From Rubripirellula sp. (lineage in GTDB: Bacteria; Planctomycetota; Planctomycetia; Pirellulales; Pirellulaceae): DNA of 64,000 bases. The stretch's first letter is position 1. Each line of letters opens with the position of its first letter. The DNA lies in contig OZ244207.1 of NCBI GenBank assembly GCA_965216875.1, positions 1,536,001 to 1,600,000 on the forward strand. The letters are read 5' to 3'. The position numbers and the translations under genes are program-made. This document shows positions 1-64,000 of the stretch, piece by piece. The notes beneath the pieces are model-generated. The model did not search any database, had not been told where the DNA came from, and saw only the letters and a list, made by a program, of their open reading frames with translations.

Positions 1-1
1 C

Positions 2-1084
2 GCCAGCGGAATCCATTGTCCGCTTGTTGTGCGCATTCCTGAAAAGCTCAAGCACCTTTACCCAGCGGACAAGCCGGGGACGACAGTTGACCGTATCGTC
101 AGCTTCGTAGACATGCCCAAAACCTGGCTCAGTCTTGCCGGTGCCGAGATCCCCGAAACGTTTCAAGGCACTGTCTTCTTGGGCAAGAACGCGGAACCAG
201 CACCGCAATACCATTTCGGATTTCGGGAGCGAGCCGACGAACGATTGGATAGTGTTCGGATGGTTCGTGACGAGCGATTTGCCTATCACAAGAATTACAT
301 GCCCTACGCCCCTGCCGGGCAACACTTGGCCTACCTTTGGAAAGCTCCCGCGACGCCCGCTTGGGAACAGCACCACCGTGAGGGGAAGACAAACGATATC
401 ACGGGCCGTTTCTTTCGTCCCCGCGTCAGTGAAGAGTTTTACGACAACGACGCCGACTTTGATAACGTTCACAACCTGATCAACAAGGCCGAGCATCAAG
501 CCAAGATCGCTGAACTGAAAGCGGAGATGCGGCGCCAGCAGCTTGAGCTCTACGACTCGGGTCTGCTGCCGGAGAAGATGCGAGAGCGACGAGCCGCCGA
601 AAATGACATGACGATCTACGACATGATTCGTGATCCATCGCTCTACCCGCTCGCGAAATACCTCGATGCAGCCGATTTGGCCCTCGAACGCGATTCGAAG
701 CACTTGGCCACCTTCACTCAATGGCTCTCTGACGACGACGCCGGCATGCGATGGTGGGGGGTCGTTGGGCTTCATCTTCTCGAAGGCGATTCGGCCGCGT
801 CAAAAGCTCAGCTTACCGAAGCTCTCGATGACTCGGCGCATGAAATTCGGATGATGGCTGCGTGGACGTTGATCAAACTCGGCGAGAAAGAAAAGGCACT
901 GGCTTGCTTGGACAATCTGCTGTTTGAAGGGACGCACAACGAAATCATGTTGCAGAACGTAATTGATTGGATGGGCGAGCCTGGATTGCCGTTGGTCAAG
1001 AAGTTCGTCGAAAGCGGCCAGACGCGAAAAGGTAAATACGGCATCAGCATCTTTGGCCGTATCGCCGAGCTTCAAGGCTGGTAA
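2..1084 (+). CDS. Sulfatase (C-terminal part, 5' truncated) with C-terminal HEAT-like repeats
   Basis: Open frame from the window edge; sulfatase C-terminal motifs (VSFVDMPKTWLSLAG, RERADER, EEFYDNDADFDNVHNL) followed by HEAT-like helices (LSDDDAGMRWWG, ALDDSAHEIRMMAAW). Confidence 0.8.
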   Translation, partial: ASGIHCPLVVRIPEKLKHLYPADKPGTTVDRIVSFVDMPKTWLSLAGAEIPETFQGTVFLGKNAEPAPQYHFGFRERADERLDSVRMVRDERFAYHKNYMPYAPAGQHLAYLWKAPATPAWEQHHREGKTNDITGRFFRPRVSEEFYDNDADFDNVHNLINKAEHQAKIAELKAEMRRQQLELYDSGLLPEKMRERRAAENDMTIYDMIRDPSLYPLAKYLDAADLALERDSKHLATFTQWLSDDDAGMRWWGVVGLHLLEGDSAASKAQLTEALDDSAHEIRMMAAWTLIKLGEKEKALACLDNLLFEGTHNEIMLQNVIDWMGEPGLPLVKKFVESGQTRKGKYGISIFGRIAELQGW

Positions 1085-1087
1085 AGG

Positions 1088-1188
1088 CGAGGCCGGATCT
1101 AGGAGCGACAGCGACGCAGCTCCGGCAATCAACACAAAAACGTCCCCCATGCTGGATCAGCGTCGCTGCGCTCCTTGATCCGGCCTAC
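1088..1188. repeat. REPIN (inverted pair of ~39-bp GTAG-type REPs with a 22-bp spacer); left arm degenerate
   Basis: Right arm 1150-1188 matches the REP at 3635-3673 with one mismatch; left arm CGAGGCCGGATCTAGGAGCGACAGCGACGCAGCTCCGGCA is a diverged inverted copy. Confidence 0.85.
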
Positions 1189-1446
1189 GGCCCCGCGGCC
1201 GAGTCATCTCCAGCGCCCCTGCTCGGCCGGGGGACACTTGTGCATCATATAGATTCATGATGTCTTGGCGGTCGCAATGGCGTACCATCAATGCTTGCTG
1301 GCCTCTCCTCAAGGTCGCCCAAACACATCAAGCATGGTTGCCATTATCTATCCAAAATTCTGAGACACGAGATTAGCGAGCTGAACCCCGAGGAGATCCG
1401 CTGCCACGTCTGAAGCCCGACACACCACTTTGTGAGGTTCTGGAAG

Positions 1447-2667
1447 ATGAGAGTGCATCGATCGAGAAACGCGTTCACGTTGGTCGAACTGTTGGTTGTG
1501 ATTGCAATCATTGGGGTCTTGGTTGGGTTGCTTTTGCCTGCCGTTCAGGCGGCTCGCGAAGCAGCCCGACGAATGAGTTGCAGCAACAACTTCAAGCAAA
1601 TTGGCTTGGCGCTTCACAACTATCATTCGACCTACAAGCAGATCCCAAAGCACGGCACTGGCACAAATCCCACGCCCGCCGATGCTTGGTTTCGACCCTC
1701 TGACCTCGGCAACCGCTTTCGCCTGGGCGCTCTTGTTTCGATGACTCCATTCATTGAACAACAAGCACTTTGGGAACAGATCGTTTTCCAAAACGCAGCG
1801 CGCACCGACGGCGGCGTTCAAAACCCACCCTGGCCTGCGATGGGGCCGACACCTGACCGAATCCAGTACATTCCCTGGGTGAATGAGATTCCGACCTACC
1901 GATGTCCAAGCGATCCGGGCGTCGGGCTTCCAGCGTTGGGGCGAACGAATTACGCCGCCTGTTTGGGAGATTCGATGTGGTTGTTGCACGTTGCGCCCTA
2001 CAACAACAATCGAACGAGGATCACAAACGGACGGTACCGTCACGCCAGGGCGGCGCACCGCGGCTTCTTCCAGCCGTTCCAAGATGGCAGGTTCCGCGAT
2101 GTTCTTGATGGACTCTCGACCACCATCGCGATGGGCGAAATCATCACCGCACTTCAGGATGGCGACAAACGCGGCAACGGTGTGGCAACCAACGGGGGCA
2201 ACTCGGGGCCGTTCGGGTTTGCTGCTCTTCGCAACAATCCCTCGCTTTGTGAAGACAATGGCTATATCGACCCAGAACGCCCGCAGTTTTGGTTGCCTCA
2301 ATGGCAACAGCAAAATCGGCGGAATTTCGCACGAGGGCATCGCTGGGCAAGCGTTTATCCGATCATGACCGGCGTCCTCACCATTTTGCCACCGAATCGA
2401 GAAACATGTGGTCGGTACAATGCGTTGGGAACCACACTTGTCGCTCCGCCTTCGAGCCGGCATCAAGGTGGCGCCCATGTTTTGATGGGCGACGGCGCAG
2501 TGATCTTCATCTCCGATTCGATCGAAGCGGGCAACTCACGCGCTCCAATGGTTTGGCTCAATGGCACCGGCGATGCGGCACCAGGCGCGCCAAGTCCGTA
2601 TGGGCTCTGGGGTGCATTGGGAACACGTGATGGCAAAGAAACGATTGAAGAGGAGCTGAACCAATGA
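1447..2667 (+). CDS. DUF1559 prepilin-type N-methylation domain protein
   Basis: [55 protein letters not shown] and the H-X9-DG motif ([15 protein letters not shown]); ATG at 1447 preferred over GTG at 1432. Confidence 0.95.
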
Positions 2668-2852
2668 AACGCTTGAGCACGCTTGTTCTGATCAGCTTCG
2701 TCCTGGCGTTGGGTTGCGGTCGCAAAGAGAATCCGCTCGCAACCGACGGCGCGACTGCGGAAGACTTTGCCAAGTACGAAGCCGAGCTCGCCGCGGTCTC
2801 TGGCGGCGATAGCTACGAAGATGCCGAAGGAGGCGACGACGAAGTGGAGTGA
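2664..2852 (+). CDS. Small lipoprotein accompanying DUF1559
   Basis: ATGA overlap with the DUF1559 stop; signal peptide with lipobox-like LALGC; acidic tail. Confidence 0.75.
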
Positions 2853-2862
2853 CGGTTCTGCT

Positions 2863-2962
2863 GTAGGCCGGATCAAGGAGCGCAGCGACGCTGATCCGGC
2901 ACGCAACACGAACTCGCTCACGATGCCGGATCAGCATCGCTGCGCTCCTTGATCCGGCCTAC
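2863..2962. repeat. REPIN: GTAGGCCGGATCAAGGAGCGCAGCGACGCTGATCCGGCA, 22-bp spacer, inverted copy
   Basis: Arms at 2863-2901 and 2924-2962; each is a GTAG followed by an imperfect palindrome; flanks the RAYT 3' end. Confidence 0.95.
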
Positions 2963-3510
2963 GGTTCACCCCAGTCGTCGTCGAGGCCGGTCAGCGCCTT
3001 CCCTCCCCAGTCGATGTCATATTGCCCTTGTTCGACAAACCGATGAAACGACGACCAATTCCAGTCGCGTACGCGCTCGACGAGCTGGTGTCTCCGGGGA
3101 TTCCAATGAATGTAGTCGGCACAGCGTTCAAGATCTTCTTCGTCGGCGACGGTGTGTTCCCAGAATCGCGGCTGCCAGATGCCGCGTTCCCCACGGACAC
3201 GCTGGGACTGGGTAACTTGTGGTTCCGCTAATCCAGAATCGAGCCATTGCCTCGTGAACTCAGATTTGATCTGTCGCAGCCGCAACGAATAGCGATCGTC
3301 GCCCGGTGGCAATTGCATAATCAGATGCCAATGATCTGGCAGCAGCACGGTTGCCACGAGGGCGAAGGGATGACGCTGCTTTACCGACACAATGGCTTTG
3401 TGGAGGAACAGGCGGCCAGATGCTGTCGTGAGGATTCTTCGCCGTCCGTAGATCACCAACGTGAAGAAGTATGTACCGCCTGGTACGAAGTACCTGCGAA
3501 AGTCTGACAT
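2959..3510 (-). mobile_element. rayT: REP-associated tyrosine transposase (RAYT/TnpA-REP, IS200/IS605 Y1 HUH family)
   Basis: MSDFRR..PGGTYFFT, HUH motif LPDHWH, ERGIWQPRFWEH, catalytic YIHWNP, DWNWSSFH; REPINs on both sides. Confidence 0.95.
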
Positions 3511-3573
3511 GATCGGGTGCCCCGTTGCGTACGCCATGCCGTCAATAGCATCCCCAATATAGCTGGAATCGCC

Positions 3574-3673
3574 GTAGGCCGGATCAAGGAGCGCAGCGAC
3601 GCTGATCCGGCACGCAGAAAAGTGGATTTGGAAATGCCGGATCAGCGTCGCTGCGCTCCTTGATCCGGCCTAC
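3574..3673. repeat. REPIN (perfect inverted pair of 39-bp REPs, 22-bp spacer)
   Basis: Arms at 3574-3612 and 3635-3673; left arm identical to 2863-2901. Confidence 0.95.
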
Positions 3674-3761
3674 CTTGCTATGTTGCTTGGATGTTGGGCG
3701 GGATTACATTCTCGAAGTCGTTCGCCGCCGCTTCATTCTCATCTCCCCTTTCTAAAACGTC

Positions 3762-5129
3762 ATGATGACCGAGCCACATCCAGCGGAACCTGCAGACGAA
3801 CTTCGCGACGCCATCGAAGCTGCTGACGCCGAGGCCGCGGAATCGTGCCTCGAGGAAATCTCGTCCAGCGAGTCTGCGCTGGCAGTGACAAGACTTGACG
3901 ACAAGAGCCAAACGGAACTTCTCACAATGCTGCCTGCTGAAAGTGCGGCCCAATTGCTTGAGGAGTTACCCGAATCGGAGTCAGCGGAAATCGTTCGGCA
4001 CCTACCTTCGGACGATGCGGCCGAGATTCTGGATGTCGTTCGAAGCGATGCGCAAGCCGATATTCTTGGGCGACTGCCCGAAACGGAAGCGGAAGCCATT
4101 CTCAATGAGATGTCGCCCGAGCATGCAGAGGATGCGCGGCAGCTCATGCAGTATGATCCGCAAACGGCCGGCGGGCTGATGGTGCGCGAGTACCTGCACT
4201 ACCGCAAGGAGGAGACGGTCAACGACGTGTTTACCGATCTGCGCGGTAACGCCGATCGTTACCGATCCTACGACGTACAGTATGGCTACGTGCTGTCATC
4301 GGACGATCACCTCGTTGGCGTACTGCGTCTGCGAGATATGTTACTGGCCGACGGCGACGATCAACTCGCGAATTTGATGATCGAAGCTCCCTTGCATGTC
4401 GCGACGAACGATGACCTCAGCAGTCTTAGCGCGTTTTTCGATCGTTACGATTTTCTTGGTGTGCCGGTCGTCGATGACCAGCGACGAATCGTTGGCGTGC
4501 TCCGCCAGAGCGATGTTCGGGAAGCGGTTGCCGAATCAGCTGACCGAACCCTCTTGAAGTTGACCGGTATTTCAGGTGGCGAGGAATTGCGCACCATGCC
4601 GCTTCGCGCCCGAAGCACCCGGCGACTCTCTTGGCTTAGTATCAACATCGTGTTGAATATCATCGCCGCCAGTGTGATCGCAATGTATCAAGAGACACTT
4701 GAGGCTGTGATCGCGTTGGCCGTCTTTCTGCCGATCATTTCTGATATGAGCGGCTGCAGTGGCAACCAAGCGGTCGCAGTCAGCATGCGAGAACTTTCAC
4801 TCGGGCTCATTCGTCCAAACGAATACTTGCGCGTGCTCTGGAAAGAATCGGCAGTCGGGATCGTCAACGGCATCGCCCTCGGCCTGTTGCTTGGGACCGT
4901 GGCGATCCTTTGGAAAGGTATCCCGGCGCTGGGATTGGTTGTGGCGTTGGCGCTGATGGGCAACACAATCATCGCCGTTTGTATCGGCGGCAGCGTTCCA
5001 CTTTTGCTCAAAGGGTTGAATCAGGATCCTGCGCTTGCTTCGGGGCCGATCCTTACCACGGTGACCGATATGTGCGGATTCTTCTTGGTGCTTTCTCTCG
5101 CGACATTGATGCTGCCGATGTTGACCTAG
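3762..5129 (+). CDS. mgtE: Magnesium transporter MgtE
   Basis: MgtE_N helical domain, TAGGLM CBS pair, TM domain with RRLSWL, PIISDMSGCSGNQ and DPALASGPILTTVTD. Confidence 0.95.
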   Translation: MMTEPHPAEPADELRDAIEAADAEAAESCLEEISSSESALAVTRLDDKSQTELLTMLPAESAAQLLEELPESESAEIVRHLPSDDAAEILDVVRSDAQADILGRLPETEAEAILNEMSPEHAEDARQLMQYDPQTAGGLMVREYLHYRKEETVNDVFTDLRGNADRYRSYDVQYGYVLSSDDHLVGVLRLRDMLLADGDDQLANLMIEAPLHVATNDDLSSLSAFFDRYDFLGVPVVDDQRRIVGVLRQSDVREAVAESADRTLLKLTGISGGEELRTMPLRARSTRRLSWLSINIVLNIIAASVIAMYQETLEAVIALAVFLPIISDMSGCSGNQAVAVSMRELSLGLIRPNEYLRVLWKESAVGIVNGIALGLLLGTVAILWKGIPALGLVVALALMGNTIIAVCIGGSVPLLLKGLNQDPALASGPILTTVTDMCGFFLVLSLATLMLPMLT

Positions 5130-5154
5130 CCAGGTGTTGACCGGAGGCTGGCAG

Positions 5155-6348
5155 CTATGGCGAAGCGCCGGAGGGTCCTGAAGACTTTCGACGCGGCCAG
5201 ACCACCAACGCGAAAGCAAACGCAGCCAACATTCCAAGCGAAACCGCGCCTATTGTTTTCGCAGAATACGACGAACTGGTATCGGCCGACGGGGCCGGAT
5301 CAGGCGACGGGGCCGGATCAGGCGACGGGGCCAGATCGGTCGAGTCCGCGTCGCCGCCACTTGGGATCGCTAGAAGTTGCGGATCGGTGATGGCCATCGA
5401 TTCGGCAACCACCACGTGATCACCGAGCAACTGTTGCCAGTTCGCGGCGATCATGACATCGATTCCTGGGTTAAGCGATTTGACGCTGCAACTGCATTCT
5501 TCAAACAGGTAGCTGCAGACGGAAACGACGGATGCTTCGCTGAATTCGGATTGCGACAGAGGTTCGATCATGCGTCCTCGGCCGAAAATGGGTATTGCAA
5601 AGGGTGGACGCGTGTCGCCGGCGATCCCGTCGGCCATTGCTTTGAGTGCGAGTTCGTTTGGATCATCGTTGCGAAGAACCACGGTCGCAAATTTGACTTG
5701 CAAAGGAATGTCGCAGCGCAGCACATCGTCCATCGAAGCCGACGGGTCTTCTTGCAGAACGCGGGCTGCGTCCTGCCGTTTGATCGCGCCCGCCGGGATG
5801 GAAAGCTGCGACTCTGCCTTGGCAAGGGCTTGGTTGAGACGCGAGCGGAATTGATTGTTCTCGGAAGGATCAGGCCCCTCGATGACGACCCAAACCGCAG
5901 AAGCACCTGACCCAAGTTCGGCGACAATTTGCTCCCGCACAGGAGACGATTGCCAGCGCCGAATGTTGCTGGTGGTCAAATCGCCCGTCCAGCAAATCTG
6001 TCGTTGCTTTGCGTCATTCTCGGGATAAAAGACTTGCAGCATCGGCGCGTCGTCGGTGCTGGCCAAGCCCTCGACCGACCAAAGTTCGGCATCGGTCAGC
6101 TTTGCAAGGTCGATCACCTCAACATTGACGTTAAGGCGTCGGCGGTCGATCGCCTCAAGCTCTCGTAGCGCGACTTGGACGCTTTCGCTTGGCTCGCCGT
6201 TGACGATCGCGACCATGCTGTAGTTGTCAGCGGGCCACCGCTCAAGCGCGTAGCGAAAGACCGGGATCTTGCAGGCATGCGCGATACTCAAGGAAACGAG
6301 CCAGGTGCCTAGTAGAACGGAAAGGAAAAGGGAAGAACGTTTCATCAT
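5155..6348 (-). CDS. Conserved secreted, C-terminally anchored hypothetical protein (CxxPVFRYALERW type)
   Basis: Start 6348 overlaps the upstream stop (ATGA); signal peptide; CKIPVFRYALERW and CSCSVKSLNPGID motifs; Pro-rich linker; C-terminal TM helix plus RRK. Confidence 0.75.
   Translation of the reverse strand: MMKRSSLFLSVLLGTWLVSLSIAHACKIPVFRYALERWPADNYSMVAIVNGEPSESVQVALRELEAIDRRRLNVNVEVIDLAKLTDAELWSVEGLASTDDAPMLQVFYPENDAKQRQICWTGDLTTSNIRRWQSSPVREQIVAELGSGASAVWVVIEGPDPSENNQFRSRLNQALAKAESQLSIPAGAIKRQDAARVLQEDPSASMDDVLRCDIPLQVKFATVVLRNDDPNELALKAMADGIAGDTRPPFAIPIFGRGRMIEPLSQSEFSEASVVSVCSYLFEECSCSVKSLNPGIDVMIAANWQQLLGDHVVVAESMAITDPQLLAIPSGGDADSTDLAPSPDPAPSPDPAPSADTSSSYSAKTIGAVSLGMLAAFAFALVVWPRRKSSGPSGASP
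5287..5338. repeat. 18-bp coding tandem repeat (~3 copies; APSPDP linker)
   Basis: CGACGGGGCCGGATCAGG twice plus a partial copy. Confidence 0.85.
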
Positions 6349-7712
6349 CGAGCCGAAAACGCGTAGATGTGCCCCTGGCCCGTGCTCACAAAAAGCATCT
6401 CTTGGGCGACGGCTAATCCGTGGGCGACCCCTTCGACATCGTGACGCCATTGCAATTTGCCACTTTCGGCATCGTAGGCACGCACTTCGTGGTTGAGTCC
6501 GACGATGATCGAGTTTGCTGTCTTGATCAATCCACTCGGTGGTGGGCAGGCAACTTCCCATCGCCACGCGGCGGCTTGTCTCTTCGTCGCCTCGTTGAGT
6601 GCCGCTTGCGCTTTCTCTTTAATGTTGCCGTCGGTCACCTTTTTGTCCCCGAGGATCTGACGGTTCGTCGCTGCATCGATTTGGGCTTGAACGTATTGAG
6701 ACCGACTGAGGCGTTTCAACTGGTCGGCGATCGGCACCCACGCATCATCACCGTCGACGAGGATTCGGTTGGCACCACTAAAGGTTGCAACGTGTTGCCG
6801 ATCGTCGGCGGTTGCGACGCGCACTTGTTCGTCATTGGCCCGTTGGTGTTGCGGTCCCGCCAAAAGCATTTCATCCTCGGTCAACACACAGAAGACTCCG
6901 CCCGCTTCACCGATCGCACCAAGAGGTTTTCCATTGTCGATGTCAAACGTGAGCGGCGCGGCACGGCCCTGAGGCACGTAGATGCGTTTCGATGAAGCAA
7001 GGAGAGCGCCCTGCAGCGTGACGCCCGATAGATCTCGCTGGAAGCAACCATCACCGTCGACGCTGCCGTCACTCGCATCGACACTCCACAGATACGAGGG
7101 TTCCCACGGAACGAGTGAAGCTGCAAACGATGCCGTTCCGCCGCGCAGCATCACTGTCGTCCGTACCGGCCACATCGAAATGATCTTACGGTTGCTGGTG
7201 ATGTGGCGGTTGTTGGGCGACGCGCTGCGTTTCCAAACAACGTTGCCGGTTTGTTGGTCGCAACAGTAGACGTGCCCGTCGTCGGACCCAAAATAGGCGC
7301 GGCCCGAATCCAACGTGGGTGGCAAACGTACCGCTGAATCAGTGAAGCAGACCCATTGTTCGTCACCGGTTGCCGCATCGAGTGCATGAACTGCGTCGTC
7401 GACTGAAGAACCGAAAAAGACGAGCCCATTTTCTGCGGTGACATAAAAACAGGGATCAAAGTTCCGCATCGACTGCAGACCGCTGTTCGTCGAATAGGCA
7501 TCCCACTTGGCAGGCCCCGTCCATGCCATTTGCGGTCGGTGTTTTGAACGCCGGACCCAAGTTTGTCGCAGCGGGAAATCGAGACGGTCGGTCGTCACGC
7601 CGCTGCGACGATTGTCGTGGCGATAGGTCGGCCAATCTTCAGCGAGTGATGCATTGCACGCGACCAACGAAGCGAAAAGTGCGAACAGGATGCCTCGATT
7701 TCGCTGCATCAT
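6345..7712 (-). CDS. PQQ-binding-like beta-propeller (BamB-like) protein
   Basis: Signal peptide; DWPTYRHDNRRSG; repeated ALDAATGDEQW and AYDAESGKLQW. Confidence 0.85.
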   Translation of the reverse strand: MMQRNRGILFALFASLVACNASLAEDWPTYRHDNRRSGVTTDRLDFPLRQTWVRRSKHRPQMAWTGPAKWDAYSTNSGLQSMRNFDPCFYVTAENGLVFFGSSVDDAVHALDAATGDEQWVCFTDSAVRLPPTLDSGRAYFGSDDGHVYCCDQQTGNVVWKRSASPNNRHITSNRKIISMWPVRTTVMLRGGTASFAASLVPWEPSYLWSVDASDGSVDGDGCFQRDLSGVTLQGALLASSKRIYVPQGRAAPLTFDIDNGKPLGAIGEAGGVFCVLTEDEMLLAGPQHQRANDEQVRVATADDRQHVATFSGANRILVDGDDAWVPIADQLKRLSRSQYVQAQIDAATNRQILGDKKVTDGNIKEKAQAALNEATKRQAAAWRWEVACPPPSGLIKTANSIIVGLNHEVRAYDAESGKLQWRHDVEGVAHGLAVAQEMLFVSTGQGHIYAFSAR

Positions 7713-9886
7713 TTTTCACTCCCTTCGAGGTCCGGCATCGGAGCGAAACCAATCGATGTTTCCATCCAGCCACCGCAAGAACATCCGCCGCCCCCTTCGG
7801 GCGAAAAGAGCATGCCTTGGGCAGGGACTGTACTGAGCCAACAACTGGGACGTAACCGTGCGAACTCGCTGCGGCTATCATTCTTGAGCGACCAGAGACT
7901 GAGTGGTCCCGATCCGCCGCGATAGATGATTGAATTTCCCGCACCGATTGGCGTTGCGCATCCGCGACGTTTGCCGAGCGTTCCCGATTTGACGATTTGG
8001 CCGTTGGTCGCATCAAGGATGTGAGGCTGAACAAAGAGCTGCCCATTCATCAAGACGGCGTGTTGAACGTGAGCGCCGTGATGGTCCTCAGGCCAGGCGA
8101 CTGACCGAGTCCACCGCGGCTGGCCTGAATCGGCTGTCATCGAGACGAAGTGAAAAGCGTTCTTGCCGGAGGTCTGCAAAATGAACTGTTCGTCATCTGC
8201 GATCCCAAAGCTAACGATTGCCTCGTGATCTTGCGGCGGTACTTTGGCTTTCCATAACTCTTCACCAGTCGTGAGGTCGAGGCAAACGACCGATGCGGCG
8301 TGCCAGAGCTTGGCGTTCTCGAGTTTTGACGATTCGAGTTCTCGCAGTGACGGGTCGTCGATCTGGACGAAGTAGATCTTGTTGCCGTTGATGGTGATTG
8401 TGGAGTTCACGATCGCATCGGCGGCATGCTGCCACTCAATACTGCCGTACGCTTTGTCGTATCCGACGACGAGGTTGCTGCAAACCTTGGCGGTTGCTGC
8501 ATCGTCTTTGCCATCGTACCACGCCGCTTTGTTCCAAAAGGTCGAATACGCGCTCCCCTGCTTGACCGCTGTTCCCACCACGCGATCGTCTGTCACCGCG
8601 ACATAACCCCACTGATACCCTTGTTGCCGTTCCTCGGGCAAATACAAAGTCCGCTCGACGTTTCCATTGGCGGCATCGATCATCCATAGCTTGTCTCGAA
8701 CCGCAGCAAAAACGTTCGTTTCATCGGCGCACCAATTGGCTGAATCACGGGGGATGTTGACGCGTCGCAGGTCTGGTATTTCGAGCGACCACAGCACCGC
8801 ACCGTTGAAAGCGTCGAGTGCGATCACCCGGTTCATGCCTTGGTGGAACAGCCGACCACCGACGGCCAGCGGCGCGGGCATGCGCGGGTTACGATCAATT
8901 CCAAAGTCAGCGCCCGGTTTACCAAGCCACTTGACCTTCAGTTCACTCGCATCATCAACACCGCCCAACGTCTCGCCCGAATAGGACGTGTTGGCAGCCG
9001 AGCCATATTGGTGGCCCCAAGCGGGCAGGGAAGGAGGATCAGAACGTGTACCGACTTGCCCTTGGCTCGGTGAGACTCCCGCGATCTCGACCCATTCGAA
9101 TCCCGCGTCGTGTGGCGGGCTGCCCAGGGAAATGACTTTGCCCAGCGGCGCAAGAAGATCGGCGACTTTCGCAATGTCATCCTTCGGCGCGACCAAGATA
9201 TTTGCAAAGGATTTTGGCAGTGCATCGAGTCGCTTGACATTCAACCGGATGCCGTAATCCTCGTCGGCGTACCAGGAGGCTCGAAGCGACTGCTGAAGTG
9301 ATTCATCGTTGGTCGCATAGACGACCGTCATCGAGGTTTCCGATGCGATCAATTTGGCCCAGTCTGGATTGACGCCATCGACCACAACAGCGAACCCACC
9401 TCGTTGAGGTAAGTGTTTGACAATGGCGCGAGGAACGCTGGCGTTTACCTTTGTCTTGACTACGGGTGGCGCATAATTCATCGCACCTTCGAGTTGAAAG
9501 ATATCACTAAACAAGCGCGTGCTGTCGCGCCGAATTCCGAAGCGGTACCAATAGTCTTTGCCCGGAATCAGTTGGTCAACGATGACGGTGTGAACGGTGT
9601 CCTTCGATTTCGAAACGGCAAGCATGCCCATTCTGCGCGTCGGCCCATAAGCGAGGACCGATGGTCCCGGCGCGTCGGTTTCCCATCGAAACTCGGCCGA
9701 TGTGGGGGTGAGAAAGCGGACGCTCGGATTGACCTGCAACGATTCGGATTGAGAATTGCTTCGCTTGGGCTCGGGGGACTCATCGGCAAACAACGGGCAC
9801 CACGCAACGAGCGAGCCTATCGCAAAAAGAAAGGTGCTCGTTGCTGCACGAAAGTTATCGTGGGACCTTCGAAACCTGGCGGGCAC
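7709..9886 (-). CDS. PQQ-binding-like beta-propeller protein with an N-terminal FN3-like domain and Cys-rich C-terminus
   Basis: WGHQYGSAAN, ALDAFNGAVLW, CLDLTTGEELW; C-terminal RRGCATP, RPSCW and GGGCSC; ATGA overlap with the next gene. Confidence 0.85.
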   Translation of the reverse strand: MPARFRRSHDNFRAATSTFLFAIGSLVAWCPLFADESPEPKRSNSQSESLQVNPSVRFLTPTSAEFRWETDAPGPSVLAYGPTRRMGMLAVSKSKDTVHTVIVDQLIPGKDYWYRFGIRRDSTRLFSDIFQLEGAMNYAPPVVKTKVNASVPRAIVKHLPQRGGFAVVVDGVNPDWAKLIASETSMTVVYATNDESLQQSLRASWYADEDYGIRLNVKRLDALPKSFANILVAPKDDIAKVADLLAPLGKVISLGSPPHDAGFEWVEIAGVSPSQGQVGTRSDPPSLPAWGHQYGSAANTSYSGETLGGVDDASELKVKWLGKPGADFGIDRNPRMPAPLAVGGRLFHQGMNRVIALDAFNGAVLWSLEIPDLRRVNIPRDSANWCADETNVFAAVRDKLWMIDAANGNVERTLYLPEERQQGYQWGYVAVTDDRVVGTAVKQGSAYSTFWNKAAWYDGKDDAATAKVCSNLVVGYDKAYGSIEWQHAADAIVNSTITINGNKIYFVQIDDPSLRELESSKLENAKLWHAASVVCLDLTTGEELWKAKVPPQDHEAIVSFGIADDEQFILQTSGKNAFHFVSMTADSGQPRWTRSVAWPEDHHGAHVQHAVLMNGQLFVQPHILDATNGQIVKSGTLGKRRGCATPIGAGNSIIYRGGSGPLSLWSLKNDSRSEFARLRPSCWLSTVPAQGMLFSPEGGGGCSCGGWMETSIGFAPMPDLEGSEK

Positions 9887-9934
9887 AACAAGCCTTTCTG
9901 GTCAGAGACAGACAACGGAACACAGGGGAGGGCG

Positions 9935-10033
9935 CCGCAGCTGCGCTCGCCATCACGATGGGTGGGACTGCCCTTTCGGGCAAATGGCAGCAACGCCCTT
10001 TCGGGGAAAAGGCAGCAACGAGGACAGCTACGG
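9935..10033 (-). ncRNA. Candidate structured cis-regulatory leader RNA (unassigned family)
   Basis: Closing helix CCGUAGCUG/CAGCUGCGG, two CCC-GAAA-GGG hairpins inside a 25-bp tandem repeat, and a CCAUC/GAUGG hairpin, just downstream of an extended -10 box. Confidence 0.45.
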
Positions 10034-10046
10034 AGGGGATGCGAAT

Positions 10047-10055
10047 ATTCTAGCA
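10047..10055 (-). promoter_or_regulatory. Putative extended -10 element (TGCTAGAAT) for the PQQ operon
   Basis: TGnTAnnnT match ~160 nt upstream of the 9886 start. Confidence 0.4.
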
Positions 10056-10111
10056 GATCACGATCACGAAGGACGCGTCGATGATCTGATGGGACCCTTG
10101 AACCGAGCGGG

Positions 10112-10642
10112 CTATCGTTCGCCATTCGGGTCGATTCTGAAGTCGAGTCGATCGATTTCAACGATGTCGTTGCCGTCACCTGAAAGGAGAATGTTACTTG
10201 CACCGCTGTGTTGGGATCGGAAAAGGATGTCCTGCGCGGGTCCACTCATGTCGTGGCCAGCACCGCCCTCCAGGAATCGGTTTTCACGAACCAGCAGGTC
10301 GCTACCGGCCTCGCCCAGGACGATGTCGTTGCCAGCTCCGCCAAACAGGATGCCATCGGGCTTTGCGTGCGGTCCACCACCGGGTCCAGGGGCCGTGATG
10401 ATAGTGAGCGCCGCATCGACGGATTGAGCATCAAGTGCCGTCACATTTGCACTGGATGACGAATGATTAGCAACGATTTTCTGGACCGCGGGAAGGAGCA
10501 ATTGAGCCTCGCTGGGCTCGGCGACCAATTGGGGAGCTTCGCCAATGTCGGCTGCCATCAAGCGGCGGTCTTCACAGCGTTCCAAATTCAGTTTGCGAGG
10601 TGCGGGGCGATGTGGCGCGGTTTTCTTTGTTGATCGAAACAT
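10112..10642 (-). CDS. Small secreted mosaic protein with a planctomycete LEPR-XLL-type N-terminal signal
   Basis: RKLNLERCEDRRLMAAD; internal LLLPAVQK, GGAGND/GEAGSD RTX-like nonapeptides and FRSQHSGASNILLSGDG. Confidence 0.7.
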   Translation of the reverse strand: MFRSTKKTAPHRPAPRKLNLERCEDRRLMAADIGEAPQLVAEPSEAQLLLPAVQKIVANHSSSSANVTALDAQSVDAALTIITAPGPGGGPHAKPDGILFGGAGNDIVLGEAGSDLLVRENRFLEGGAGHDMSGPAQDILFRSQHSGASNILLSGDGNDIVEIDRLDFRIDPNGER

Positions 10643-10876
10643 GGTCTTGCCTTCAGGAATTGCGTGCTTGGCGTGCCAGCCGTTTTGCTGGCCATCGAAA
10701 GCAGGTACGACGGCCAAGAGAAAACCTTTCAGAGAAATGTGAAAACTTCCGAAAGGCCGTAATTCCCGGGGCTAGAGCAATCTTTGAGGGAAACGCTGGA
10801 GAGAAAAAACGACTAGAATTGGGATCTCGTTCCCTTTCCATTCCGCGAGCGGCCGGCGATTGACCTCGAATTTGCC

Positions 10877-11467
10877 ATGACGGACCAAATGCAAACTCGG
10901 GCGTCGTTGCTACTCAAGCTACGTGATCCCGACGACGAACAAGCTTGGTCGGACTTTGTCACCCTCTACGCCCCACTGATCCACGCGTACTTACGGAAAC
11001 GGGGTGTTCAAGATGCGGATGCTGCTGACTTGACCCAGGAGGTTTTGCAAACGGTCTCGCAGCAAGCGCATGCCTTTGATTACGACAGCGCCAAAGGCAA
11101 GTTTCGGGGGTGGTTGTTCACGATCACGCTCAACAAACTTCGCGACTTTTCTCAGCGACGCAAACGCCAGGCTTCGGCTTCGGGAAAGACGGAGGTGGTT
11201 GAGTTGCTACACGACCTTCCCGAACGTGAAGCCGAAGACCTCTGGGACAAAGAGTATCAGTGGCGGCTGTTCCATTGGGCGGCTGATCGGGCTCGGCCTG
11301 ATTTTCGAGGCAACACGTGGGATGCCTTTTGGAAGACGGCGGTCGAGGATCTCCCCGTTAAAGCCGTTGCCGAGGAACTAGGGATGTCTGTTGGCGCCGT
11401 CTACATTGCCAAGAGTCGGGGGCTGTCGCGAATTCGCCAAATCATCGAGGAAGTCGCCGATGAGTGA
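10877..11467 (+). CDS. ECF sigma factor (kinase-associated planctomycete type)
   Basis: TRASLLLKLRDPDDEQAWSDFVTLY, DAADLTQEV, GKFRGWL, region 4 VAEELGMSVGAVYIAKSR. Confidence 0.92.
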   Translation: MTDQMQTRASLLLKLRDPDDEQAWSDFVTLYAPLIHAYLRKRGVQDADAADLTQEVLQTVSQQAHAFDYDSAKGKFRGWLFTITLNKLRDFSQRRKRQASASGKTEVVELLHDLPEREAEDLWDKEYQWRLFHWAADRARPDFRGNTWDAFWKTAVEDLPVKAVAEELGMSVGAVYIAKSRGLSRIRQIIEEVADE

Positions 11468-13721
11468 GGCGCAGAGCAGAAACGATTCGGGAGATGCACA
11501 AGATTGCCCAACCGAATCCGAGTTCAGCAAGCTTCTCACTGGAGACTTGTCGCCGGTCGACGAACGCAAATTCGAAGAGCACATCAGTGGCTGCGAGGCG
11601 TGTCAATCAAGGCTTGAACGCCAACTCGATTCGGTTCACACCATTCCTCCGGATGCTCAGCTTGGTTTCCAGCCTCCCAGTTCAGGCGAACTGGAAAGGG
11701 TGATGCAGGCGCTCAAAGGCGACCAGACTCGGCCCCAGTCCAAGCGAGCCTCAACCACAGAAGTCGTTGGTCGGCTGTTGACCGAATCGCCGAATCGTGA
11801 CGCCCTTGGACGGCTCGGTGATTACGACGTCCTTGAAGTGCTTGGCCAAGGTGGCATGGGAATCGTTTTCAGGGCTCAAGACTTGACGCTCGATCGGATC
11901 GTCGCGGTCAAAGCGTTATTGCCCGCCTTTGCCGCAGATTCCTCGGCGCGTGATCGTTTCGTGCGCGAGGCGAAAGCGGCGGCATCGATTCAACATCCGA
12001 ACGTGGTCACGATGTTTGCGGTGGGTGAAAGCTTGCAGACGCCGCTGTTGGCGATGGAATATGTCGAAGGCGAAACGCTTGCGGATCGAATCGAACGTGG
12101 CAGTCTTGAAAGTGAAGAACTGCTGCGAGTCTCGCTTGACCTCGCATCGGCGTTGGAGGCGGCGCATGGGCGAAACCTGATTCATCGCGACATCAAACCC
12201 TCAAACGTTTTGGTCGATTCATCAACAGGTCGGGCAAAGATCTCCGATTTCGGCTTGGTCAAAGCAGTTGATGATTCGTCGCAGTTGACCGTTAGCGGTG
12301 CGGTCATGGGCACGCCTGAGTTCATGTCGCCCGAGCAAGCCGGTGCATTGGTGCCTCTGGATGAACGCAGTGATCTTTTTAGCTTGGGCGTTCTGCTTTA
12401 TGCCGCAGCAACAGGCAGCTCGCCATTCCGTGGCGCATCCATGGTGGCCACTCTTCGGCGCGTTTGCGACCACCACCCACAACCACTCGCGTCGGTCGCG
12501 CCGAACCTGCCCGGTTGGTATTGCCAATTGGTTGATCGCCTGTTGCAGAAGTCTCCGAGCGATCGAATTCAAAGTGCACAAGAGCTTTCCGAGGCACTCA
12601 ATCGCCGATCGCTCTCCGAATCCGCGGAGGTCAAACAGACGATGGGGCGGCGCGCTGCCATCGCAGGCGCCATGGCGACGGCCGCTTTGGGTATGGGCTA
12701 TCTGCTAACAAGACCCGGTAAGGAGGAGGCGACCGATGAGCTTCCCGAAGGGTTTTATACCGCTGGAAATCGGCGGCATGACGACCTCGTTGCTGCGATC
12801 GAATCAGCCGAGGATGGAGACACGATCGTCGTTCGCAGTAACGATGAGCACGCGTTCGAAAGTGTGCGATTGGAAACCAAAAGGCTGACGATTCAGGCCG
12901 GCAAAGGGTACATGCCCGTCTTTGTAGGAGGCGACGATCATGGCCAGCCCGCGTTTCACACCGATTCGGATTTGAAGGTCGAAGGTTGCGTTTTCAAGTG
13001 GTCAGTCTCCGATTCGGACGGGATTGGTCTCGAACGCGCGGTCATCGTCGGCGACGGTGGATCGCTCACGATTCGCAATTGCGAGTTCGAGATTGCTGGG
13101 CGGTTTAGCGCCGTCGCTTCACGCGGCGAAGCGTCGATCGAGAACTGTGTTTTCCGCGCGCCCGAGGGAGCAGCCGTCACGCTGTTTACTTCCGACGCCG
13201 GAAGACTGAACGTCGACAACACTCGATTCGATGGACGCGTCGCGTTGGTTCTGTTTGCGGAACAAGCCGAGCGTCCGACGACCGCAAAACTGACCGGGTG
13301 TTTGTTTCAAACTGCCAGCGCGATGGAAATCCGGCAATGGCCCACGGAAGGACATTGCCTGGACATCGACGCGTCATCGTGCACATTCGCCGTATCGTCG
13401 CATGTGCTTGGCGACGAAAATTTGTTTGGGTTCGCCGATCGCGGCGATGTGATGAAGCGACTTGCCCAGCACTTCAGTTGGGTCACGGACCGAGCGAACC
13501 GTTACGTCGGAATCAACCATTTCGTTCTGTTGAAACGACGCCGCGGTCGTTTCTCGTTCTCCATCGACGCCGTCAACGACTGGAATGATCTTTGGCAGAT
13601 CGACAATGAAGCAATGCTGATGCCGAGGGATGAAGCGGTGTTGGCCGTGGAGGACCCACAATGCCTTGGCCCTGGGGCCCGCTTTGATACTTGGCGGTCA
13701 CAGTCCACGGCTAGACCTTAG
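11460..13721 (+). CDS. Hanks-type Ser/Thr kinase with N-terminal zf-HC2, TM helix and extracellular beta-helix-like domain
   Basis: HISGCEAC; LGQGGMGIVF, VAVK, HRDIKPSN, DFGL, GTPEFMSPEQ; 8-nt overlap with the ECF gene. Confidence 0.92.
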   Translation: MSEAQSRNDSGDAQDCPTESEFSKLLTGDLSPVDERKFEEHISGCEACQSRLERQLDSVHTIPPDAQLGFQPPSSGELERVMQALKGDQTRPQSKRASTTEVVGRLLTESPNRDALGRLGDYDVLEVLGQGGMGIVFRAQDLTLDRIVAVKALLPAFAADSSARDRFVREAKAAASIQHPNVVTMFAVGESLQTPLLAMEYVEGETLADRIERGSLESEELLRVSLDLASALEAAHGRNLIHRDIKPSNVLVDSSTGRAKISDFGLVKAVDDSSQLTVSGAVMGTPEFMSPEQAGALVPLDERSDLFSLGVLLYAAATGSSPFRGASMVATLRRVCDHHPQPLASVAPNLPGWYCQLVDRLLQKSPSDRIQSAQELSEALNRRSLSESAEVKQTMGRRAAIAGAMATAALGMGYLLTRPGKEEATDELPEGFYTAGNRRHDDLVAAIESAEDGDTIVVRSNDEHAFESVRLETKRLTIQAGKGYMPVFVGGDDHGQPAFHTDSDLKVEGCVFKWSVSDSDGIGLERAVIVGDGGSLTIRNCEFEIAGRFSAVASRGEASIENCVFRAPEGAAVTLFTSDAGRLNVDNTRFDGRVALVLFAEQAERPTTAKLTGCLFQTASAMEIRQWPTEGHCLDIDASSCTFAVSSHVLGDENLFGFADRGDVMKRLAQHFSWVTDRANRYVGINHFVLLKRRRGRFSFSIDAVNDWNDLWQIDNEAMLMPRDEAVLAVEDPQCLGPGARFDTWRSQSTARP

Positions 13722-13931
13722 CAAACAACTGGCTTTTCTGTCGCTGCGTAATCTGCGCCACGCAGTGACGGCGGCTTGTTTGCATTTCTACATGTGGCCT
13801 TCACACTCCCGGCTGCGCTTTCTGATAGATTTCAATGAGTGAATGCAGGAACCGGTGGCGGCTGATACCGCGTCGGCTCGTCGACGCTCCTGCTGCTGAT
13901 TGATCTGTTTCAGAGCGAAAGGAGCTCTTCA

Positions 13932-14294
13932 ATGTCGGTAGAAATCGTCGAAGATGTTGCCGGAAAGCTGCTCACCATTCAAGTCAGTGGCAAGCTATCA
14001 GCGGAGGACTACGAAACGCTGGAGCCCCGTGTTGACGCCATGATGGAGTCTTGTGGGCGAATCAACATCCTGTTCTTGATGCACGATTTTCACGGATGGG
14101 AACTCGGTGCGGTTTGGGAAGACATCAAGTTTGCGACCAAGCATTGCAGCGATATCAACAAGGTCGCGATGGTTGGCGAAAAGTCCTGGGAAAAGTGGAT
14201 GGCTACCATCTGCAAGCCATTCACCAAATCGTCGATCAAATATTTCGACGCTGATGACAGCGATGCGGCACGCGAATGGGTAAACTCGGAATGA
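13932..14294 (+). CDS. STAS/SEC14 (SpoIIAA-like) domain protein
   Basis: VSGKLSAEDY, DFHGWELGAVWEDIKF, KVAMVGEKSW; AAGGAG RBS. Confidence 0.85.
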   Translation: MSVEIVEDVAGKLLTIQVSGKLSAEDYETLEPRVDAMMESCGRINILFLMHDFHGWELGAVWEDIKFATKHCSDINKVAMVGEKSWEKWMATICKPFTKSSIKYFDADDSDAAREWVNSE

Positions 14295-14333
14295 CGCTCC
14301 ATCACCGGTCCATTAGATAAGAAGGGTCTTGGC

Positions 14334-15563
14334 ATGTCGAAACTCTCTCGCCGATCGCTCCTCGCCGCCGCTGCTGCAACCACCGCCGCAAGTTCCTCCA
14401 AACTGGGGTTGGCTCAAGAACGCAAAGTCATCCAAGGATTCGATCAAACGGCGACCGAGATTGACGCGACGCAAACGTGGCAGCCGTTTAGTGATCGCAA
14501 AGTGCGTGTGGGGATCGTCGGTCACGGTGTTTGCAAGTTTGGCTTGAAGTTCGACTTGCAACAGCACCCGAATGTTGAACTGGTTGCTGTCAGCGATTTG
14601 TTTCCTGATCGGTGTGCTGAGATGGCGCGACTGGCAAACTGTGACAAGACGTATCCATCGCTCGAAGAAATGGTCAAGGACGACACAATCGAAGCGATTT
14701 TCTGCGCGACCGATGCACCGTCTCACGCGAAACACGCCATCCTGTGTATGGAACACGGCAAGCATGTCGCAACGGCTGTTCCCGCGTTCTATGGCGACAT
14801 CGATGATGCGGAACGGCTGCTGGCGTGTTGCAAGAAGAACAAAGGGCTTGTCTATGCAATGTTCGAAACGTCCTGTTTCCGCGACGATCTATATGCGATG
14901 GAAAAACTCTACGCGGCCAACGTCTTTGGCCGAATCGTTTATTCCGAAGGCGAGTACTGTCACCCACATGTGCTTGGGACGCCCCCGCTTGGGTCGCACA
15001 AAGACTGGCGCGCAAACGGTTGCCCGATGTGGTACCCGACCCATGCTACCGCCTATTACGTGGGTGTCACCCACCAACCGCTGCTCGACGTGACCTGCCG
15101 GGGAACGGCTCCGTTTGAGAAAGAGCTGCGCGTGCCCAACGAGAATGGAAACACGTTCAATTCGGAAGTCGGGCTTTTCCGCACGGCCGAGGGCGGCATG
15201 TCGCGAATGATCGTCTGTCATTCGCAGGGCGAGTTTCTTGAAGCCGGACGAGTACGTGGCGAGCACGCTGGGTATGACAAGTCGTTTGTCGCCAAGCAAG
15301 TCGGCAAGCAACGTTATCGCGACGCAGTCGATGGTGGGCTGCGGCTAAAGAAATACGCGTTGCCACCAGGAGTCCGGCCGGGAGGTCACGGCGGTTCACA
15401 CGGTTATCTGGCGGAAGACTTCATCGATTCGATCTTGCGAAGCCGCAAACCTCGAGTCGACATTATCGATGCGCTCAACATGACCGTCCCCGGCTACTAC
15501 GCCCATCTGTCATCGATCAAGGACGGAGAAACGATGACCATCCCGCAGTATTCGATTGCATGA
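14334..15563 (+). CDS. Tat-exported Gfo/Idh/MocA family oxidoreductase
   Basis: SRRSLL Tat motif; VRVGIVGHG Rossmann motif; GKHVATAVP; GGHGGSH. Confidence 0.88.
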   Translation: MSKLSRRSLLAAAAATTAASSSKLGLAQERKVIQGFDQTATEIDATQTWQPFSDRKVRVGIVGHGVCKFGLKFDLQQHPNVELVAVSDLFPDRCAEMARLANCDKTYPSLEEMVKDDTIEAIFCATDAPSHAKHAILCMEHGKHVATAVPAFYGDIDDAERLLACCKKNKGLVYAMFETSCFRDDLYAMEKLYAANVFGRIVYSEGEYCHPHVLGTPPLGSHKDWRANGCPMWYPTHATAYYVGVTHQPLLDVTCRGTAPFEKELRVPNENGNTFNSEVGLFRTAEGGMSRMIVCHSQGEFLEAGRVRGEHAGYDKSFVAKQVGKQRYRDAVDGGLRLKKYALPPGVRPGGHGGSHGYLAEDFIDSILRSRKPRVDIIDALNMTVPGYYAHLSSIKDGETMTIPQYSIA

Positions 15564-15598
15564 TGCGTTTCACCCGAAAGTGGGAGGATTTCCAAACG

Positions 15599-16723
15599 TT
15601 ATCGGCGGCGGCGCTGAGCGGGTGGTTGCTGGGCGGGGATGAACCGGAACTGGCCGTTCTTTGACGCGGCGATGTTCTGCATCAAACTCTTGGAGCTGTT
15701 GCTCTCAAGGGCGATTGTGTTGACAACAATTTCGGGCGCATAGGTGTCGAGAGCCTGTTTGGGAAACACCGTTCGCGGATTCATCGGACGCAACGCACTC
15801 GGTCGTGCGGACCCAAAGCCGGTCAAGAAGTCGCCGAACGGATCGATCGCGCCCTCGTAAACGAATTCGCCGTCAGACAAGAAGAAGACGGCATCGGGCT
15901 TCAGGGCTCCGGCGATCATCAATGCGTTGCCTGGCATCGTGCCGCCTTGCGGACGTACGACGCGAATCCAGTTTGCGACACGACGCTTGTTTTCCGCCGT
16001 CGCCGGAATCAAACGGGGCGAGTCGTTTGCTCCAAACATCTTGATTGTGTAGCTGCTGTACAGCACCACGTAAAACGAGTGATCCTCGGTCAACTGCTGG
16101 ATCGCTCGGATTGCTTCTTCGCGAGCACGTCGCAACCTTCTTCCGCTTCCAGCCGCCATGCTGCCTGACACGTCCAGTACGAACACAAAGCGATTGCCGT
16201 AGCCATGTGTTCCAAAGAAGGAAATGTCAGGCTTGTTCTCTGCGTTCGGGTCACCTTTTGCGCCGCCTTGGGCACCACCTGCTTCGCCGGAGGGTGGGCC
16301 GTCAATGGACAGCAATTCCGGTGTCTCAACGGCATCCAGATCGAGCGATTCCATCGCCAGGAGGTCAAGCTCTGCTGCTTGATCAAATTCGGATTCGGCT
16401 GCGTCGGGTTCGAGCAAGGAAAAATCGAACGCATCGAATTCGCTCGCTGGTTCGTCCGACGATGGAGCCGCGGAGAGTTCAATCAGCTGACGCTTGTGCG
16501 GTTGGTACATCAAAAGCGCGAGAATGACCAGCAACAACAAGTGCACGGTGAGTGACGCCAAGAAGCCAACGGTGGGCCGAAACCATCCTTCGTTGGCATC
16601 GTCGTGCGATCGACTCTTCCGATCGTCGCGCACATTGACCCCCAATTCGTTCGCTTGGGGAGCAACGGGTGGCGCAGACAACGTGGGCGTTGGGTGCGTC
16701 TCGATTGGAGGCGGAACGATCAA
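15599..16723 (-). CDS. Membrane-anchored vWA domain protein
   Basis: N-terminal TM (SLTVHLLLLVILAL); MIDAS motif VLDVSGSM, GGT, FFLSDGEF; start uncertain. Confidence 0.85.
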   Translation of the reverse strand: MIVPPPIETHPTPTLSAPPVAPQANELGVNVRDDRKSRSHDDANEGWFRPTVGFLASLTVHLLLLVILALLMYQPHKRQLIELSAAPSSDEPASEFDAFDFSLLEPDAAESEFDQAAELDLLAMESLDLDAVETPELLSIDGPPSGEAGGAQGGAKGDPNAENKPDISFFGTHGYGNRFVFVLDVSGSMAAGSGRRLRRAREEAIRAIQQLTEDHSFYVVLYSSYTIKMFGANDSPRLIPATAENKRRVANWIRVVRPQGGTMPGNALMIAGALKPDAVFFLSDGEFVYEGAIDPFGDFLTGFGSARPSALRPMNPRTVFPKQALDTYAPEIVVNTIALESNSSKSLMQNIAASKNGQFRFIPAQQPPAQRRRR

Positions 16724-16878
16724 GTGGCACTCGGGGAAAAGATGGGCGACACCACAGCCTGATCGTGCTGGCGATAAGTCCCTTGAGCCAACACAGCTCT
16801 TTCAGGGTATCACCTCGATGCCCAATGGACAAATCAAATCGGGGTGCCGCGTTCGTTGGGCCATGGTCTTGATCGGGG

Positions 16879-17044
16879 TGGGCAGTGCCCGTGAGCCGCT
16901 GGCCGTCAGGCCTCGGGCCCTTGCCACCGCGCAGCGAGTGTGAAGTCGATCAAGGCCCGGCCGCTTACGCGATCGCGGCTCCGTTGTGTGAACTTGGGCA
17001 AGGATTTCCGTTGTTGGAAGCGTAGTTGCAATCCGCAGCACTAG
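16879..17044. repeat. Repeat family B: ~109-bp double-hairpin module (16879-16987) plus 19-bp CTAG-ended motif (17026-17044)
   Basis: Module recurs inverted at 19206-19314; TTGCAATCCGCAG(C/T)ACTAG recurs at 19349-19367. Confidence 0.85.
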
Positions 17045-17805
17045 TTTAAGTCCAACAGCGCCGTCGCGACGAGGAAACGGTCACAACCGACTTGGCGGAG
17101 ACGACGAATGTCTTCGGTGTCGCGTATGCCGCCGCCTGAATAGATCGTCATCTCAGGTGCAAATTGACGGTAGCGACGACAGAGTTCAATTGTCGAAGCC
17201 CCTCGGCCAGTCCCAACTGAGGCGATGTCCAGGACAATTGCCCCGGACACCCGGGCTTCTGCAATTGCCGCAAACCAGTCGGCTTCGGCGGCATCGAGTT
17301 GCTGAAGCAACACGCCGTCTCGGTAGTCCAGACTCGCGACGGTGTTCTCGGCCCCAACACATTGGGCCAAGCGACTTGGGGCGTCCAAGACGACAGCCGA
17401 TTCCGATGCAGCGACGAATCGAGCCTGAGGGAACTGTCTTGAGATCGATTCGAGGGTGTCGCGGTTGGTTGCCGCTTCGTCGCCGCGCCAGCCGATGTCC
17501 AAGATCACCTGAGCTCCGCCAAAACCCGATGTGATTTCACAAATCAGATCGCGCTGCAGCGGCTTTCCACGGATGGCATCGAGGTCGGCGAGGTAGAGAG
17601 AAGTCAGCCCAAGGTCACGATAGTAGCGAGCTAGCTTGGGTGCATCGCCGATGTTTCGAATGTCATCGACTGGAAACTCGATGGGTTGATACTGATCGCG
17701 GTTTCCCGCAACCGCGTGAACGGCAAAACCGTTTTTTAGGTCAATCACACCGACAAGAGAATCGATGTGGTCAGGTTCGAGCAGTCGCGATCTTGGGCGA
17801 CTCAA
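17041..17805 (-). CDS. HisA/HisF-related TIM barrel protein (orf17-like, H4MPT/methanofuran C1 pathway-associated)
   Basis: VIDLKNGFAVHAVAGNRDQYQP, LYLADLDAI, LDIASVGTGRG, GGGIR, LVATAL. Confidence 0.8.
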   Translation of the reverse strand: MSRPRSRLLEPDHIDSLVGVIDLKNGFAVHAVAGNRDQYQPIEFPVDDIRNIGDAPKLARYYRDLGLTSLYLADLDAIRGKPLQRDLICEITSGFGGAQVILDIGWRGDEAATNRDTLESISRQFPQARFVAASESAVVLDAPSRLAQCVGAENTVASLDYRDGVLLQQLDAAEADWFAAIAEARVSGAIVLDIASVGTGRGASTIELCRRYRQFAPEMTIYSGGGIRDTEDIRRLRQVGCDRFLVATALLDLN

Positions 17806-18374
17806 TCGTCGTCGCCTGATCCGGGAAGCGAAAAGAGCGACTCGACTTTGACGATCGCGTAGTCGTCTGGGAACGTGTGGATGGCTTGGATCAGCATCGA
17901 CTTTTGGCGTGTCTCGACGTTGACATAGCTCATCGCACCGAGCGCCATTCGGCCGCTCGCATCGAAGGTGTGCAATAGGCCTTCCATGGGCCCCGTGCCG
18001 AGTTGCTGTTGGACCATCCAGAACATTTTGGGTTCAACAGGTTCAAGCTGAAAACTTGTGCGGTACTCGATACCGCCGTGACAGCTCGCTCGCTCGGTGC
18101 GGCTTCCCTTGAGTGGCTGGGAAATCAAGCAGCGGCGTTTGGGGAGCGGCTGGTGGGCACTGGTGGCAACTTCACAGAGAGTTACCCCCCCTGCTTTCCA
18201 AGTGATCACATGCCCACAATTGGTGATGTCGATTTGTGCTTCGTAGGTACCACGTTTGATCTGTCGGCTCTTGTGCAACCGGTAAAGCTCCGGATGCAGC
18301 GAGCGACTAAAAACGTGAAACGCCAATTCGGCGACTTTGGGGCGAACCGAAAGCACAGGGCGAGGTCCAATCAC
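17802..18374 (-). CDS. DUF2617-like protein
   Basis: LSVRPKVAELAFHVFSRSLHPEL...HTFPDDYAIVKVESLF; stop overlaps the start of the HisA-like gene; start may be GTG 18356. Confidence 0.65.
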   Translation of the reverse strand: MIGPRPVLSVRPKVAELAFHVFSRSLHPELYRLHKSRQIKRGTYEAQIDITNCGHVITWKAGGVTLCEVATSAHQPLPKRRCLISQPLKGSRTERASCHGGIEYRTSFQLEPVEPKMFWMVQQQLGTGPMEGLLHTFDASGRMALGAMSYVNVETRQKSMLIQAIHTFPDDYAIVKVESLFSLPGSGDDD

Positions 18375-18587
18375 GAACGTGTATCTATGATCCGAACGTC
18401 GTTCGGGTATTGTTTGCTGGTAAATCGAGGCCGCACAACGCGAGCCAAGATGCAGTCAGCTGTGTCAGGCCCATTATACGCAACGCCTCGAAACTGGCTA
18501 AAGACCGTTTACGGTAAGAGGCAAGAAGAATATCTTTTTTGGCTCACCCACAAAATTCCCATTGACATTGGCTGACGAGATTGCCCC

Positions 18588-19166
18588 ATGGTCGTCGTGA
18601 TCGACAACTACGACTCGTTTACATACAACTTGGTCCAACGGCTCGGCGAAATTGATGCGTCGCAAGACATTCGTGTCTTTCGCAATGACGAATTGTCGGT
18701 TGCGCAACTTGCCGAACTTTCGCCATCACGTGTGCTTGTTTCACCAGGCCCTTGCACGCCAAACGAAGCTGGAATCAGCGTCGAGTGCGTGAAACATTTC
18801 GCAGGAAAGGTTCCGCTGCTCGGAGTTTGCCTTGGTCATCAGTCGATCGGGCAGGCGTTTGGTGGCAACATCATTCGCGCTCCCGAGCTGATGCATGGCA
18901 AGACCGACGAGATCGTGCATGACGACAGCGGATTGTTCGCCGGCATCACGTCCCCGTTCGTCGCAACGCGCTATCACAGTCTCGTGATCGAACCGGAATC
19001 GCTTCCCTCTGAACTGAGCGTGTCGGCTTGGACAGACACGGGTGGAACGCGTCAGATCATGGGGGTCAGGCACAACGAGTACAAACTCGAAGGTTGGCAG
19101 TTCCACCCCGAGAGTTTTTTGACCGAACCGGGCATTGAGCTGCTGACGCGATTCCTTCAGTGGTGA
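18588..19166 (+). CDS. pabA: Aminodeoxychorismate/anthranilate synthase component II (class I glutamine amidotransferase, PabA/TrpG)
   Basis: IDNYDSFTYNLVQ, SPGPCTP, GVCLGHQ, RYHSL, QFHPES; pabA versus trpG cannot be resolved from motifs. Confidence 0.9.
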   Translation: MVVVIDNYDSFTYNLVQRLGEIDASQDIRVFRNDELSVAQLAELSPSRVLVSPGPCTPNEAGISVECVKHFAGKVPLLGVCLGHQSIGQAFGGNIIRAPELMHGKTDEIVHDDSGLFAGITSPFVATRYHSLVIEPESLPSELSVSAWTDTGGTRQIMGVRHNEYKLEGWQFHPESFLTEPGIELLTRFLQW

Positions 19167-19205
19167 AAGAAAAACGCGCGCGATAGCGCCACGGCTCGTG
19201 ACGCA

Positions 19206-19367
19206 ACAACTGAGCCGCGATCGCGTAAGCGGCCGGGCCTTAGTCGCCTTCGCCCTAGCTGCGCGTCGGCAAATGCCCGAGGCCTGACGGCCAGCGGCTC
19301 ACGGGCACTGCCCAAACTGCGCAAGAAGTTGCTCTGGTGGCACCAAGATTGCAATCCGCAGTACTAG
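19206..19367. repeat. Repeat family B, second copy (module inverted relative to the CTAG motif)
   Basis: Near reverse complement of 16879-16987, followed by TTGCAATCCGCAGTACTAG. Confidence 0.85.
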
Positions 19368-20389
19368 AGCACGCGAGCTGGTGCGGCTGACTGTTCTTTG
19401 ACCAATCGAGCGATCAAGTCATCAACCGTGATGCCGTCCGCTTCGGCGGCGAAAGTGGGCACGATTCGGTGACGCAAGACGGGATGGGCCAACACTTCCA
19501 CATCTTCGATCGTGACATGCGGTCGGCCATGAATGAGGGCTCTCGCTTTGGCCGCGAGCACGAGTTGTTGGCTAGCTCGAGGACCGGGGCCCCATTCGAT
19601 CAGTTCTTTTGCCCAAGGCTTGCTCGATTCGTCTCGTGGACGCACCGCGCGAACCGCATCGAGTACCCAATCTTTGACATGTTGCGGCAACGGAACGCGG
19701 CGCACCGTCTTTTGGTATTCGATGATTTCATCGCCCGAGACCACCGCCTCGACGGTGCTGTCGAACGTTCCCGTGGTACGGTCAACGATTTCTTCCTCTT
19801 GGTCGCGTGACGGATAGTCGACCACAACGTGGAAGAGGAAGCGGTCTCGCTGCGCCTCGGGAAGCGGGTAGGTGCCTTCCTGTTCAATCGGGTTCTGGGT
19901 CGCCAGTACGAAAAACGGCTCGTCCAAGTGATAGGTTTTTCCGGCTGCGGTTACCTCGTGTTCTTGCATCGCTTCGAGCAACGCAGCTTGAGTTTTCGGT
20001 GGCGTCCGATTGATTTCGTCGGCCAGCAGCATTTGGGTAAAGACAGGGCCTTTTTCGAAGACGAATTGACGGTGCCCCGTCTGCGGGTCTTCTTGGATGA
20101 TTTCTGTTCCCGTGATGTCACCAGGCATCAAGTCGGGCGTGAACTGGATACGGCGAAACGTCAGGTGCATCGACTCGGCGAGCGTTCGAACCATCAGGGT
20201 CTTGGCCAGTCCTGGCACGCCCTCGAGCAAACAGTGGCCGCTAGCCAAAATCGCGATGAGGAGTTGCTCGATCACATCGTCTTGGCCGACAACGACTCGA
20301 CCGACTTGTTGGCGGATCGCATCGCAAGCCGCAACTAGTTTTTCGGCTGCGACAGAGTCCTCGTTGGCAGCGGGATTCGAATCGGACAA
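19364..20389 (-). CDS. MoxR family AAA+ ATPase
   Basis: [73 protein letters not shown] start with GAGG RBS inferred. Confidence 0.92.
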
Positions 20390-20705
20390 AGCGGGATCCT
20401 CTGTGTTCGGTCGTTCTGGCGGGTGGCTGGGGCGGGAGCAATCGAAGGCAAGACTCGAAAAGCGATCCGGTTGGTGAATCGCGCCAGAGAATGAACGTGC
20501 GCGGTCCCAACTTGGACTCCGGTTTTGCAAAGTTTTTCGCAAGCCGATTGGCAATGAGCCATAGCCTTTTTGCAGCGAGCCTTGCTGATTGCCACTTCAG
20601 TTTAATCAGTTCGGGCGGGCTTGGGGGCCACCTGTGATCGCGCTGCTGCCTGTCGTATGCTAGTGACTTGCTCAGCTCCCTCGCCTCCTTTGTGATCCTT
20701 TTTCA

Positions 20706-22454
20706 ATGGCCTCGCTTTTTGTCGTTCGTGGCAGAGACCAAGGAAAGCACTTTCAGCTTTCTGCGGCCGTCCAGAAAATTGGGCGTGAGGCGTCAAGTGA
20801 GATTCAACTTTTCGATTCGGAGGCCTCTCGCAGTCACGCCGAAGTCCGCATCAGCGACGATGGCAAATGCGAGCTGGTCGACCTGGGCAGCAGCAATGGC
20901 ACACGGATCAACGGCAAGCGGGTCGTGCAACATGCGCTTGCCAGTGGCGATCGAATTGAAATTGGCACGACGCTGCTGATCTTCACCGGCACGGGGCCAC
21001 CAAGCGCACTCGATGCGGCTCATGGTGTCGATATCGTTCTGAAGAGTCAGGACGAACTTGATGGTAGCCGAATCGTTTCGTCGCTTTCTCAATCAGGCGC
21101 TGGGCATGCGATCACGGGAGTGCAGTCGCAAAGCGACGCGGACCGATCGTTGGAAGTGATGTATCTGACCGCGCTCGCCGTGGGGCGAACGGACGATCTT
21201 GATGAAGTGCTCGATCGCGTGCTGCACCTTGTCTTTGACTGGGTCGAAGCCGATCGTGGCTGTGTGATGCTACGCGACAACGAGACGGGGCAATTGCAGC
21301 CAGCAGCCCGTTGCGACCGCGAGGGCAGCCAGGCTGGCGAAAGTCGGCAGATGTCGATCAGCCGTACGATCCTTGATTATGTGATTTCGCACAAGGAAGG
21401 CGTGCGAACCAGCGATGCAAAGGATGACTCGCGTTTTGATGCGGCCGCGTCCATTGTTCACGCCGGTGTTCGTGAAGCGCTTTGTGTGCCGCTGCAAGGT
21501 CGCTACGACATCGTCGGCACGCTCTACATCGACACGTACACGCCGCCAGGACAGCTCATCGCAACGGGAAACCATCAACGTTTTACCGACGACCACCTGC
21601 GGCTGATCACCGCGATCGGACATCAAGCGGCGCTCGCCATTGAAGACACGTTCTACTATTCAGCCGTTGTGCAAAGCGAGCGGCTCGCGGCGATGGGGCA
21701 AACGATCGCAACGCTTTCTCATCACGTCAAAAACATCCTCCAAGGTATTCGCGGCGGCAGTTACCTGATCGAAGCGGGGCTTGATCGCGGCGACACCAAT
21801 GCCGTGCGCAAAGGCTGGGGAATTGTCGATCGCAACCAGGATCGTATTTCGAACCTCGTGATGGACATGTTGACCTTTTCAAAGGAGCGTGAGCCCGAAA
21901 AGGTCGAAGCGGACCTCAATGAGACGGTTGGCGATGTCGTTGAGCTCATGCAGACACGCGCCGAAGAAATGGACGTCGAACTTGGCGCTGGACTCGACGA
22001 AAAGCTCCCTGCAGCACACTTCGACCCCGAGGCAATGCATCGAGCAATTCTGAACTTGGTTACCAATGCGATTGACGCTGCATCGGGCACCATGAACGTC
22101 GAAACCGAATTCGAAACCATTGATTCGGAAGCACCCGAAGAGGAACCGACGCCGGGGAAAGTGTTTGTCACCACGCGGTTTGATCACCAATCGGGTTGGC
22201 AAATCGATGTGGTCGACAATGGACCCGGAGTTTCCGAGGAAGATCGCGAAAAAATCTTCTCGTTGTTTGAGTCGCGGAAAGGCGCGCGAGGTACGGGATT
22301 GGGATTGCCTGTGAGTGCCAAAATCATGCGAGAACATGGCGGCAGCATTCAGATCTTGGACGCGCCGCACGGACGCGGGTGCTGCTTCCGTCTGTTGCTA
22401 CCGCTTTCGGGTAGCGACACTTCCGATGTGATCAGCTTGGAAACGATCCTCTAG
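20706..22454 (+). CDS. FHA-GAF-histidine kinase
   Basis: IGR..SRSHA..DLGSSNGT (FHA); GAF; H-box LSHHVKNIL; NLVTNAIDA, DNGPG, GTGLGL. Confidence 0.92.
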   Translation: MASLFVVRGRDQGKHFQLSAAVQKIGREASSEIQLFDSEASRSHAEVRISDDGKCELVDLGSSNGTRINGKRVVQHALASGDRIEIGTTLLIFTGTGPPSALDAAHGVDIVLKSQDELDGSRIVSSLSQSGAGHAITGVQSQSDADRSLEVMYLTALAVGRTDDLDEVLDRVLHLVFDWVEADRGCVMLRDNETGQLQPAARCDREGSQAGESRQMSISRTILDYVISHKEGVRTSDAKDDSRFDAAASIVHAGVREALCVPLQGRYDIVGTLYIDTYTPPGQLIATGNHQRFTDDHLRLITAIGHQAALAIEDTFYYSAVVQSERLAAMGQTIATLSHHVKNILQGIRGGSYLIEAGLDRGDTNAVRKGWGIVDRNQDRISNLVMDMLTFSKEREPEKVEADLNETVGDVVELMQTRAEEMDVELGAGLDEKLPAAHFDPEAMHRAILNLVTNAIDAASGTMNVETEFETIDSEAPEEEPTPGKVFVTTRFDHQSGWQIDVVDNGPGVSEEDREKIFSLFESRKGARGTGLGLPVSAKIMREHGGSIQILDAPHGRGCCFRLLLPLSGSDTSDVISLETIL

Positions 22455-24586
22455 GCGGCAAACGCTTCCGGGAGTTGGCCGCTGTATCGCGCACCCGCGT
22501 ATTGCCGATACCACTGAGCGATCGATCGCAGTTGAGGCTCGTTGTCGCGTTGGTTTTCGGCCGCTTGCTCAATCCGCGCCGCGAATTGATGGAGCGTTTC
22601 GGAGCGATTCCGAATCAACCGTTGTTTTCGTGTCAGGCGGTCGACCCGTCGCAGCATCTTTCGGCTTTGAATTTCGAGTGGGTCGTCGCCGCCTCGTTTG
22701 GCTCGGTGACGACGGTACCAAAGCAATCCGACCAGCCCAAAAAAGAGTGGCAGTTGTAGGTAACGGAAGATCACAACCAATGGGTCGGTCGCACGTTGTG
22801 ACGAGATCCAGCCCCAGATGTATCCAAACAGCGTATCCGACTCGTCGAGATCATCGGCCGCTTCGATGTCGGAATCAACGGTCTCATCTTCGTCAACGCC
22901 AAAGGGATCGATCGTCGAGTAGGTTCGCCCCGGTGTGGATTCGACAGGAAACCACTGGCCCGTTTCATCGTCAAAGGCTTCCACCCAGGCGTGAGCGTCA
23001 CCGTTGCGTGCCAGCCAGCGTTCGTTTTCGTCGTTGTATTCGTCAGCAACGTAACCGGTCACATAACGCGTCGGGATTCCTTCGTGCCTTAACAGCAACG
23101 CCGTCGCAGTGGCGAAGTATTCACAGTGGGCCGGGTGTGGTTGGTCTAAGAACGCGGCGATCGGGTCGACGCCGCGCGGAGCGCGAGTTCGTTGCAGCGT
23201 GTAGCCGTAGTTCGCCTGGAAATAGTCCTCGCAAGCGACTGCTTTTTCGCGTGGTGAATCGTCAGGATCAAAGATCACCAGCGCCTTCCTTGCGACCGCA
23301 TCAGCGCATCTTCGTGGAATGACTGTCGCAGCCTGACGTCGCAATCCCGTTACTTGTTTGCGAGTGACTTCGGTGGCGACGCCGGCAACGTAGGGATACC
23401 GTGGGTCGACCCCCATCCGAATCACGTCATGGTGACCAACGATCAATTCTCCACTGCGTGCCTCGAGCCAGTCGGTCGCAAGCGGCAGGAATATTCGGTT
23501 TCCTTTTTGCGGGTCGAGAATGACTTCGATCGGCACGGTGGGTCGACGATTGACTCGATTCAAATCAAACCGACTAAGTTCACTGCGGTTGGCCTGTTCA
23601 AGAGGCGTCTGTGCGTCGCCAACCGACCGCAGGATGCGATCAGAAAACGCTTGGTCGCTGATGTTTGCCGAGTTACGCGTCGTTTTCCACACACTTGAAC
23701 GGTAGAGGTCGAAGACCTTTCCGCGTAGATAGCCAGGTGCTCGGTCACTATAGACGCGAAGGGCGATTCCTTGCGGGTCGCCTTCGAGATGCCGTCGCAC
23801 ATCGCCAAGATTGCTGCCGTTCACATAGCGTGTTCCGCTGATCGTCGATTGTTGTGCGATGGGATCGAAACGTGACTTGAGCTGCTCTTGCAAGATGTCG
23901 CGCACACCTGGCAGGACTTCGTTTGTGCCGCGAGCGACAGCGCTTGTCGCGATCATGATCAACGAAAGTGCCAGCAACGAGTAGAGTTGACCCGTTCCCG
24001 CAAACAATGACTTGAACGTGAAGGGTTGAGCACCGGCGTGGCTGATCCTTTCGCTTTCCGTTTCGCCGTTCTTTTGGCGATAGCGCGCCGACAGCACGAT
24101 TTGTGATGCAATCGCAAAGCCGATTGCCGTGGTGATCCCAACGACCGTTTGAGCGCCGAGGTATTGGCTGACACCACCGGCCGCGACGCAACAGAGCAAG
24201 ACGCAGAGTCCAAGGCCGAGCATTGCTGGATGTCCCACTTTGGGTCGCATCGCCCAAAGCAGCAACACCCCGAAAACGCAGGAGTGGGCAAGCATGTCGA
24301 TGCCGAAGGACAAGATGTTGATCGTTTCGCTGAAGTGGGCCGTGAGTCGCCAAGACGAGACCGCAGCAACAAGCCCGATTACCCCTAACGCGGTCATCGC
24401 CCAGCGTTGCCATCGAGGGCGAATCTTCTTGGGCTCAACCACCGTTCGACGACTGCGCCACAGGACCAAAAGGAATGACAGAGCCGCGATTCCGCCGGTC
24501 ATTGACCAGGTCTCAAACGTCGCACAAACGAATAGAACCAAGCAAGCGACGAGCAAGGCCAAAACGCGTGTCTCGGTAACTCTCAC
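22451..24586 (-). CDS. Membrane transglutaminase-like (TgpA-type) protein
   Basis: Multiple TM helices; catalytic HCEYFATA, RYVTGY, HAWVEAF. Confidence 0.9.
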   Translation of the reverse strand: MRVTETRVLALLVACLVLFVCATFETWSMTGGIAALSFLLVLWRSRRTVVEPKKIRPRWQRWAMTALGVIGLVAAVSSWRLTAHFSETINILSFGIDMLAHSCVFGVLLLWAMRPKVGHPAMLGLGLCVLLCCVAAGGVSQYLGAQTVVGITTAIGFAIASQIVLSARYRQKNGETESERISHAGAQPFTFKSLFAGTGQLYSLLALSLIMIATSAVARGTNEVLPGVRDILQEQLKSRFDPIAQQSTISGTRYVNGSNLGDVRRHLEGDPQGIALRVYSDRAPGYLRGKVFDLYRSSVWKTTRNSANISDQAFSDRILRSVGDAQTPLEQANRSELSRFDLNRVNRRPTVPIEVILDPQKGNRIFLPLATDWLEARSGELIVGHHDVIRMGVDPRYPYVAGVATEVTRKQVTGLRRQAATVIPRRCADAVARKALVIFDPDDSPREKAVACEDYFQANYGYTLQRTRAPRGVDPIAAFLDQPHPAHCEYFATATALLLRHEGIPTRYVTGYVADEYNDENERWLARNGDAHAWVEAFDDETGQWFPVESTPGRTYSTIDPFGVDEDETVDSDIEAADDLDESDTLFGYIWGWISSQRATDPLVVIFRYLQLPLFFGLVGLLWYRRHRAKRGGDDPLEIQSRKMLRRVDRLTRKQRLIRNRSETLHQFAARIEQAAENQRDNEPQLRSIAQWYRQYAGARYSGQLPEAFAA

Positions 24587-25875
24587 GACACACCTCCAGC
24601 CAACGCGGAAGGTCGACGTTGGTGGTGCGCCGAGTTCGGATCGGAAGACACTTGAGGTGCGAGGTTCGGTTTCGGAGGCGACGCATGTGCGCTATCCGCC
24701 CTGAGGATGGAGACTTGGTGACCGCGGCCATCCCAAATGTCGTCGTCCGGGCGCAGCGTCAACACAAGCACTGGGGTGGAGCCAACACTCTCGAAGAGTT
24801 TTTCCAACGCCAAGTCTGCTTCACCGGCGGAAACATCGTGAGCCATCGCGAGACGAATCAAGTACGTCTCGCGATCGCCGGATGCGGTTGCAACCGAGAC
24901 GCCGTCCGTATGGTCGCCCGGCTGGGAACTTAAAAACATCTGCAGTCGCACCATCTTTGCCGTTAGCTCGGTTACCGCGCTGGCAGCGAAGGACAAAAGG
25001 CGTTCCAGGTCTTCGCGGTGCGCTGCATCGCAAACGGTATCCACAACCAGCACGACCGTTTGAACGGATGGTGATTGAAACTCACGCACGATCGGTTTTC
25101 CGAGTCGAGCCCACGACGCAAAATCCCATCGTCGAACAGGCATCCCCTGTTGGTACTCGCGACTTCCGGTGTAATCGAGCGCATCGCCCGAGAGCAATCG
25201 CCGTGACCAAGCACCCAGTGCGGACAACATCCCCATGGCAGCTGCGTCGTCACCGTCTAGAAGGCGAGGAGTGATTGCGATCGTTGCGTCACTCGCGATC
25301 TTCTGGCGGTTTCGAAACAAATGAAAAGGAAACATCGAATCAACGAGCACGGCTGGGATCGAATGCAAACCGCGGTGATGAAAGAGCAGCGTCGTTCTTA
25401 CAGAAACGTTCTCCTGATGGGCGATGTAGCTAATTGCCCGAGACGTTTCGTCGCTTTCGTAGAGTGGCAGCTTGCCCTTGGCACGCATGCGTTTGACCGA
25501 CCTGGGATGGGCGAAACGCGAAAAGCGAACGAACATATCAATGGCAGGAAGCGGACTGCGATTGGCGACATGCATGGTTACCGAAAACGGTTCGCCAGCG
25601 GGCGCACTATTGGGGAGCGTGTGGGTGACACGCAGCCTGGGGCTCATGAACCGATTGGAGAGCCACCCAATGGCGAGCAGCGAAACGGACGCCGAGAAGA
25701 TTCCCATCCAGGGATAGCCCCAGACGATGTTGAGTGAGATGATCGCGACAAGCAGCAAGCCGACGGACGCCGTTGTCATCGATTGACGAAAAGAAAGCAG
25801 AAGTCGCAGCGGCCAAATCGCCAAAGCGAAGATCAGCTTGATCGATCGCAAACCGAATCGAAACGCGGCGTTCAA
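24583..25875 (-). CDS. DUF58 domain protein
   Basis: FPFHLF, REYQQGMPVRRWDFASWARLGKPIVREF; TTG start overlapping the MoxR stop, with GGAGG RBS. Confidence 0.88.
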   Translation of the reverse strand: MNAAFRFGLRSIKLIFALAIWPLRLLLSFRQSMTTASVGLLLVAIISLNIVWGYPWMGIFSASVSLLAIGWLSNRFMSPRLRVTHTLPNSAPAGEPFSVTMHVANRSPLPAIDMFVRFSRFAHPRSVKRMRAKGKLPLYESDETSRAISYIAHQENVSVRTTLLFHHRGLHSIPAVLVDSMFPFHLFRNRQKIASDATIAITPRLLDGDDAAAMGMLSALGAWSRRLLSGDALDYTGSREYQQGMPVRRWDFASWARLGKPIVREFQSPSVQTVVLVVDTVCDAAHREDLERLLSFAASAVTELTAKMVRLQMFLSSQPGDHTDGVSVATASGDRETYLIRLAMAHDVSAGEADLALEKLFESVGSTPVLVLTLRPDDDIWDGRGHQVSILRADSAHASPPKPNLAPQVSSDPNSAHHQRRPSALAGGVS

Positions 25876-26897
25876 ACCGGAACCTCCACTTGCTGTACCA
25901 GTTCTTCGATGACCATCGTTGTTTCGCTGGCCTTCGCCGAAACGCTCCGCGCTGCGACGCGATGGGCAAGTGTCGCGACCGCGAGTGCTTGGATATCGTC
26001 TGGCATGACAAAGTCGCGACCGTCGAGCGTTGCTTTGGCTTGAGCGGCTCGCAGTAGCATTTTTGAGCCGCGCGGGCTGCATCCAACACGTAATCGAGTG
26101 TCGCGCCGCGTCGCGTTGACGAGTTCAACAAGGTAGTGTGCAACATTCCGCTCGACCTTGACGTGCCGAACCAGGTTTTGAAGTGCGACCAGGTCGTCGC
26201 CGTGCATCACCGGCTGCAAGGTTGAATGAGGGTCGTTTGCCGCCTGGTCAAGCAGCAGGTCGACTTCGCTTTCGGCGTCCGGGTAGTTCATCGACAAACG
26301 CAACAAGAAGCGGTCAAGCTGCGACTCGGGTAGCGGAAACGTCCCCTCAAAGCCACTCGGGTTTTGTGTGGCGATGACAACAAAGGGTTGTCGTAAATCA
26401 CGACCGACACCATCGATCGTGACTTGAGCCTCGGCCATCGCCTCGAGCAGTGCACTTTGCGTCCGCGGAGACGCACGATTGATCTCGTCGGCAATCAAGA
26501 GGTTGCAAAAGATCGGGCCAGGACGGAATTCAAAGGTCCCACTTGAAGGCTGAAAGATCGAGCTCCCCAAAATGTCCGCCGGCAAAAGGTCGGGCGTGCA
26601 CTGCACTCTCTGGAAGTCGAGGTCGATCAATGCGGCTAGCGATTTTGCCAAAGTCGTTTTGCCAACTCCAGGAACATCTTCCAACAGCACAGAGCCTTCG
26701 GCGAGCATCGCGGTCAAGACGAGATCAATCACCTCCTCTTTGCCGCGGATCACCGTTTGAATCTTCTGACGTACGGTTTCGATCTGGGCCAGTAGCTCGG
26801 GGGCGCGTGCTCGTGCGCGATCACTGGCTTCGCGGTCGTTGGCTTCGTCGGGGTGTTCTTCCACTGCCGATTCCATGTCGCTGGCTCTAGCATCCAT
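25872..26897 (-). CDS. MoxR family AAA+ ATPase (MoxR-DUF58-transglutaminase operon)
   Basis: LLEDVPGVGKT, QCTPDLLPADILG, DEINRASPRTQSALLEAM, EGTFPLPESQLDRF. Confidence 0.93.
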   Translation of the reverse strand: MDARASDMESAVEEHPDEANDREASDRARARAPELLAQIETVRQKIQTVIRGKEEVIDLVLTAMLAEGSVLLEDVPGVGKTTLAKSLAALIDLDFQRVQCTPDLLPADILGSSIFQPSSGTFEFRPGPIFCNLLIADEINRASPRTQSALLEAMAEAQVTIDGVGRDLRQPFVVIATQNPSGFEGTFPLPESQLDRFLLRLSMNYPDAESEVDLLLDQAANDPHSTLQPVMHGDDLVALQNLVRHVKVERNVAHYLVELVNATRRDTRLRVGCSPRGSKMLLRAAQAKATLDGRDFVMPDDIQALAVATLAHRVAARSVSAKASETTMVIEELVQQVEVPV

Positions 26898-27376
26898 CAA
26901 TACATCTTCCCTGCCGATCGAGTTATCGCGAAGCCTCGCCAATGCACACCTTGGGCTCTCACGCGCTGAAGGTTTTCCTCAGCGGTGACAAGTTGCATCG
27001 ACGAAGACAACACATCGCGTCGCCTCAGGTATGCAAGATACCCACAGTCGCGAACGATGTGACGAGTGTTGGTTGAAAAAACTGCGACGAGTGATGAAAA
27101 GGTTGGCGTCGAAAGCGGATCGATGATGGATGTGAAGAAGCAATGAATGAAAATCGATCGGCGACGTGAAGACAGCAAGCCGTTGGTGAATCCGAATTCA
27201 GATTCGACGACTCGTCTGCCTCCCTTGACGCAACGCAAGTAGTTTACATTGGGCGGATCGAATTGGTTCACGTTGAAACCGCGATTTTTTTGGCCTGCGT
27301 GCTTTCGAGAGTCACTTCCATTCTGTTGAAGTTTGCGGCGCCTCCTTTTTTGAACCTTGTGTCCTTTTCTTGAACC

Positions 27377-28153
27377 TTGCGTCCTCATCATCCGCATCGC
27401 GAGCAGTTGCCAGTCGGCCATCGGTCGCTCGAAATCCAAGTCACCGACGATGGCTCGCGGACATTGATCGATACGAGCCAATTCGAGCCCTTCCATGCGA
27501 CAGGGGTGGCATTCCACAGTGCCTCGGGAGCGCTCGCCGAAACCAAACACGTTTACCTTTCCAACAGCGGCGTCGCCCGTCGACTTGAATCTGGCCAGCA
27601 GACTTCGGTCCTTGAGGTTGGTCTCGGCACTGCAATGGGCATGCTTGTGACGGTTGATTTGGCGGTCACCAATGGGGCTTCTGTTAACTATCTCGCACTT
27701 GAACGGCAATGGCTTTCGGCCGACGTCATCCGCCAACTGCAGATTGGTCATTGGGTCGTCAATCAAGCGATCGCCGAAAGCTATTTGCACTGGCGGTCGA
27801 CATTGCCCGAGTCGGTGCCTGAGGGCGTCTATCAATGGTCGCCGACGGACGAAGTGTCGGTGGCGGTCCAGGTCGGTGACGCATTGGATTGGCGTCCGGA
27901 ACAAGAGGGTTGTTTTGACGCGATCTATTTCGATCCGTTCGCGCCCGAGGAGAATGCCGAGCTTTGGACATGCGACTATCTCAGACGCATGCGTGCGGCG
28001 TTGGCGGACGACGGCAAGCTCACGACTTACTGCGTCAGTCGGTTGGTGCGCGACAACCTCGTCGCTGCGGGCTTATCGGTCGACGTGGTTGCTGGACCTC
28101 CCGGCGGCAAACGGAATGTTCTGATTGCCCAGAGGGAATCGGCGGCAGGGTGA
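27377..28153 (+). CDS. mnmD: tRNA mnm5s2U34 methyltransferase (MnmC methyltransferase domain, MnmD-like)
   Basis: TDDGSRTL, FHSASGALAETKHVYL, VLEVGLGTA, FDAIYFDPFAPEENAELW, LTTYC, GPPGGKR. Confidence 0.8.
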   Translation: MRPHHPHREQLPVGHRSLEIQVTDDGSRTLIDTSQFEPFHATGVAFHSASGALAETKHVYLSNSGVARRLESGQQTSVLEVGLGTAMGMLVTVDLAVTNGASVNYLALERQWLSADVIRQLQIGHWVVNQAIAESYLHWRSTLPESVPEGVYQWSPTDEVSVAVQVGDALDWRPEQEGCFDAIYFDPFAPEENAELWTCDYLRRMRAALADDGKLTTYCVSRLVRDNLVAAGLSVDVVAGPPGGKRNVLIAQRESAAG

Positions 28154-28169
28154 ACTAATCGCTGGTGAG

Positions 28170-29141
28170 TTAGTCGCCGGTAAATTCTGCGACCTTGTCG
28201 GCAACCTCGGTGAATCTGTTCATCGGCAGGGCATCGTTGTGCCCCATACCGTCGACAAGGATCCAATGCTTGGGCTGGCAGGTGGCCAATTCGTACAAAC
28301 TGCGCCCTCGTTCGGTCGGCACCACGCGGTCGGGAGTTCCATGGACAACCACAAGCGGTCCGTCGTATTGCTGCAAACGCTGCGCAGAATTGAAACGATT
28401 ACGCATCAAGGTGCGAACCGGGACGATCGGGAATTTGGTCGCAGCCACCTCGGGCAGACTGTCAAAGGTGCGTTCCATGACCAATGCCTTTGCACCACCA
28501 TCAGCCGCAACCGCCGCGGCGCAACCACCACCCAACGACCGTCCATAAAGGATCAGGTCGGTCGGTGCCACATTGTGACGCTCGCACAAGTAGTCTCTTG
28601 CAGCCAAGCAGTCGGCGATGATCGCATCTTCGCTCGGAGATCCTTCTTCGCGAAAACCGCGGTATTCGACGAGCAGGACCGACGCGTCGAACGCCTCGGA
28701 GAGTTTACGTGCGAGCGGATCGAGCCAGATGGCTTTACTCGCATTGCCATGAAAGAACATGACGTTGCGATCGGTGCGTTCATGGATCAGTAGGCGTCCG
28801 GTGACCTCGACGCCGTCGGCGGCGGTGTAGGTGACATCCTCGATACGTCGATCGAGCATCGACTCGGGCAACGCTCGCGAGCCATCACTCATGTAGGCTC
28901 CGGGGAAGACTAGTCGCGATTCCATCATCACGAGTGAGACTAAGATGGTGACGTAAGAAACGATGGCCAAGCGAACCATCGCTACGCCCGCACGCGCAGG
29001 CAAGGAGCGGTGGCGGCGAGCTGGCTTGGCCTTGCTGCCCCTTGTCACATTCTCGTCGTCTGAGTTTTGGTTGTCCTTTTCTGTCACGTTCGCGTACCCT
29101 GGTGCCAGAAGGTTTGCCAAGTCTGTCACGGCAAGCGTCAT
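28170..29141 (-). CDS. Membrane-anchored alpha/beta hydrolase (BEM46/YfhR-like)
   Basis: FFHGNA, EYRGF, GRSLGG nucleophile, HGTPDRVVP, GHND; start uncertain. Confidence 0.88.
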   Translation of the reverse strand: MTLAVTDLANLLAPGYANVTEKDNQNSDDENVTRGSKAKPARRHRSLPARAGVAMVRLAIVSYVTILVSLVMMESRLVFPGAYMSDGSRALPESMLDRRIEDVTYTAADGVEVTGRLLIHERTDRNVMFFHGNASKAIWLDPLARKLSEAFDASVLLVEYRGFREEGSPSEDAIIADCLAARDYLCERHNVAPTDLILYGRSLGGGCAAAVAADGGAKALVMERTFDSLPEVAATKFPIVPVRTLMRNRFNSAQRLQQYDGPLVVVHGTPDRVVPTERGRSLYELATCQPKHWILVDGMGHNDALPMNRFTEVADKVAEFTGD

Positions 29142-29173
29142 CAAAGCAAAGTTCTACGTCCGAGTCAAAACCC

Positions 29174-30337
29174 TTGTCCGAACCGAATTCCCAACCTGAC
29201 GCTTCCGAAGGCGAGTCCGACGCGAGTGGCCAAGCGGTACGACCGATGCGAGAGATCAACTTTGAACACAGTTCAAAGTTCGTGCCGATTTTGCAGCACC
29301 TCGGTGTGTCGTTGCTCGTGTCGACCTACGCAGCGGGAAAAGTGGCTTGCGTTGGCACTGGCCCTGACGGATTGCGTCTCGGCTTTTCGAACTTTCAGCG
29401 TGCGATGGGGATGGCGATCGATCAAAACCGGCTCGCCATTGGTGGTCCCAATTTGATTTGGCTGATGCGAGACGCCGAGCAACTTGCGTCCCAAATCGGC
29501 CCGCCCGGCCGACACGATCGCGCCTTCCTTGCTCGCGAGTCGTTTGTCACCGGCAACATTTCGATTCATGAAATGGGCTGGGGCAGCGAGGGAGAGCTTT
29601 GGGTCGTCAACACGCTCTTTTCGACCCTCTGCACGCTGCACGAAGATTTCAATTTTGTTCCCCGCTGGCAGCCGCCCTTTATCGACGCACTGGCACCCGA
29701 GGACCGGTGCCATATGAATGGCATGTTGATGGTCGATGGCAAGCCGAGGTACGTCACGGCGTTGGGAACGAGCAACGAAGCGCGCGGATGGCGAGAGAAG
29801 AAAGCCAACGGCGGAGTGCTGATCGACATTGAAAGTGGCGAGCAGGTCGCGAGCGGATTCTGCATGCCGCACTCACCGCGAATGCACCAAGGAAAGCTGT
29901 TCCTGCTCGACAGCGGCCATGGCAGATTGGTTGTTGTTGACCCTCAAAGTGGCAGCTACGAGATGGTGACCGAGTACCCGGGCTACGGTCGCGGGATGGC
30001 ACTTCATGGTCAGTTTGCGTTCATCGGGATGAGCAAAGCACGCGAAACCTCCGTCTTTGGGGGGGTGCCGATTTGCGCGGATCGATCGAAAATGCGTTGC
30101 GGAGTGGTTGTCGTCGATTTAGTCTCGGGTAGTTGTGTCGCTTATTTGGAATTCAAGACGGGAGTCGAGGAACTCTTTGACGTCCAGGTCGTCAGTGCTC
30201 AGAGCCCGGTGATTTGTGGCCCCTATCCAGTTGAAGATGAGCAGCCACCCGTTTGGGTCATTCCGCCCCACTCGCAAACTAACGCGCTGCTTGCCAATTC
30301 TTCCGGTAGGACCGTTCGCAGGAAACCTACGGCTTAG
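29174..30337 (+). CDS. TIGR03032 (DUF4915) family protein
   Basis: SLLVSTYAAGK, TGNISIHE, VNTLFSTLC, WQPPFI..LAPEDRCHMNG, MPHSPR; start TTG 29174 or ATG 29246. Confidence 0.88.
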   Translation: MSEPNSQPDASEGESDASGQAVRPMREINFEHSSKFVPILQHLGVSLLVSTYAAGKVACVGTGPDGLRLGFSNFQRAMGMAIDQNRLAIGGPNLIWLMRDAEQLASQIGPPGRHDRAFLARESFVTGNISIHEMGWGSEGELWVVNTLFSTLCTLHEDFNFVPRWQPPFIDALAPEDRCHMNGMLMVDGKPRYVTALGTSNEARGWREKKANGGVLIDIESGEQVASGFCMPHSPRMHQGKLFLLDSGHGRLVVVDPQSGSYEMVTEYPGYGRGMALHGQFAFIGMSKARETSVFGGVPICADRSKMRCGVVVVDLVSGSCVAYLEFKTGVEELFDVQVVSAQSPVICGPYPVEDEQPPVWVIPPHSQTNALLANSSGRTVRRKPTA

Positions 30338-30444
30338 TTTTCCCACCCCATCGTTGGATTCTGTACACTAAGCCACCACAAAGGTGCTCCCACCTTACTT
30401 TTCCATCTTATCTATTCGGTACTGCTTTTCTGAGACGTCCCAAT

Positions 30445-33400
30445 ATGCTGCGCTCCTCAAAGGTCTCAACCGATCACAAGTCGCGGTCCAAAACCACTCG
30501 TGGCCGCAAAGCACGCAACAAAGCAAAACGCCAACGTCGACAACTCACCGCTTCAATGGAAGCGCTTGAGCCTCGGCATCTGCTTGCCTTTTCATCCGCC
30601 TTGCTCGGGGACATCAATCAATTCGGCGTCTCGCCGTTGATTGATACGATGATCGAATACAACAACCAGGCCTTGTTTGTTGCCGACGACGGGCAAACGG
30701 GCGCCGAGTTGTGGATCAGTGACGGAACCGAAGGTGGCACCGTCCAGGTTGCTGACATCCTTCCCGGCCAAGATGGCTCACAACCAAGCAATCTTACGAT
30801 CGTGGGCAGCGAAGTTTTCTTCACCGCGCTCGATGCTGATGATGAGTTTGATTTGTGGAAAACGGATGGCACAACCCTTGGCACGGTGAAAGTGTTTGAT
30901 GCCGATGCCAACGGAGTCTATTACCCCAATCATTTGACCGAGTCGGGCGGCAAGCTTTTCTTCACCGCATACGAATACGCAAGCGGCTACGAGCTATGGG
31001 CAAGTGATGGTTCAAGTTCCGGCACGCTGTTGTTGGCCGACATCAACCCGGTCCAGGACATTGGTGAAGGGCCGCGCGAGCTGACCGACGTCAACGGAAC
31101 GTTGTTCTTTTCGCAGTACACCAATGGCTACGACAACCGCGAGCTGTTCAAGAGCGATGGGACTCCAGCCGGTACGGTGCTTGTCCGAAACATCGACGGG
31201 GACGCTTACGATAGTTCGTATCCCGAAAACCTGACCAACGTCGGTGGCGTTTTGTACTTCACGGCGACGACACCTACCGATGGCGTCGAGCTGTACAAGA
31301 GTGACGGAACGGAACTCGGAACGGTTCAAGTCCAAGACTTGAATCCAGCTGGCGATTCCTATCCGCGCGAATTGACCGAGTTCAATGGGCAAGTGTTGTT
31401 CTCGGCCGACGCCGGATTGGGACGTCAACTTTATCGAAGTGACGGAACCACCATCACGTTGGTCGCCGATACGACTGGGGTTGGCGATCCATCCGATCCG
31501 ACTGAATTGACGGTCGTCGGAAACGAGCTGTTCTTTTCGTCCTTTGGCGGGGGAATCCCTGGTCCGACGTCCGCCATCTCGCCAACGCTCAACCCTTCAC
31601 CAAATAGCAACTCACGAAACTCAAGTGGCCGCGCAGGCGTTGTGCACTCGGTCTCGACCGATGGTTCAGGCTACGCCAATGAAGGCGTGTTGCGGACCGC
31701 GACCTCGCTAAGCAACTTCACAACCATCACCGGCGGTGCCGGCAAGATCGGAGCACCTGGAGTTGGGTTGACCCATTTGGAGCCTGGCGATCTGTACCTC
31801 CAGGACATTGATGCGGGGGAATTGCAGGTTCACGCTTGGGATTGGGAAATCAGTGACCCAGCCGGTTTGACCAATATCGATTTTTCTGGGTTCATCTCAG
31901 GCAACGAGTTCTTCCGCCTGCAAAACGATCCAGCAGGTCCTGAGGGTGCGATCTTTGAGCTCTTCTTGAATGGTTCCACGAACCCAACGACGACACTCCT
32001 CATCGAAGGCAATGCTCTCGATGATTTCAACGGCACTCGCGATAGTGGCAATCTGTCGATTTCAAATGCGGGTGGCCCCGCAATCACTTCGGCGGCCGTT
32101 CGGATGACGCTGATCGGGTCCGGTGTCAATGGTGGTGATGAAGCACTTGTCGTTGGCGCCCAATTGACTGCCACCGGTGGTAGTTCTCGGACCGCGGATC
32201 GCGAACTTCATAAAACCGACAACACGTTCGCCACAACTTTGGTGAAGAACATCGTTGAGGTCGGACCTTCGAACCCAAGCAATCTAACGGACGTCGGTGG
32301 CACGCTTTTCTTCACCGCGCATGATCCAATCACCAGCGGACGCGAGCTGTGGACCAGTGATGGAACCGAAGCGGGGACAACGCTCGTTGAAGACATCCGA
32401 ACCGGGACCGATGCCTATGGCGCGCCCCTGAGTAGCGACCCTCAATACCTGACCGAGGTCAACGGGCAACTCTTCTTCACTGCACTTGATGACCAGAATG
32501 ATCGCGAACTTTGGTCCAGCGACGGTACTGAGGCTGGAACGGATCAGATCAAGAACATCAACGAAGGGTCGCAAGGTTCCAACATCCAGCAAGTCACTCA
32601 AGTTGGCAATCGCGTTTTCTTTGTTGCCGATGACGGTATCAATGGCGAAGCGGTCTACGTGGCGGACCCAGGGGCGGGGACGGTATCCCTTGCTGCCGAC
32701 CTGACACTTTCGAATGTCGACAAGATCAGTGGACTGGCGGCGTTCGACGGCGGCGTGGTCTTTTTCCATGACTCGCTTGGCATCCATCACACCGATGGGA
32801 CAACGACAACAGCGATTTCGACTTTGAATCCGGTCACTCTGGACGAAGAGGGAACCCACTTTGTCCAAGCGAACAATCGAATCTTCTTCGTTACCGTTGA
32901 TCCGACCTTTGGCGAAGAGTTGTTCAGCTTCACACCAGGCGGCAGCCCGGCGCTTGTGACCGATTTGAACGAAGGTAATAGCGGTGCCGACAGCAGCGAG
33001 CCGCGCGAGTTGGTCGAATTCAACGGTTTGCTCTACTTCACGGCACACTTTGTCAACGCCTTTACGGATTCCGGTCGCGAGCTAATTCGAACGGACGGAA
33101 CGGTGGGCGGCACAACGGTCGTGGCGAACATCAACATCGACACTCCTGTCATGGGGGCCCCGATCGATAACGGTTCGGATCCGCAGCATTTGACCGTGAG
33201 CGGCTCTCGACTGTTCTTCTCGGCCGATGACGGCACCACGGGTGGCAACGGTCGAGAATTGTTTAGCACGACAGGCGTTGGTGCTTCACTCGCCTCGGAT
33301 ATCAACACGGGCGCGTCGGGGTCGAATCCTCACAATTTAACCGACGTTCAAGGTGTGCTTTACTTCGCAGCTGACGATGGCACGAACGGTATCGAGCCCT

Positions 33401-34389
33401 TCATGTCCGACGGCACGGGCGCAGGCACTGCGTTGGTTGCCAACGTCAACGGCGGTGGTTCCGATTCGAACCCAAACCACTTCTTCCAGGTTGGACCGAC
33501 GGTCTATTTTGCCGCGACCGAGTCGGGCACTGGAACTGAACTTTGGAAGACGGACGGAACCCCTGGTGGAACACTGATTGTCGAGGACCAGCAACCGGGA
33601 ATCCTCAGCAGTGACCCGGTCCCTGTTGCTGATGCCGGCATGGACCGCGTCCTTGTGGCCGCGACGGGTGTCGGGACTTTGGACCGCGAACTCTGGATCA
33701 CTGGCGGACCGGTCCCAGACTTGCAAATGGCGTTGGACATCAATCCGGGGCCAGCCTTTGGCGGACATCCACGCGACTTCCTCCCGGTCGGTTCCGATCT
33801 CGTCTTCGTGGCTGATGATGGTTTCTCGGGCGAAGAACTCTTCACGCTCGAAGAAGTCGTTCCCGAACTCAGCGAGGTTGTCATCAGTGGCGGGCAAGCG
33901 CAACGCTCGTCTCTCGAAACCGTCCGCGTGGAATTCAACTCTTTGGTTGAAATCAATGGCGACGCATTCCTATTCGAAAACGTATCCAACGGAAATGCCG
34001 AGGCGGTTGATGTACCCGTGGTGACTCAGGTCAATGGCAAGACGTTTGTCGAATTTACCTTCCTGCCTGGTGCGACGGTCAACGCCAATGGCCAGCTACT
34101 TGATGGCCAATACTTGCTGACCATCGACACGACGATGATCGGTTCCTTTGGTCTTCAGATGACGGGTGACAACACGTTTGGCGACGAACCAGCCGTCGAC
34201 AAGTTCTTCCGCAAGTTTGGTGATGGTGATGGCAGCAACTTCGTGAACCTGTTCGACTTTGCTGCCTTCCGAGGAAGCTTCAATAAGTCGGAAGGGGACC
34301 TCGGCTACAACGAGGCGTTTGACAACGACGGAAACAACATCGTGAACCTGTTTGATTTCGCAGCGTTCCGCAATAACTATCTTTCTTGA
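30445..34389 (+). CDS. Large exported ELWxxDGT-repeat beta-propeller protein with C-terminal dockerin-like module
   Basis: Basic N-terminus plus EALEPRHLLA signal; more than 10 ELW(I/K/T/S)(S/T)DGT-like repeats; duplicated D-x-DG-x3-VNLFDFAAFR. Confidence 0.92.
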   Translation: MLRSSKVSTDHKSRSKTTRGRKARNKAKRQRRQLTASMEALEPRHLLAFSSALLGDINQFGVSPLIDTMIEYNNQALFVADDGQTGAELWISDGTEGGTVQVADILPGQDGSQPSNLTIVGSEVFFTALDADDEFDLWKTDGTTLGTVKVFDADANGVYYPNHLTESGGKLFFTAYEYASGYELWASDGSSSGTLLLADINPVQDIGEGPRELTDVNGTLFFSQYTNGYDNRELFKSDGTPAGTVLVRNIDGDAYDSSYPENLTNVGGVLYFTATTPTDGVELYKSDGTELGTVQVQDLNPAGDSYPRELTEFNGQVLFSADAGLGRQLYRSDGTTITLVADTTGVGDPSDPTELTVVGNELFFSSFGGGIPGPTSAISPTLNPSPNSNSRNSSGRAGVVHSVSTDGSGYANEGVLRTATSLSNFTTITGGAGKIGAPGVGLTHLEPGDLYLQDIDAGELQVHAWDWEISDPAGLTNIDFSGFISGNEFFRLQNDPAGPEGAIFELFLNGSTNPTTTLLIEGNALDDFNGTRDSGNLSISNAGGPAITSAAVRMTLIGSGVNGGDEALVVGAQLTATGGSSRTADRELHKTDNTFATTLVKNIVEVGPSNPSNLTDVGGTLFFTAHDPITSGRELWTSDGTEAGTTLVEDIRTGTDAYGAPLSSDPQYLTEVNGQLFFTALDDQNDRELWSSDGTEAGTDQIKNINEGSQGSNIQQVTQVGNRVFFVADDGINGEAVYVADPGAGTVSLAADLTLSNVDKISGLAAFDGGVVFFHDSLGIHHTDGTTTTAISTLNPVTLDEEGTHFVQANNRIFFVTVDPTFGEELFSFTPGGSPALVTDLNEGNSGADSSEPRELVEFNGLLYFTAHFVNAFTDSGRELIRTDGTVGGTTVVANINIDTPVMGAPIDNGSDPQHLTVSGSRLFFSADDGTTGGNGRELFSTTGVGASLASDINTGASGSNPHNLTDVQGVLYFAADDGTNGIEPFMSDGTGAGTALVANVNGGGSDSNPNHFFQVGPTVYFAATESGTGTELWKTDGTPGGTLIVEDQQPGILSSDPVPVADAGMDRVLVAATGVGTLDRELWITGGPVPDLQMALDINPGPAFGGHPRDFLPVGSDLVFVADDGFSGEELFTLEEVVPELSEVVISGGQAQRSSLETVRVEFNSLVEINGDAFLFENVSNGNAEAVDVPVVTQVNGKTFVEFTFLPGATVNANGQLLDGQYLLTIDTTMIGSFGLQMTGDNTFGDEPAVDKFFRKFGDGDGSNFVNLFDFAAFRGSFNKSEGDLGYNEAFDNDGNNIVNLFDFAAFRNNYLS

Positions 34390-34416
34390 GCCAAAGTTAG
34401 CGACGAAACATTGTTT

Positions 34417-34452
34417 GGGTTGTGTCGGTCTTTCCGGCACAGCCCTTTTTTT
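34417..34452 (+). terminator. Intrinsic terminator
   Basis: GGGTTGTGTCGG/CCGGCACAGCCC stem followed by 7 T, just after the stop at 34389. Confidence 0.7.
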
Positions 34453-34551
34453 GTGCACCTCGCAAGTGCCCATCGCTCGCTTCAAATCCGTCCCCGCTGC
34501 TGGCGGAGTGGTAGGTTTGTTCTGCAACCTTCCACTTTGTGAGCAGTCGCA

Positions 34552-35079
34552 ATGCTACGTCTCGATGCCACCTCCAACCCCGAACAAGATGCCGCCAAAA
34601 TCTGTCGTTGGCGTTGTGGACGCATCGTCATGCGCGACGGCAAATTGGTCGAGGTCCAGCAGCGGCTGTTGACCGGTTCCGTTTCGGTTGCGCAAGTTTG
34701 GTGGCAGGCACGCTACGGACGTAGTGACGATGAGGTGTGTTGGCTTGACTATCACCAACCTTTGGGCATGCCCCAGTTCCTAACCCTTGACTACATCCGC
34801 AGCGGCAAGCGAGCCGGGTACAAGACCTTTGTTGGGGCCTGCAAAGTGCTCGACGACATCGCCAGGATTCGATCGGCGATGGCGATTGTTGCCCATGTGA
34901 CCAATTCGTCCATCAGCGATCGTTTGCTCGAAAGATTGGGGTGGCAGCAACACATGGAAAAATGGAAAGGGCGTCATTGGATTCGCCGATTCTACGACGG
35001 ATACCCCGATTCATCGCTTCACCGCTACCTCGACCGCGCTTCTGGCGACATAATGGTCGACCATGTCCAGCCTTGTTGA
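34552..35079 (+). CDS. Hypothetical protein (possibly GNAT-like fold)
   Basis: 175-aa ORF with plausible composition; LDYIRSG...AIVAHVTN..ISDRLLERLGW resembles a GNAT C-terminal arrangement. Confidence 0.6.
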   Translation: MLRLDATSNPEQDAAKICRWRCGRIVMRDGKLVEVQQRLLTGSVSVAQVWWQARYGRSDDEVCWLDYHQPLGMPQFLTLDYIRSGKRAGYKTFVGACKVLDDIARIRSAMAIVAHVTNSSISDRLLERLGWQQHMEKWKGRHWIRRFYDGYPDSSLHRYLDRASGDIMVDHVQPC

Positions 35080-35590
35080 AAAAGCGGAAGCGTTTGCAAC
35101 CGATGCTCACGCAAGCATCGATCAGCGTCGAAAGTACTCTGACGAGCCCTACATCGTTCATCCACGCGCAGTCGCCGCGACCGTTGCTTCGGTCACCGAC
35201 GATGAGGCGATGATCGCGGCCGCTTGGCTTCACGATGTCGTCGAGGATACTCCTGTTACAAACGACGAAATCAGAGCAGCGTTCGGCGATGATGTTGCCG
35301 ATCTTGTGTCTCAAGTCACGAACGTTTCGAAGTTGAGTGATGGGAACCGTGCGACACGCAAGGCAATCGATCGTAAGCACGTAGCAGCCGCGAGCCCACG
35401 TGGCAAGACGATCAAGCTTGCCGACTTGATCGATAATCTCGATGGCATCACCTCGGAAAACCGCGGGTATGCACCGAAGTACCTCGCTGAGAAACGCGAG
35501 CAATTGACCGTTCTCGGCGAAGGGGACCGAAGCCTCTACCAACGAGTCGAGCAAATCATCGAAAACGAGTATGCCCAACTTTCCCAGTGA
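35063..35590 (+). CDS. HD-domain small alarmone hydrolase (Mesh1/SAH-like)
   Basis: AH..QRRKYSDEPYIVHP, AAWLHDVVEDT, FGDDVADLV, IKLADLIDNL; no synthetase domain. Confidence 0.88.
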   Translation: MSSLVEKAEAFATDAHASIDQRRKYSDEPYIVHPRAVAATVASVTDDEAMIAAAWLHDVVEDTPVTNDEIRAAFGDDVADLVSQVTNVSKLSDGNRATRKAIDRKHVAAASPRGKTIKLADLIDNLDGITSENRGYAPKYLAEKREQLTVLGEGDRSLYQRVEQIIENEYAQLSQ

Positions 35591-35685
35591 GCCGAATGCG
35601 CTTGCATCGGGCCTCACACTCCTCACTCTTCGCGCTTTCACTCTACTCGTGGCCAAGGGCCCGAGGCCTCACTGTCAGCGACTCA
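35587..35685. repeat. Degenerate repeat family B module
   Basis: GTGAGCCG...CGGGCCT and GCCCGAGGCCT...CAGCGACTC arms resemble 19211-19301. Confidence 0.6.
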
Positions 35686-35851
35686 AACGCACGGTATTCC
35701 GCTCATCCAGAGCGACCGTCCACTTGCGTTTTTTCCCAAGAAACGCACGAGCCGTTAAGATTAAGGGAGACGATTTATCGCGACGCGGACTCAAAAGTCA
35801 AATGCTTCAATTCAGTCCGCGTCTAGCCATCTCTTGGATCGGTGGGGCAGT

Positions 35852-37315
35852 ATGCATCAACTCTCTTTCTCACGCTTCGCCCTTCTGTTGGGCCTTTTGG
35901 TCGGGATGGCCGCACCGGCTGCGGCGGATATGGTGCTGTACACCGTTCCCGGATCGAATCTCACCTTTGTGTTGATGGGAAAGGCATCGGTCAATCCTGG
36001 TGGAACGGTGTCGCTCAAGCATGCACGGGGGCTGCTCCATTTCGGGATGCGTGATTGCCGTATCGTTAAGACGCAAACGAAGCTACAGCTATACGGAATC
36101 GAAGCGTCGGAAGCTCGACGCGATGCGACGGCTGAGAGTTACCTCGATTTGGCGCTTTGGTGTGTTGAAAACGGAATGCTCAAACAGGCTGACGATGCGC
36201 TTGCATCGGCGTGGCGGACGGATGCGAGTCACGATCGCGTGAAGCTGATGGCCAAGCTTGTTCAATTTCGTCGAGCTACCGTGCCTGCATCGTCGAGCGT
36301 CGAGGAAGAGATGCGGGCCTTCGTGAAGAAAGATGACATGCAGTTTCTACGCAGTCGTCATTTTGCACTCCTGCACGACACGTCGGATCAAGTCGAACCA
36401 AAGTACAACAAAACGGTTGCCCAGCATCGTCTCGACCTGCTCGAACAAGTCTACGACAGTTTCTTTATGAAGTACGCACTTGAGGGTTACCCGCTGAAAG
36501 TGCCTCGTGAGCCGATGCGTGTTGTTTTGTTCGATGATCATGCCGACTATCTGAATTTCGTCAAGCTTCTTGATCCGGCGCTCAAGCGTGCGGCTGGCTT
36601 CTATTCGCCAGAAGAGAATATCGCAATCTTCTATCGTCAGAAAACGGACGAAGCGTTCAAGGGGGCAAACCAACTCGTCGAACTGCTGCGAGATTTGCGG
36701 GATACCGCCCGGCGGACGCGCGCCGCGGGGGCTGGCGAACTGATTCGATTTGCAAAAACGCTCGAGCTGATCATCGACATCGAGGGCGAGAATCAAGAAA
36801 TCGAAGTGGTCACTCACGAGGCGACGCATCAACTGGCTGCCAACAGCGGGTTGCTCGAGCGCGAACGCTTTTTTGTTCGCTGGGCACACGAGGGACTTGC
36901 CAGCTATTTCGAGTCGCCCAAAGAAGCGACTTGGGCTGGCATCGGCGCAGTCAACGCACAGCGACTCGGTTTCTACCGAATTCTCGAACGTGACCCGGAG
37001 CATTCGAGTATCGAGTTTGTCGTGACTGACAAGATTTTCGACTTTGCGGGATCGAGTTTCAGCGTGCAAGCGGCGTACGGTCAAGCGTGGGCGCTCACCC
37101 ACTTCCTAATGGACAAGCATCTTGAAGAGCTGATGGAGTTCTACAAGTTGATGGCCAAGGATGATTTCGAGACGGAGCGAAACGAAGCGTGGCGTCAAAA
37201 AACACTCGCAACCTTCCGTGAGTGTTTTGGCGACCTCGGAACACTCGAACGAGAATGGCGTTCGTACATGCGAACGCTCAAGACCGACATGGAACAGCTC
37301 GCCGACAAGATTTAG
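35852..37315 (+). CDS. DUF1570 domain protein (HExxH metallopeptidase-like)
   Basis: Signal peptide; GFYSPEEN, HEATHQLAANSGL, WAHEGLASYFE, YGQAWALTHFL. Confidence 0.88.
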   Translation: MHQLSFSRFALLLGLLVGMAAPAAADMVLYTVPGSNLTFVLMGKASVNPGGTVSLKHARGLLHFGMRDCRIVKTQTKLQLYGIEASEARRDATAESYLDLALWCVENGMLKQADDALASAWRTDASHDRVKLMAKLVQFRRATVPASSSVEEEMRAFVKKDDMQFLRSRHFALLHDTSDQVEPKYNKTVAQHRLDLLEQVYDSFFMKYALEGYPLKVPREPMRVVLFDDHADYLNFVKLLDPALKRAAGFYSPEENIAIFYRQKTDEAFKGANQLVELLRDLRDTARRTRAAGAGELIRFAKTLELIIDIEGENQEIEVVTHEATHQLAANSGLLERERFFVRWAHEGLASYFESPKEATWAGIGAVNAQRLGFYRILERDPEHSSIEFVVTDKIFDFAGSSFSVQAAYGQAWALTHFLMDKHLEELMEFYKLMAKDDFETERNEAWRQKTLATFRECFGDLGTLEREWRSYMRTLKTDMEQLADKI

Positions 37316-37332
37316 ACGCAAACACGCGTACT

Positions 37333-37447
37333 AGCAATCACCCTCCCGCGTGCGGGAGGGTCGGACGCAAAGTCCGGGGAGGGAACGAGTTTTCAAAACG
37401 AACCCTCTCCGGGCCTTAGAGCCCGACTCTCCCAAGGGAGAGTGTTT
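37333..37447. repeat. Repeat family C: 115-bp palindromic element (CCCTCCC..GGGAGGG / CTCTCCC..GGGAGAG)
   Basis: Inverted near-identical copy at 52264-52378. Confidence 0.88.
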
Positions 37448-37498
37448 GAACTCGCTGTCTTGAGGCCTAGTGGAAGCCCATTCCGTAACGCTAGCTGA

Positions 37499-38920
37499 CT
37501 ACTTTGCCTTGATCTCTTTCAAGCGGTCACGCTCAGGGCGTTTCTTGTAGAACGGATCGAGTGGGTAACAACCGCTGACCATGCCATTGCGTGGCGCGGT
37601 GGTACAGTCACTGAATGTTCGACAAATCTTCTTTCTGGCCATGACAGAGCCGTCCAAAACGTCGGCTGGCAGGTCAGGGTAAGACAAAACCATTCGGCCG
37701 AGACCGACGCTGTCCACTTTGCCGGCCGCAACCACCGCCTGGGCCACGCCCGGTAGCCAATCCTGCAGATAGCTATAGCCGGACCCAACGAAGAGCATTT
37801 CCGGGTGGAGCTTCTTCAGCTCGGCTGTTGCGTTCACTTGACGTGCGACGCCCACGAGCGGGTCTTCAGGCGGCTGATACCCGTCACTGGGTGGAAAGAA
37901 TGCTGGACGCTGGATGTGTGGATTGTAGTACGGACTGCCGGCTGTCGTGCAAACCAGTCTGATCCCGAGGCTCTTCATCAGCTCCATCAACTTGGACGGT
38001 TCGGTCAGGTCGATCCCTTGCCCCGTGCCATCGCCACCGAAGGCCAACCTTGGATCGGCATCGGGTTCTGGCTGACCGATCGAATCGTCGCCCATCCGGT
38101 ACGGAACAAAATCAAACGCACTGACTCGAACGCCGATCATCAGGCCTGGGGCGTTTGCATGAATCCCCGCGACGATCTCTCGCAAGAACCGAGTGCGGTT
38201 TTCGAAACTGCCGCCGAATTCGCCTTCGCGATCAAATCCGGTCAACAGCTCGTGTCCGAGATATCCATGACAATGCTTGACGTCGACAAAACGGTAGCCC
38301 GCCTTCTGGGCGAGGACGGCAGCGGCAACAAAGTCATCAATTAATTGCTTCAAGTCATCGTCGGACAGCAATGCGTTGTCGCCGTCGATCCCGAGTCGTT
38401 TGTCCAACACGGCGTTGCGCTGCGCCGTCCTCGGTTCGGACTTTGTCTTTTCGTTTGGACGTGCGAAGCGGCCTGAATGAGTTAGCTGCAATCCAACAAA
38501 CAGATCATCAACTGTCGAGAAGCGTTCTTGGTGAGCGTCAACCAAGATCTGACGCAGCCGCATGAGGTCACCGAGGTTCGCTTCATTGATCATCAACTGA
38601 TTCGGGTTCGCACGACCATCGGGACGCACGGCAACGGCTTCACCACCCCAAATGAGTTTCGCGCCGGAGATTCCAAAGTTCTTCCAGCGGTATTCGGTCA
38701 AGTCGGTTGGACGTCCGTCACGCGTGCCGTCCCAACCTTCCATCGGCAGGATGCAGAACCGATTTCCGATCGTCTGGTCATCGATCGTAAGTGATTGGCC
38801 GAGCACACTTTCATTTCCGGTGCCGATTTCAGCATCGCATGGTAAGTCGATGCCAAGCGAACGGACATGTTCACAGAATGTCTCGTGAGTCTTAAGTGTT
38901 GCGATTCGAGGAAAACTCAT
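37499..38920 (-). CDS. NADH:flavin oxidoreductase (old yellow enzyme-like)
   Basis: [42 protein letters not shown]. Confidence 0.9.
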
Positions 38921-39888
38921 GCTCGCGCCTCCTTCATCAAGCGATCAAGGTCGCTCGCGATCGTCTGCAGCACATCAATATCGGCTTCTGGCCGACAGGG
39001 CGATTCGGGATGCGTGTGATTGGTTGAAATCATTCCGCGCAACTTCAAGAACATTGCTGCGGAGTGTTTGTAGGCCGGCGCCGGTGCGCGAAAAGTGAAA
39101 GCTCCGAGGTATTGAAGCAAATCGTTAAGTTCGTGAAAGGCACAGTCCCCCGCGTTCCACATGGCATCACGAGCGGCGAAAGCATCGGGTGCAAAGGTGC
39201 TCAGCCCAAGCAAGTAATCGCTGCCATACATCACCATGTCGATCGCCAGGTCGTTGCCGGTGAACACTTTGAATTCGGGACGCACACGATCACGCAAGGC
39301 TAACCGTTGCCATTCCGGCTCGCGACGAAGCGACGAGTGTTTGGCACCGATCACGTTCGGGATTTGCATAAGCCGTTCGTAGAGTCCAAGCGAATAGATG
39401 TTCCCGAAGGGGGCGAAGACCTTGCCCAGCTCAAAAAAGAGGAAGCCTTCGCATTCCTTGCCGAGTTCGGAGTAGGCGGCGACGATTTGGTCTTCTGAGG
39501 ATTGGATCAGCCCGTACGACTGAAAGAAGATCGGCGTACCGCCGTGGTCGACGATTTGACGCAACCCAACGCGGTAGCCGTCGATGTTCAAGCCATCGCT
39601 CGGCGCGTCTTTGACGAAGACGCCCGCAACGTACATCGATCCGTTGCATAGTGATTGGGTACGCTCGAGCACTTCCTGACGCACTTCGGGCGAGATCAGG
39701 TTGGCGTAGCCCGTGTCCATGTTTACCGCCGGAATCAGCCCCGCGTCGAGGGTGCGCCTGACGTGTGCGTCAAAGTCGTTCCAATCGACCTTCGAGTCCT
39801 CGGCGTAGGGCAAAAGAATCGCTGAGATGCCGGTGATCTTGCGCCGTGGCTTGAGAAGCGACGGCGGATCAATGTTGCGGGTCGACAT
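38917..39888 (-). CDS. Dihydrodipicolinate synthase (class I aldolase) family protein
   Basis: [15 protein letters not shown], Schiff-base Lys in [20 protein letters not shown] overlap with the oxidoreductase. Confidence 0.8.
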
Positions 39889-40186
39889 GATGGACCTAAA
39901 GGGGAATTGGAATAGCCCGGGGAGGGCGTATTGATTTGGATCCGAGCAGCATAACGGCAGAGCCATGAGGTTGCTTTGAAGATCAGGTTTGCAAATCGGG
40001 CAGATCACCGGCGGTGCGGGCTGCAACAGCCTGGGATCACGGTCAATACGCCGGAGGGGTGACGATGTCATCGTGGCACCGGCTGTGCGGTTTCGGTATC
40101 ATTTCGCGAGTGGATCGCTCAAAAGAAGAATCGCGAGCGATTTGTGCGAATGAGCTGTGATGACTGCCCACTAAGGAGATCTCGAG

Positions 40187-40819
40187 ATGGCAAAGAAGGC
40201 AAAGGCCCCGGCGAAGAAGAAAAATCGACTCTCGGCCGATGATGCTCTGAAAAAGTTGAAGGATGGAAACCAGCGTTTTCTCAAGCATGGCCCGATCTGC
40301 TATCCGAATGCAGACGATCGTGCCGATTTTTCCAACGGCCAAAAACCATACGCTGCGATTCTCTCGTGTGCCGACAGTCGCGTTTCGCCGGAGATCATGT
40401 TTAACGCAGGTCTGGACGAAGTCTTCGTCATTCGGGTTGCGGGCAACGTTGCCGACACGACCTCGATTGCGAGTATCGAGTACGCGGTTTCACAGCTCAA
40501 CACAAACCTCGTCGTCGTGATGGGGCATGAGGCTTGCGGCGCTGTCGGTGCGGCACTTGCCAATGCGGAAAAGACGATCGACCTCGGCTACAACCTCAAC
40601 ACTCTTGTTGCGCACATCACGCCAGCCGTTGCGGCGGCTCAAAAGAAGAAGACGTTTGAAAAGGACCCACTCGCAGCTACGGTCAAGGAAAATGCAAAGC
40701 TAGTGGCCAAAGAACTGAGGACACGTTCGCCAATCATCGCAAACCAGCGCGGTGTGAAGATTGTTTCTGGCTACTACCATTTGATCACTGGCAAAGTCGA
40801 CTTTTCCGAGCCGTCCTAA
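40187..40819 (+). CDS. Beta-class carbonic anhydrase
   Basis: LKDGNQRF, GQKP, CADSRV, RVAGN, SIEYA, GHEACGAV; AAGGAG RBS. Confidence 0.95.
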   Translation: MAKKAKAPAKKKNRLSADDALKKLKDGNQRFLKHGPICYPNADDRADFSNGQKPYAAILSCADSRVSPEIMFNAGLDEVFVIRVAGNVADTTSIASIEYAVSQLNTNLVVVMGHEACGAVGAALANAEKTIDLGYNLNTLVAHITPAVAAAQKKKTFEKDPLAATVKENAKLVAKELRTRSPIIANQRGVKIVSGYYHLITGKVDFSEPS

Positions 40820-40893
40820 ACGGTTCGAAACGCGCACTCAAAGACCTCACTTTGTTTTAGGTCCGACCGGTGAAGCAGCTGCAACGGCGTCGC

Positions 40894-41424
40894 ATGCAAT
40901 TTAATCTTTCGAAGATGCTTTGCGCGCCATTCCTGTTCTTGCCGATGTTCGTCGGGGTCTCGCTGGCAACAAACCCGTCTGAAGATGGCGCCATTTCTGA
41001 TGAGATGGCGCTTCAGTTCTGTGTCGCGTTCGTCACGTACACGGTCGTGTTTTGTTGGCTCGTGGTTCGAAACCTCGACCGAATCAACGCGTTCCGGCGT
41101 TTTCCCTTTCGAGGCTCTTTCCTGCTCGGGGGTATTGCCGGTTGCACCTTTGCGGTGCTGTTCGTGTTTGGATTGGTGCCGGCGGCGGTGTTGAATCACA
41201 ACCGAACCATGGTCACCGAAATTTCGTGGCGCGACCTCGTTCTGTGGCTCGCGGTCACGATTCTTTATGCAACCGCGATTTGCGCACTTGCCGGGTTCTA
41301 CATGGGCATGCTTGCCGGTGGAATCTATTGCGGTTTGCGACACTTGGTGCCGTCAAAGAGCCAAGTGGTCCCGCACTCACGACGTCCGCACGCGTGGCGC
41401 CTTGAACGCGAAAAGCGCGATTGA
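40894..41424 (+). CDS. Hypothetical membrane protein (~4 TM)
   Basis: Four hydrophobic segments; start uncertain (40870 or 40894). Confidence 0.55.
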   Translation: MQFNLSKMLCAPFLFLPMFVGVSLATNPSEDGAISDEMALQFCVAFVTYTVVFCWLVVRNLDRINAFRRFPFRGSFLLGGIAGCTFAVLFVFGLVPAAVLNHNRTMVTEISWRDLVLWLAVTILYATAICALAGFYMGMLAGGIYCGLRHLVPSKSQVVPHSRRPHAWRLEREKRD

Positions 41425-41588
41425 ACCAAAGCGCAACCGAAGTGTGTTTCCTAAGGGCGAACGATCACTGTACGCACTATCAGGTAACCGTATCGATTTG
41501 TGGTCGACGCGCGTGTGCGCGCCGAAAGCGACTATTCTGGTAGTCCCGCGACCAAACAACATGCGACGTTCCAACAGAGGGCACACTG

Positions 41589-43601
41589 ATGGCTGCAGGC
41601 GAATCGGCAATACCAGGTCATGACCGCTTTCTAGAAGACTGCCTATTCCGCAGCATGGGCAGCGAGCGCTACACGCAAAACTCGCCAATCATGCCTGGTG
41701 TTTGGATGCAGTATCGAAACGCGGGTAGCGAAAACGTCGAGCTTCTTTTTACAGCACACCGAGACAGCAATCCCGGCGAGCTCGCGCGGATTATTCGTCA
41801 GCGTTTGCAAACCTTCCGGACACGGAACGGGGAAAAGAAGCCTTCGACACCGGTGATCGCCTACAACGAGACTTCGGTTGTGGCGGAAATGTCCTTTGAC
41901 GAAATGATCCTCGTCGCTCTGCCACTTTCAAAATGGTGGGCGAAGTACGTTTTCCCAAGCGCTGAAGCGAAACAGAGTTTCGAGGAACACGTTGACCAGT
42001 ATCGAGACGATCTCGTTGCCGCACTGGAGGCGATCCGTCTGCAAATGTACGAGGGCGAGCGGCCAACCAAAAGCAAGACTTCAAAAGATCAATCGTCGTC
42101 CGAGACCAATGTGATTTCAGCCAACCTCACTTGGATGACGCTCATGGTGGGTGTCATTCGAGCAGGAATGCCATCGGGTTCGAATTGGGACGAGGCCTAC
42201 TCGGGGACGATCGCGGACAGTTTTCTCGAGCTGATGAGAGAACATCTCGCAGACTCAGAATCGACGGGCTACCTGCTTTGGAGCATCAATCCGAATCGCC
42301 GGAGCGAACCGACGCTGTATCGTTCTGTCAAAACGGTCAAGGCGGACGCGACCCAAACGTTGTTCGATGTGCGCGGCGAGAGGATACGCTGGGCGGTGAT
42401 CGATAGTGGCATCGACGCGCGACATTTTGCGTTCCGAAAAAGGGACCACAAGGGACGTGCCCTTGGGCCCAAGATCAACGGCCGCACTGCCGCGGCCGAG
42501 TTCAGTGATTTTGGGATGCCTCTGTTTGCGCCCGAAGATGAGAAGTTGCAGGGCGCGTTCGTTAAGAAATCACGGACTCGCTGGACGAACCAAACACGTA
42601 TCGTTCGGTCGTTCGACTTTCAACGAATGCGTGAAATCCTGAGCGCGTCGAGTCCGACCGAGTTGCCTGAAGGATTGGAAAAGAAAGCGAAGAAAGCTGG
42701 GATTCGTCAAGAACTCAAACTCGCTCTTAAACACAACCGAGTGCTTGATTGGGAATTGCTTGAGCCGCTGCTTGAAATCACTCACGACGATGAATACGAG
42801 CCGCCGACCCATCATCACGGCACACATGTTGCCGGGATCATTGGCGCAGATTGGCGCGAAGGCGAACATTCGCAAAGTCCAGAGGGCACGCGCTCTGGCG
42901 TGGCACCTGCGATCGAGATCTATGACCTCAGAGCACTCGATCAGAATGGCGTGGGCGACGAGTTTTCGATTCTCGCCGCGATGCAGTACGTGCGTAGCTT
43001 GAACGCTCGCAACAATCAAATGCAGATTCATGGAGTCAATATCAGCATCTCGATTCTGCACGCGGTTGCCGCCTACGGATGCGGACGCACGCCCATTTGC
43101 AACGAAGCCGAACGGCTGGTCGGTTCCGGCGTGGTTGTGGTCGCTGCGGCCGGCAACCGTGGACGCAGCATCTACACAACCACCGCAAATACTCAAGATG
43201 AAGGCTACCGCGATATCAGCATCACCGACCCAGGAAATGCCGAAGCGGTGATTACGGTTGGTTCAACCCATCGATACAAACCTCATAGCTACGGCGTCAG
43301 CTACTTTTCCAGTCGCGGTCCGACGGGCGATGGGCGCATCAAACCCGACCTCGTTGCACCAGGCGAAAAGATCTACTCGACCATTCCAAACAACGACGAG
43401 AAAGAGCTCGACGGGACAAGCATGGCCGCGCCGCATGTCAGTGGTGCGGCCGCCTTGCTGATGCAGCGTCACAACGAGCTGATCGGCCAACCGGAACGCA
43501 TCAAAGAGATCCTGTGCGACTCCGCGACCGACTTGGGACGCGAACGCTATTTCCAAGGTGCCGGCATGCTCGACATCTTACGTGCGTTGCAATCCGTCTG
43601 A
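41589..43601 (+). CDS. S8 (subtilisin-like) serine peptidase with no signal peptide and a long N-terminal extension
   Basis: Catalytic triad AVIDSG, HGTHVAGII, GTSMAAPHVSG; oxyanion AAAGN; FSSRGPTGDGRIKPDLVAPG. Confidence 0.95.
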   Translation: MAAGESAIPGHDRFLEDCLFRSMGSERYTQNSPIMPGVWMQYRNAGSENVELLFTAHRDSNPGELARIIRQRLQTFRTRNGEKKPSTPVIAYNETSVVAEMSFDEMILVALPLSKWWAKYVFPSAEAKQSFEEHVDQYRDDLVAALEAIRLQMYEGERPTKSKTSKDQSSSETNVISANLTWMTLMVGVIRAGMPSGSNWDEAYSGTIADSFLELMREHLADSESTGYLLWSINPNRRSEPTLYRSVKTVKADATQTLFDVRGERIRWAVIDSGIDARHFAFRKRDHKGRALGPKINGRTAAAEFSDFGMPLFAPEDEKLQGAFVKKSRTRWTNQTRIVRSFDFQRMREILSASSPTELPEGLEKKAKKAGIRQELKLALKHNRVLDWELLEPLLEITHDDEYEPPTHHHGTHVAGIIGADWREGEHSQSPEGTRSGVAPAIEIYDLRALDQNGVGDEFSILAAMQYVRSLNARNNQMQIHGVNISISILHAVAAYGCGRTPICNEAERLVGSGVVVVAAAGNRGRSIYTTTANTQDEGYRDISITDPGNAEAVITVGSTHRYKPHSYGVSYFSSRGPTGDGRIKPDLVAPGEKIYSTIPNNDEKELDGTSMAAPHVSGAAALLMQRHNELIGQPERIKEILCDSATDLGRERYFQGAGMLDILRALQSV

Positions 43602-43651
43602 GCCTATCTCGAACAATCATCTCACTCGCAGAACAATTGGGGAGTTCTAAC

Positions 43652-44896
43652 ATGGTCTTCAAACTCGAAGCGGTCTATGCGTTTCATGGCGACTCGCTGC
43701 TTTTGCACTATGGGTCTGACGATCCGCATCCAAGCTTGATCATGATCGACGGCGGCGCTAGGGGAACGTATCGCAACTTTCTCAAGCCGCGACTTGAGGA
43801 ACTGCAAGATCAGTGGGACGTCGATACCTTGCCGATGAAGATGATCATGGTGAGCCACACCGATTCGGATCACATCGCCGGCGTGCTCGATCTTTTTAAG
43901 GAACTGAAAAACAACGATGGCGAACCGCCAATCTGTCAAGCGGAAACACTGTGGCACAATGCATTTGATGACGTGATCGGGAACGACGACGAGGAGTTGA
44001 TTTCGAATTTGGTCGCTGATCCAGGCGATGTCGATCACGATGAGCGACCCGATCATGAGATTGAGGCGGTTGTCGCAAGCGTCAAGCAGGGGCGGGATCT
44101 GCGGATCGACGCGTCAACCTTGGCGATGAATATTAATCACCCTTTCACCAAACCTGATGGGACGGCGGGGCTCGTTCTGGCAAAGAATGCCCTCATCGAC
44201 CAAGGCGAAGAGCTGACGTTTCAAGTCCTTGGGCCAAACGAAAAGTTGGTCGCCAAGTACCAAGAAAAGTGGAACAAGTTTCTCAAAGACAAAGGACTCG
44301 CCGAAGCTCAGGCGGCATCGTTCAAGGACCCTTCGGCTTTCAATTTGGCCAGCATCGTCGTGCTTGCCAAACTCAACAATCGAACGATGTTGTTGACCGG
44401 TGATGCACGGGGAGACTTTATCGTCAACGGTCTCGTAGACGCCGGGCTGCTTGAGGAGGAATCGCGGTATCCGCTCAAAGAAGACCACGGTCGACGTTGG
44501 CGAGCCAAGGTTCGCGAAGCTGAAGCACGCGAGATCACCAAGCCGCTTCACGTTGACCTGATGAAGATGCCGCACCATGGCAGTGCGAACAATGTTGAGC
44601 GTGGCTTCTTCAAGCGAGTCACCGCCGATCATTATCTCTTTTCGGGAAATGGAAATCATCACAATCCCGATCCCGCAACGTTGCGGATGATCGCAGCCGC
44701 TCGCGGCGAGGATAAGTACACGGTTCATTTCACGGTCGCAAAGGACCAGCACGAGACAGAACGCAACGACAAGTTTGCTCGCGCGTTGGAAGAGCTGCGT
44801 CACTGGGTCACCGACGAGAAACCGGACAATTGCACGGTCAAGTATCGTGGCAAGCACCAACGCTCGATCACGGTTGATCTTTCCGACGACGAATGA
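43652..44896 (+). CDS. Soluble MBL-fold metallo-hydrolase (ComEC/Rec2 / Avs1a-like)
   Basis: HGDSLLL, IDGG, SHTDSDHIAG, NLASIV, LLTGDA, MKMPHHGS, SGNGNHHNP; GGAG RBS; no TM or signal peptide. Confidence 0.88.
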   Translation: MVFKLEAVYAFHGDSLLLHYGSDDPHPSLIMIDGGARGTYRNFLKPRLEELQDQWDVDTLPMKMIMVSHTDSDHIAGVLDLFKELKNNDGEPPICQAETLWHNAFDDVIGNDDEELISNLVADPGDVDHDERPDHEIEAVVASVKQGRDLRIDASTLAMNINHPFTKPDGTAGLVLAKNALIDQGEELTFQVLGPNEKLVAKYQEKWNKFLKDKGLAEAQAASFKDPSAFNLASIVVLAKLNNRTMLLTGDARGDFIVNGLVDAGLLEEESRYPLKEDHGRRWRAKVREAEAREITKPLHVDLMKMPHHGSANNVERGFFKRVTADHYLFSGNGNHHNPDPATLRMIAAARGEDKYTVHFTVAKDQHETERNDKFARALEELRHWVTDEKPDNCTVKYRGKHQRSITVDLSDDE

Positions 44897-45017
44897 TCCT
44901 AGGCGGTGGCATTTGCGTGTCGGGCCCGCGACAATGGCGGGCCCACCCTCAATGCAAAGCTCAGGTCTGTGATGCTGCTTTGCTTGAACGTACACCCACC
45001 TTCCAAGGATTCACTTC

Positions 45018-46370
45018 GTGCGCCAGCTTCTTGTTCTGTCCTTAGTCATTTGCTTCGCCGCCCAAGCCTATGCCGACTCGGCGGGGCGCCCCAACGTCGT
45101 CATCATCTACACCGACGACCAGGGCAGTCTCGATTTGAATTGCTACGGTTCCAAGGATTTGGCTACCCCGCACCTGGATCGGCTAGCAAGTGAAGGTGTG
45201 CGAATGACGAAAATGTATTCGCCTTCAGCGATCTGCTCGGCATCACGCGCGGGGTTGATGACTGGACGATTCCCGGCACGCGCGGGTGTTCCCGGCAATG
45301 TCTCTTCGGCTCATGGCCATGCGGGGATGCCGGCAAGCGAAATCACCATCGCGGAACTATTGAAGTCAGCCGGCTACGCCACCGGGCATGTTGGCAAATG
45401 GCATCTTGGCTACACCCCCGAAACGATGCCAAACGGTCAAGGATTCGACGAATCATTTGGACACATGGGTGGCTGTATCGACAACTTCTCACACTTCTTC
45501 TATTGGAACGGTCCGAATCGGCATGATCTTTGGCGAAACGGCAAAGAGGTCTTTATGGACGGACGCTTCTTCCTTGACTTGATGGTGGAAGAGGGGCATC
45601 GGTTCATCAAGGACAACCAGGACAAGCCGTTCTTTTTGTATTGGGCCATCAATGCACCCCACTACCCGATGCAGGGAACATCAAAGTGGCGCCAGCACTA
45701 CAAGGACTTGCCCTCTCCGAGACGCCAGTACGCTGAATTCGTTTCGACCGTGGATGAAAAGGTCGGTGCACTCGTTGGCAAGCTTGATGAACTTGGACTG
45801 CGCGAGAACACGCTGATCATATTCCAGTCTGACCATGGGCATTCTACGGAAGAACGCGCCTTTTGGGGTGGCGGCAATGCGGGGCCCTATCGCGGCGCCA
45901 AGGCTTGCCTTTTCGAAGGCGGATTGCGTGTTCCTTCGATCGCATCCATGCCCGGAACGATTCCGCAGGGGCAAGTACGTGATCAATTGGCTACCGGCTG
46001 CGATTGGTATCCCACCATCGCAAAACTCTGTGGCGTCGATTTGCCCTCGCGAACCTACGATGGCCGTGACCTCACCGATGTGCTCAAGTCTGCGAAAGCG
46101 GAAACGCCTCACGACCACTTCTTTTGGCTCATGGGGCATGGAAAGAACGCACAATGGGCCGTTCAGCAAGGCGATTGGAAATTGCTGGGCAATCCAGTCG
46201 ATCGAACAGACCGGCGCAAGAATGTCAAACTCGACAAAGTGTTTCTTGCAAACCTCTCGAGCGATATTGGCGAAACAACCAACGTTGCCACCAAGAATCC
46301 CGAAGTTGTGCAGCGATTGCAGGCGATCGCCGACTCACATCGCAGCGGTATTGATTCAGCGCATGATTGA
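45018..46370 (+). CDS. Arylsulfatase (formylglycine-dependent)
   Basis: Signal peptide; RPNVVIIYTDD, CSASRAGLMTGR, GKWHLG, SDHG. Confidence 0.95.
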   Translation: MRQLLVLSLVICFAAQAYADSAGRPNVVIIYTDDQGSLDLNCYGSKDLATPHLDRLASEGVRMTKMYSPSAICSASRAGLMTGRFPARAGVPGNVSSAHGHAGMPASEITIAELLKSAGYATGHVGKWHLGYTPETMPNGQGFDESFGHMGGCIDNFSHFFYWNGPNRHDLWRNGKEVFMDGRFFLDLMVEEGHRFIKDNQDKPFFLYWAINAPHYPMQGTSKWRQHYKDLPSPRRQYAEFVSTVDEKVGALVGKLDELGLRENTLIIFQSDHGHSTEERAFWGGGNAGPYRGAKACLFEGGLRVPSIASMPGTIPQGQVRDQLATGCDWYPTIAKLCGVDLPSRTYDGRDLTDVLKSAKAETPHDHFFWLMGHGKNAQWAVQQGDWKLLGNPVDRTDRRKNVKLDKVFLANLSSDIGETTNVATKNPEVVQRLQAIADSHRSGIDSAHD

Positions 46371-46446
46371 AATGGCAGTTGAGACGGCCACGGGAGTGCG
46401 TGGGATGCGTGGGAAATAACGATCGAGTGCTGGTAGAGAACCGCAG

Positions 46447-46526
46447 GCTATCGCGTTCCGGCTGATGTTTGAGGTGTTGCCACTTAATCTGCACGCTATC
46501 GCGTTTCGGCTGATGTTTGAGGTGTT
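46447..46526. repeat. 32-bp direct repeat, two copies (period 48), REP-like
   Basis: GCTATCGCGTT(C/T)CGGCTGATGTTTGAGGTGTT at 46447-46478 and 46495-46526. Confidence 0.8.
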
Positions 46527-46983
46527 ACTGATTGAACATCGCGTCGAAGCGTTGCTGCATTTCCTCGCGCGAAACTGACTCGATTTGATGCCCCAATAGC
46601 CATTCGTGCCCGAACGGGTCACGAAGCCGGGCGGTACGTTCGCCGTAGAATTGGTCTTTTGGTGGTGCGAGTACGGTGGCGCCGGCCGATTCGGCACGCG
46701 CCGCGACTGCATCAACATCATCGACGTGCAGATGGATCGCACTGCCGGTCGGTCGGTCAGGATTGGGCGCGTGAATGCCATACTCGGGGTAGGCGTCTGA
46801 AACCATGACCGTTGTGTCGCCAAACTTGAGTTCCGCATGACCCACTCGGCCGCTTGGCTCGGAGAGCCGAAAGTCTTCGACGGCTCCAAACGCTGCTGCG
46901 TAGAACTTGATTGCCTCATTGGCGTCCCGTGTTCGCAGATAGGGAAACACCTCGCGAACGTTCACGTTGTTGGGAGTGTCCAT
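46525..46983 (-). CDS. VOC/glyoxalase (PhnB-like) protein
   Basis: PYLRTRDANEAIKFY..AFGA, HAELKFGD, DQFYGERTARLRDPFGHEW. Confidence 0.9.
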   Translation of the reverse strand: MDTPNNVNVREVFPYLRTRDANEAIKFYAAAFGAVEDFRLSEPSGRVGHAELKFGDTTVMVSDAYPEYGIHAPNPDRPTGSAIHLHVDDVDAVAARAESAGATVLAPPKDQFYGERTARLRDPFGHEWLLGHQIESVSREEMQQRFDAMFNQ

Positions 46984-47146
46984 CAGGAAAGCCCGAGTTT
47001 TCGCTTCAAGAGAGTAGGGTGCGGTTCGACGACCGCTATTGTATGCAGCCGGGACAACGTGCTGTTGGGTAGAATAGGGCGGCTCTTCCACGTACCGGAA
47101 TCAAGTCGTGAGCAAACCTTTGTGATCTTCCCCGTTTCCCTTTGCC

Positions 47147-47908
47147 GTGTCCGACGACGAGGCGGCAATGGTCAAGGCGATCGTCGGCAGTGAATCTCCG
47201 CTGGACGCTCATCGCTCGCGCTTGATCTACGCCGATTGGCTCGAAGACCAGGGTGATGGGCGCGCGGAATACTTGCACGCTGAGTGCACGGTCGCCGAGA
47301 TGCTTCGAGGTAAACGCTCTTCCAACGAGCAGGGGGAAATCTACGCAAAGGCAATCGAGCAGGTGATCCGGCAAACGGAGATTGCCAGCCCCGAATGGAT
47401 CGAGCACGTTGGCGGGAGGTTTGATCCAACCCTGTTCGAATTGGACGAACGCAGGGTCCACGCGTGCCGTGCTTGGATCACCATGACCGGCGCCACGCTA
47501 ATGAAGGCGAAGCAGTCGGTCGAGACTGCGCCCACCAAGGTCAAGTCGGCCGTCACGCTACCGGAAGCACTGCGAGTCTGCAGCCAGTTTGACGTTGAAG
47601 TCGGTTTAGGGCACTGCAAAATCGTTCTCGCGGAAGAGGGCGCGATCACGGCGCCTCCGGACAGTTTCGAGCACCCCAAGCGTTTTGGCCTGGTACTTGA
47701 GAAACACACCTCACGCTACATCGACGCTGTGACCGCTTTGGTTGACCGTGCAAACTTGAGCCCTGAGAAAGCGCATAAGGTGATTCGATCCGTTCCCTCT
47801 GTCGTCAAATCAGGCCTTGATCGTGACGCTGTCGAGCGGTTTGCCAATAGTATTCGAAACGGTCTTCGCGGCCCCCGGATTTGTTTCCTCTATTCCGTTG
47901 ACGAATAA
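47147..47908 (+). CDS. TIGR02996 domain protein with two ribosomal L7/L12 CTD-like domains
   Basis: RLIYADWLEDQGDGRAEYL; TGATLMKAKQSVETAPTKVKSAV and ANLSPEKAHKVIRSVPSVVKSGL resemble L7/L12 [23 protein letters not shown]. Confidence 0.75.
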   Translation: MSDDEAAMVKAIVGSESPLDAHRSRLIYADWLEDQGDGRAEYLHAECTVAEMLRGKRSSNEQGEIYAKAIEQVIRQTEIASPEWIEHVGGRFDPTLFELDERRVHACRAWITMTGATLMKAKQSVETAPTKVKSAVTLPEALRVCSQFDVEVGLGHCKIVLAEEGAITAPPDSFEHPKRFGLVLEKHTSRYIDAVTALVDRANLSPEKAHKVIRSVPSVVKSGLDRDAVERFANSIRNGLRGPRICFLYSVDE

Positions 47909-47955
47909 CGTTGTTTCAATTCGATCAATCAACGTATGGAACATTGCCGTGAGCA

Positions 47956-49443
47956 CTACAGGTATTGTGGAAGCTGCAAGCCTTCACGTTGAGCCCAAAT
48001 GTTGACGACCCGAAGTTCAGACGTCTTGGGCAAACGATTACCCCGCCCCCGTACCTGGCGAATACGTTGCGTGCGGTTACAGACTTCGATGGTGAGTACA
48101 CGTCGGCGGCGATCTTCTCTCTGGACTCCCACCGACCAAATCGACGTCGCACCTCCCGCGCAAGCACGGTCATAAGACGCCACACAGTGGCGCAGTGCCT
48201 GGCCCTCGACGTGCAGTTCTTGCGACGACAACAGTTCGACGATACTCCAATGTTCGGTCTCGCCGGTGATTGGGTCCGTTTCGCAATGTTCGACCGGTTC
48301 AATCCCGGTCGGCTGCCAAGCCAAACGGCCGTTCGTTTTGCTCTTGCGCAAGTCGCCGTGCCACTGATTCATTTTGCGCAAAAGGCCCGATGCCGTTCGT
48401 CCTTCCATCGTGAACGCTTTTCCGGTCACCTCGTTCTCCGGGAAACGTTCCGCTTCGAATCGACGCATGCGGAGGTAATCAAGCAGCGGTGATACCTGCC
48501 CCGGATCAAACATCGGTGCGGCAGCAAGAAGGGACCAAACGGTATCCCAAAAGTCATCGTTCGCAAAATCGGTTGCGGCACAGGAACCAAGCACGTCACG
48601 AGCCGTGCGATTGGAGCACCCGGCACCTCGAAGTTGTCCCCAACGCAACGCAGAAAGGACGGTGTAGTCTTCCGGTGCGCTCAGGAAGTAACGTGTCCCT
48701 TTGCGCGTTAGCTTTGCAGGTAGATCGAGCTTGCGCAAACTCTCGCCCGCGCCGATTCGTATCATCAACCGCTGCAATCGCATCGCCATATCGTCGTTGG
48801 GCTCGAACCAAACGGAATCAAGGAACGCGGGTGTGGGGTACTTTGCGAAGAGGTGCTGAGAGAGCGAGCGGAACTGACGTTTCACGTTACGAGAGTCAAC
48901 GCGCCAATCGTTTAGGGGACGCAACCATTCGGCGTGATGTTGTGCGATTCGAGCGAGCGCCGCGACGTAATGGTTGTTTGGCTCGTGCGGCAGGCCTGGA
49001 TGCACTTGGTGCGTTGAAATGAGACTCCCACGCGGCCGCGATTGGCTCCGTAGACACCGAAGCAGCAATTGCTCGAATGCACTCTTGGTCGTGGGGCAGG
49101 CGATACGATTAGCATATTGCCTGACCGCAATCAGATGGGGCGAGGAGAGAGCCTCCTCGGAAATGTCGCCTGCGAAGATTTGGCGAATTGTGTCTCGCGG
49201 GTGTTTTGATTGGCGTTTCTTGTTGGCCAATCGTGAGCCGATGTTGGTTTGTGATGCAGCGTAGCGTTCTTTGCATCGGCTGCGCCAGTGCTTCTTGACC
49301 TTCGGACTGAAGCCGTGGTCGATGCACCAGCGAATGTATTGGTCAATCGTTTCGAGCCCTAACGCTTCGAGGTGCGGTCGAAGTTCAGGGTCACGTTGAA
49401 GCAGATCAGTTTGTTCTTCTTGAGAGAGAGTTTCGGTAGGCAT
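47956..49443 (-). CDS. PcfJ domain-containing protein
   Basis: HLFAKYPTPAFLD.VW, ALRWGQ, FTMEGRT...WH, ELLSSQELHVEGQALRHCVASY, TIEV...IRQVRGRGN. Confidence 0.85.
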   Translation of the reverse strand: MPTETLSQEEQTDLLQRDPELRPHLEALGLETIDQYIRWCIDHGFSPKVKKHWRSRCKERYAASQTNIGSRLANKKRQSKHPRDTIRQIFAGDISEEALSSPHLIAVRQYANRIACPTTKSAFEQLLLRCLRSQSRPRGSLISTHQVHPGLPHEPNNHYVAALARIAQHHAEWLRPLNDWRVDSRNVKRQFRSLSQHLFAKYPTPAFLDSVWFEPNDDMAMRLQRLMIRIGAGESLRKLDLPAKLTRKGTRYFLSAPEDYTVLSALRWGQLRGAGCSNRTARDVLGSCAATDFANDDFWDTVWSLLAAAPMFDPGQVSPLLDYLRMRRFEAERFPENEVTGKAFTMEGRTASGLLRKMNQWHGDLRKSKTNGRLAWQPTGIEPVEHCETDPITGETEHWSIVELLSSQELHVEGQALRHCVASYDRACAGGATSIWSVGVQREDRRRRVLTIEVCNRTQRIRQVRGRGNRLPKTSELRVVNIWAQREGLQLPQYL

Positions 49444-49877
49444 CAAGGCACTGCGTCATCGAGTTTGCTTGTTTGAGAATTCGTTGAGAGCGGATGACGA
49501 CACGGGAACAGAGTGATTGGTTGTAGGAGTGCATGACTACGATCCAGGTAAGAGGCCGGGGGTTGATGAGATGCCGATTGCTTGAGCGTCAGGCGGAAAA
49601 GCAGGTTGGTTGCGGGCAATCTGACCCGTTGACGCCGGTGTGCTGTGGCGGCTGGGGCCTATCGCAAGCGGGGCGATGGCTCGCTCTGACAGACACCTCA
49701 TTGGCTGGCAGGTTCGGAACTAGCGGAGGAGCGAGAACTTTTTTCGGATCGTTGACTTGTCAATCGGAACGTTCGCGCTTTAATGCCCTGAATGTTTCGA
49801 ACGCATCTGGCCAGAGTTCGTCAACCGTACACCTTCCGACTGAATTCCAAAACTCAGAGATTTGAGGTCTTTCCCAA

Positions 49878-51047
49878 ATGTTTCGTTCCATGAAATGGAT
49901 GGCTCTCTCGGCGGCCGCGGCCCTGGTGCTGACCGCCAACACATCGAAAGCTGCTGACAACGATATCGTGACCACGGCAGTCGAGGCCGGCTCGTTCAAG
50001 ACGCTCGCAGCGGCACTGCAAGCTGCGGATCTCGTCGACGCATTGAAAGGCGATGGGCCTTTCACCGTTTTCGCTCCAACTGATGACGCGTTCGCGAAGC
50101 TTCCAGAAGGCACCGTGGCCACGCTGTTGAAGCCCGAGAACAAAGATCAACTGACAGCTGTCTTGACCTACCACGTCGTTAAGGGCCGCGTTCCAGCGAG
50201 TGCGGTTGTGAAGGTATCCGGAGCCAAGACGCTTAACGGTCAGCAAGCGGATGTCAAAGTCGAAGCTGGCAAAGTCTTCGTCGACAACGCTCAAGTGGTG
50301 AAGACCGATATCGAATGCTCCAACGGAATCATTCACGTCATCGATAGCGTGATCCTTCCAGCGAGCGATGATATCCCGACGACCGCGACGAAGGCTGGTT
50401 CGTTCGGCACCTTGATCGCCGCCGCGAAGGCCGCAGGACTCGTCGGTGCCCTCTCGGGTGAAGGCCCGCTCACTGTGTTCGCTCCGACCGACGAAGCTTT
50501 TGCGAAGCTTCCAAAGGGAACAGTTGAGTCGCTTTTGAAGCCCGAGAACAAGGGCAAGTTGGCAGCGATTTTGAAGTACCACGTGGTCGCTGGTCGCATC
50601 TACTCGGGCGACGCACTTAGCGCCGGCTCAGCTAAAACGTTGCAGGGTGATGCCGTGAGCATCGGAATCAAGAACGGCGCTGCGATGGTGAATGACGCGA
50701 AGCTCGTCGCGACCGACATCGATGCGAGCAACGGCGTGATCCACGTCATCGACTCGGTCATCTTGCCACCGCAAGATAAGCAGGGCAACGTTCATCCCAA
50801 GAAGATGATCGAAGTCGCTATCGGCAAGGGGGCTCCCTTGTACAACAGCGGTCATCATTCGGCATGTGCCGACGTGTACATGACGACGGCAAAGGAGCTT
50901 GTCTCCAGCGAGTCAGCCCACCTGTCTTCGCACTCACGCCAGATGCTCACCACAGCGCTGTCGTCCGCCAAGCACACTTCATGCATGTCGACTCGAGCAT
51001 GGACACTGCGTACGGCCTTGGACAACGCCTACGCATCGATGAAATAG
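49878..51047 (+). CDS. Fasciclin (two FAS1) domain protein with a C-terminal helical domain
   Basis: Two copies of GP(F/L)TVFAPTD.AFAKLP..L.YHVV and [12 protein letters not shown]; signal peptide. Confidence 0.95.
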
Positions 51048-51081
51048 CTGAAGCCTTCGGGTCTCTGCTATCTGCCCCGCT

Positions 51082-51113
51082 CAGCCTCGGACTCAATATC
51101 CGAGGCTGTTTTT
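51082..51113 (+). terminator. Intrinsic terminator
   Basis: CAGCCTCGGA/TCCGAGGCTG stem followed by TTTTT. Confidence 0.75.
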
Positions 51114-51125
51114 CGTTTGGGGTGT

Positions 51126-52082
51126 TTACTTATCTGTGCTGGGGCGAATCAGAACCATCACGTTCTGGTCGATTTCGATGCCCTCGCCACGTTTGAAGCC
51201 ACGGCCAACGTAAGGGAGCTTGTTCAATACTGGCACGCGTTTTTCACTTGCAACATGACGCTTGTGGCCGACATAGGGGTCGAGCAACAAGACTTGGTCT
51301 TCGCCGAGCGTCCTCGAAACGCTGACCGACTTGATCAAGTGATAGGGGATCTGCACCTTGGCAGGTTGTGCATCGAATCCGAAAACGGGCTCCGACTTTA
51401 CATCCAGGATCGATTGCCAAGAGATTTGGCCCTTCAACTCAATGCGTGTGGGTGTATCAGGTTTCCACTCGGCGAGTGAGCCTTCAAAGTGGATCTGCGT
51501 TCCTTCTTCGAACACTTCAACAATCGGTGATGTTGCGCCAGCGGTGGTCTTCACACCAACGACAAACGGGCGTTGAGCCATGTCGTTGTAGTTTGCCGAT
51601 TGACCGTCAAGCAAAATGAGGCTTGGTGACATTGCGACTGATGAATGTTCAGCCGCTGCGACCAGGCCCAGGATTTTGCTGGTCAAGTTGTGGTCGATCA
51701 CCCCGGTCGAGACGACTGAGGTTGTGTTGATGTTTCGGTAAGAGCTCGTGTGTTCGTCGGGCGTTTGCGATGCCGTCTCGGCGGGAGCGAGTGGGACGCG
51801 GGTGTGGTTGGTGGTGATTGCTTCGTGACCCACCAGATCGTAAATCGCCTTACGAGTTTCTGCGTCCACCGACAGGAAGGTGGCGGTGACTCGTATCTGC
51901 GCACCGCGTGATGCTTCCAGTCGGGCGGCGATGATCCCCGCGCTACTGCCAACCGACGAAGCTTGCTGGACAGCCTGGGTGGGCTGTGGAAGTTCGACGC
52001 GCAGCTGTGCCGAGGCGGGAGCGGCGGCGAGGCCGACAAACAGGGCGCAAAGCACCGCAAAAATGGTTTCGATCCGTCGCAT
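51126..52082 (-). CDS. Short secretin-like (T2SS/T3SS D) protein
   Basis: Signal peptide; MSPSLILLDGQSA, RPFVVGV, EGTQI, RVPVLNKLPYVGRGFK. Confidence 0.7.
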   Translation of the reverse strand: MRRIETIFAVLCALFVGLAAAPASAQLRVELPQPTQAVQQASSVGSSAGIIAARLEASRGAQIRVTATFLSVDAETRKAIYDLVGHEAITTNHTRVPLAPAETASQTPDEHTSSYRNINTTSVVSTGVIDHNLTSKILGLVAAAEHSSVAMSPSLILLDGQSANYNDMAQRPFVVGVKTTAGATSPIVEVFEEGTQIHFEGSLAEWKPDTPTRIELKGQISWQSILDVKSEPVFGFDAQPAKVQIPYHLIKSVSVSRTLGEDQVLLLDPYVGHKRHVASEKRVPVLNKLPYVGRGFKRGEGIEIDQNVMVLIRPSTDK

Positions 52083-52209
52083 GCCAGTGGTCCGTCCGAT
52101 GGGGGTGAAGCGGGAAAAAGAGTTTCACGACAGTTGGCATAGCAAAATCGGCAATGTGGAGTCAACGCGAACTCCCCGCTGCTTGCGATTCAGCCTGAAA
52201 GTTAGGGGA

Positions 52210-52410
52210 AACCACGAGTCAAACGAATCGCACGAATGGGATTCCACTGTGAACTGCACGTCTAAACACTCTCCCTTGGGAGAGTCGGGCTCTAAGGCCC
52301 GGAGAGGGTCTGTTTTTGAGAGTCATTTCCTACCCGGGCTTTGCGTCCGACCTTCCCGCAAGCGGGAGGGTGATTGCTGTTAGGCAACGACGAATCACAC
52401 CGAATGGGAT
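52210..52410. repeat. Repeat family C copy (52264-52378) nested between two CACGAAT-type motifs
   Basis: AACCACGAGTCAAACGAATCGCACGAATGGG (from 52210) and AACGACGAATCACACCGAATGGG (from 52386) flank the 115-bp element. Confidence 0.75.
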
Positions 52411-52529
52411 CGTGGCGGCGCAATTTGAAACTGAGTCAAACCTTCATTATCTTTGGTGAGCACTCCCAAGCATGCGGTCGGCCTGCTTCGACGGGACGGC
52501 GGTTTGGGCACTGGTATTGAGGCTGATGG

Positions 52530-54005
52530 ATGTTCGTGATCATTGGTACAGATGCGCCTCTGTATCACTTTCCGTTCGTGACGATCTTGATCGTTGCCAT
52601 CAATTGCATTCTGCATTGGTCGATCACGATGTTCGGGCTCGATGCCACGCCCTACTACCTTTACTTTGGCGATGGCTTGCATCCTCTGCAGTGGTTGACA
52701 CACAACTTTCTGCATGGCGGTCCGCTCAATGGATGGCCGCACCTTCTTTTCAACATGATCTTTCTGTGGCCATTCGGAATGATCATTGAAGGCAAGATCG
52801 GATGGTGGCGCATGATCTTGCTTTACCTCGCAATCTGCTGTGCGCAAGGATTCACACAACAAGCGTTGATGCTCGGCTCTGATCCGCAAAACCAAGCGGC
52901 GGACTTGGTCCGGTTGCTTGATGATCCCGAAAACCCGATGGAAGAGGACGAGAAAGCGGAGCTGAAGGAGCAGTTTCGAAAGGACATGCTGCGAACGGGC
53001 GTTTGTTCCCTCGGTTCGAGCGCCGCGATCTTTGGCATGATGGCGATCTGTGCCATCTGGGCTCCAGTCAACGAGTTCGAATCGTACTTTCGTTGGAGCG
53101 CTGTGATCCGCGCTTCGGGGGACGGTATGCGCGATTGGACCGTGGGAACGGTCTGTGGCATGTTCGTTGCTAAAGAGTTTGGGATGTTCTTTCTGCAAGG
53201 CGGGGCGATCAGTAGCGCCGCGCTCCATCTCAATGGCTGCATCGTTGGCGGGGCGATCGGTTTGGCGATGCTCTACTTTGGCATGGTCGACTGTGAAGGC
53301 TTCGATGCGATCTCGGTGCTGACAGACGAGCCGTTCAAGGCCAAGCGAACGCTCAAGCGGGAACGGGCAGAACGCATGGCTGCTGCCGAAGCCGCTCGGC
53401 CCAAGGGGCCGCCGCAAGCCGTCGTGCCGCAAATGGCTCATGTTGTCAGCAACCAATTGCGTGCCGAGATGCCTCCGCCCGAAATGATCGAGGAAGCGAT
53501 CCCGGTAAGCGAAACGCAAATGCCCGCGCCGGTCATCCCGTTGCAACCAGTCGATGCTTCGGAGCAGAGTTTCGCTGATGCTGCGCTGCCAGAGTTTGAC
53601 GATGGGGTGGTGGTGATTGACGAGTCGGGCGAGAAACGCACGGAGCTTGAGCAAATGGTTGCTCATGGAAACTTCACCGCTGCGGTACGGGGATTGGCAA
53701 CGCAGCGGAAAAGCGATCGCAGGTTTGTTCTGTCGGCTGCTTCGATGGGCAAGCTTGCCGAAGGGCTGATCGCTGGCGAACACACCAAGCCAGCGATGAC
53801 CGTGCTTCGAATCGCCGCCGACGCCTACCCAGCGTACGCGCCAAGGTGGAAGATTCGCGCCGCTTCGATCGAATTGGCGGTCAACCGCGACGCAATCGCC
53901 GCAATCAAACTACTGCAACAGGTCGACAAGGAAATGCTCGACCGCACGACTCGCGATCAATACGTCAAGATTGCCAAGAAAGCAAAAGAGATGGCGCAGA
54001 TGTAG
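52530..54005 (+). CDS. Rhomboid family intramembrane serine protease with long C-terminal extension
   Basis: PFVT, QWLTHNFLHG..HLLFNMIFLW.FG..IEG, GSS catalytic Ser, HLNG. Confidence 0.85.
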   Translation: MFVIIGTDAPLYHFPFVTILIVAINCILHWSITMFGLDATPYYLYFGDGLHPLQWLTHNFLHGGPLNGWPHLLFNMIFLWPFGMIIEGKIGWWRMILLYLAICCAQGFTQQALMLGSDPQNQAADLVRLLDDPENPMEEDEKAELKEQFRKDMLRTGVCSLGSSAAIFGMMAICAIWAPVNEFESYFRWSAVIRASGDGMRDWTVGTVCGMFVAKEFGMFFLQGGAISSAALHLNGCIVGGAIGLAMLYFGMVDCEGFDAISVLTDEPFKAKRTLKRERAERMAAAEAARPKGPPQAVVPQMAHVVSNQLRAEMPPPEMIEEAIPVSETQMPAPVIPLQPVDASEQSFADAALPEFDDGVVVIDESGEKRTELEQMVAHGNFTAAVRGLATQRKSDRRFVLSAASMGKLAEGLIAGEHTKPAMTVLRIAADAYPAYAPRWKIRAASIELAVNRDAIAAIKLLQQVDKEMLDRTTRDQYVKIAKKAKEMAQM

Positions 54006-54008
54006 TCG

Positions 54009-54404
54009 CTACATCGAGATGGGTGTGCAAATCTCAATCAGAAGTCCGTCCGGTGCTCGAACGTAGGCGACCGTTTGTCCCCATGGCTTCTGTTTCGCTG
54101 GGACAAGCAATTCGCCACCCGCTTCGACCGCTTGTTTGATCGCGGCGTCGACATCCTCGGTGACGATGGCGAGTTCGAAGGCGACCGGCTGGTCACCGTC
54201 GAGCTTGCGGTAGCTACCGGGCAAATTCGATTCGGCAAGTTGATGGGAAGCGAATGCGAGAACGGTTTCGCCGGTGGCAAGTTCGCCATAGGCGCTGCCG
54301 TCCTCTTCGTTGAAGAAGCGTCTCTCGAAACCGAAGGCCGATTCAAAGAAGGTCAAGCTGGCGTTGACGTCGGCGACGTAGGCAATGGTGTAGCCGAATT
54401 TCAT
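54009..54404 (-). CDS. VOC/glyoxalase family protein
   Basis: YTIAYVADVNASLTFF, YGELATG, KPWGQTVAYVRAPDG. Confidence 0.9.
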   Translation of the reverse strand: MKFGYTIAYVADVNASLTFFESAFGFERRFFNEEDGSAYGELATGETVLAFASHQLAESNLPGSYRKLDGDQPVAFELAIVTEDVDAAIKQAVEAGGELLVPAKQKPWGQTVAYVRAPDGLLIEICTPISM

Positions 54405-54493
54405 TCGGAACTCCTGATTGAGGGAAACCAACGTGTGTCGGTTGTGCAGCCGACGAGCGAGGCATCAACTTGACCCGGCATTTGGTCATCGAC

Positions 54494-55582
54494 TCAGTCG
54501 GCTTCGGCGCGCGGGTACGATCCGAGGATGGTGAGGAATTGAGTTTGCGCTTCGAGTGCAGCAACGCATTGGGCGACGGACGCGTCGTCGCGATGCCCGG
54601 TCAATTCGGCGAAAAACAGGTATTCGTTTTTTGTCTCGGGCGCAGGGAACGATTCGATCCAAGTCAGGTTCAAGTCGTTCTCTTTGAAGAGCGTCATCGC
54701 ATCGGCAAGTGCGCCCGGTTTATGGCTGACTTGAAAGAGCAGGGCCGTTTTGTCATCGCCTGACGCTGGCGGTGTCTCCTTTCCAAGCACGGCGAATCGG
54801 GTGACGTTGTTGGGGTTGTCTTCGATGTTGGCATCGATCACGTCGAGTCCATATTGGCGTCCCGCCTCGAGGCTGGCGACGGCAGCGACCCCTTTTTGAC
54901 TCGCCGCGTTCTTGGCGGCGAAGGCGGTGCTGCTGACTTCGACCAGCCGGGCCGATGGCAATTGATTTGCCAGCCAGCCGCGGCATTGCGACAGCGCTTG
55001 TGGCTTACTTTGAACTTCGGTGATCTCATCTCGCGGCGTGCAAGACAGCAAGTTGTGGTGAATGGGCATCACGACTTCGCCGCAAATGTTCATTTCACGA
55101 TTGCGGACGAACATCCCGAGCGTGTCGACAACACGGCCATCGGTACTGTTTTCAATCGGGACCACGCCGCAGGCCGAATCGCCTCGCGTGACTGCATCGA
55201 AGACGGCGGGAATCGATGCGACCGGAACGAGATCGGTGGCATCGCCAAAGTACTTGAGCGTTGCCAGGTGACTGTAGCTGTGAAGCGGACCCAGGTAGGC
55301 GACGCGCATCGAGTGGATCGTCTGTAGGCAGACACTCGAGATGTGTCGGAGGACGTCGCCTTTGGCCTCAAGTGAAATGGGGTCGTCATCATCAACGGCA
55401 TCGAGCAAATGAAAGATCTGCTGTGACGCGGTTGCGACGCGACCGACAAGTCCGTCACCGTCACCTCGACAGAGGTCGCGAACGAGCTGTCCGCGTCGAG
55501 AAAGGAGCTCAAGAATTTGACGGTCGATGGCGTCGATGTCGGATGCCGTCGGCGGTTGTGGATTGGGATCTGAATCGGCCAT
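54494..55582 (-). CDS. pheA: Chorismate mutase/prephenate dehydratase (P-protein)
   Basis: IDAIDRQILELL (CM), VAYLGP, VPIENS, QALSQCR, NVTRF, ACT domain HKPGAL..LTWIESFP. Confidence 0.93.
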   Translation of the reverse strand: MADSDPNPQPPTASDIDAIDRQILELLSRRGQLVRDLCRGDGDGLVGRVATASQQIFHLLDAVDDDDPISLEAKGDVLRHISSVCLQTIHSMRVAYLGPLHSYSHLATLKYFGDATDLVPVASIPAVFDAVTRGDSACGVVPIENSTDGRVVDTLGMFVRNREMNICGEVVMPIHHNLLSCTPRDEITEVQSKPQALSQCRGWLANQLPSARLVEVSSTAFAAKNAASQKGVAAVASLEAGRQYGLDVIDANIEDNPNNVTRFAVLGKETPPASGDDKTALLFQVSHKPGALADAMTLFKENDLNLTWIESFPAPETKNEYLFFAELTGHRDDASVAQCVAALEAQTQFLTILGSYPRAEAD

Positions 55583-55728
55583 TTCGAAGGCAGCACGCGT
55601 TAATCAATTGAATAGGTTGTGCGTCATCGTAGCCCTATGCAGCCCTTTCGAATACGCGGGCAAGCGATCGTTGCAGTCTCCGGCGCCCGTTTTCTTCTTA
55701 CTCGATCGAGTCGTTGCCGCGAAAAGTC

Positions 55729-55741
55729 TGTCATTTTGACA
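55729..55741. promoter_or_regulatory. Palindrome TGTCA-N3-TGACA (putative regulator or enhancer site)
   Basis: Perfect 5-3-5 inverted repeat ~165 bp upstream of the sigma54-type motif. Confidence 0.5.
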
Positions 55742-55903
55742 CGCGGGGGGAACGTGGTAATTGGGGGGATTTTTCGGCCTGTCAAAAATGCGGTTTCCAG
55801 ACCGAATGGTCGGAAGTCAAAATGCTGGAAATGCCGTAATTCACGGTCTGTTTGCGATGGCAGGTCAATTCAGCAGGGAATTATTCACAACATTTCGCGT
55901 TCT

Positions 55904-55920
55904 CTGGCACGGCCTTTGCC
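55904..55920 (+). promoter_or_regulatory. Putative sigma54 (-24/-12) promoter of dnaK
   Basis: CTGGCAC-GGCCT-TTGC with canonical spacing. Confidence 0.65.
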
Positions 55921-56083
55921 AAGTTATCGATCGTCCTCGGAAATCTGACCAAACAGACAGTTTCGAGGCTGAACCGGGCTAACCAAAAACACAGACAACT
56001 CGCGGCAAACGATCGCCCTAGAAACAGAGGCCAGCCGCGGTATCCATACAAACTGTAAGTCTTAGCGAAGGAGAAATTGAGAG

Positions 56084-58015
56084 ATGGCGCAAGGCGAAAA
56101 GATTATCGGAATCGACTTGGGAACCACCAACAGCGTTGTCGCTGTGATGGAAGGTAGCGAACCAAAGGTGATTCCCAACCCGGAAGGAAACCGACTGACG
56201 CCAAGCGTTGTCGCGTTCACGGACAAAGAAGATACGATCGTCGGCGAACCTGCACGTCGCCAAGCGGTGACCAATCCAAAACGCACGGTCTATTCGGCCA
56301 AACGCTTCATGGGACGTCGTCATCATGAAGTCGAATCCGAAGAAAAGATGGTGCCGTATGGCGTCGCCGGTGCGGCCGACGAATACGTCAAGATCGAAAT
56401 CGGTGACAGCAGCTACACGCCGCAAGAGATTTCGGCAAAGGTACTCCGCAAGCTCAAAGAGTCCGCCGAGTCGTACCTTGGCCACACGGTCAACAAGGCT
56501 GTGATCACCGTGCCTGCGTACTTCAACGATGCTCAGCGCCAAGCCACCAAAGATGCTGGCCAAATCGCTGGTCTGGAAGTCGCGCGTATCATCAACGAGC
56601 CAACTGCGGCGGCACTCGCCTATGGCTTGGATAAGAAGAACAACGAAAAGATCATCGTGTTTGACCTCGGTGGTGGTACCTTTGACGTTTCCGTTCTTGA
56701 AGTGGACCCGGGTGACGAAGATCAAGAAAGCCGCGTCTTTCAAGTGATCAGTACCTCCGGTGACACGCATCTTGGTGGTGACGACTTTGACGAAGCGTTG
56801 ATTCACTACGTTGCCGAGGAGTTCAAGAAGGACAACGCGATTGACCTCCGCAACGACCCCATGGCGCTGCAACGTTTGCAGGAAGCTTGCGAGAAGGCCA
56901 AGAAAGAACTCAGCTCATTGCCTGAGACCGACATCAACTTGCCCTTCATCACGATGGACCAATCGGGTCCAAAGCACTTGACGATGAAGATCACGCGCAG
57001 CAAGTTCGAAGAGTTGATCGACGACTTGGTCGAGCGTTGTCGCAAGCCGGTTCTTCAAGCACTCGAAGATGCCGGTTTGAAGCCAAGCGAGATCGACGAG
57101 ATTGTCTTGGTCGGTGGTAGCACACGCGTTCCCAAAGTTCGCGAAGTGGTCAAAGCCATCTTCGGCAAAGAGCCTCACCAAGGTGTGAACCCTGACGAAG
57201 TCGTTGCCGTTGGTGCCGCGATCCAAGGAAGCGTCTTGGCTGGCGATCGCACCGATGTGTTGCTGCTTGACGTCACCCCGTTGACTCTCGGTATCGAGAC
57301 CGAAGGTGGTGTGATGACGGCATTGGTCGAACGTAACACGACGATTCCGGCAGAAAAGAAGAACGTCTTCAGTACGGCTGCGGACAATCAAACGGCGGTG
57401 ACCGTTCGGGTGTTCCAGGGTGAGCGCAAAATGGCATCGAGCAATCGATTGCTGGGCGAATTCAACCTCGAAGGTATCCCGCCGCAACCGCGTGGTGTTC
57501 CTCAGATCGAAGTCAAGTTTGATATCGACCAGAACGGCATCTTGAGTGTCTCGGCCAAGGAGCTGAAGACAGGCAAAGAAGCTTCGGTCGAGATCAAAGA
57601 GGCCGGCGGTTTGAGCGAAGATGAAATCGATCAAATGCGCAAAGACGCCGAATCGAACGCGGACGATGATCGCAAGCAATTTGAACTTGCCGAAGCTCGC
57701 AACAAGGGCAACCAGCAAGTGCATGAGCTTGAAAAGCTGATGAAGGAGCACGATGACAAGTTGTCCGATGATGACAAGGCTCCAATGACGCAGGCGATCG
57801 AAAAGGTTCGCAAGGCCGTCGAGACTGACGATGCCGAGTCGATCAATCAAGCGACCGCTGAACTCGAAACTGCCGCACAGGCCTTTAGCAAAGTGCTTTA
57901 TGAAAAGAACGAAGCGGCCGGCGGTGCGGACGCTGCCGGTGGTGACGCCGCCGGCGCTGCTGCCGATTCAGACGACGACGATGCGATCGACGCCGACTTT
58001 GAAGTGAAGAACTAG
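56084..58015 (+). CDS. dnaK: Molecular chaperone DnaK
   Basis: [47 protein letters not shown]-terminal IDADFEV. Confidence 0.99.
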
Positions 58016-58043
58016 TTGGTTTCTCCCAGCTGATCCAATCGCG

Positions 58044-58074
58044 AAAAGGCGGGTGATTTTCACCCGCCTTTTTT
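58044..58074 (+). terminator. Intrinsic terminator between dnaK and clpB
   Basis: AAAAGGCGGGTGA-TTT-TCACCCGCCTTTTTT. Confidence 0.85.
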
Positions 58075-58138
58075 GTTGCACAAACACCTCGGTGGCGCGC
58101 GAGTTGCATCGTTACTAGGAACAAAGGAGAAGACTGCC

Positions 58139-60799
58139 ATGCCATTCCGATTCGACAAACTGACAACCAAAGCGCAATCCTTGGTCGCTGAAGCTCAAGG
58201 CCGCGCCGCGTCTGCGGGGAATCCCGAGATCACGCCGTTGCATCTGATGGGAGCAATGCTTGATGAGAGTGATGGGATCACACGCCCGTTGCTTGAAAAG
58301 ATGAGTGTAGACGCCGCGAAACTGGCCGAGCTCGTCGCGAGTGAGGCAGAGCGACTACCGAGCGTTTCTGGTGGGCGGCAGCCGAGCATTGCGGCCGCGC
58401 TGCAAAAGACCTTTGATGCAGCCGCGGAAGCCGCAGAGACGTTGGGTGACGAATACGTGAGCACCGAGCATCTGCTGCTTGGCCTCGCCCGAGCAGACAG
58501 CAAAGCGAACAGCTTGCTAAAGATGCTGGGCGTTGATGACAACGATGTGCTGCAAGCGATGAGTGAAGTGCGCGGATCGGCACGGGTGACCGACCAAAAC
58601 GCCGAGGCGACCTATCAGGCGCTTCAGAAATTCGGCGTCGATCTAACGGAACTTGCGTCCCAGGGTAAGCTCGATCCTGTGATTGGCCGCGATGGCGAAA
58701 TCAGGCGAGTGGTCCAAGTCCTCTCTCGACGTACCAAGAACAATCCCGTTTTGATTGGGCAGCCAGGCGTCGGTAAAACGGCGATTGCCGAGGGTCTCGC
58801 TCTGCGTATCTTTGAAGGCGACATTCCACAGAGTCTCAAAGGCAAACGGGTGATTGCGCTCGACATGGGCGCCCTCGTTGCCGGTGCGAAATTCCGCGGT
58901 GATTTCGAAGAACGCCTCAAAGCGGTGCTGCGCGAAGTCAAAGACTCCAACGGGCAAGTGATCCTCTTTATTGATGAATTGCATCTGGTCGTCGGTGCCG
59001 GGAAAGCCGAAGGCGCTGCCGATGCAGCGAACCTTCTCAAGCCCGAGTTGGCTCGCGGTTCGTTGCGTTGTATCGGCGCAACGACCTTGGATGAATACCG
59101 ACAACACATCGAAAAGGACGCCGCGCTTGAGCGTCGATTCCAGCCCGTCTACGTTGGTGAGCCCGCGGTTGAAGACACGATCGCGATTCTTCGCGGTTTG
59201 AAGAGTCGCTATGAGTCGCATCATGGTGTGCGGATCACTGATAGCGCGCTGGTTGCTGCAGCCACCCTCTCGAATCGCTACATCGCCGACCGTTTCTTGC
59301 CAGACAAGGCGATCGATTTGGTCGATGAAGCGGCAAGCCGGTTGGCGATGGAAAAGGAAAGTGTTCCTGAGCCAATCGACCAGATTCAACGGCGTCTTCG
59401 GCAGCTCGAACTCGCGCACCGTCAGCTTGCTGATGAAGAAGAAGCTTCGGCCGTTTCTCGACGCGAAGAGGTCGAAGAGGAAATGGAAACGCTTGGGCGT
59501 GAGCTCGCGAACCTGCGCGAACAGTGGGAAGCCGAAAAGATCGGTTTGGATGACGTGCAAACCATTCGTCAAGAAGCGGACCAGTTACAGCATCGATTCG
59601 CGACGCTTGACGCCGAAGCGAAAGAGATGCAGCTGCGCGGCGAAAGCCCCGAGAAGCTGTATCAGGAGATGCTTGATGTTCGGGCACGACAAGGCGAACT
59701 GGAGAAGAAACTGGAAGAGGCCGAGCGACACGATGATTCTGCAAAGGGAGCCACTGAGGATGACAAGCGACGTTTGTTGCGTCGCGATGTGACCGAAGAC
59801 GAAATCGCGGAAGTGGTCAGTCTTTGGACCGGCGTTCCCGTGACACGGATGCTAGAAACCGAACGAGCCAAATTGCTGGTGATGGAGGAACGGTTGCATC
59901 AACGTGTCGTTGGGCAACATGAGGCGGTTGAAGCAGTTGCCGATGCCGTGCGTCGCAGCCGAAGCGGATTGCAAGATCCGCAGCGACCGATCGGTTCGTT
60001 CCTGTTCCTGGGGCCCACCGGTGTCGGAAAGACCGAACTGTGCAAAGCGCTCGCCGAAGTCATGTTTGATGATGAGTCGGCGATGGTCCGCATCGACATG
60101 AGTGAGTTCATGGAACGGCACAGTGTGTCGCGTTTGATCGGGGCGCCTCCGGGATACGTTGGCTACGAAGAAGGTGGCAAGCTGACCGAAGCGGTTCGTC
60201 GACGCCCCTATGCTGTGCTATTGCTTGACGAGATGGAGAAGGCACATCCCGACGTCTTTAACATTCTGTTGCAGGTCCTTGATGATGGGCGTTTGACCGA
60301 CGGCCACGGCCGAACGGTCGATTTCACCAACACGGTCATCGTGATGACCAGTAACGCCGGAAGTCAGGTGATCCAACAAGTGACCGAGCAGGGCGGTGAC
60401 GAGGAGGAGATTCGCGATGCGGTGCACGAATCGCTCAAGGCCAGGTTCTTGCCCGAGTTCCTTAACCGTATCGATGACATCGTGATCTTCCACCCACTCA
60501 ACCGCGAGGAGATTCGAGAGATTGTTGCGTTGCAGCTCGAGGGGCTCGCGAAACGTCTGGAAGAAAACGGATTGCAGATGTCGGTGAGTGAATCTGCGAT
60601 CGATGCAATTGCTAATGTCGGATACGACCCAACCTACGGTGCTCGACCGCTCAAGCGGGCGATCCAGCGCGAGATCCAGAATCAGCTGGCAACCGCGCTG
60701 TTGAAGGGGGCCTATGAGGAAGGGACCACGATCTATGTCGACCACGCCGGCGACGCGTTCACGTTTTCGGATAAACCGCCCGCGCAGGCAACGGTGTAG
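58139..60799 (+). CDS. clpB: ATP-dependent disaggregase ClpB
   Basis: Clp_[18 protein letters not shown], long coiled-coil M domain, [28 protein letters not shown]. Confidence 0.95.
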
Positions 60800-60864
60800 A
60801 GGCGGCGGGAAGGCGAATGGTTGGATTTGTCGGGCGGGCGGCTAACGCTGCAGTCTCGAAACCT

Positions 60865-61507
60865 ATTCGTGTAATTCGATCGATTCGTAGTTGTTTTTCG
60901 CTCCTTTAGGAGCGGCGGCCTTTCGCGCAGCAAGTGGGCTCAATGTTTCGAACGATCCGATAGATAGGCATGAAGTATTCTTGCATATTGCTGCTACGAA
61001 TGAGGTGTTAGATGGCAGCATCGTGAACGTTCTGGCCCCATGTCGTTCTCCGAATCTGTCGCCCTGCGGGCTGAGGTCTATTTTGCTTGTACTCCGGTGG
61101 CTCACGCCACCGGCAGAAATATGCCGGCCTCCGGCCTAAACGCTACTCGCGCGGCAGCGAGCGCGTTCCATCTAGGCCGGCGGGCGGAATAAGAACTGCC
61201 GGGGTCGTAAGACCTTGGACCCCGATGGTCAAAAACCTGGACGTTCCTCGGGGGCAGGGTACCGGCGTAACCGCAGATGCACACTGACAAACGCAGATAG
61301 CAATAACGCTGATCTGCGTCCACTTGCGTTCATCTGCGGTTTCCTCGCCTCCGCAAAGCGAGTAACACAACCCTGTTGCCTCTCGAATTCGCAAACTCAT
61401 TCGTGTCATTCGATCAATTCGTGGTTGTCTTTCACACGTGTAGCGACGGCAGCTAGCCGCTCACATGCGCGTTCGGGAGGGTGACGCTCACGCAGAGCCG
61501 ATGGCTA
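60865..61507. repeat. Intergenic cluster of short palindromic and direct repeats
   Basis: 30-bp direct repeats at 60865-60894 and 61399-61428 (27/30 identical); AACCGCAGATG..CATCTGCGGTT inverted element at 61269-61341; hairpins GCTCCTTTAGGAGC and CCGGTGGCTCACGCCACCGG. Confidence 0.75.
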
Positions 61508-64000
61508 TTGGCCAAAATTGTTTCGGAACGCTGCGAAATCAAAGAGGTTGATCGTTTGGTTGTTGTCGGCATCGAGACTGTCGACATAACCAAGGTCGTT
61601 GGCTGACTTGGCGTAGGAGTTACGGAAGGCAGCGAAATCGAAGAGGTTGACGATGTCGTTTCCGTCTTGATCGCCATACTTGCGGAAGAAACCGTCGGCT
61701 TCGGTAGCGCCAAAATGATATTGGCCCCCCGCTATTCCATCGCCGTCGCCATCAAGCGGGGTGCCGTCCAAGTGGACAAGCGCCGAATCGATGGTCAGTT
61801 GGTAGCTGCCGTCTGCGAGTGATCCTCCTGCCAAAACGGAAGGGCCTTGGGCAAAGGTGAATCGCACTCGAGTCTTGCCATCATCGTGAGTGATGACGGG
61901 GACGTCGGTCACTTGCTCGAGCGTATCGAGGTTGACGAACTGAAACGCGTCGTTGCCGGGGCTTTGATCGATTTCGACTTCGAAGTTGAAAAGCAATTCA
62001 ACTTCCTTGAGCGATGACCTTTGTGCATCGCCTCCGTTGATGATCACCGAATCGACGGCCGGTGGTGCGGGCGGAGCCTCGAAAGCTCCAATGTCGACGA
62101 TTGGTGTTCCTGTTCGGTTTCCGTCAACAACGCGTTGAAAGCCGATACCGCGCTGGTCGGTTGTGAGTGGGCCGCCACTTGGGTCGGTCGCCAATTCCGT
62201 GAGGCCCGAGTCGACTGCAGGAGAACTTGGCATCAAACGATGCGTTTGCGTTGGGCCCCCATTTTCGGCGAGCGGCACCAGCAACGGATCGAAGCCGACG
62301 AGATTGCCGTCGACGCCATCGGTGATGCCGCCCGATGTTGCTGCGTCCCAAACCAAGTTGTGCTGGGCATCGATTAGGTTCGAGGCGTTGATTTCCCATG
62401 ATGCACCGGACAAACCGCTGAGGTTTCCGGCAATAAGACTGTTGTAGGCGGTAAGTTGGTTGGTATTAATTCCACCGCCATTGCCGCTGCCATTTCCATC
62501 GCTGTCACCGTGATTGAAGGCGAGGGTCACGTTGCGAAGCTTGGTAACAAAACTTGAGATACCAGCACCATGTGTAGCAGCGGAATTGCCTGAGATGGTC
62601 GAGTTAAAGACGTTGACGGTCCCGCCAGTTGAGACGCCACCACCTTGACCCAAAGTAACATTGTCATGGATGGCACTGTCGATAACGTTGATCGGTCCGA
62701 AGCGTGAATAGATTCCGCCGCCGGCTGAATCTGCGGTATTGCCGACGATCGACGTTCGTTCGAGAGTGAGCGTGTTGGTCGCGTTGATGGCGCCTCCGTT
62801 GGTCCCGCTGCTGTTGCGGATCACGCTGTCACGAACGGTCAATGTGGTTGGACTCAGGATCGCGCTATCGTCCGCGTCGCGCAGCGTAAGTCCGGATAGC
62901 ACAGTGCCGGAGTACGTGTTGTGAAAGATGCGCGACGAGCCATTGCCGCTGATTGTGATTTGGTCGGCGCCGGGCCCCAAAATCGAAATCGAGGTGCTGA
63001 TCGTTGGCAAGACGCTTGCGAGTGTGATCGTTTCGCCAAAGATCGTCGGGTCGAAGACGATCTCGTCGTGGCCGCCTCGGGCGTTTGCCGCGTTGATGAG
63101 TTCTCGGAGTGAATCGCCCGTACCCAATCCGAGTCCACCATCATCTTCATCAGCGATGGTGGTCACTGCATTGCCAACAAAATCGTGCTCGTATGCGCCG
63201 ATGTCGTAGTTGGGTTGTCGATACCGCTGCAAATAATCCGTTCCGGGGGCATCGTTCGTCGTTCCAGCATCATTGATGGAAGACGCTGGATCTTGCTGAT
63301 AGAGCGTCCCAAGCAAGAACAATGGATCGACGCTGATGTTTTGCTCGGCGTCGGATGCTGTGCCGTTTGCGTTGGTTGCGGATGACGAGCCGAAGTCCGC
63401 GGGGTAGTTGCCCCAGTTGCCGCCGGCGTTCTGAAAAACGTTATTGAATCCGATTTGACCAAGGTTGGGAGTGAACGCGGCGGTGGCTTCGATGCCGAGT
63501 CCATTGAACGCAATGTTGTTGTTTCGGATTTCAAGGTTGGTGTCACCGGTGGCACCTTGTGTAGTGTGGGAAAGGGCCGTGCCGACATTGTTGACGATGG
63601 TGTTGTTGAGGAGGTCGGAAAACTGTGTGGTCGGCCCGCTATGGCTGATTTCAACCCCCGTCGTGTTTTGTTCGATGATGTTGTTGACGATCAAGGCCCC
63701 ATTGGACGCACCAAACGGCGCGCTGCCGCCCCCTTCGCTAGCACGCATCTTGATGCCGATGTCGTTGCCGTGGATATGATTCCGAAGCACATTCGGACTT
63801 GTCGCACTCGTTTTGGCCGTGCCGAAGCTGATGGCATAGCTTGCAACGATGTGCAGTCCGCTGATTGTGTTGTTGTAGAATTCATTGTCATGAATGCGTG
63901 CGCTAACGCGGGTTGTTGCCCCTGTTCCTCCCGCCGAATGCATGGTCAAGCCATCTTCGCCGTTGTTGTAGAACTTGCTGTTCTGAACAGTCACGTCACT
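61505..64000 (-). CDS. Large surface protein (5' truncated): beta-helix repeats, CSLREA-like motif, choice-of-anchor Q-like segment, C-terminal dockerin-like module
   Basis: N/G-rich beta-helix repeats; DSLRELINAAN; DPLL.PLAENGGPTQTH..TDQRG..VDIGAFE; duplicated (V/I)NLFDFAAFR. Confidence 0.88.
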   Translation of the reverse strand, partial: SDVTVQNSKFYNNGEDGLTMHSAGGTGATTRVSARIHDNEFYNNTISGLHIVASYAISFGTAKTSATSPNVLRNHIHGNDIGIKMRASEGGGSAPFGASNGALIVNNIIEQNTTGVEISHSGPTTQFSDLLNNTIVNNVGTALSHTTQGATGDTNLEIRNNNIAFNGLGIEATAAFTPNLGQIGFNNVFQNAGGNWGNYPADFGSSSATNANGTASDAEQNISVDPLFLLGTLYQQDPASSINDAGTTNDAPGTDYLQRYRQPNYDIGAYEHDFVGNAVTTIADEDDGGLGLGTGDSLRELINAANARGGHDEIVFDPTIFGETITLASVLPTISTSISILGPGADQITISGNGSSRIFHNTYSGTVLSGLTLRDADDSAILSPTTLTVRDSVIRNSSGTNGGAINATNTLTLERTSIVGNTADSAGGGIYSRFGPINVIDSAIHDNVTLGQGGGVSTGGTVNVFNSTISGNSAATHGAGISSFVTKLRNVTLAFNHGDSDGNGSGNGGGINTNQLTAYNSLIAGNLSGLSGASWEINASNLIDAQHNLVWDAATSGGITDGVDGNLVGFDPLLVPLAENGGPTQTHRLMPSSPAVDSGLTELATDPSGGPLTTDQRGIGFQRVVDGNRTGTPIVDIGAFEAPPAPPAVDSVIINGGDAQRSSLKEVELLFNFEVEIDQSPGNDAFQFVNLDTLEQVTDVPVITHDDGKTRVRFTFAQGPSVLAGGSLADGSYQLTIDSALVHLDGTPLDGDGDGIAGGQYHFGATEADGFFRKYGDQDGNDIVNLFDFAAFRNSYAKSANDLGYVDSLDADNNQTINLFDFAAFRNNFGQ

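Follow-up and report, generated by a model that had tools for sequence, protein, structure and literature searches.

An adjacent subtilase and MBL-fold hydrolase form a probable protease-gated nuclease with a candidate role in antiphage defence

Results

A subtilase gene and an MBL gene lie side by side in Rubripirellula

We analysed a window, that is, the whole stretch of 64,000 nucleotides from Rubripirellula sp. (assembly GCA_965216875.1, contig OZ244207.1, positions 1,536,001 to 1,600,000), in which a subtilase (S8) gene is followed on the same strand by a gene for an MBL-fold hydrolase, with 50 nt between the S8 stop and the MBL start (table 1). The pair is flanked by a carbonic anhydrase gene (Pro_CA), a membrane ORF that matches no family with confidence and a sulfatase gene, so that the coordinates and flanks agree with the original prediction of two co-oriented genes 50 nt apart between unrelated genes. 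None of the three flanking genes is conserved as a neighbour in 160 related loci, and we rejected them as parts of a system. Neither mobile-element ends nor repeats nor a GC anomaly mark the pair, and we found no excess of promoters or terminators and no element-bounding repeats around the locus, and no defence genes flanking this copy; GC and GC3 of the window are ordinary. In an empty-site test, the sulfatase orthologues of two congeners had unrelated flanks, the carbonic anhydrase being elsewhere or unmatched there, and a search for the S8 in two congeners did not find it.

Table 1. Features of the S8–MBL locus; positions are those of the window and residues those of the respective protein.
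Feature	Residues	Position	Strand	Remarks
S8 subtilase gene		41589..43601	+	670 aa, predicted pro-enzyme; PF00082 E 3.9e-43
Predicted propeptide	~27-241	41667..42311	+	Tk-SP/subtilisin-type beta-alpha-beta-beta-alpha-beta core (AF2 secondary structure)
Variable helical insert in propeptide	~115-225	41931..42263	+	helices H115-H217
Predicted propeptide/mature junction	~239-244	42303..42320	+	T242/L243 most likely
Catalytic subtilase domain		42321..43598	+	D272 (42402), H413 (42825), N523, S611 (43419)
MBL-fold hydrolase gene		43652 (ATG)..44896	+	414 aa, ComEC/Avs1a-like, predicted pro-nuclease
Predicted gating loop 1	108-142	43973..44092	+	ends in predicted cut site A142/S143-V-K-Q-G
Short predicted gating loop 2	208-225	44273..44329	+	candidate cut site A222/S223 before D226-x-S-x-x-N
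Charged MBL insert	~268-297	44453..44542	+	confined to some lineages; unlikely to be a gate

The two genes form a conserved module

Related loci were found by an alignment-based scan of GTDB contigs, a single-protein scan having given none. The original prediction had proposed a neighbourhood analysis for co-occurrence, and adjacency was indeed kept: an MBL lies directly downstream of the S8 in 70 of 80 related S8 loci, and an S8 directly upstream of the MBL in 68 of 80 related MBL loci. Nine of the 12 remaining MBL loci have the C-terminal tail of an S8 at the contig edge, which places an S8 beside the MBL in 77/80, the other three being unresolved at contig ends. Given enough upstream sequence, no MBL of this clade lacked an S8 among the 80 loci. 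The median gap between the genes is 18.5 nt. The S8 and the MBL are thus a conserved module, with an adjacency far beyond chance. The pair occurs sporadically in at least 12 phyla and is patchy within the phylum of the window's genome (4/301 genomes). Across 96 non-redundant pairs the distances of the two proteins are correlated (rho 0.71, against a maximum of 0.17 in permutations), although such co-divergence is expected of any genes that move together. Deeper MBL branches adjoin two other S8 subfamilies, so that S8 proteases are recurrent partners. Beside the pair no sensor gene is conserved, be it an NLR, a helicase or another kind, and longer, sensor-fused S8 relatives were absent at E 1e-50 among 8000 candidates, which is weak evidence.

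The subtilase resembles a pro-subtilisin

The catalytic triad of the S8, described as intact in the original prediction, is present and conserved in related S8s (D272 and S611 in 110/110, H413 in 109/110), as is the oxyanion residue N523 (110/110). The predicted absence of a signal peptide is borne out by the first 45 residues, which hold no hydrophobic stretch (maximum Kyte–Doolittle 11-mer 0.45). The long Asp-to-His spacing is real as well, although it measures 140 rather than about 130 residues; an insert of about 110 aa lies within it. T546 sits at the inferred S1 floor. This residue is Thr, Ala or Ser in all 103 MBL-paired S8s and Val or Met in four of six S8s without an MBL, the latter reflecting at most two independent events, and we infer that the protease prefers small P1 residues.

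The first 250 or so residues, originally taken for an unrecognised region, superpose on subtilisin propeptides instead. The pro-forms 3afg, 2z2z and 3whi align with the S8 model from residue 27–48, whereas mature forms align from 247–249. For 3afg the match has Z 31.4 and an rmsd of 3.1 over 357 aligned residues (model 27–670); pro-Tk-subtilisin aligns over 333–339 residues, against 267–271 for its mature forms. The Atlas lead for the N-terminus was the CspB prodomain (0.86), and no Pfam prodomain family matched any of 64 S8 members. Modelling thus predicts that a propeptide fold packs against the catalytic domain as in pro-subtilisin, the last propeptide strand (238–241) lying as a substrate-like strand in the AF2 model. 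Column 242, at the predicted junction, is Ala, Ser or Thr in 105 of 110 S8s, within a register that is uncertain by 2–3 residues. Within the propeptide, the helical insert of about 110 aa has a mean column conservation of 0.23, compared with 0.44–0.53 in the propeptide core, and the span from W117 to W231 varies from 65 to 172 aa across 64 S8 homologues. We regard this insert as a candidate trigger or lock.

The MBL is related to gated DNases and carries two candidate gates

The motifs SHTDSDH, GDA and KMPHHGS, by which the original prediction had assigned the MBL to the ComEC type, are present, and the residues H69, D71, D73, H74, D251, H308 and H309 are invariant in 149/149 related MBLs. Its closest PADLOC profiles are LmuA-MBL (148 bits) and Avs1a (91 bits), as expected from the proposed tie to protease-paired defence nucleases; the NCBIfam Avs1a model gave 127 bits, below its cut-off of 420. 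By sequence, the MBL matches gated DNases at E 1e-44 to 1e-26 and the phosphorylcholine esterase Pce or ComEC at 1e-7 to 5e-3. Foldseek searches with the model (pLDDT 92) placed Pce on top (2bib, E 1.1e-11), level with ComEC (9ic4, E 4.9e-11); a search by sequence for a solved structure of a gated MBL found none. In a FastTree tree of 80 rows, which includes only three outgroup rows and carries a warning of long-branch joins at its base, the S8-paired MBLs lie on one side of a branch of support 100 and the Avs1a, NACHT-linked and CHAT-linked MBLs on the other.

Two internal parts of the MBL model, and only these, are of low confidence, and they are the likely gates: loops 108–142 and 208–225, each with a conserved Ala site. 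In loop 1, where pLDDT is low at residues 111–140, A142 aligns with the Ile that precedes G/S-x-K-Q-G in two trypsin-clade MBLs and is Ala in 137/149 MBLs. At the known cut position, Ile thus gives way to Ala as the class of the protease changes, and alignment with the Avs1a cut motif suggests that the MBL is cut at A142/S143. A second cut may fall at A222/S223, ahead of an invariant D226-x-S-x-x-N and within a dip in pLDDT at residues 211–230; the position is Ala in 125/149 MBLs, with a hydrophobic P2 in 138/149. Loop 2 spans 18 aa between W207 and D226 (mostly 16–26 in the family, 59–61 in Avs1a-type MBLs). Because it is so short, A222/S223 has no positional match to the long-form Avs1a site and rests on motif likeness. 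Both sites are Ala in 117/149 MBLs, against a background of 9.5%. These alanines could also be structural, since both sites are helical in the model (H135–156 and H218–223) and four further Ala columns are conserved in the MBL.

The charged insert between GDA and PHHGS, which the original prediction offered as a possible autoinhibitory element, does exist, but probably not in that role. It is present in 22 of 66 aligned homologues (absent from 44) and in one of the 149 locus MBLs (absent from 148), and it is confidently folded in the model (pLDDT 88–98). Being absent from most homologues and confidently folded, it is unlikely to be autoinhibitory, and we rejected it as the gate.

Helical cut sites would also suit a reading in which the S8 is a common intracellular protease that matures itself and does not gate the MBL, the two genes being linked as a convenient operon. 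The propeptide and catalytic domain of the S8 do resemble AprX/Tk-SP-like proteases, and the MBL is missing beside the S8 in 7 of 80 S8 loci, four of five such genomes searched having no MBL match elsewhere. Against this stand the S8 neighbour in 77 of 80 MBL loci, the recurrence of the partnership on deeper MBL branches with two other S8 subfamilies, and the Ile-to-Ala switch that follows protease class. We consider a convenient operon very improbable, and the pair likely to be a protease-gated nuclease.

Defence genes and lipases near the pair

The defence-island context of the pair is sparse. Its immediate neighbours are mostly housekeeping genes, and non-exhaustive, uncontrolled scans placed recognisable defence genes near seven of 80 GTDB loci. 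Defence genes are nearby in two of three S8–MBL plasmid loci examined, and some copies abut Pycsar, Septu PtuB or SIR2 genes, or a TIR/TPR-S gene accompanied by a CHAT-like gene and another MBL.

Patatin and Tle1-like lipases are themselves enzymes of the effector type. In 24 of 160 loci a patatin of one tight subfamily is encoded no more than 300 nt from the pair, which makes it a frequent optional third gene, and a Tle1-like lipase adjoins the pair in five of 160. Patatin was rejected as an obligatory part: one genome (G205) has the pair without a patatin, another (G262) has the patatin without this S8, and it occurs elsewhere in one of five other pair-bearing genomes. The genome of the window holds a rare patatin of the same subfamily 234 kb away from the pair.

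Such neighbours, together with Pce as the top Foldseek match, would fit an MBL that is matured by the subtilase and acts as a Pce-like phosphoesterase on lipids or small molecules alongside the lipases. We judge this very unlikely: the MBL is far closer in sequence to gated DNases than to Pce or ComEC, it has the site-1 motif in common with Avs1a, and the lipases are optional.

The same proteolytic switch could instead serve cell death under stress or during development, or the recycling of DNA, among bacteria of soils and sediments. Housekeeping neighbours, the lack of a conserved sensor gene and the ordinary GC and GC3 of the window are in line with such an output. Stress roles for modules of this kind are raised by Evans et al. 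(PMC12642450), and subtilases with a retained propeptide gate non-immune zymogens, as CspB does SleC (PMC3567191). The sporadic occurrence of the pair, in at least 12 phyla and in 4/301 genomes of the phylum, nevertheless agrees less well with a developmental programme than with mobile defence genes; copies have Pycsar, Septu, SIR2 and TIR genes as neighbours, and the characterised relatives are all antiphage. A stress or developmental output therefore seems unlikely to us, and antiphage abortive infection is probably the job of the protease-gated nuclease.

Discussion

A proposed mechanism

We propose that the S8 is a cytoplasmic subtilase held shut by its own propeptide, which would be self-cleaved near T242/L243 and retained as in CspB. 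Release of the propeptide would free the subtilase to cut the MBL twice, at A142/S143 and A222/S223, and the twice-cut MBL would become a DNase that probably kills the phage-infected cell. As the pair has no conserved sensor gene at its side (NLR, helicase or other), the propeptide's variable helical insert may itself sense the trigger; this is the most speculative step. Taken as a whole, the account from propeptide-held subtilase through two Ala loops to DNase and death of the infected cell is, in our view, rather likely. A more doubtful extension makes the S8 a sensor-free executioner protease: its retained propeptide, with the rapidly varying helical insert, would be the tripwire, which some factor of the phage cuts or pushes aside, and the freed Ala-specific protease would activate several death effectors, among them the MBL DNase and in some cases a patatin or a Tle1-like phospholipase; that the distant patatin of the same subfamily is among its optional targets is just as tentative. 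How a two-gene system without a sensor ATPase is triggered is the question raised here, and a propeptide that acts as the sensor would, if true, gate bacterial immunity in a new manner.

Comparison with known systems

IetAS, in which the S8 protease IetS/IteS works with an AAA ATPase, likewise has a cytoplasmic S8 in a defence-type module. We rejected membership: NF042956 gave 28 bits against 900 and PADLOC IetS 39 bits, and no AAA ATPase neighbours the pair. AVAST type 1 was rejected on the Avs1a score (127 bits against 420) and on the absence of a trypsin–STAND NTPase gene beside the pair.

Protease activation of such MBLs has been demonstrated for trypsin and caspase partners (PMC12642450, PMC12799240, bioRxiv 10.1101/2025.09.03.673762). 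Trypsin–MBL modules comprise AVAST type 1 Avs1a, Hachiman HamM and Lamassu-MBL (Tuck et al. 2025, PMC12799240; bioRxiv 10.1101/2025.09.03.673762; Evans et al.). The protease-gated HamM, Avs1a and CanC have two insertions relative to ComEC, with conserved cut sites; against these, loop 1 and site 1 of the window's MBL are in register, while loop 2 is short and site 2 motif-based. The trypsin systems share with our pair the MBL family, the metal ligands, loop 1 and the S-x-x-Q-G after the first cut, which is a predicted one in our pair; gating by two loops, as in those systems, is putative here, and short-loop forms with a small P1 exist among them as a precedent. Their trypsin, however, is part of a fusion with a sensor (NLR, helicase or SMC) and lies downstream of the MBL, whereas here a stand-alone S8 pro-enzyme lies upstream; the predicted P1 is Ala here rather than Ile or Ser, and loop 2 is short. 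Canu (caspase-nuclease; Tuck et al. 2025) is alike in having a stand-alone protease upstream of a gated MBL and no classical sensor ATPase, but it uses a caspase with Ig-like/TPR domains, CanB and Gly at the predicted sites, in contrast to the propeptide-bearing subtilase and lack of a conserved third gene in our pair.

Clostridial CspB–SleC offers a model for how the S8 could be held off: CspB keeps its propeptide, which obstructs an otherwise competent active site, and CspB activates the zymogen SleC (PMC3567191). That system serves germination rather than defence and CspB has a jellyroll insert; the S8 may retain its propeptide in like manner.

The closest described group is Clade 3 of the protease-gated MBL nucleases, the S8-adjacent MBLs of Evans et al. 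2025 (PMC12642450), so that the pair is not undescribed, as the original prediction had it. In the available text, Clade 3 is treated in two sentences and a figure legend that ascribe to it 'distinct sensor associations', and we found no experiment on it there; a literature search for experiments on any S8–MBL pair also found none. Our pair fits that description as a protease-associated MBL family with a conserved adjacent S8 subtilisin-like protease, and in the FastTree tree (three outgroup rows, long-branch warning) its MBL falls on a separate branch from the MBLs linked to trypsins and caspases. Propeptide gating, the Ala sites and a patatin partner go beyond the description as available. 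Trypsin- and caspase-gated MBL nucleases have been worked out, while the subtilase-linked branch has been named, our search finding no test of it; the locus and its relatives give exact predictions for it (the propeptide junction, two Ala sites, the S1 residue and a dispensable insert), through which this branch becomes directly testable.

Conservation of the S8-MBL pair

The pair consists of a cytoplasmic subtilase (S8, 670 aa) and a ComEC/Avs1a-like MBL-fold hydrolase (MBL, 414 aa), each encoded by a single gene copy in the genome. The coordinates and spacing of the two genes (table) agreed with the original prediction, as did their unrelated flanks, a carbonic anhydrase and a membrane ORF on one side and a sulfatase on the other. 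Their composition is that of their neighbours (GC 0.55, GC3 0.63-0.64), and the genes of the window as a whole look planctomycete-like. The catalytic residues D272/H413/N523/S611 are present and no hydrophobic leader was found in the S8 N-terminus, in line with the claimed intact triad and missing signal peptide; the ComEC-type MBL motifs (HxDxDH, GD and HHGS) were likewise all there.

Features and loci discussed in the text
Feature	Location	Remarks
S8 subtilase gene	41589-43601	intact active-site residues
MBL-fold gene	43652-44896	50 nt from S8 gene
Direct repeats	window:46443-46526	two of 36 nt, 94% alike, 48 nt apart, between sulfatase and glyoxalase-like genes
Convergent ORFs	window:47147-49446	repeat-type ORF (DWLED motif) converging on 496-aa ORF (PcfJ-like); both names presumed
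Patatin of the same genome (L183, L190)	G000:C1:1342623-1343726	234 kb from pair
SIR2/ThsA-like gene	L030	near GTDB pair
TPR-S gene	L032	near GTDB pair
Defence-type run	L034:6811-16048	TIR gene, S8, MBL, TPR-S/MAP3K-TRAF-binding gene, CHAT-like gene (by eye), second canu-like MBL
PtuB gene	L045	near GTDB pair
TIR effector gene	L060	near GTDB pair
DUF4231 gene	L064	which we take to be SLATT
PtuA and ThsB-like genes	L067	near GTDB pair
Plasmid pair (Methylorubrum pCMU01, cultured host)	L174:2567-9242	immediately 3' of Pycsar cyclase-E2-TIR operon
Family S8 without MBL	L074:10002-13916	followed by 1304-aa protein; by eye, two trypsin-like regions and C-terminal nuclease-like region

The predicted co-occurrence was borne out by gene neighbourhoods. 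Fifteen same-sized contigs were common to the best 119 S8 and the best 119 MBL homologues, in matching rank (rho 0.87). Scanning GTDB with the S8 alignment gave 568 loci, and among the best 80 of these an MBL lay directly downstream in 70 and across an apparent frameshift in 1; 7 have no MBL beside the S8, and 2 stopped at a contig edge. The MBL alignment found 554 metagenome loci; an S8 lay directly upstream in 68 of the best 80, and the other 12 begin at most 213 nt from a contig end, with the S8 C-terminal tail visible in 9. Both sets were built from exact peptide patterns of our own alignments and therefore describe only this subfamily. Twelve named phyla are represented among the 71 paired GTDB loci, most of which belong to Acidobacteriota (22), Pseudomonadota (19) and Actinomycetota (11). 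Over 96 pairs, the distances between S8s correlate with those between their MBLs (rho 0.71); this is evidence of co-inheritance rather than of function. The S8-MBL pair is a real, widespread module.

Its distribution is patchy, with the pair in one of 40 relatives and no S8 match in the two congeners searched. An MBL of this kind occurs in 4 of the 301 genomes of the phylum, two adjoining this S8 subfamily and two other S8 types. Deep-branching MBLs of the same clade (L167, L175, L168) adjoin two other S8 subfamilies and differ at the residues of predicted cut site 1 (A142|S143), so the MBL has swapped its S8 partner more than once.

The MBL and its predicted gates

Profile searches grouped the MBL with defence MBLs (LmuA-MBL, RT-associated MBL and Avs1a), below the Avs1a cut-off. 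Its model (pLDDT 92) matched Pce and ComEC, and all metal ligands are invariant in 149/149 locus MBLs, a set with near-duplicates. The original prediction allowed for an autoinhibitory insert and named a charged one (residues 268-297 here). This insert occurs in 22/66 aligned homologues and 1/149 locus MBLs and is confidently folded in the model, so we rejected it as an unlikely gate.

According to the accessible text of two studies, the site in HamM, Avs1a and VcMBL is blocked by two insertions, with cleavage after Ile (PMC12799240; PMC12642450); short-loop gated forms are described, in the accessible part of another, as cleaved after Ser (10.1101/2025.09.03.673762). The Ile preceding G/S-x-K-Q-G in two plasmid trypsin-clade MBLs aligns onto A142, at the end of loop 1 (108-142). 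This column is Ala in 137/149 locus MBLs, followed by Ser in 133/149. A similar motif ends loop 2 (208-225; candidate site 2, A222|S223), with Ala222 in 125/149. Ala stands at both positions in 117/149, against a background of 9.5%, and P2 is hydrophobic in 144/149 at site 1 and 138/149 at site 2. The two loops are the sole internal low-confidence stretches of the model. Three observations count against their reading as gates: loop 2 has 18 aa here versus 59-61 in Avs1a types, the model places both predicted sites in helices, and Ala is conserved in another four columns as well.

The S8 propeptide and specificity

The S8 N-terminus had been described as unrecognised; structure comparison instead fits it to subtilisin propeptides. 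In the model (pLDDT 79, pTM 0.87) its strands and helices (50-56, 62-79, 90-92, 96-101, 103-113, 230-235; strand 238-241) are interrupted by a helical block (115-217). Pro-enzymes topped the comparison, with ProN-Tk-SP aligned over residues 27-670 (Z 31.4, rmsd 3.1, 357 residues). The alignments of pro-Tk-subtilisin and of pro-subtilisin E begin at residue 48 and cover 325-339 residues, whereas those of mature forms begin only at 247-249 (245-272 residues). Since pro-enzymes align into this region and mature forms do not, the model identifies it as a propeptide docked in the usual place. Its helical insert of about 110 aa is poorly conserved (0.23). A language-model search gave the CspB prodomain (0.86) as a lead only, and a Pfam search of S8 for a prodomain had no match. 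There is a precedent in CspB, a subtilase that activates a zymogen and is itself gated by a propeptide that stays bound (PMC3567191).

The predicted propeptide/mature junction falls at about 239-244, and column 242 is Ala/Ser/Thr in 105/110 S8s. T546 precedes a D-P-G that aligns with subtilisin Y-P-G and should therefore equal Gly166, the S1 floor, where a bulkier residue favours a small P1. Residue 546 is Thr/Ala/Ser in 103/103 MBL-paired S8s and Val/Met in 4/6 unpaired ones, three of those four being related genomes. Specificity for small residues is predicted.

A search for longer, fused S8 relatives found none at E 1e-50 among 8000 candidates. A sister S8 subfamily (L003, L004; genomes G028, G017) has the same CG-x-x-P-x-C motif and, by eye, an alpha/beta-hydrolase, fused in L003 and 3' of the S8 in L004. 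From these loci, this protease type may serve further zymogen effectors.

Neighbours and optional partners

A Pfam scan of 148 genes directly flanking the pair returned mostly housekeeping genes; all but one of these 148 belong to the 80 GTDB loci, and the 95 neighbours at the metagenome loci lay outside the scan. Combined with PADLOC, run on a non-random set of 117 hand-picked neighbours, it placed defence-type genes near 7/80 GTDB loci (table). Of three plasmid loci examined, one lies 3' of a complete Pycsar operon, between an integrase and IS21, the second amid FRG, SIR2 and another MBL, and the third amid housekeeping genes. No conserved sensor gene was found beside the pair among the 160 loci. 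Actinobacterial copies (L012, L013, L016, L021, L023) share a co-oriented gene of about 410 aa downstream of the MBL (cluster 31), with no Pfam match at E 1e-8.

A patatin recurs in 27/160 loci on either side of the pair, at most 300 nt away in 24, of which 20 are co-oriented. It is present in 13/71 loci with both flanks and scattered on the tree (21 changes over 85 labelled rows); a Tle1-like lipase adjoins the pair in 5 loci. The patatin is optional, not obligatory. The patatin of the window's own genome, 49-56% identical to pair-adjacent ones elsewhere and of a subfamily found in 2/301 genomes of the phylum, is possibly a detached third effector.

Proposed mechanism and relation to known systems

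The most likely mechanism, which we judge rather probable as a whole chain, would start with release of the propeptide from S8, followed by two cuts in the MBL at the predicted Ala sites, indiscriminate DNA degradation by the cleaved MBL and abortive infection.

The pair had been put forward as undescribed, but an S8-linked MBL clade is already named in the accessible text of Evans et al., which divides protease-associated MBLs into three clades with trypsin-like, caspase-like and S8 subtilisin-like partners and gives experiments for the trypsin-like clade only (PMC12642450). The experiments of Tuck et al. concern the caspase branch, and their text mentions that nucleases also occur with 'other diverse' families of protease (PMC12799240). 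Our literature search found no experimental study of the S8-MBL pair. The module is thus known in print, as far as that text goes; added here are the recognition of a propeptide in the S8, a corrected position for the predicted gates, a predicted specificity for small residues and a patatin as optional partner. Membership of AVAST-1 was rejected because the MBL falls below the Avs1a cut-off, and that of IetAS was also rejected. On the features examined, and as Clade 3 is described in the available text of Evans et al., the pair is a member of that clade, and it probably works in the manner of the protease-gated MBL systems HamM, Avs1a and Canu.
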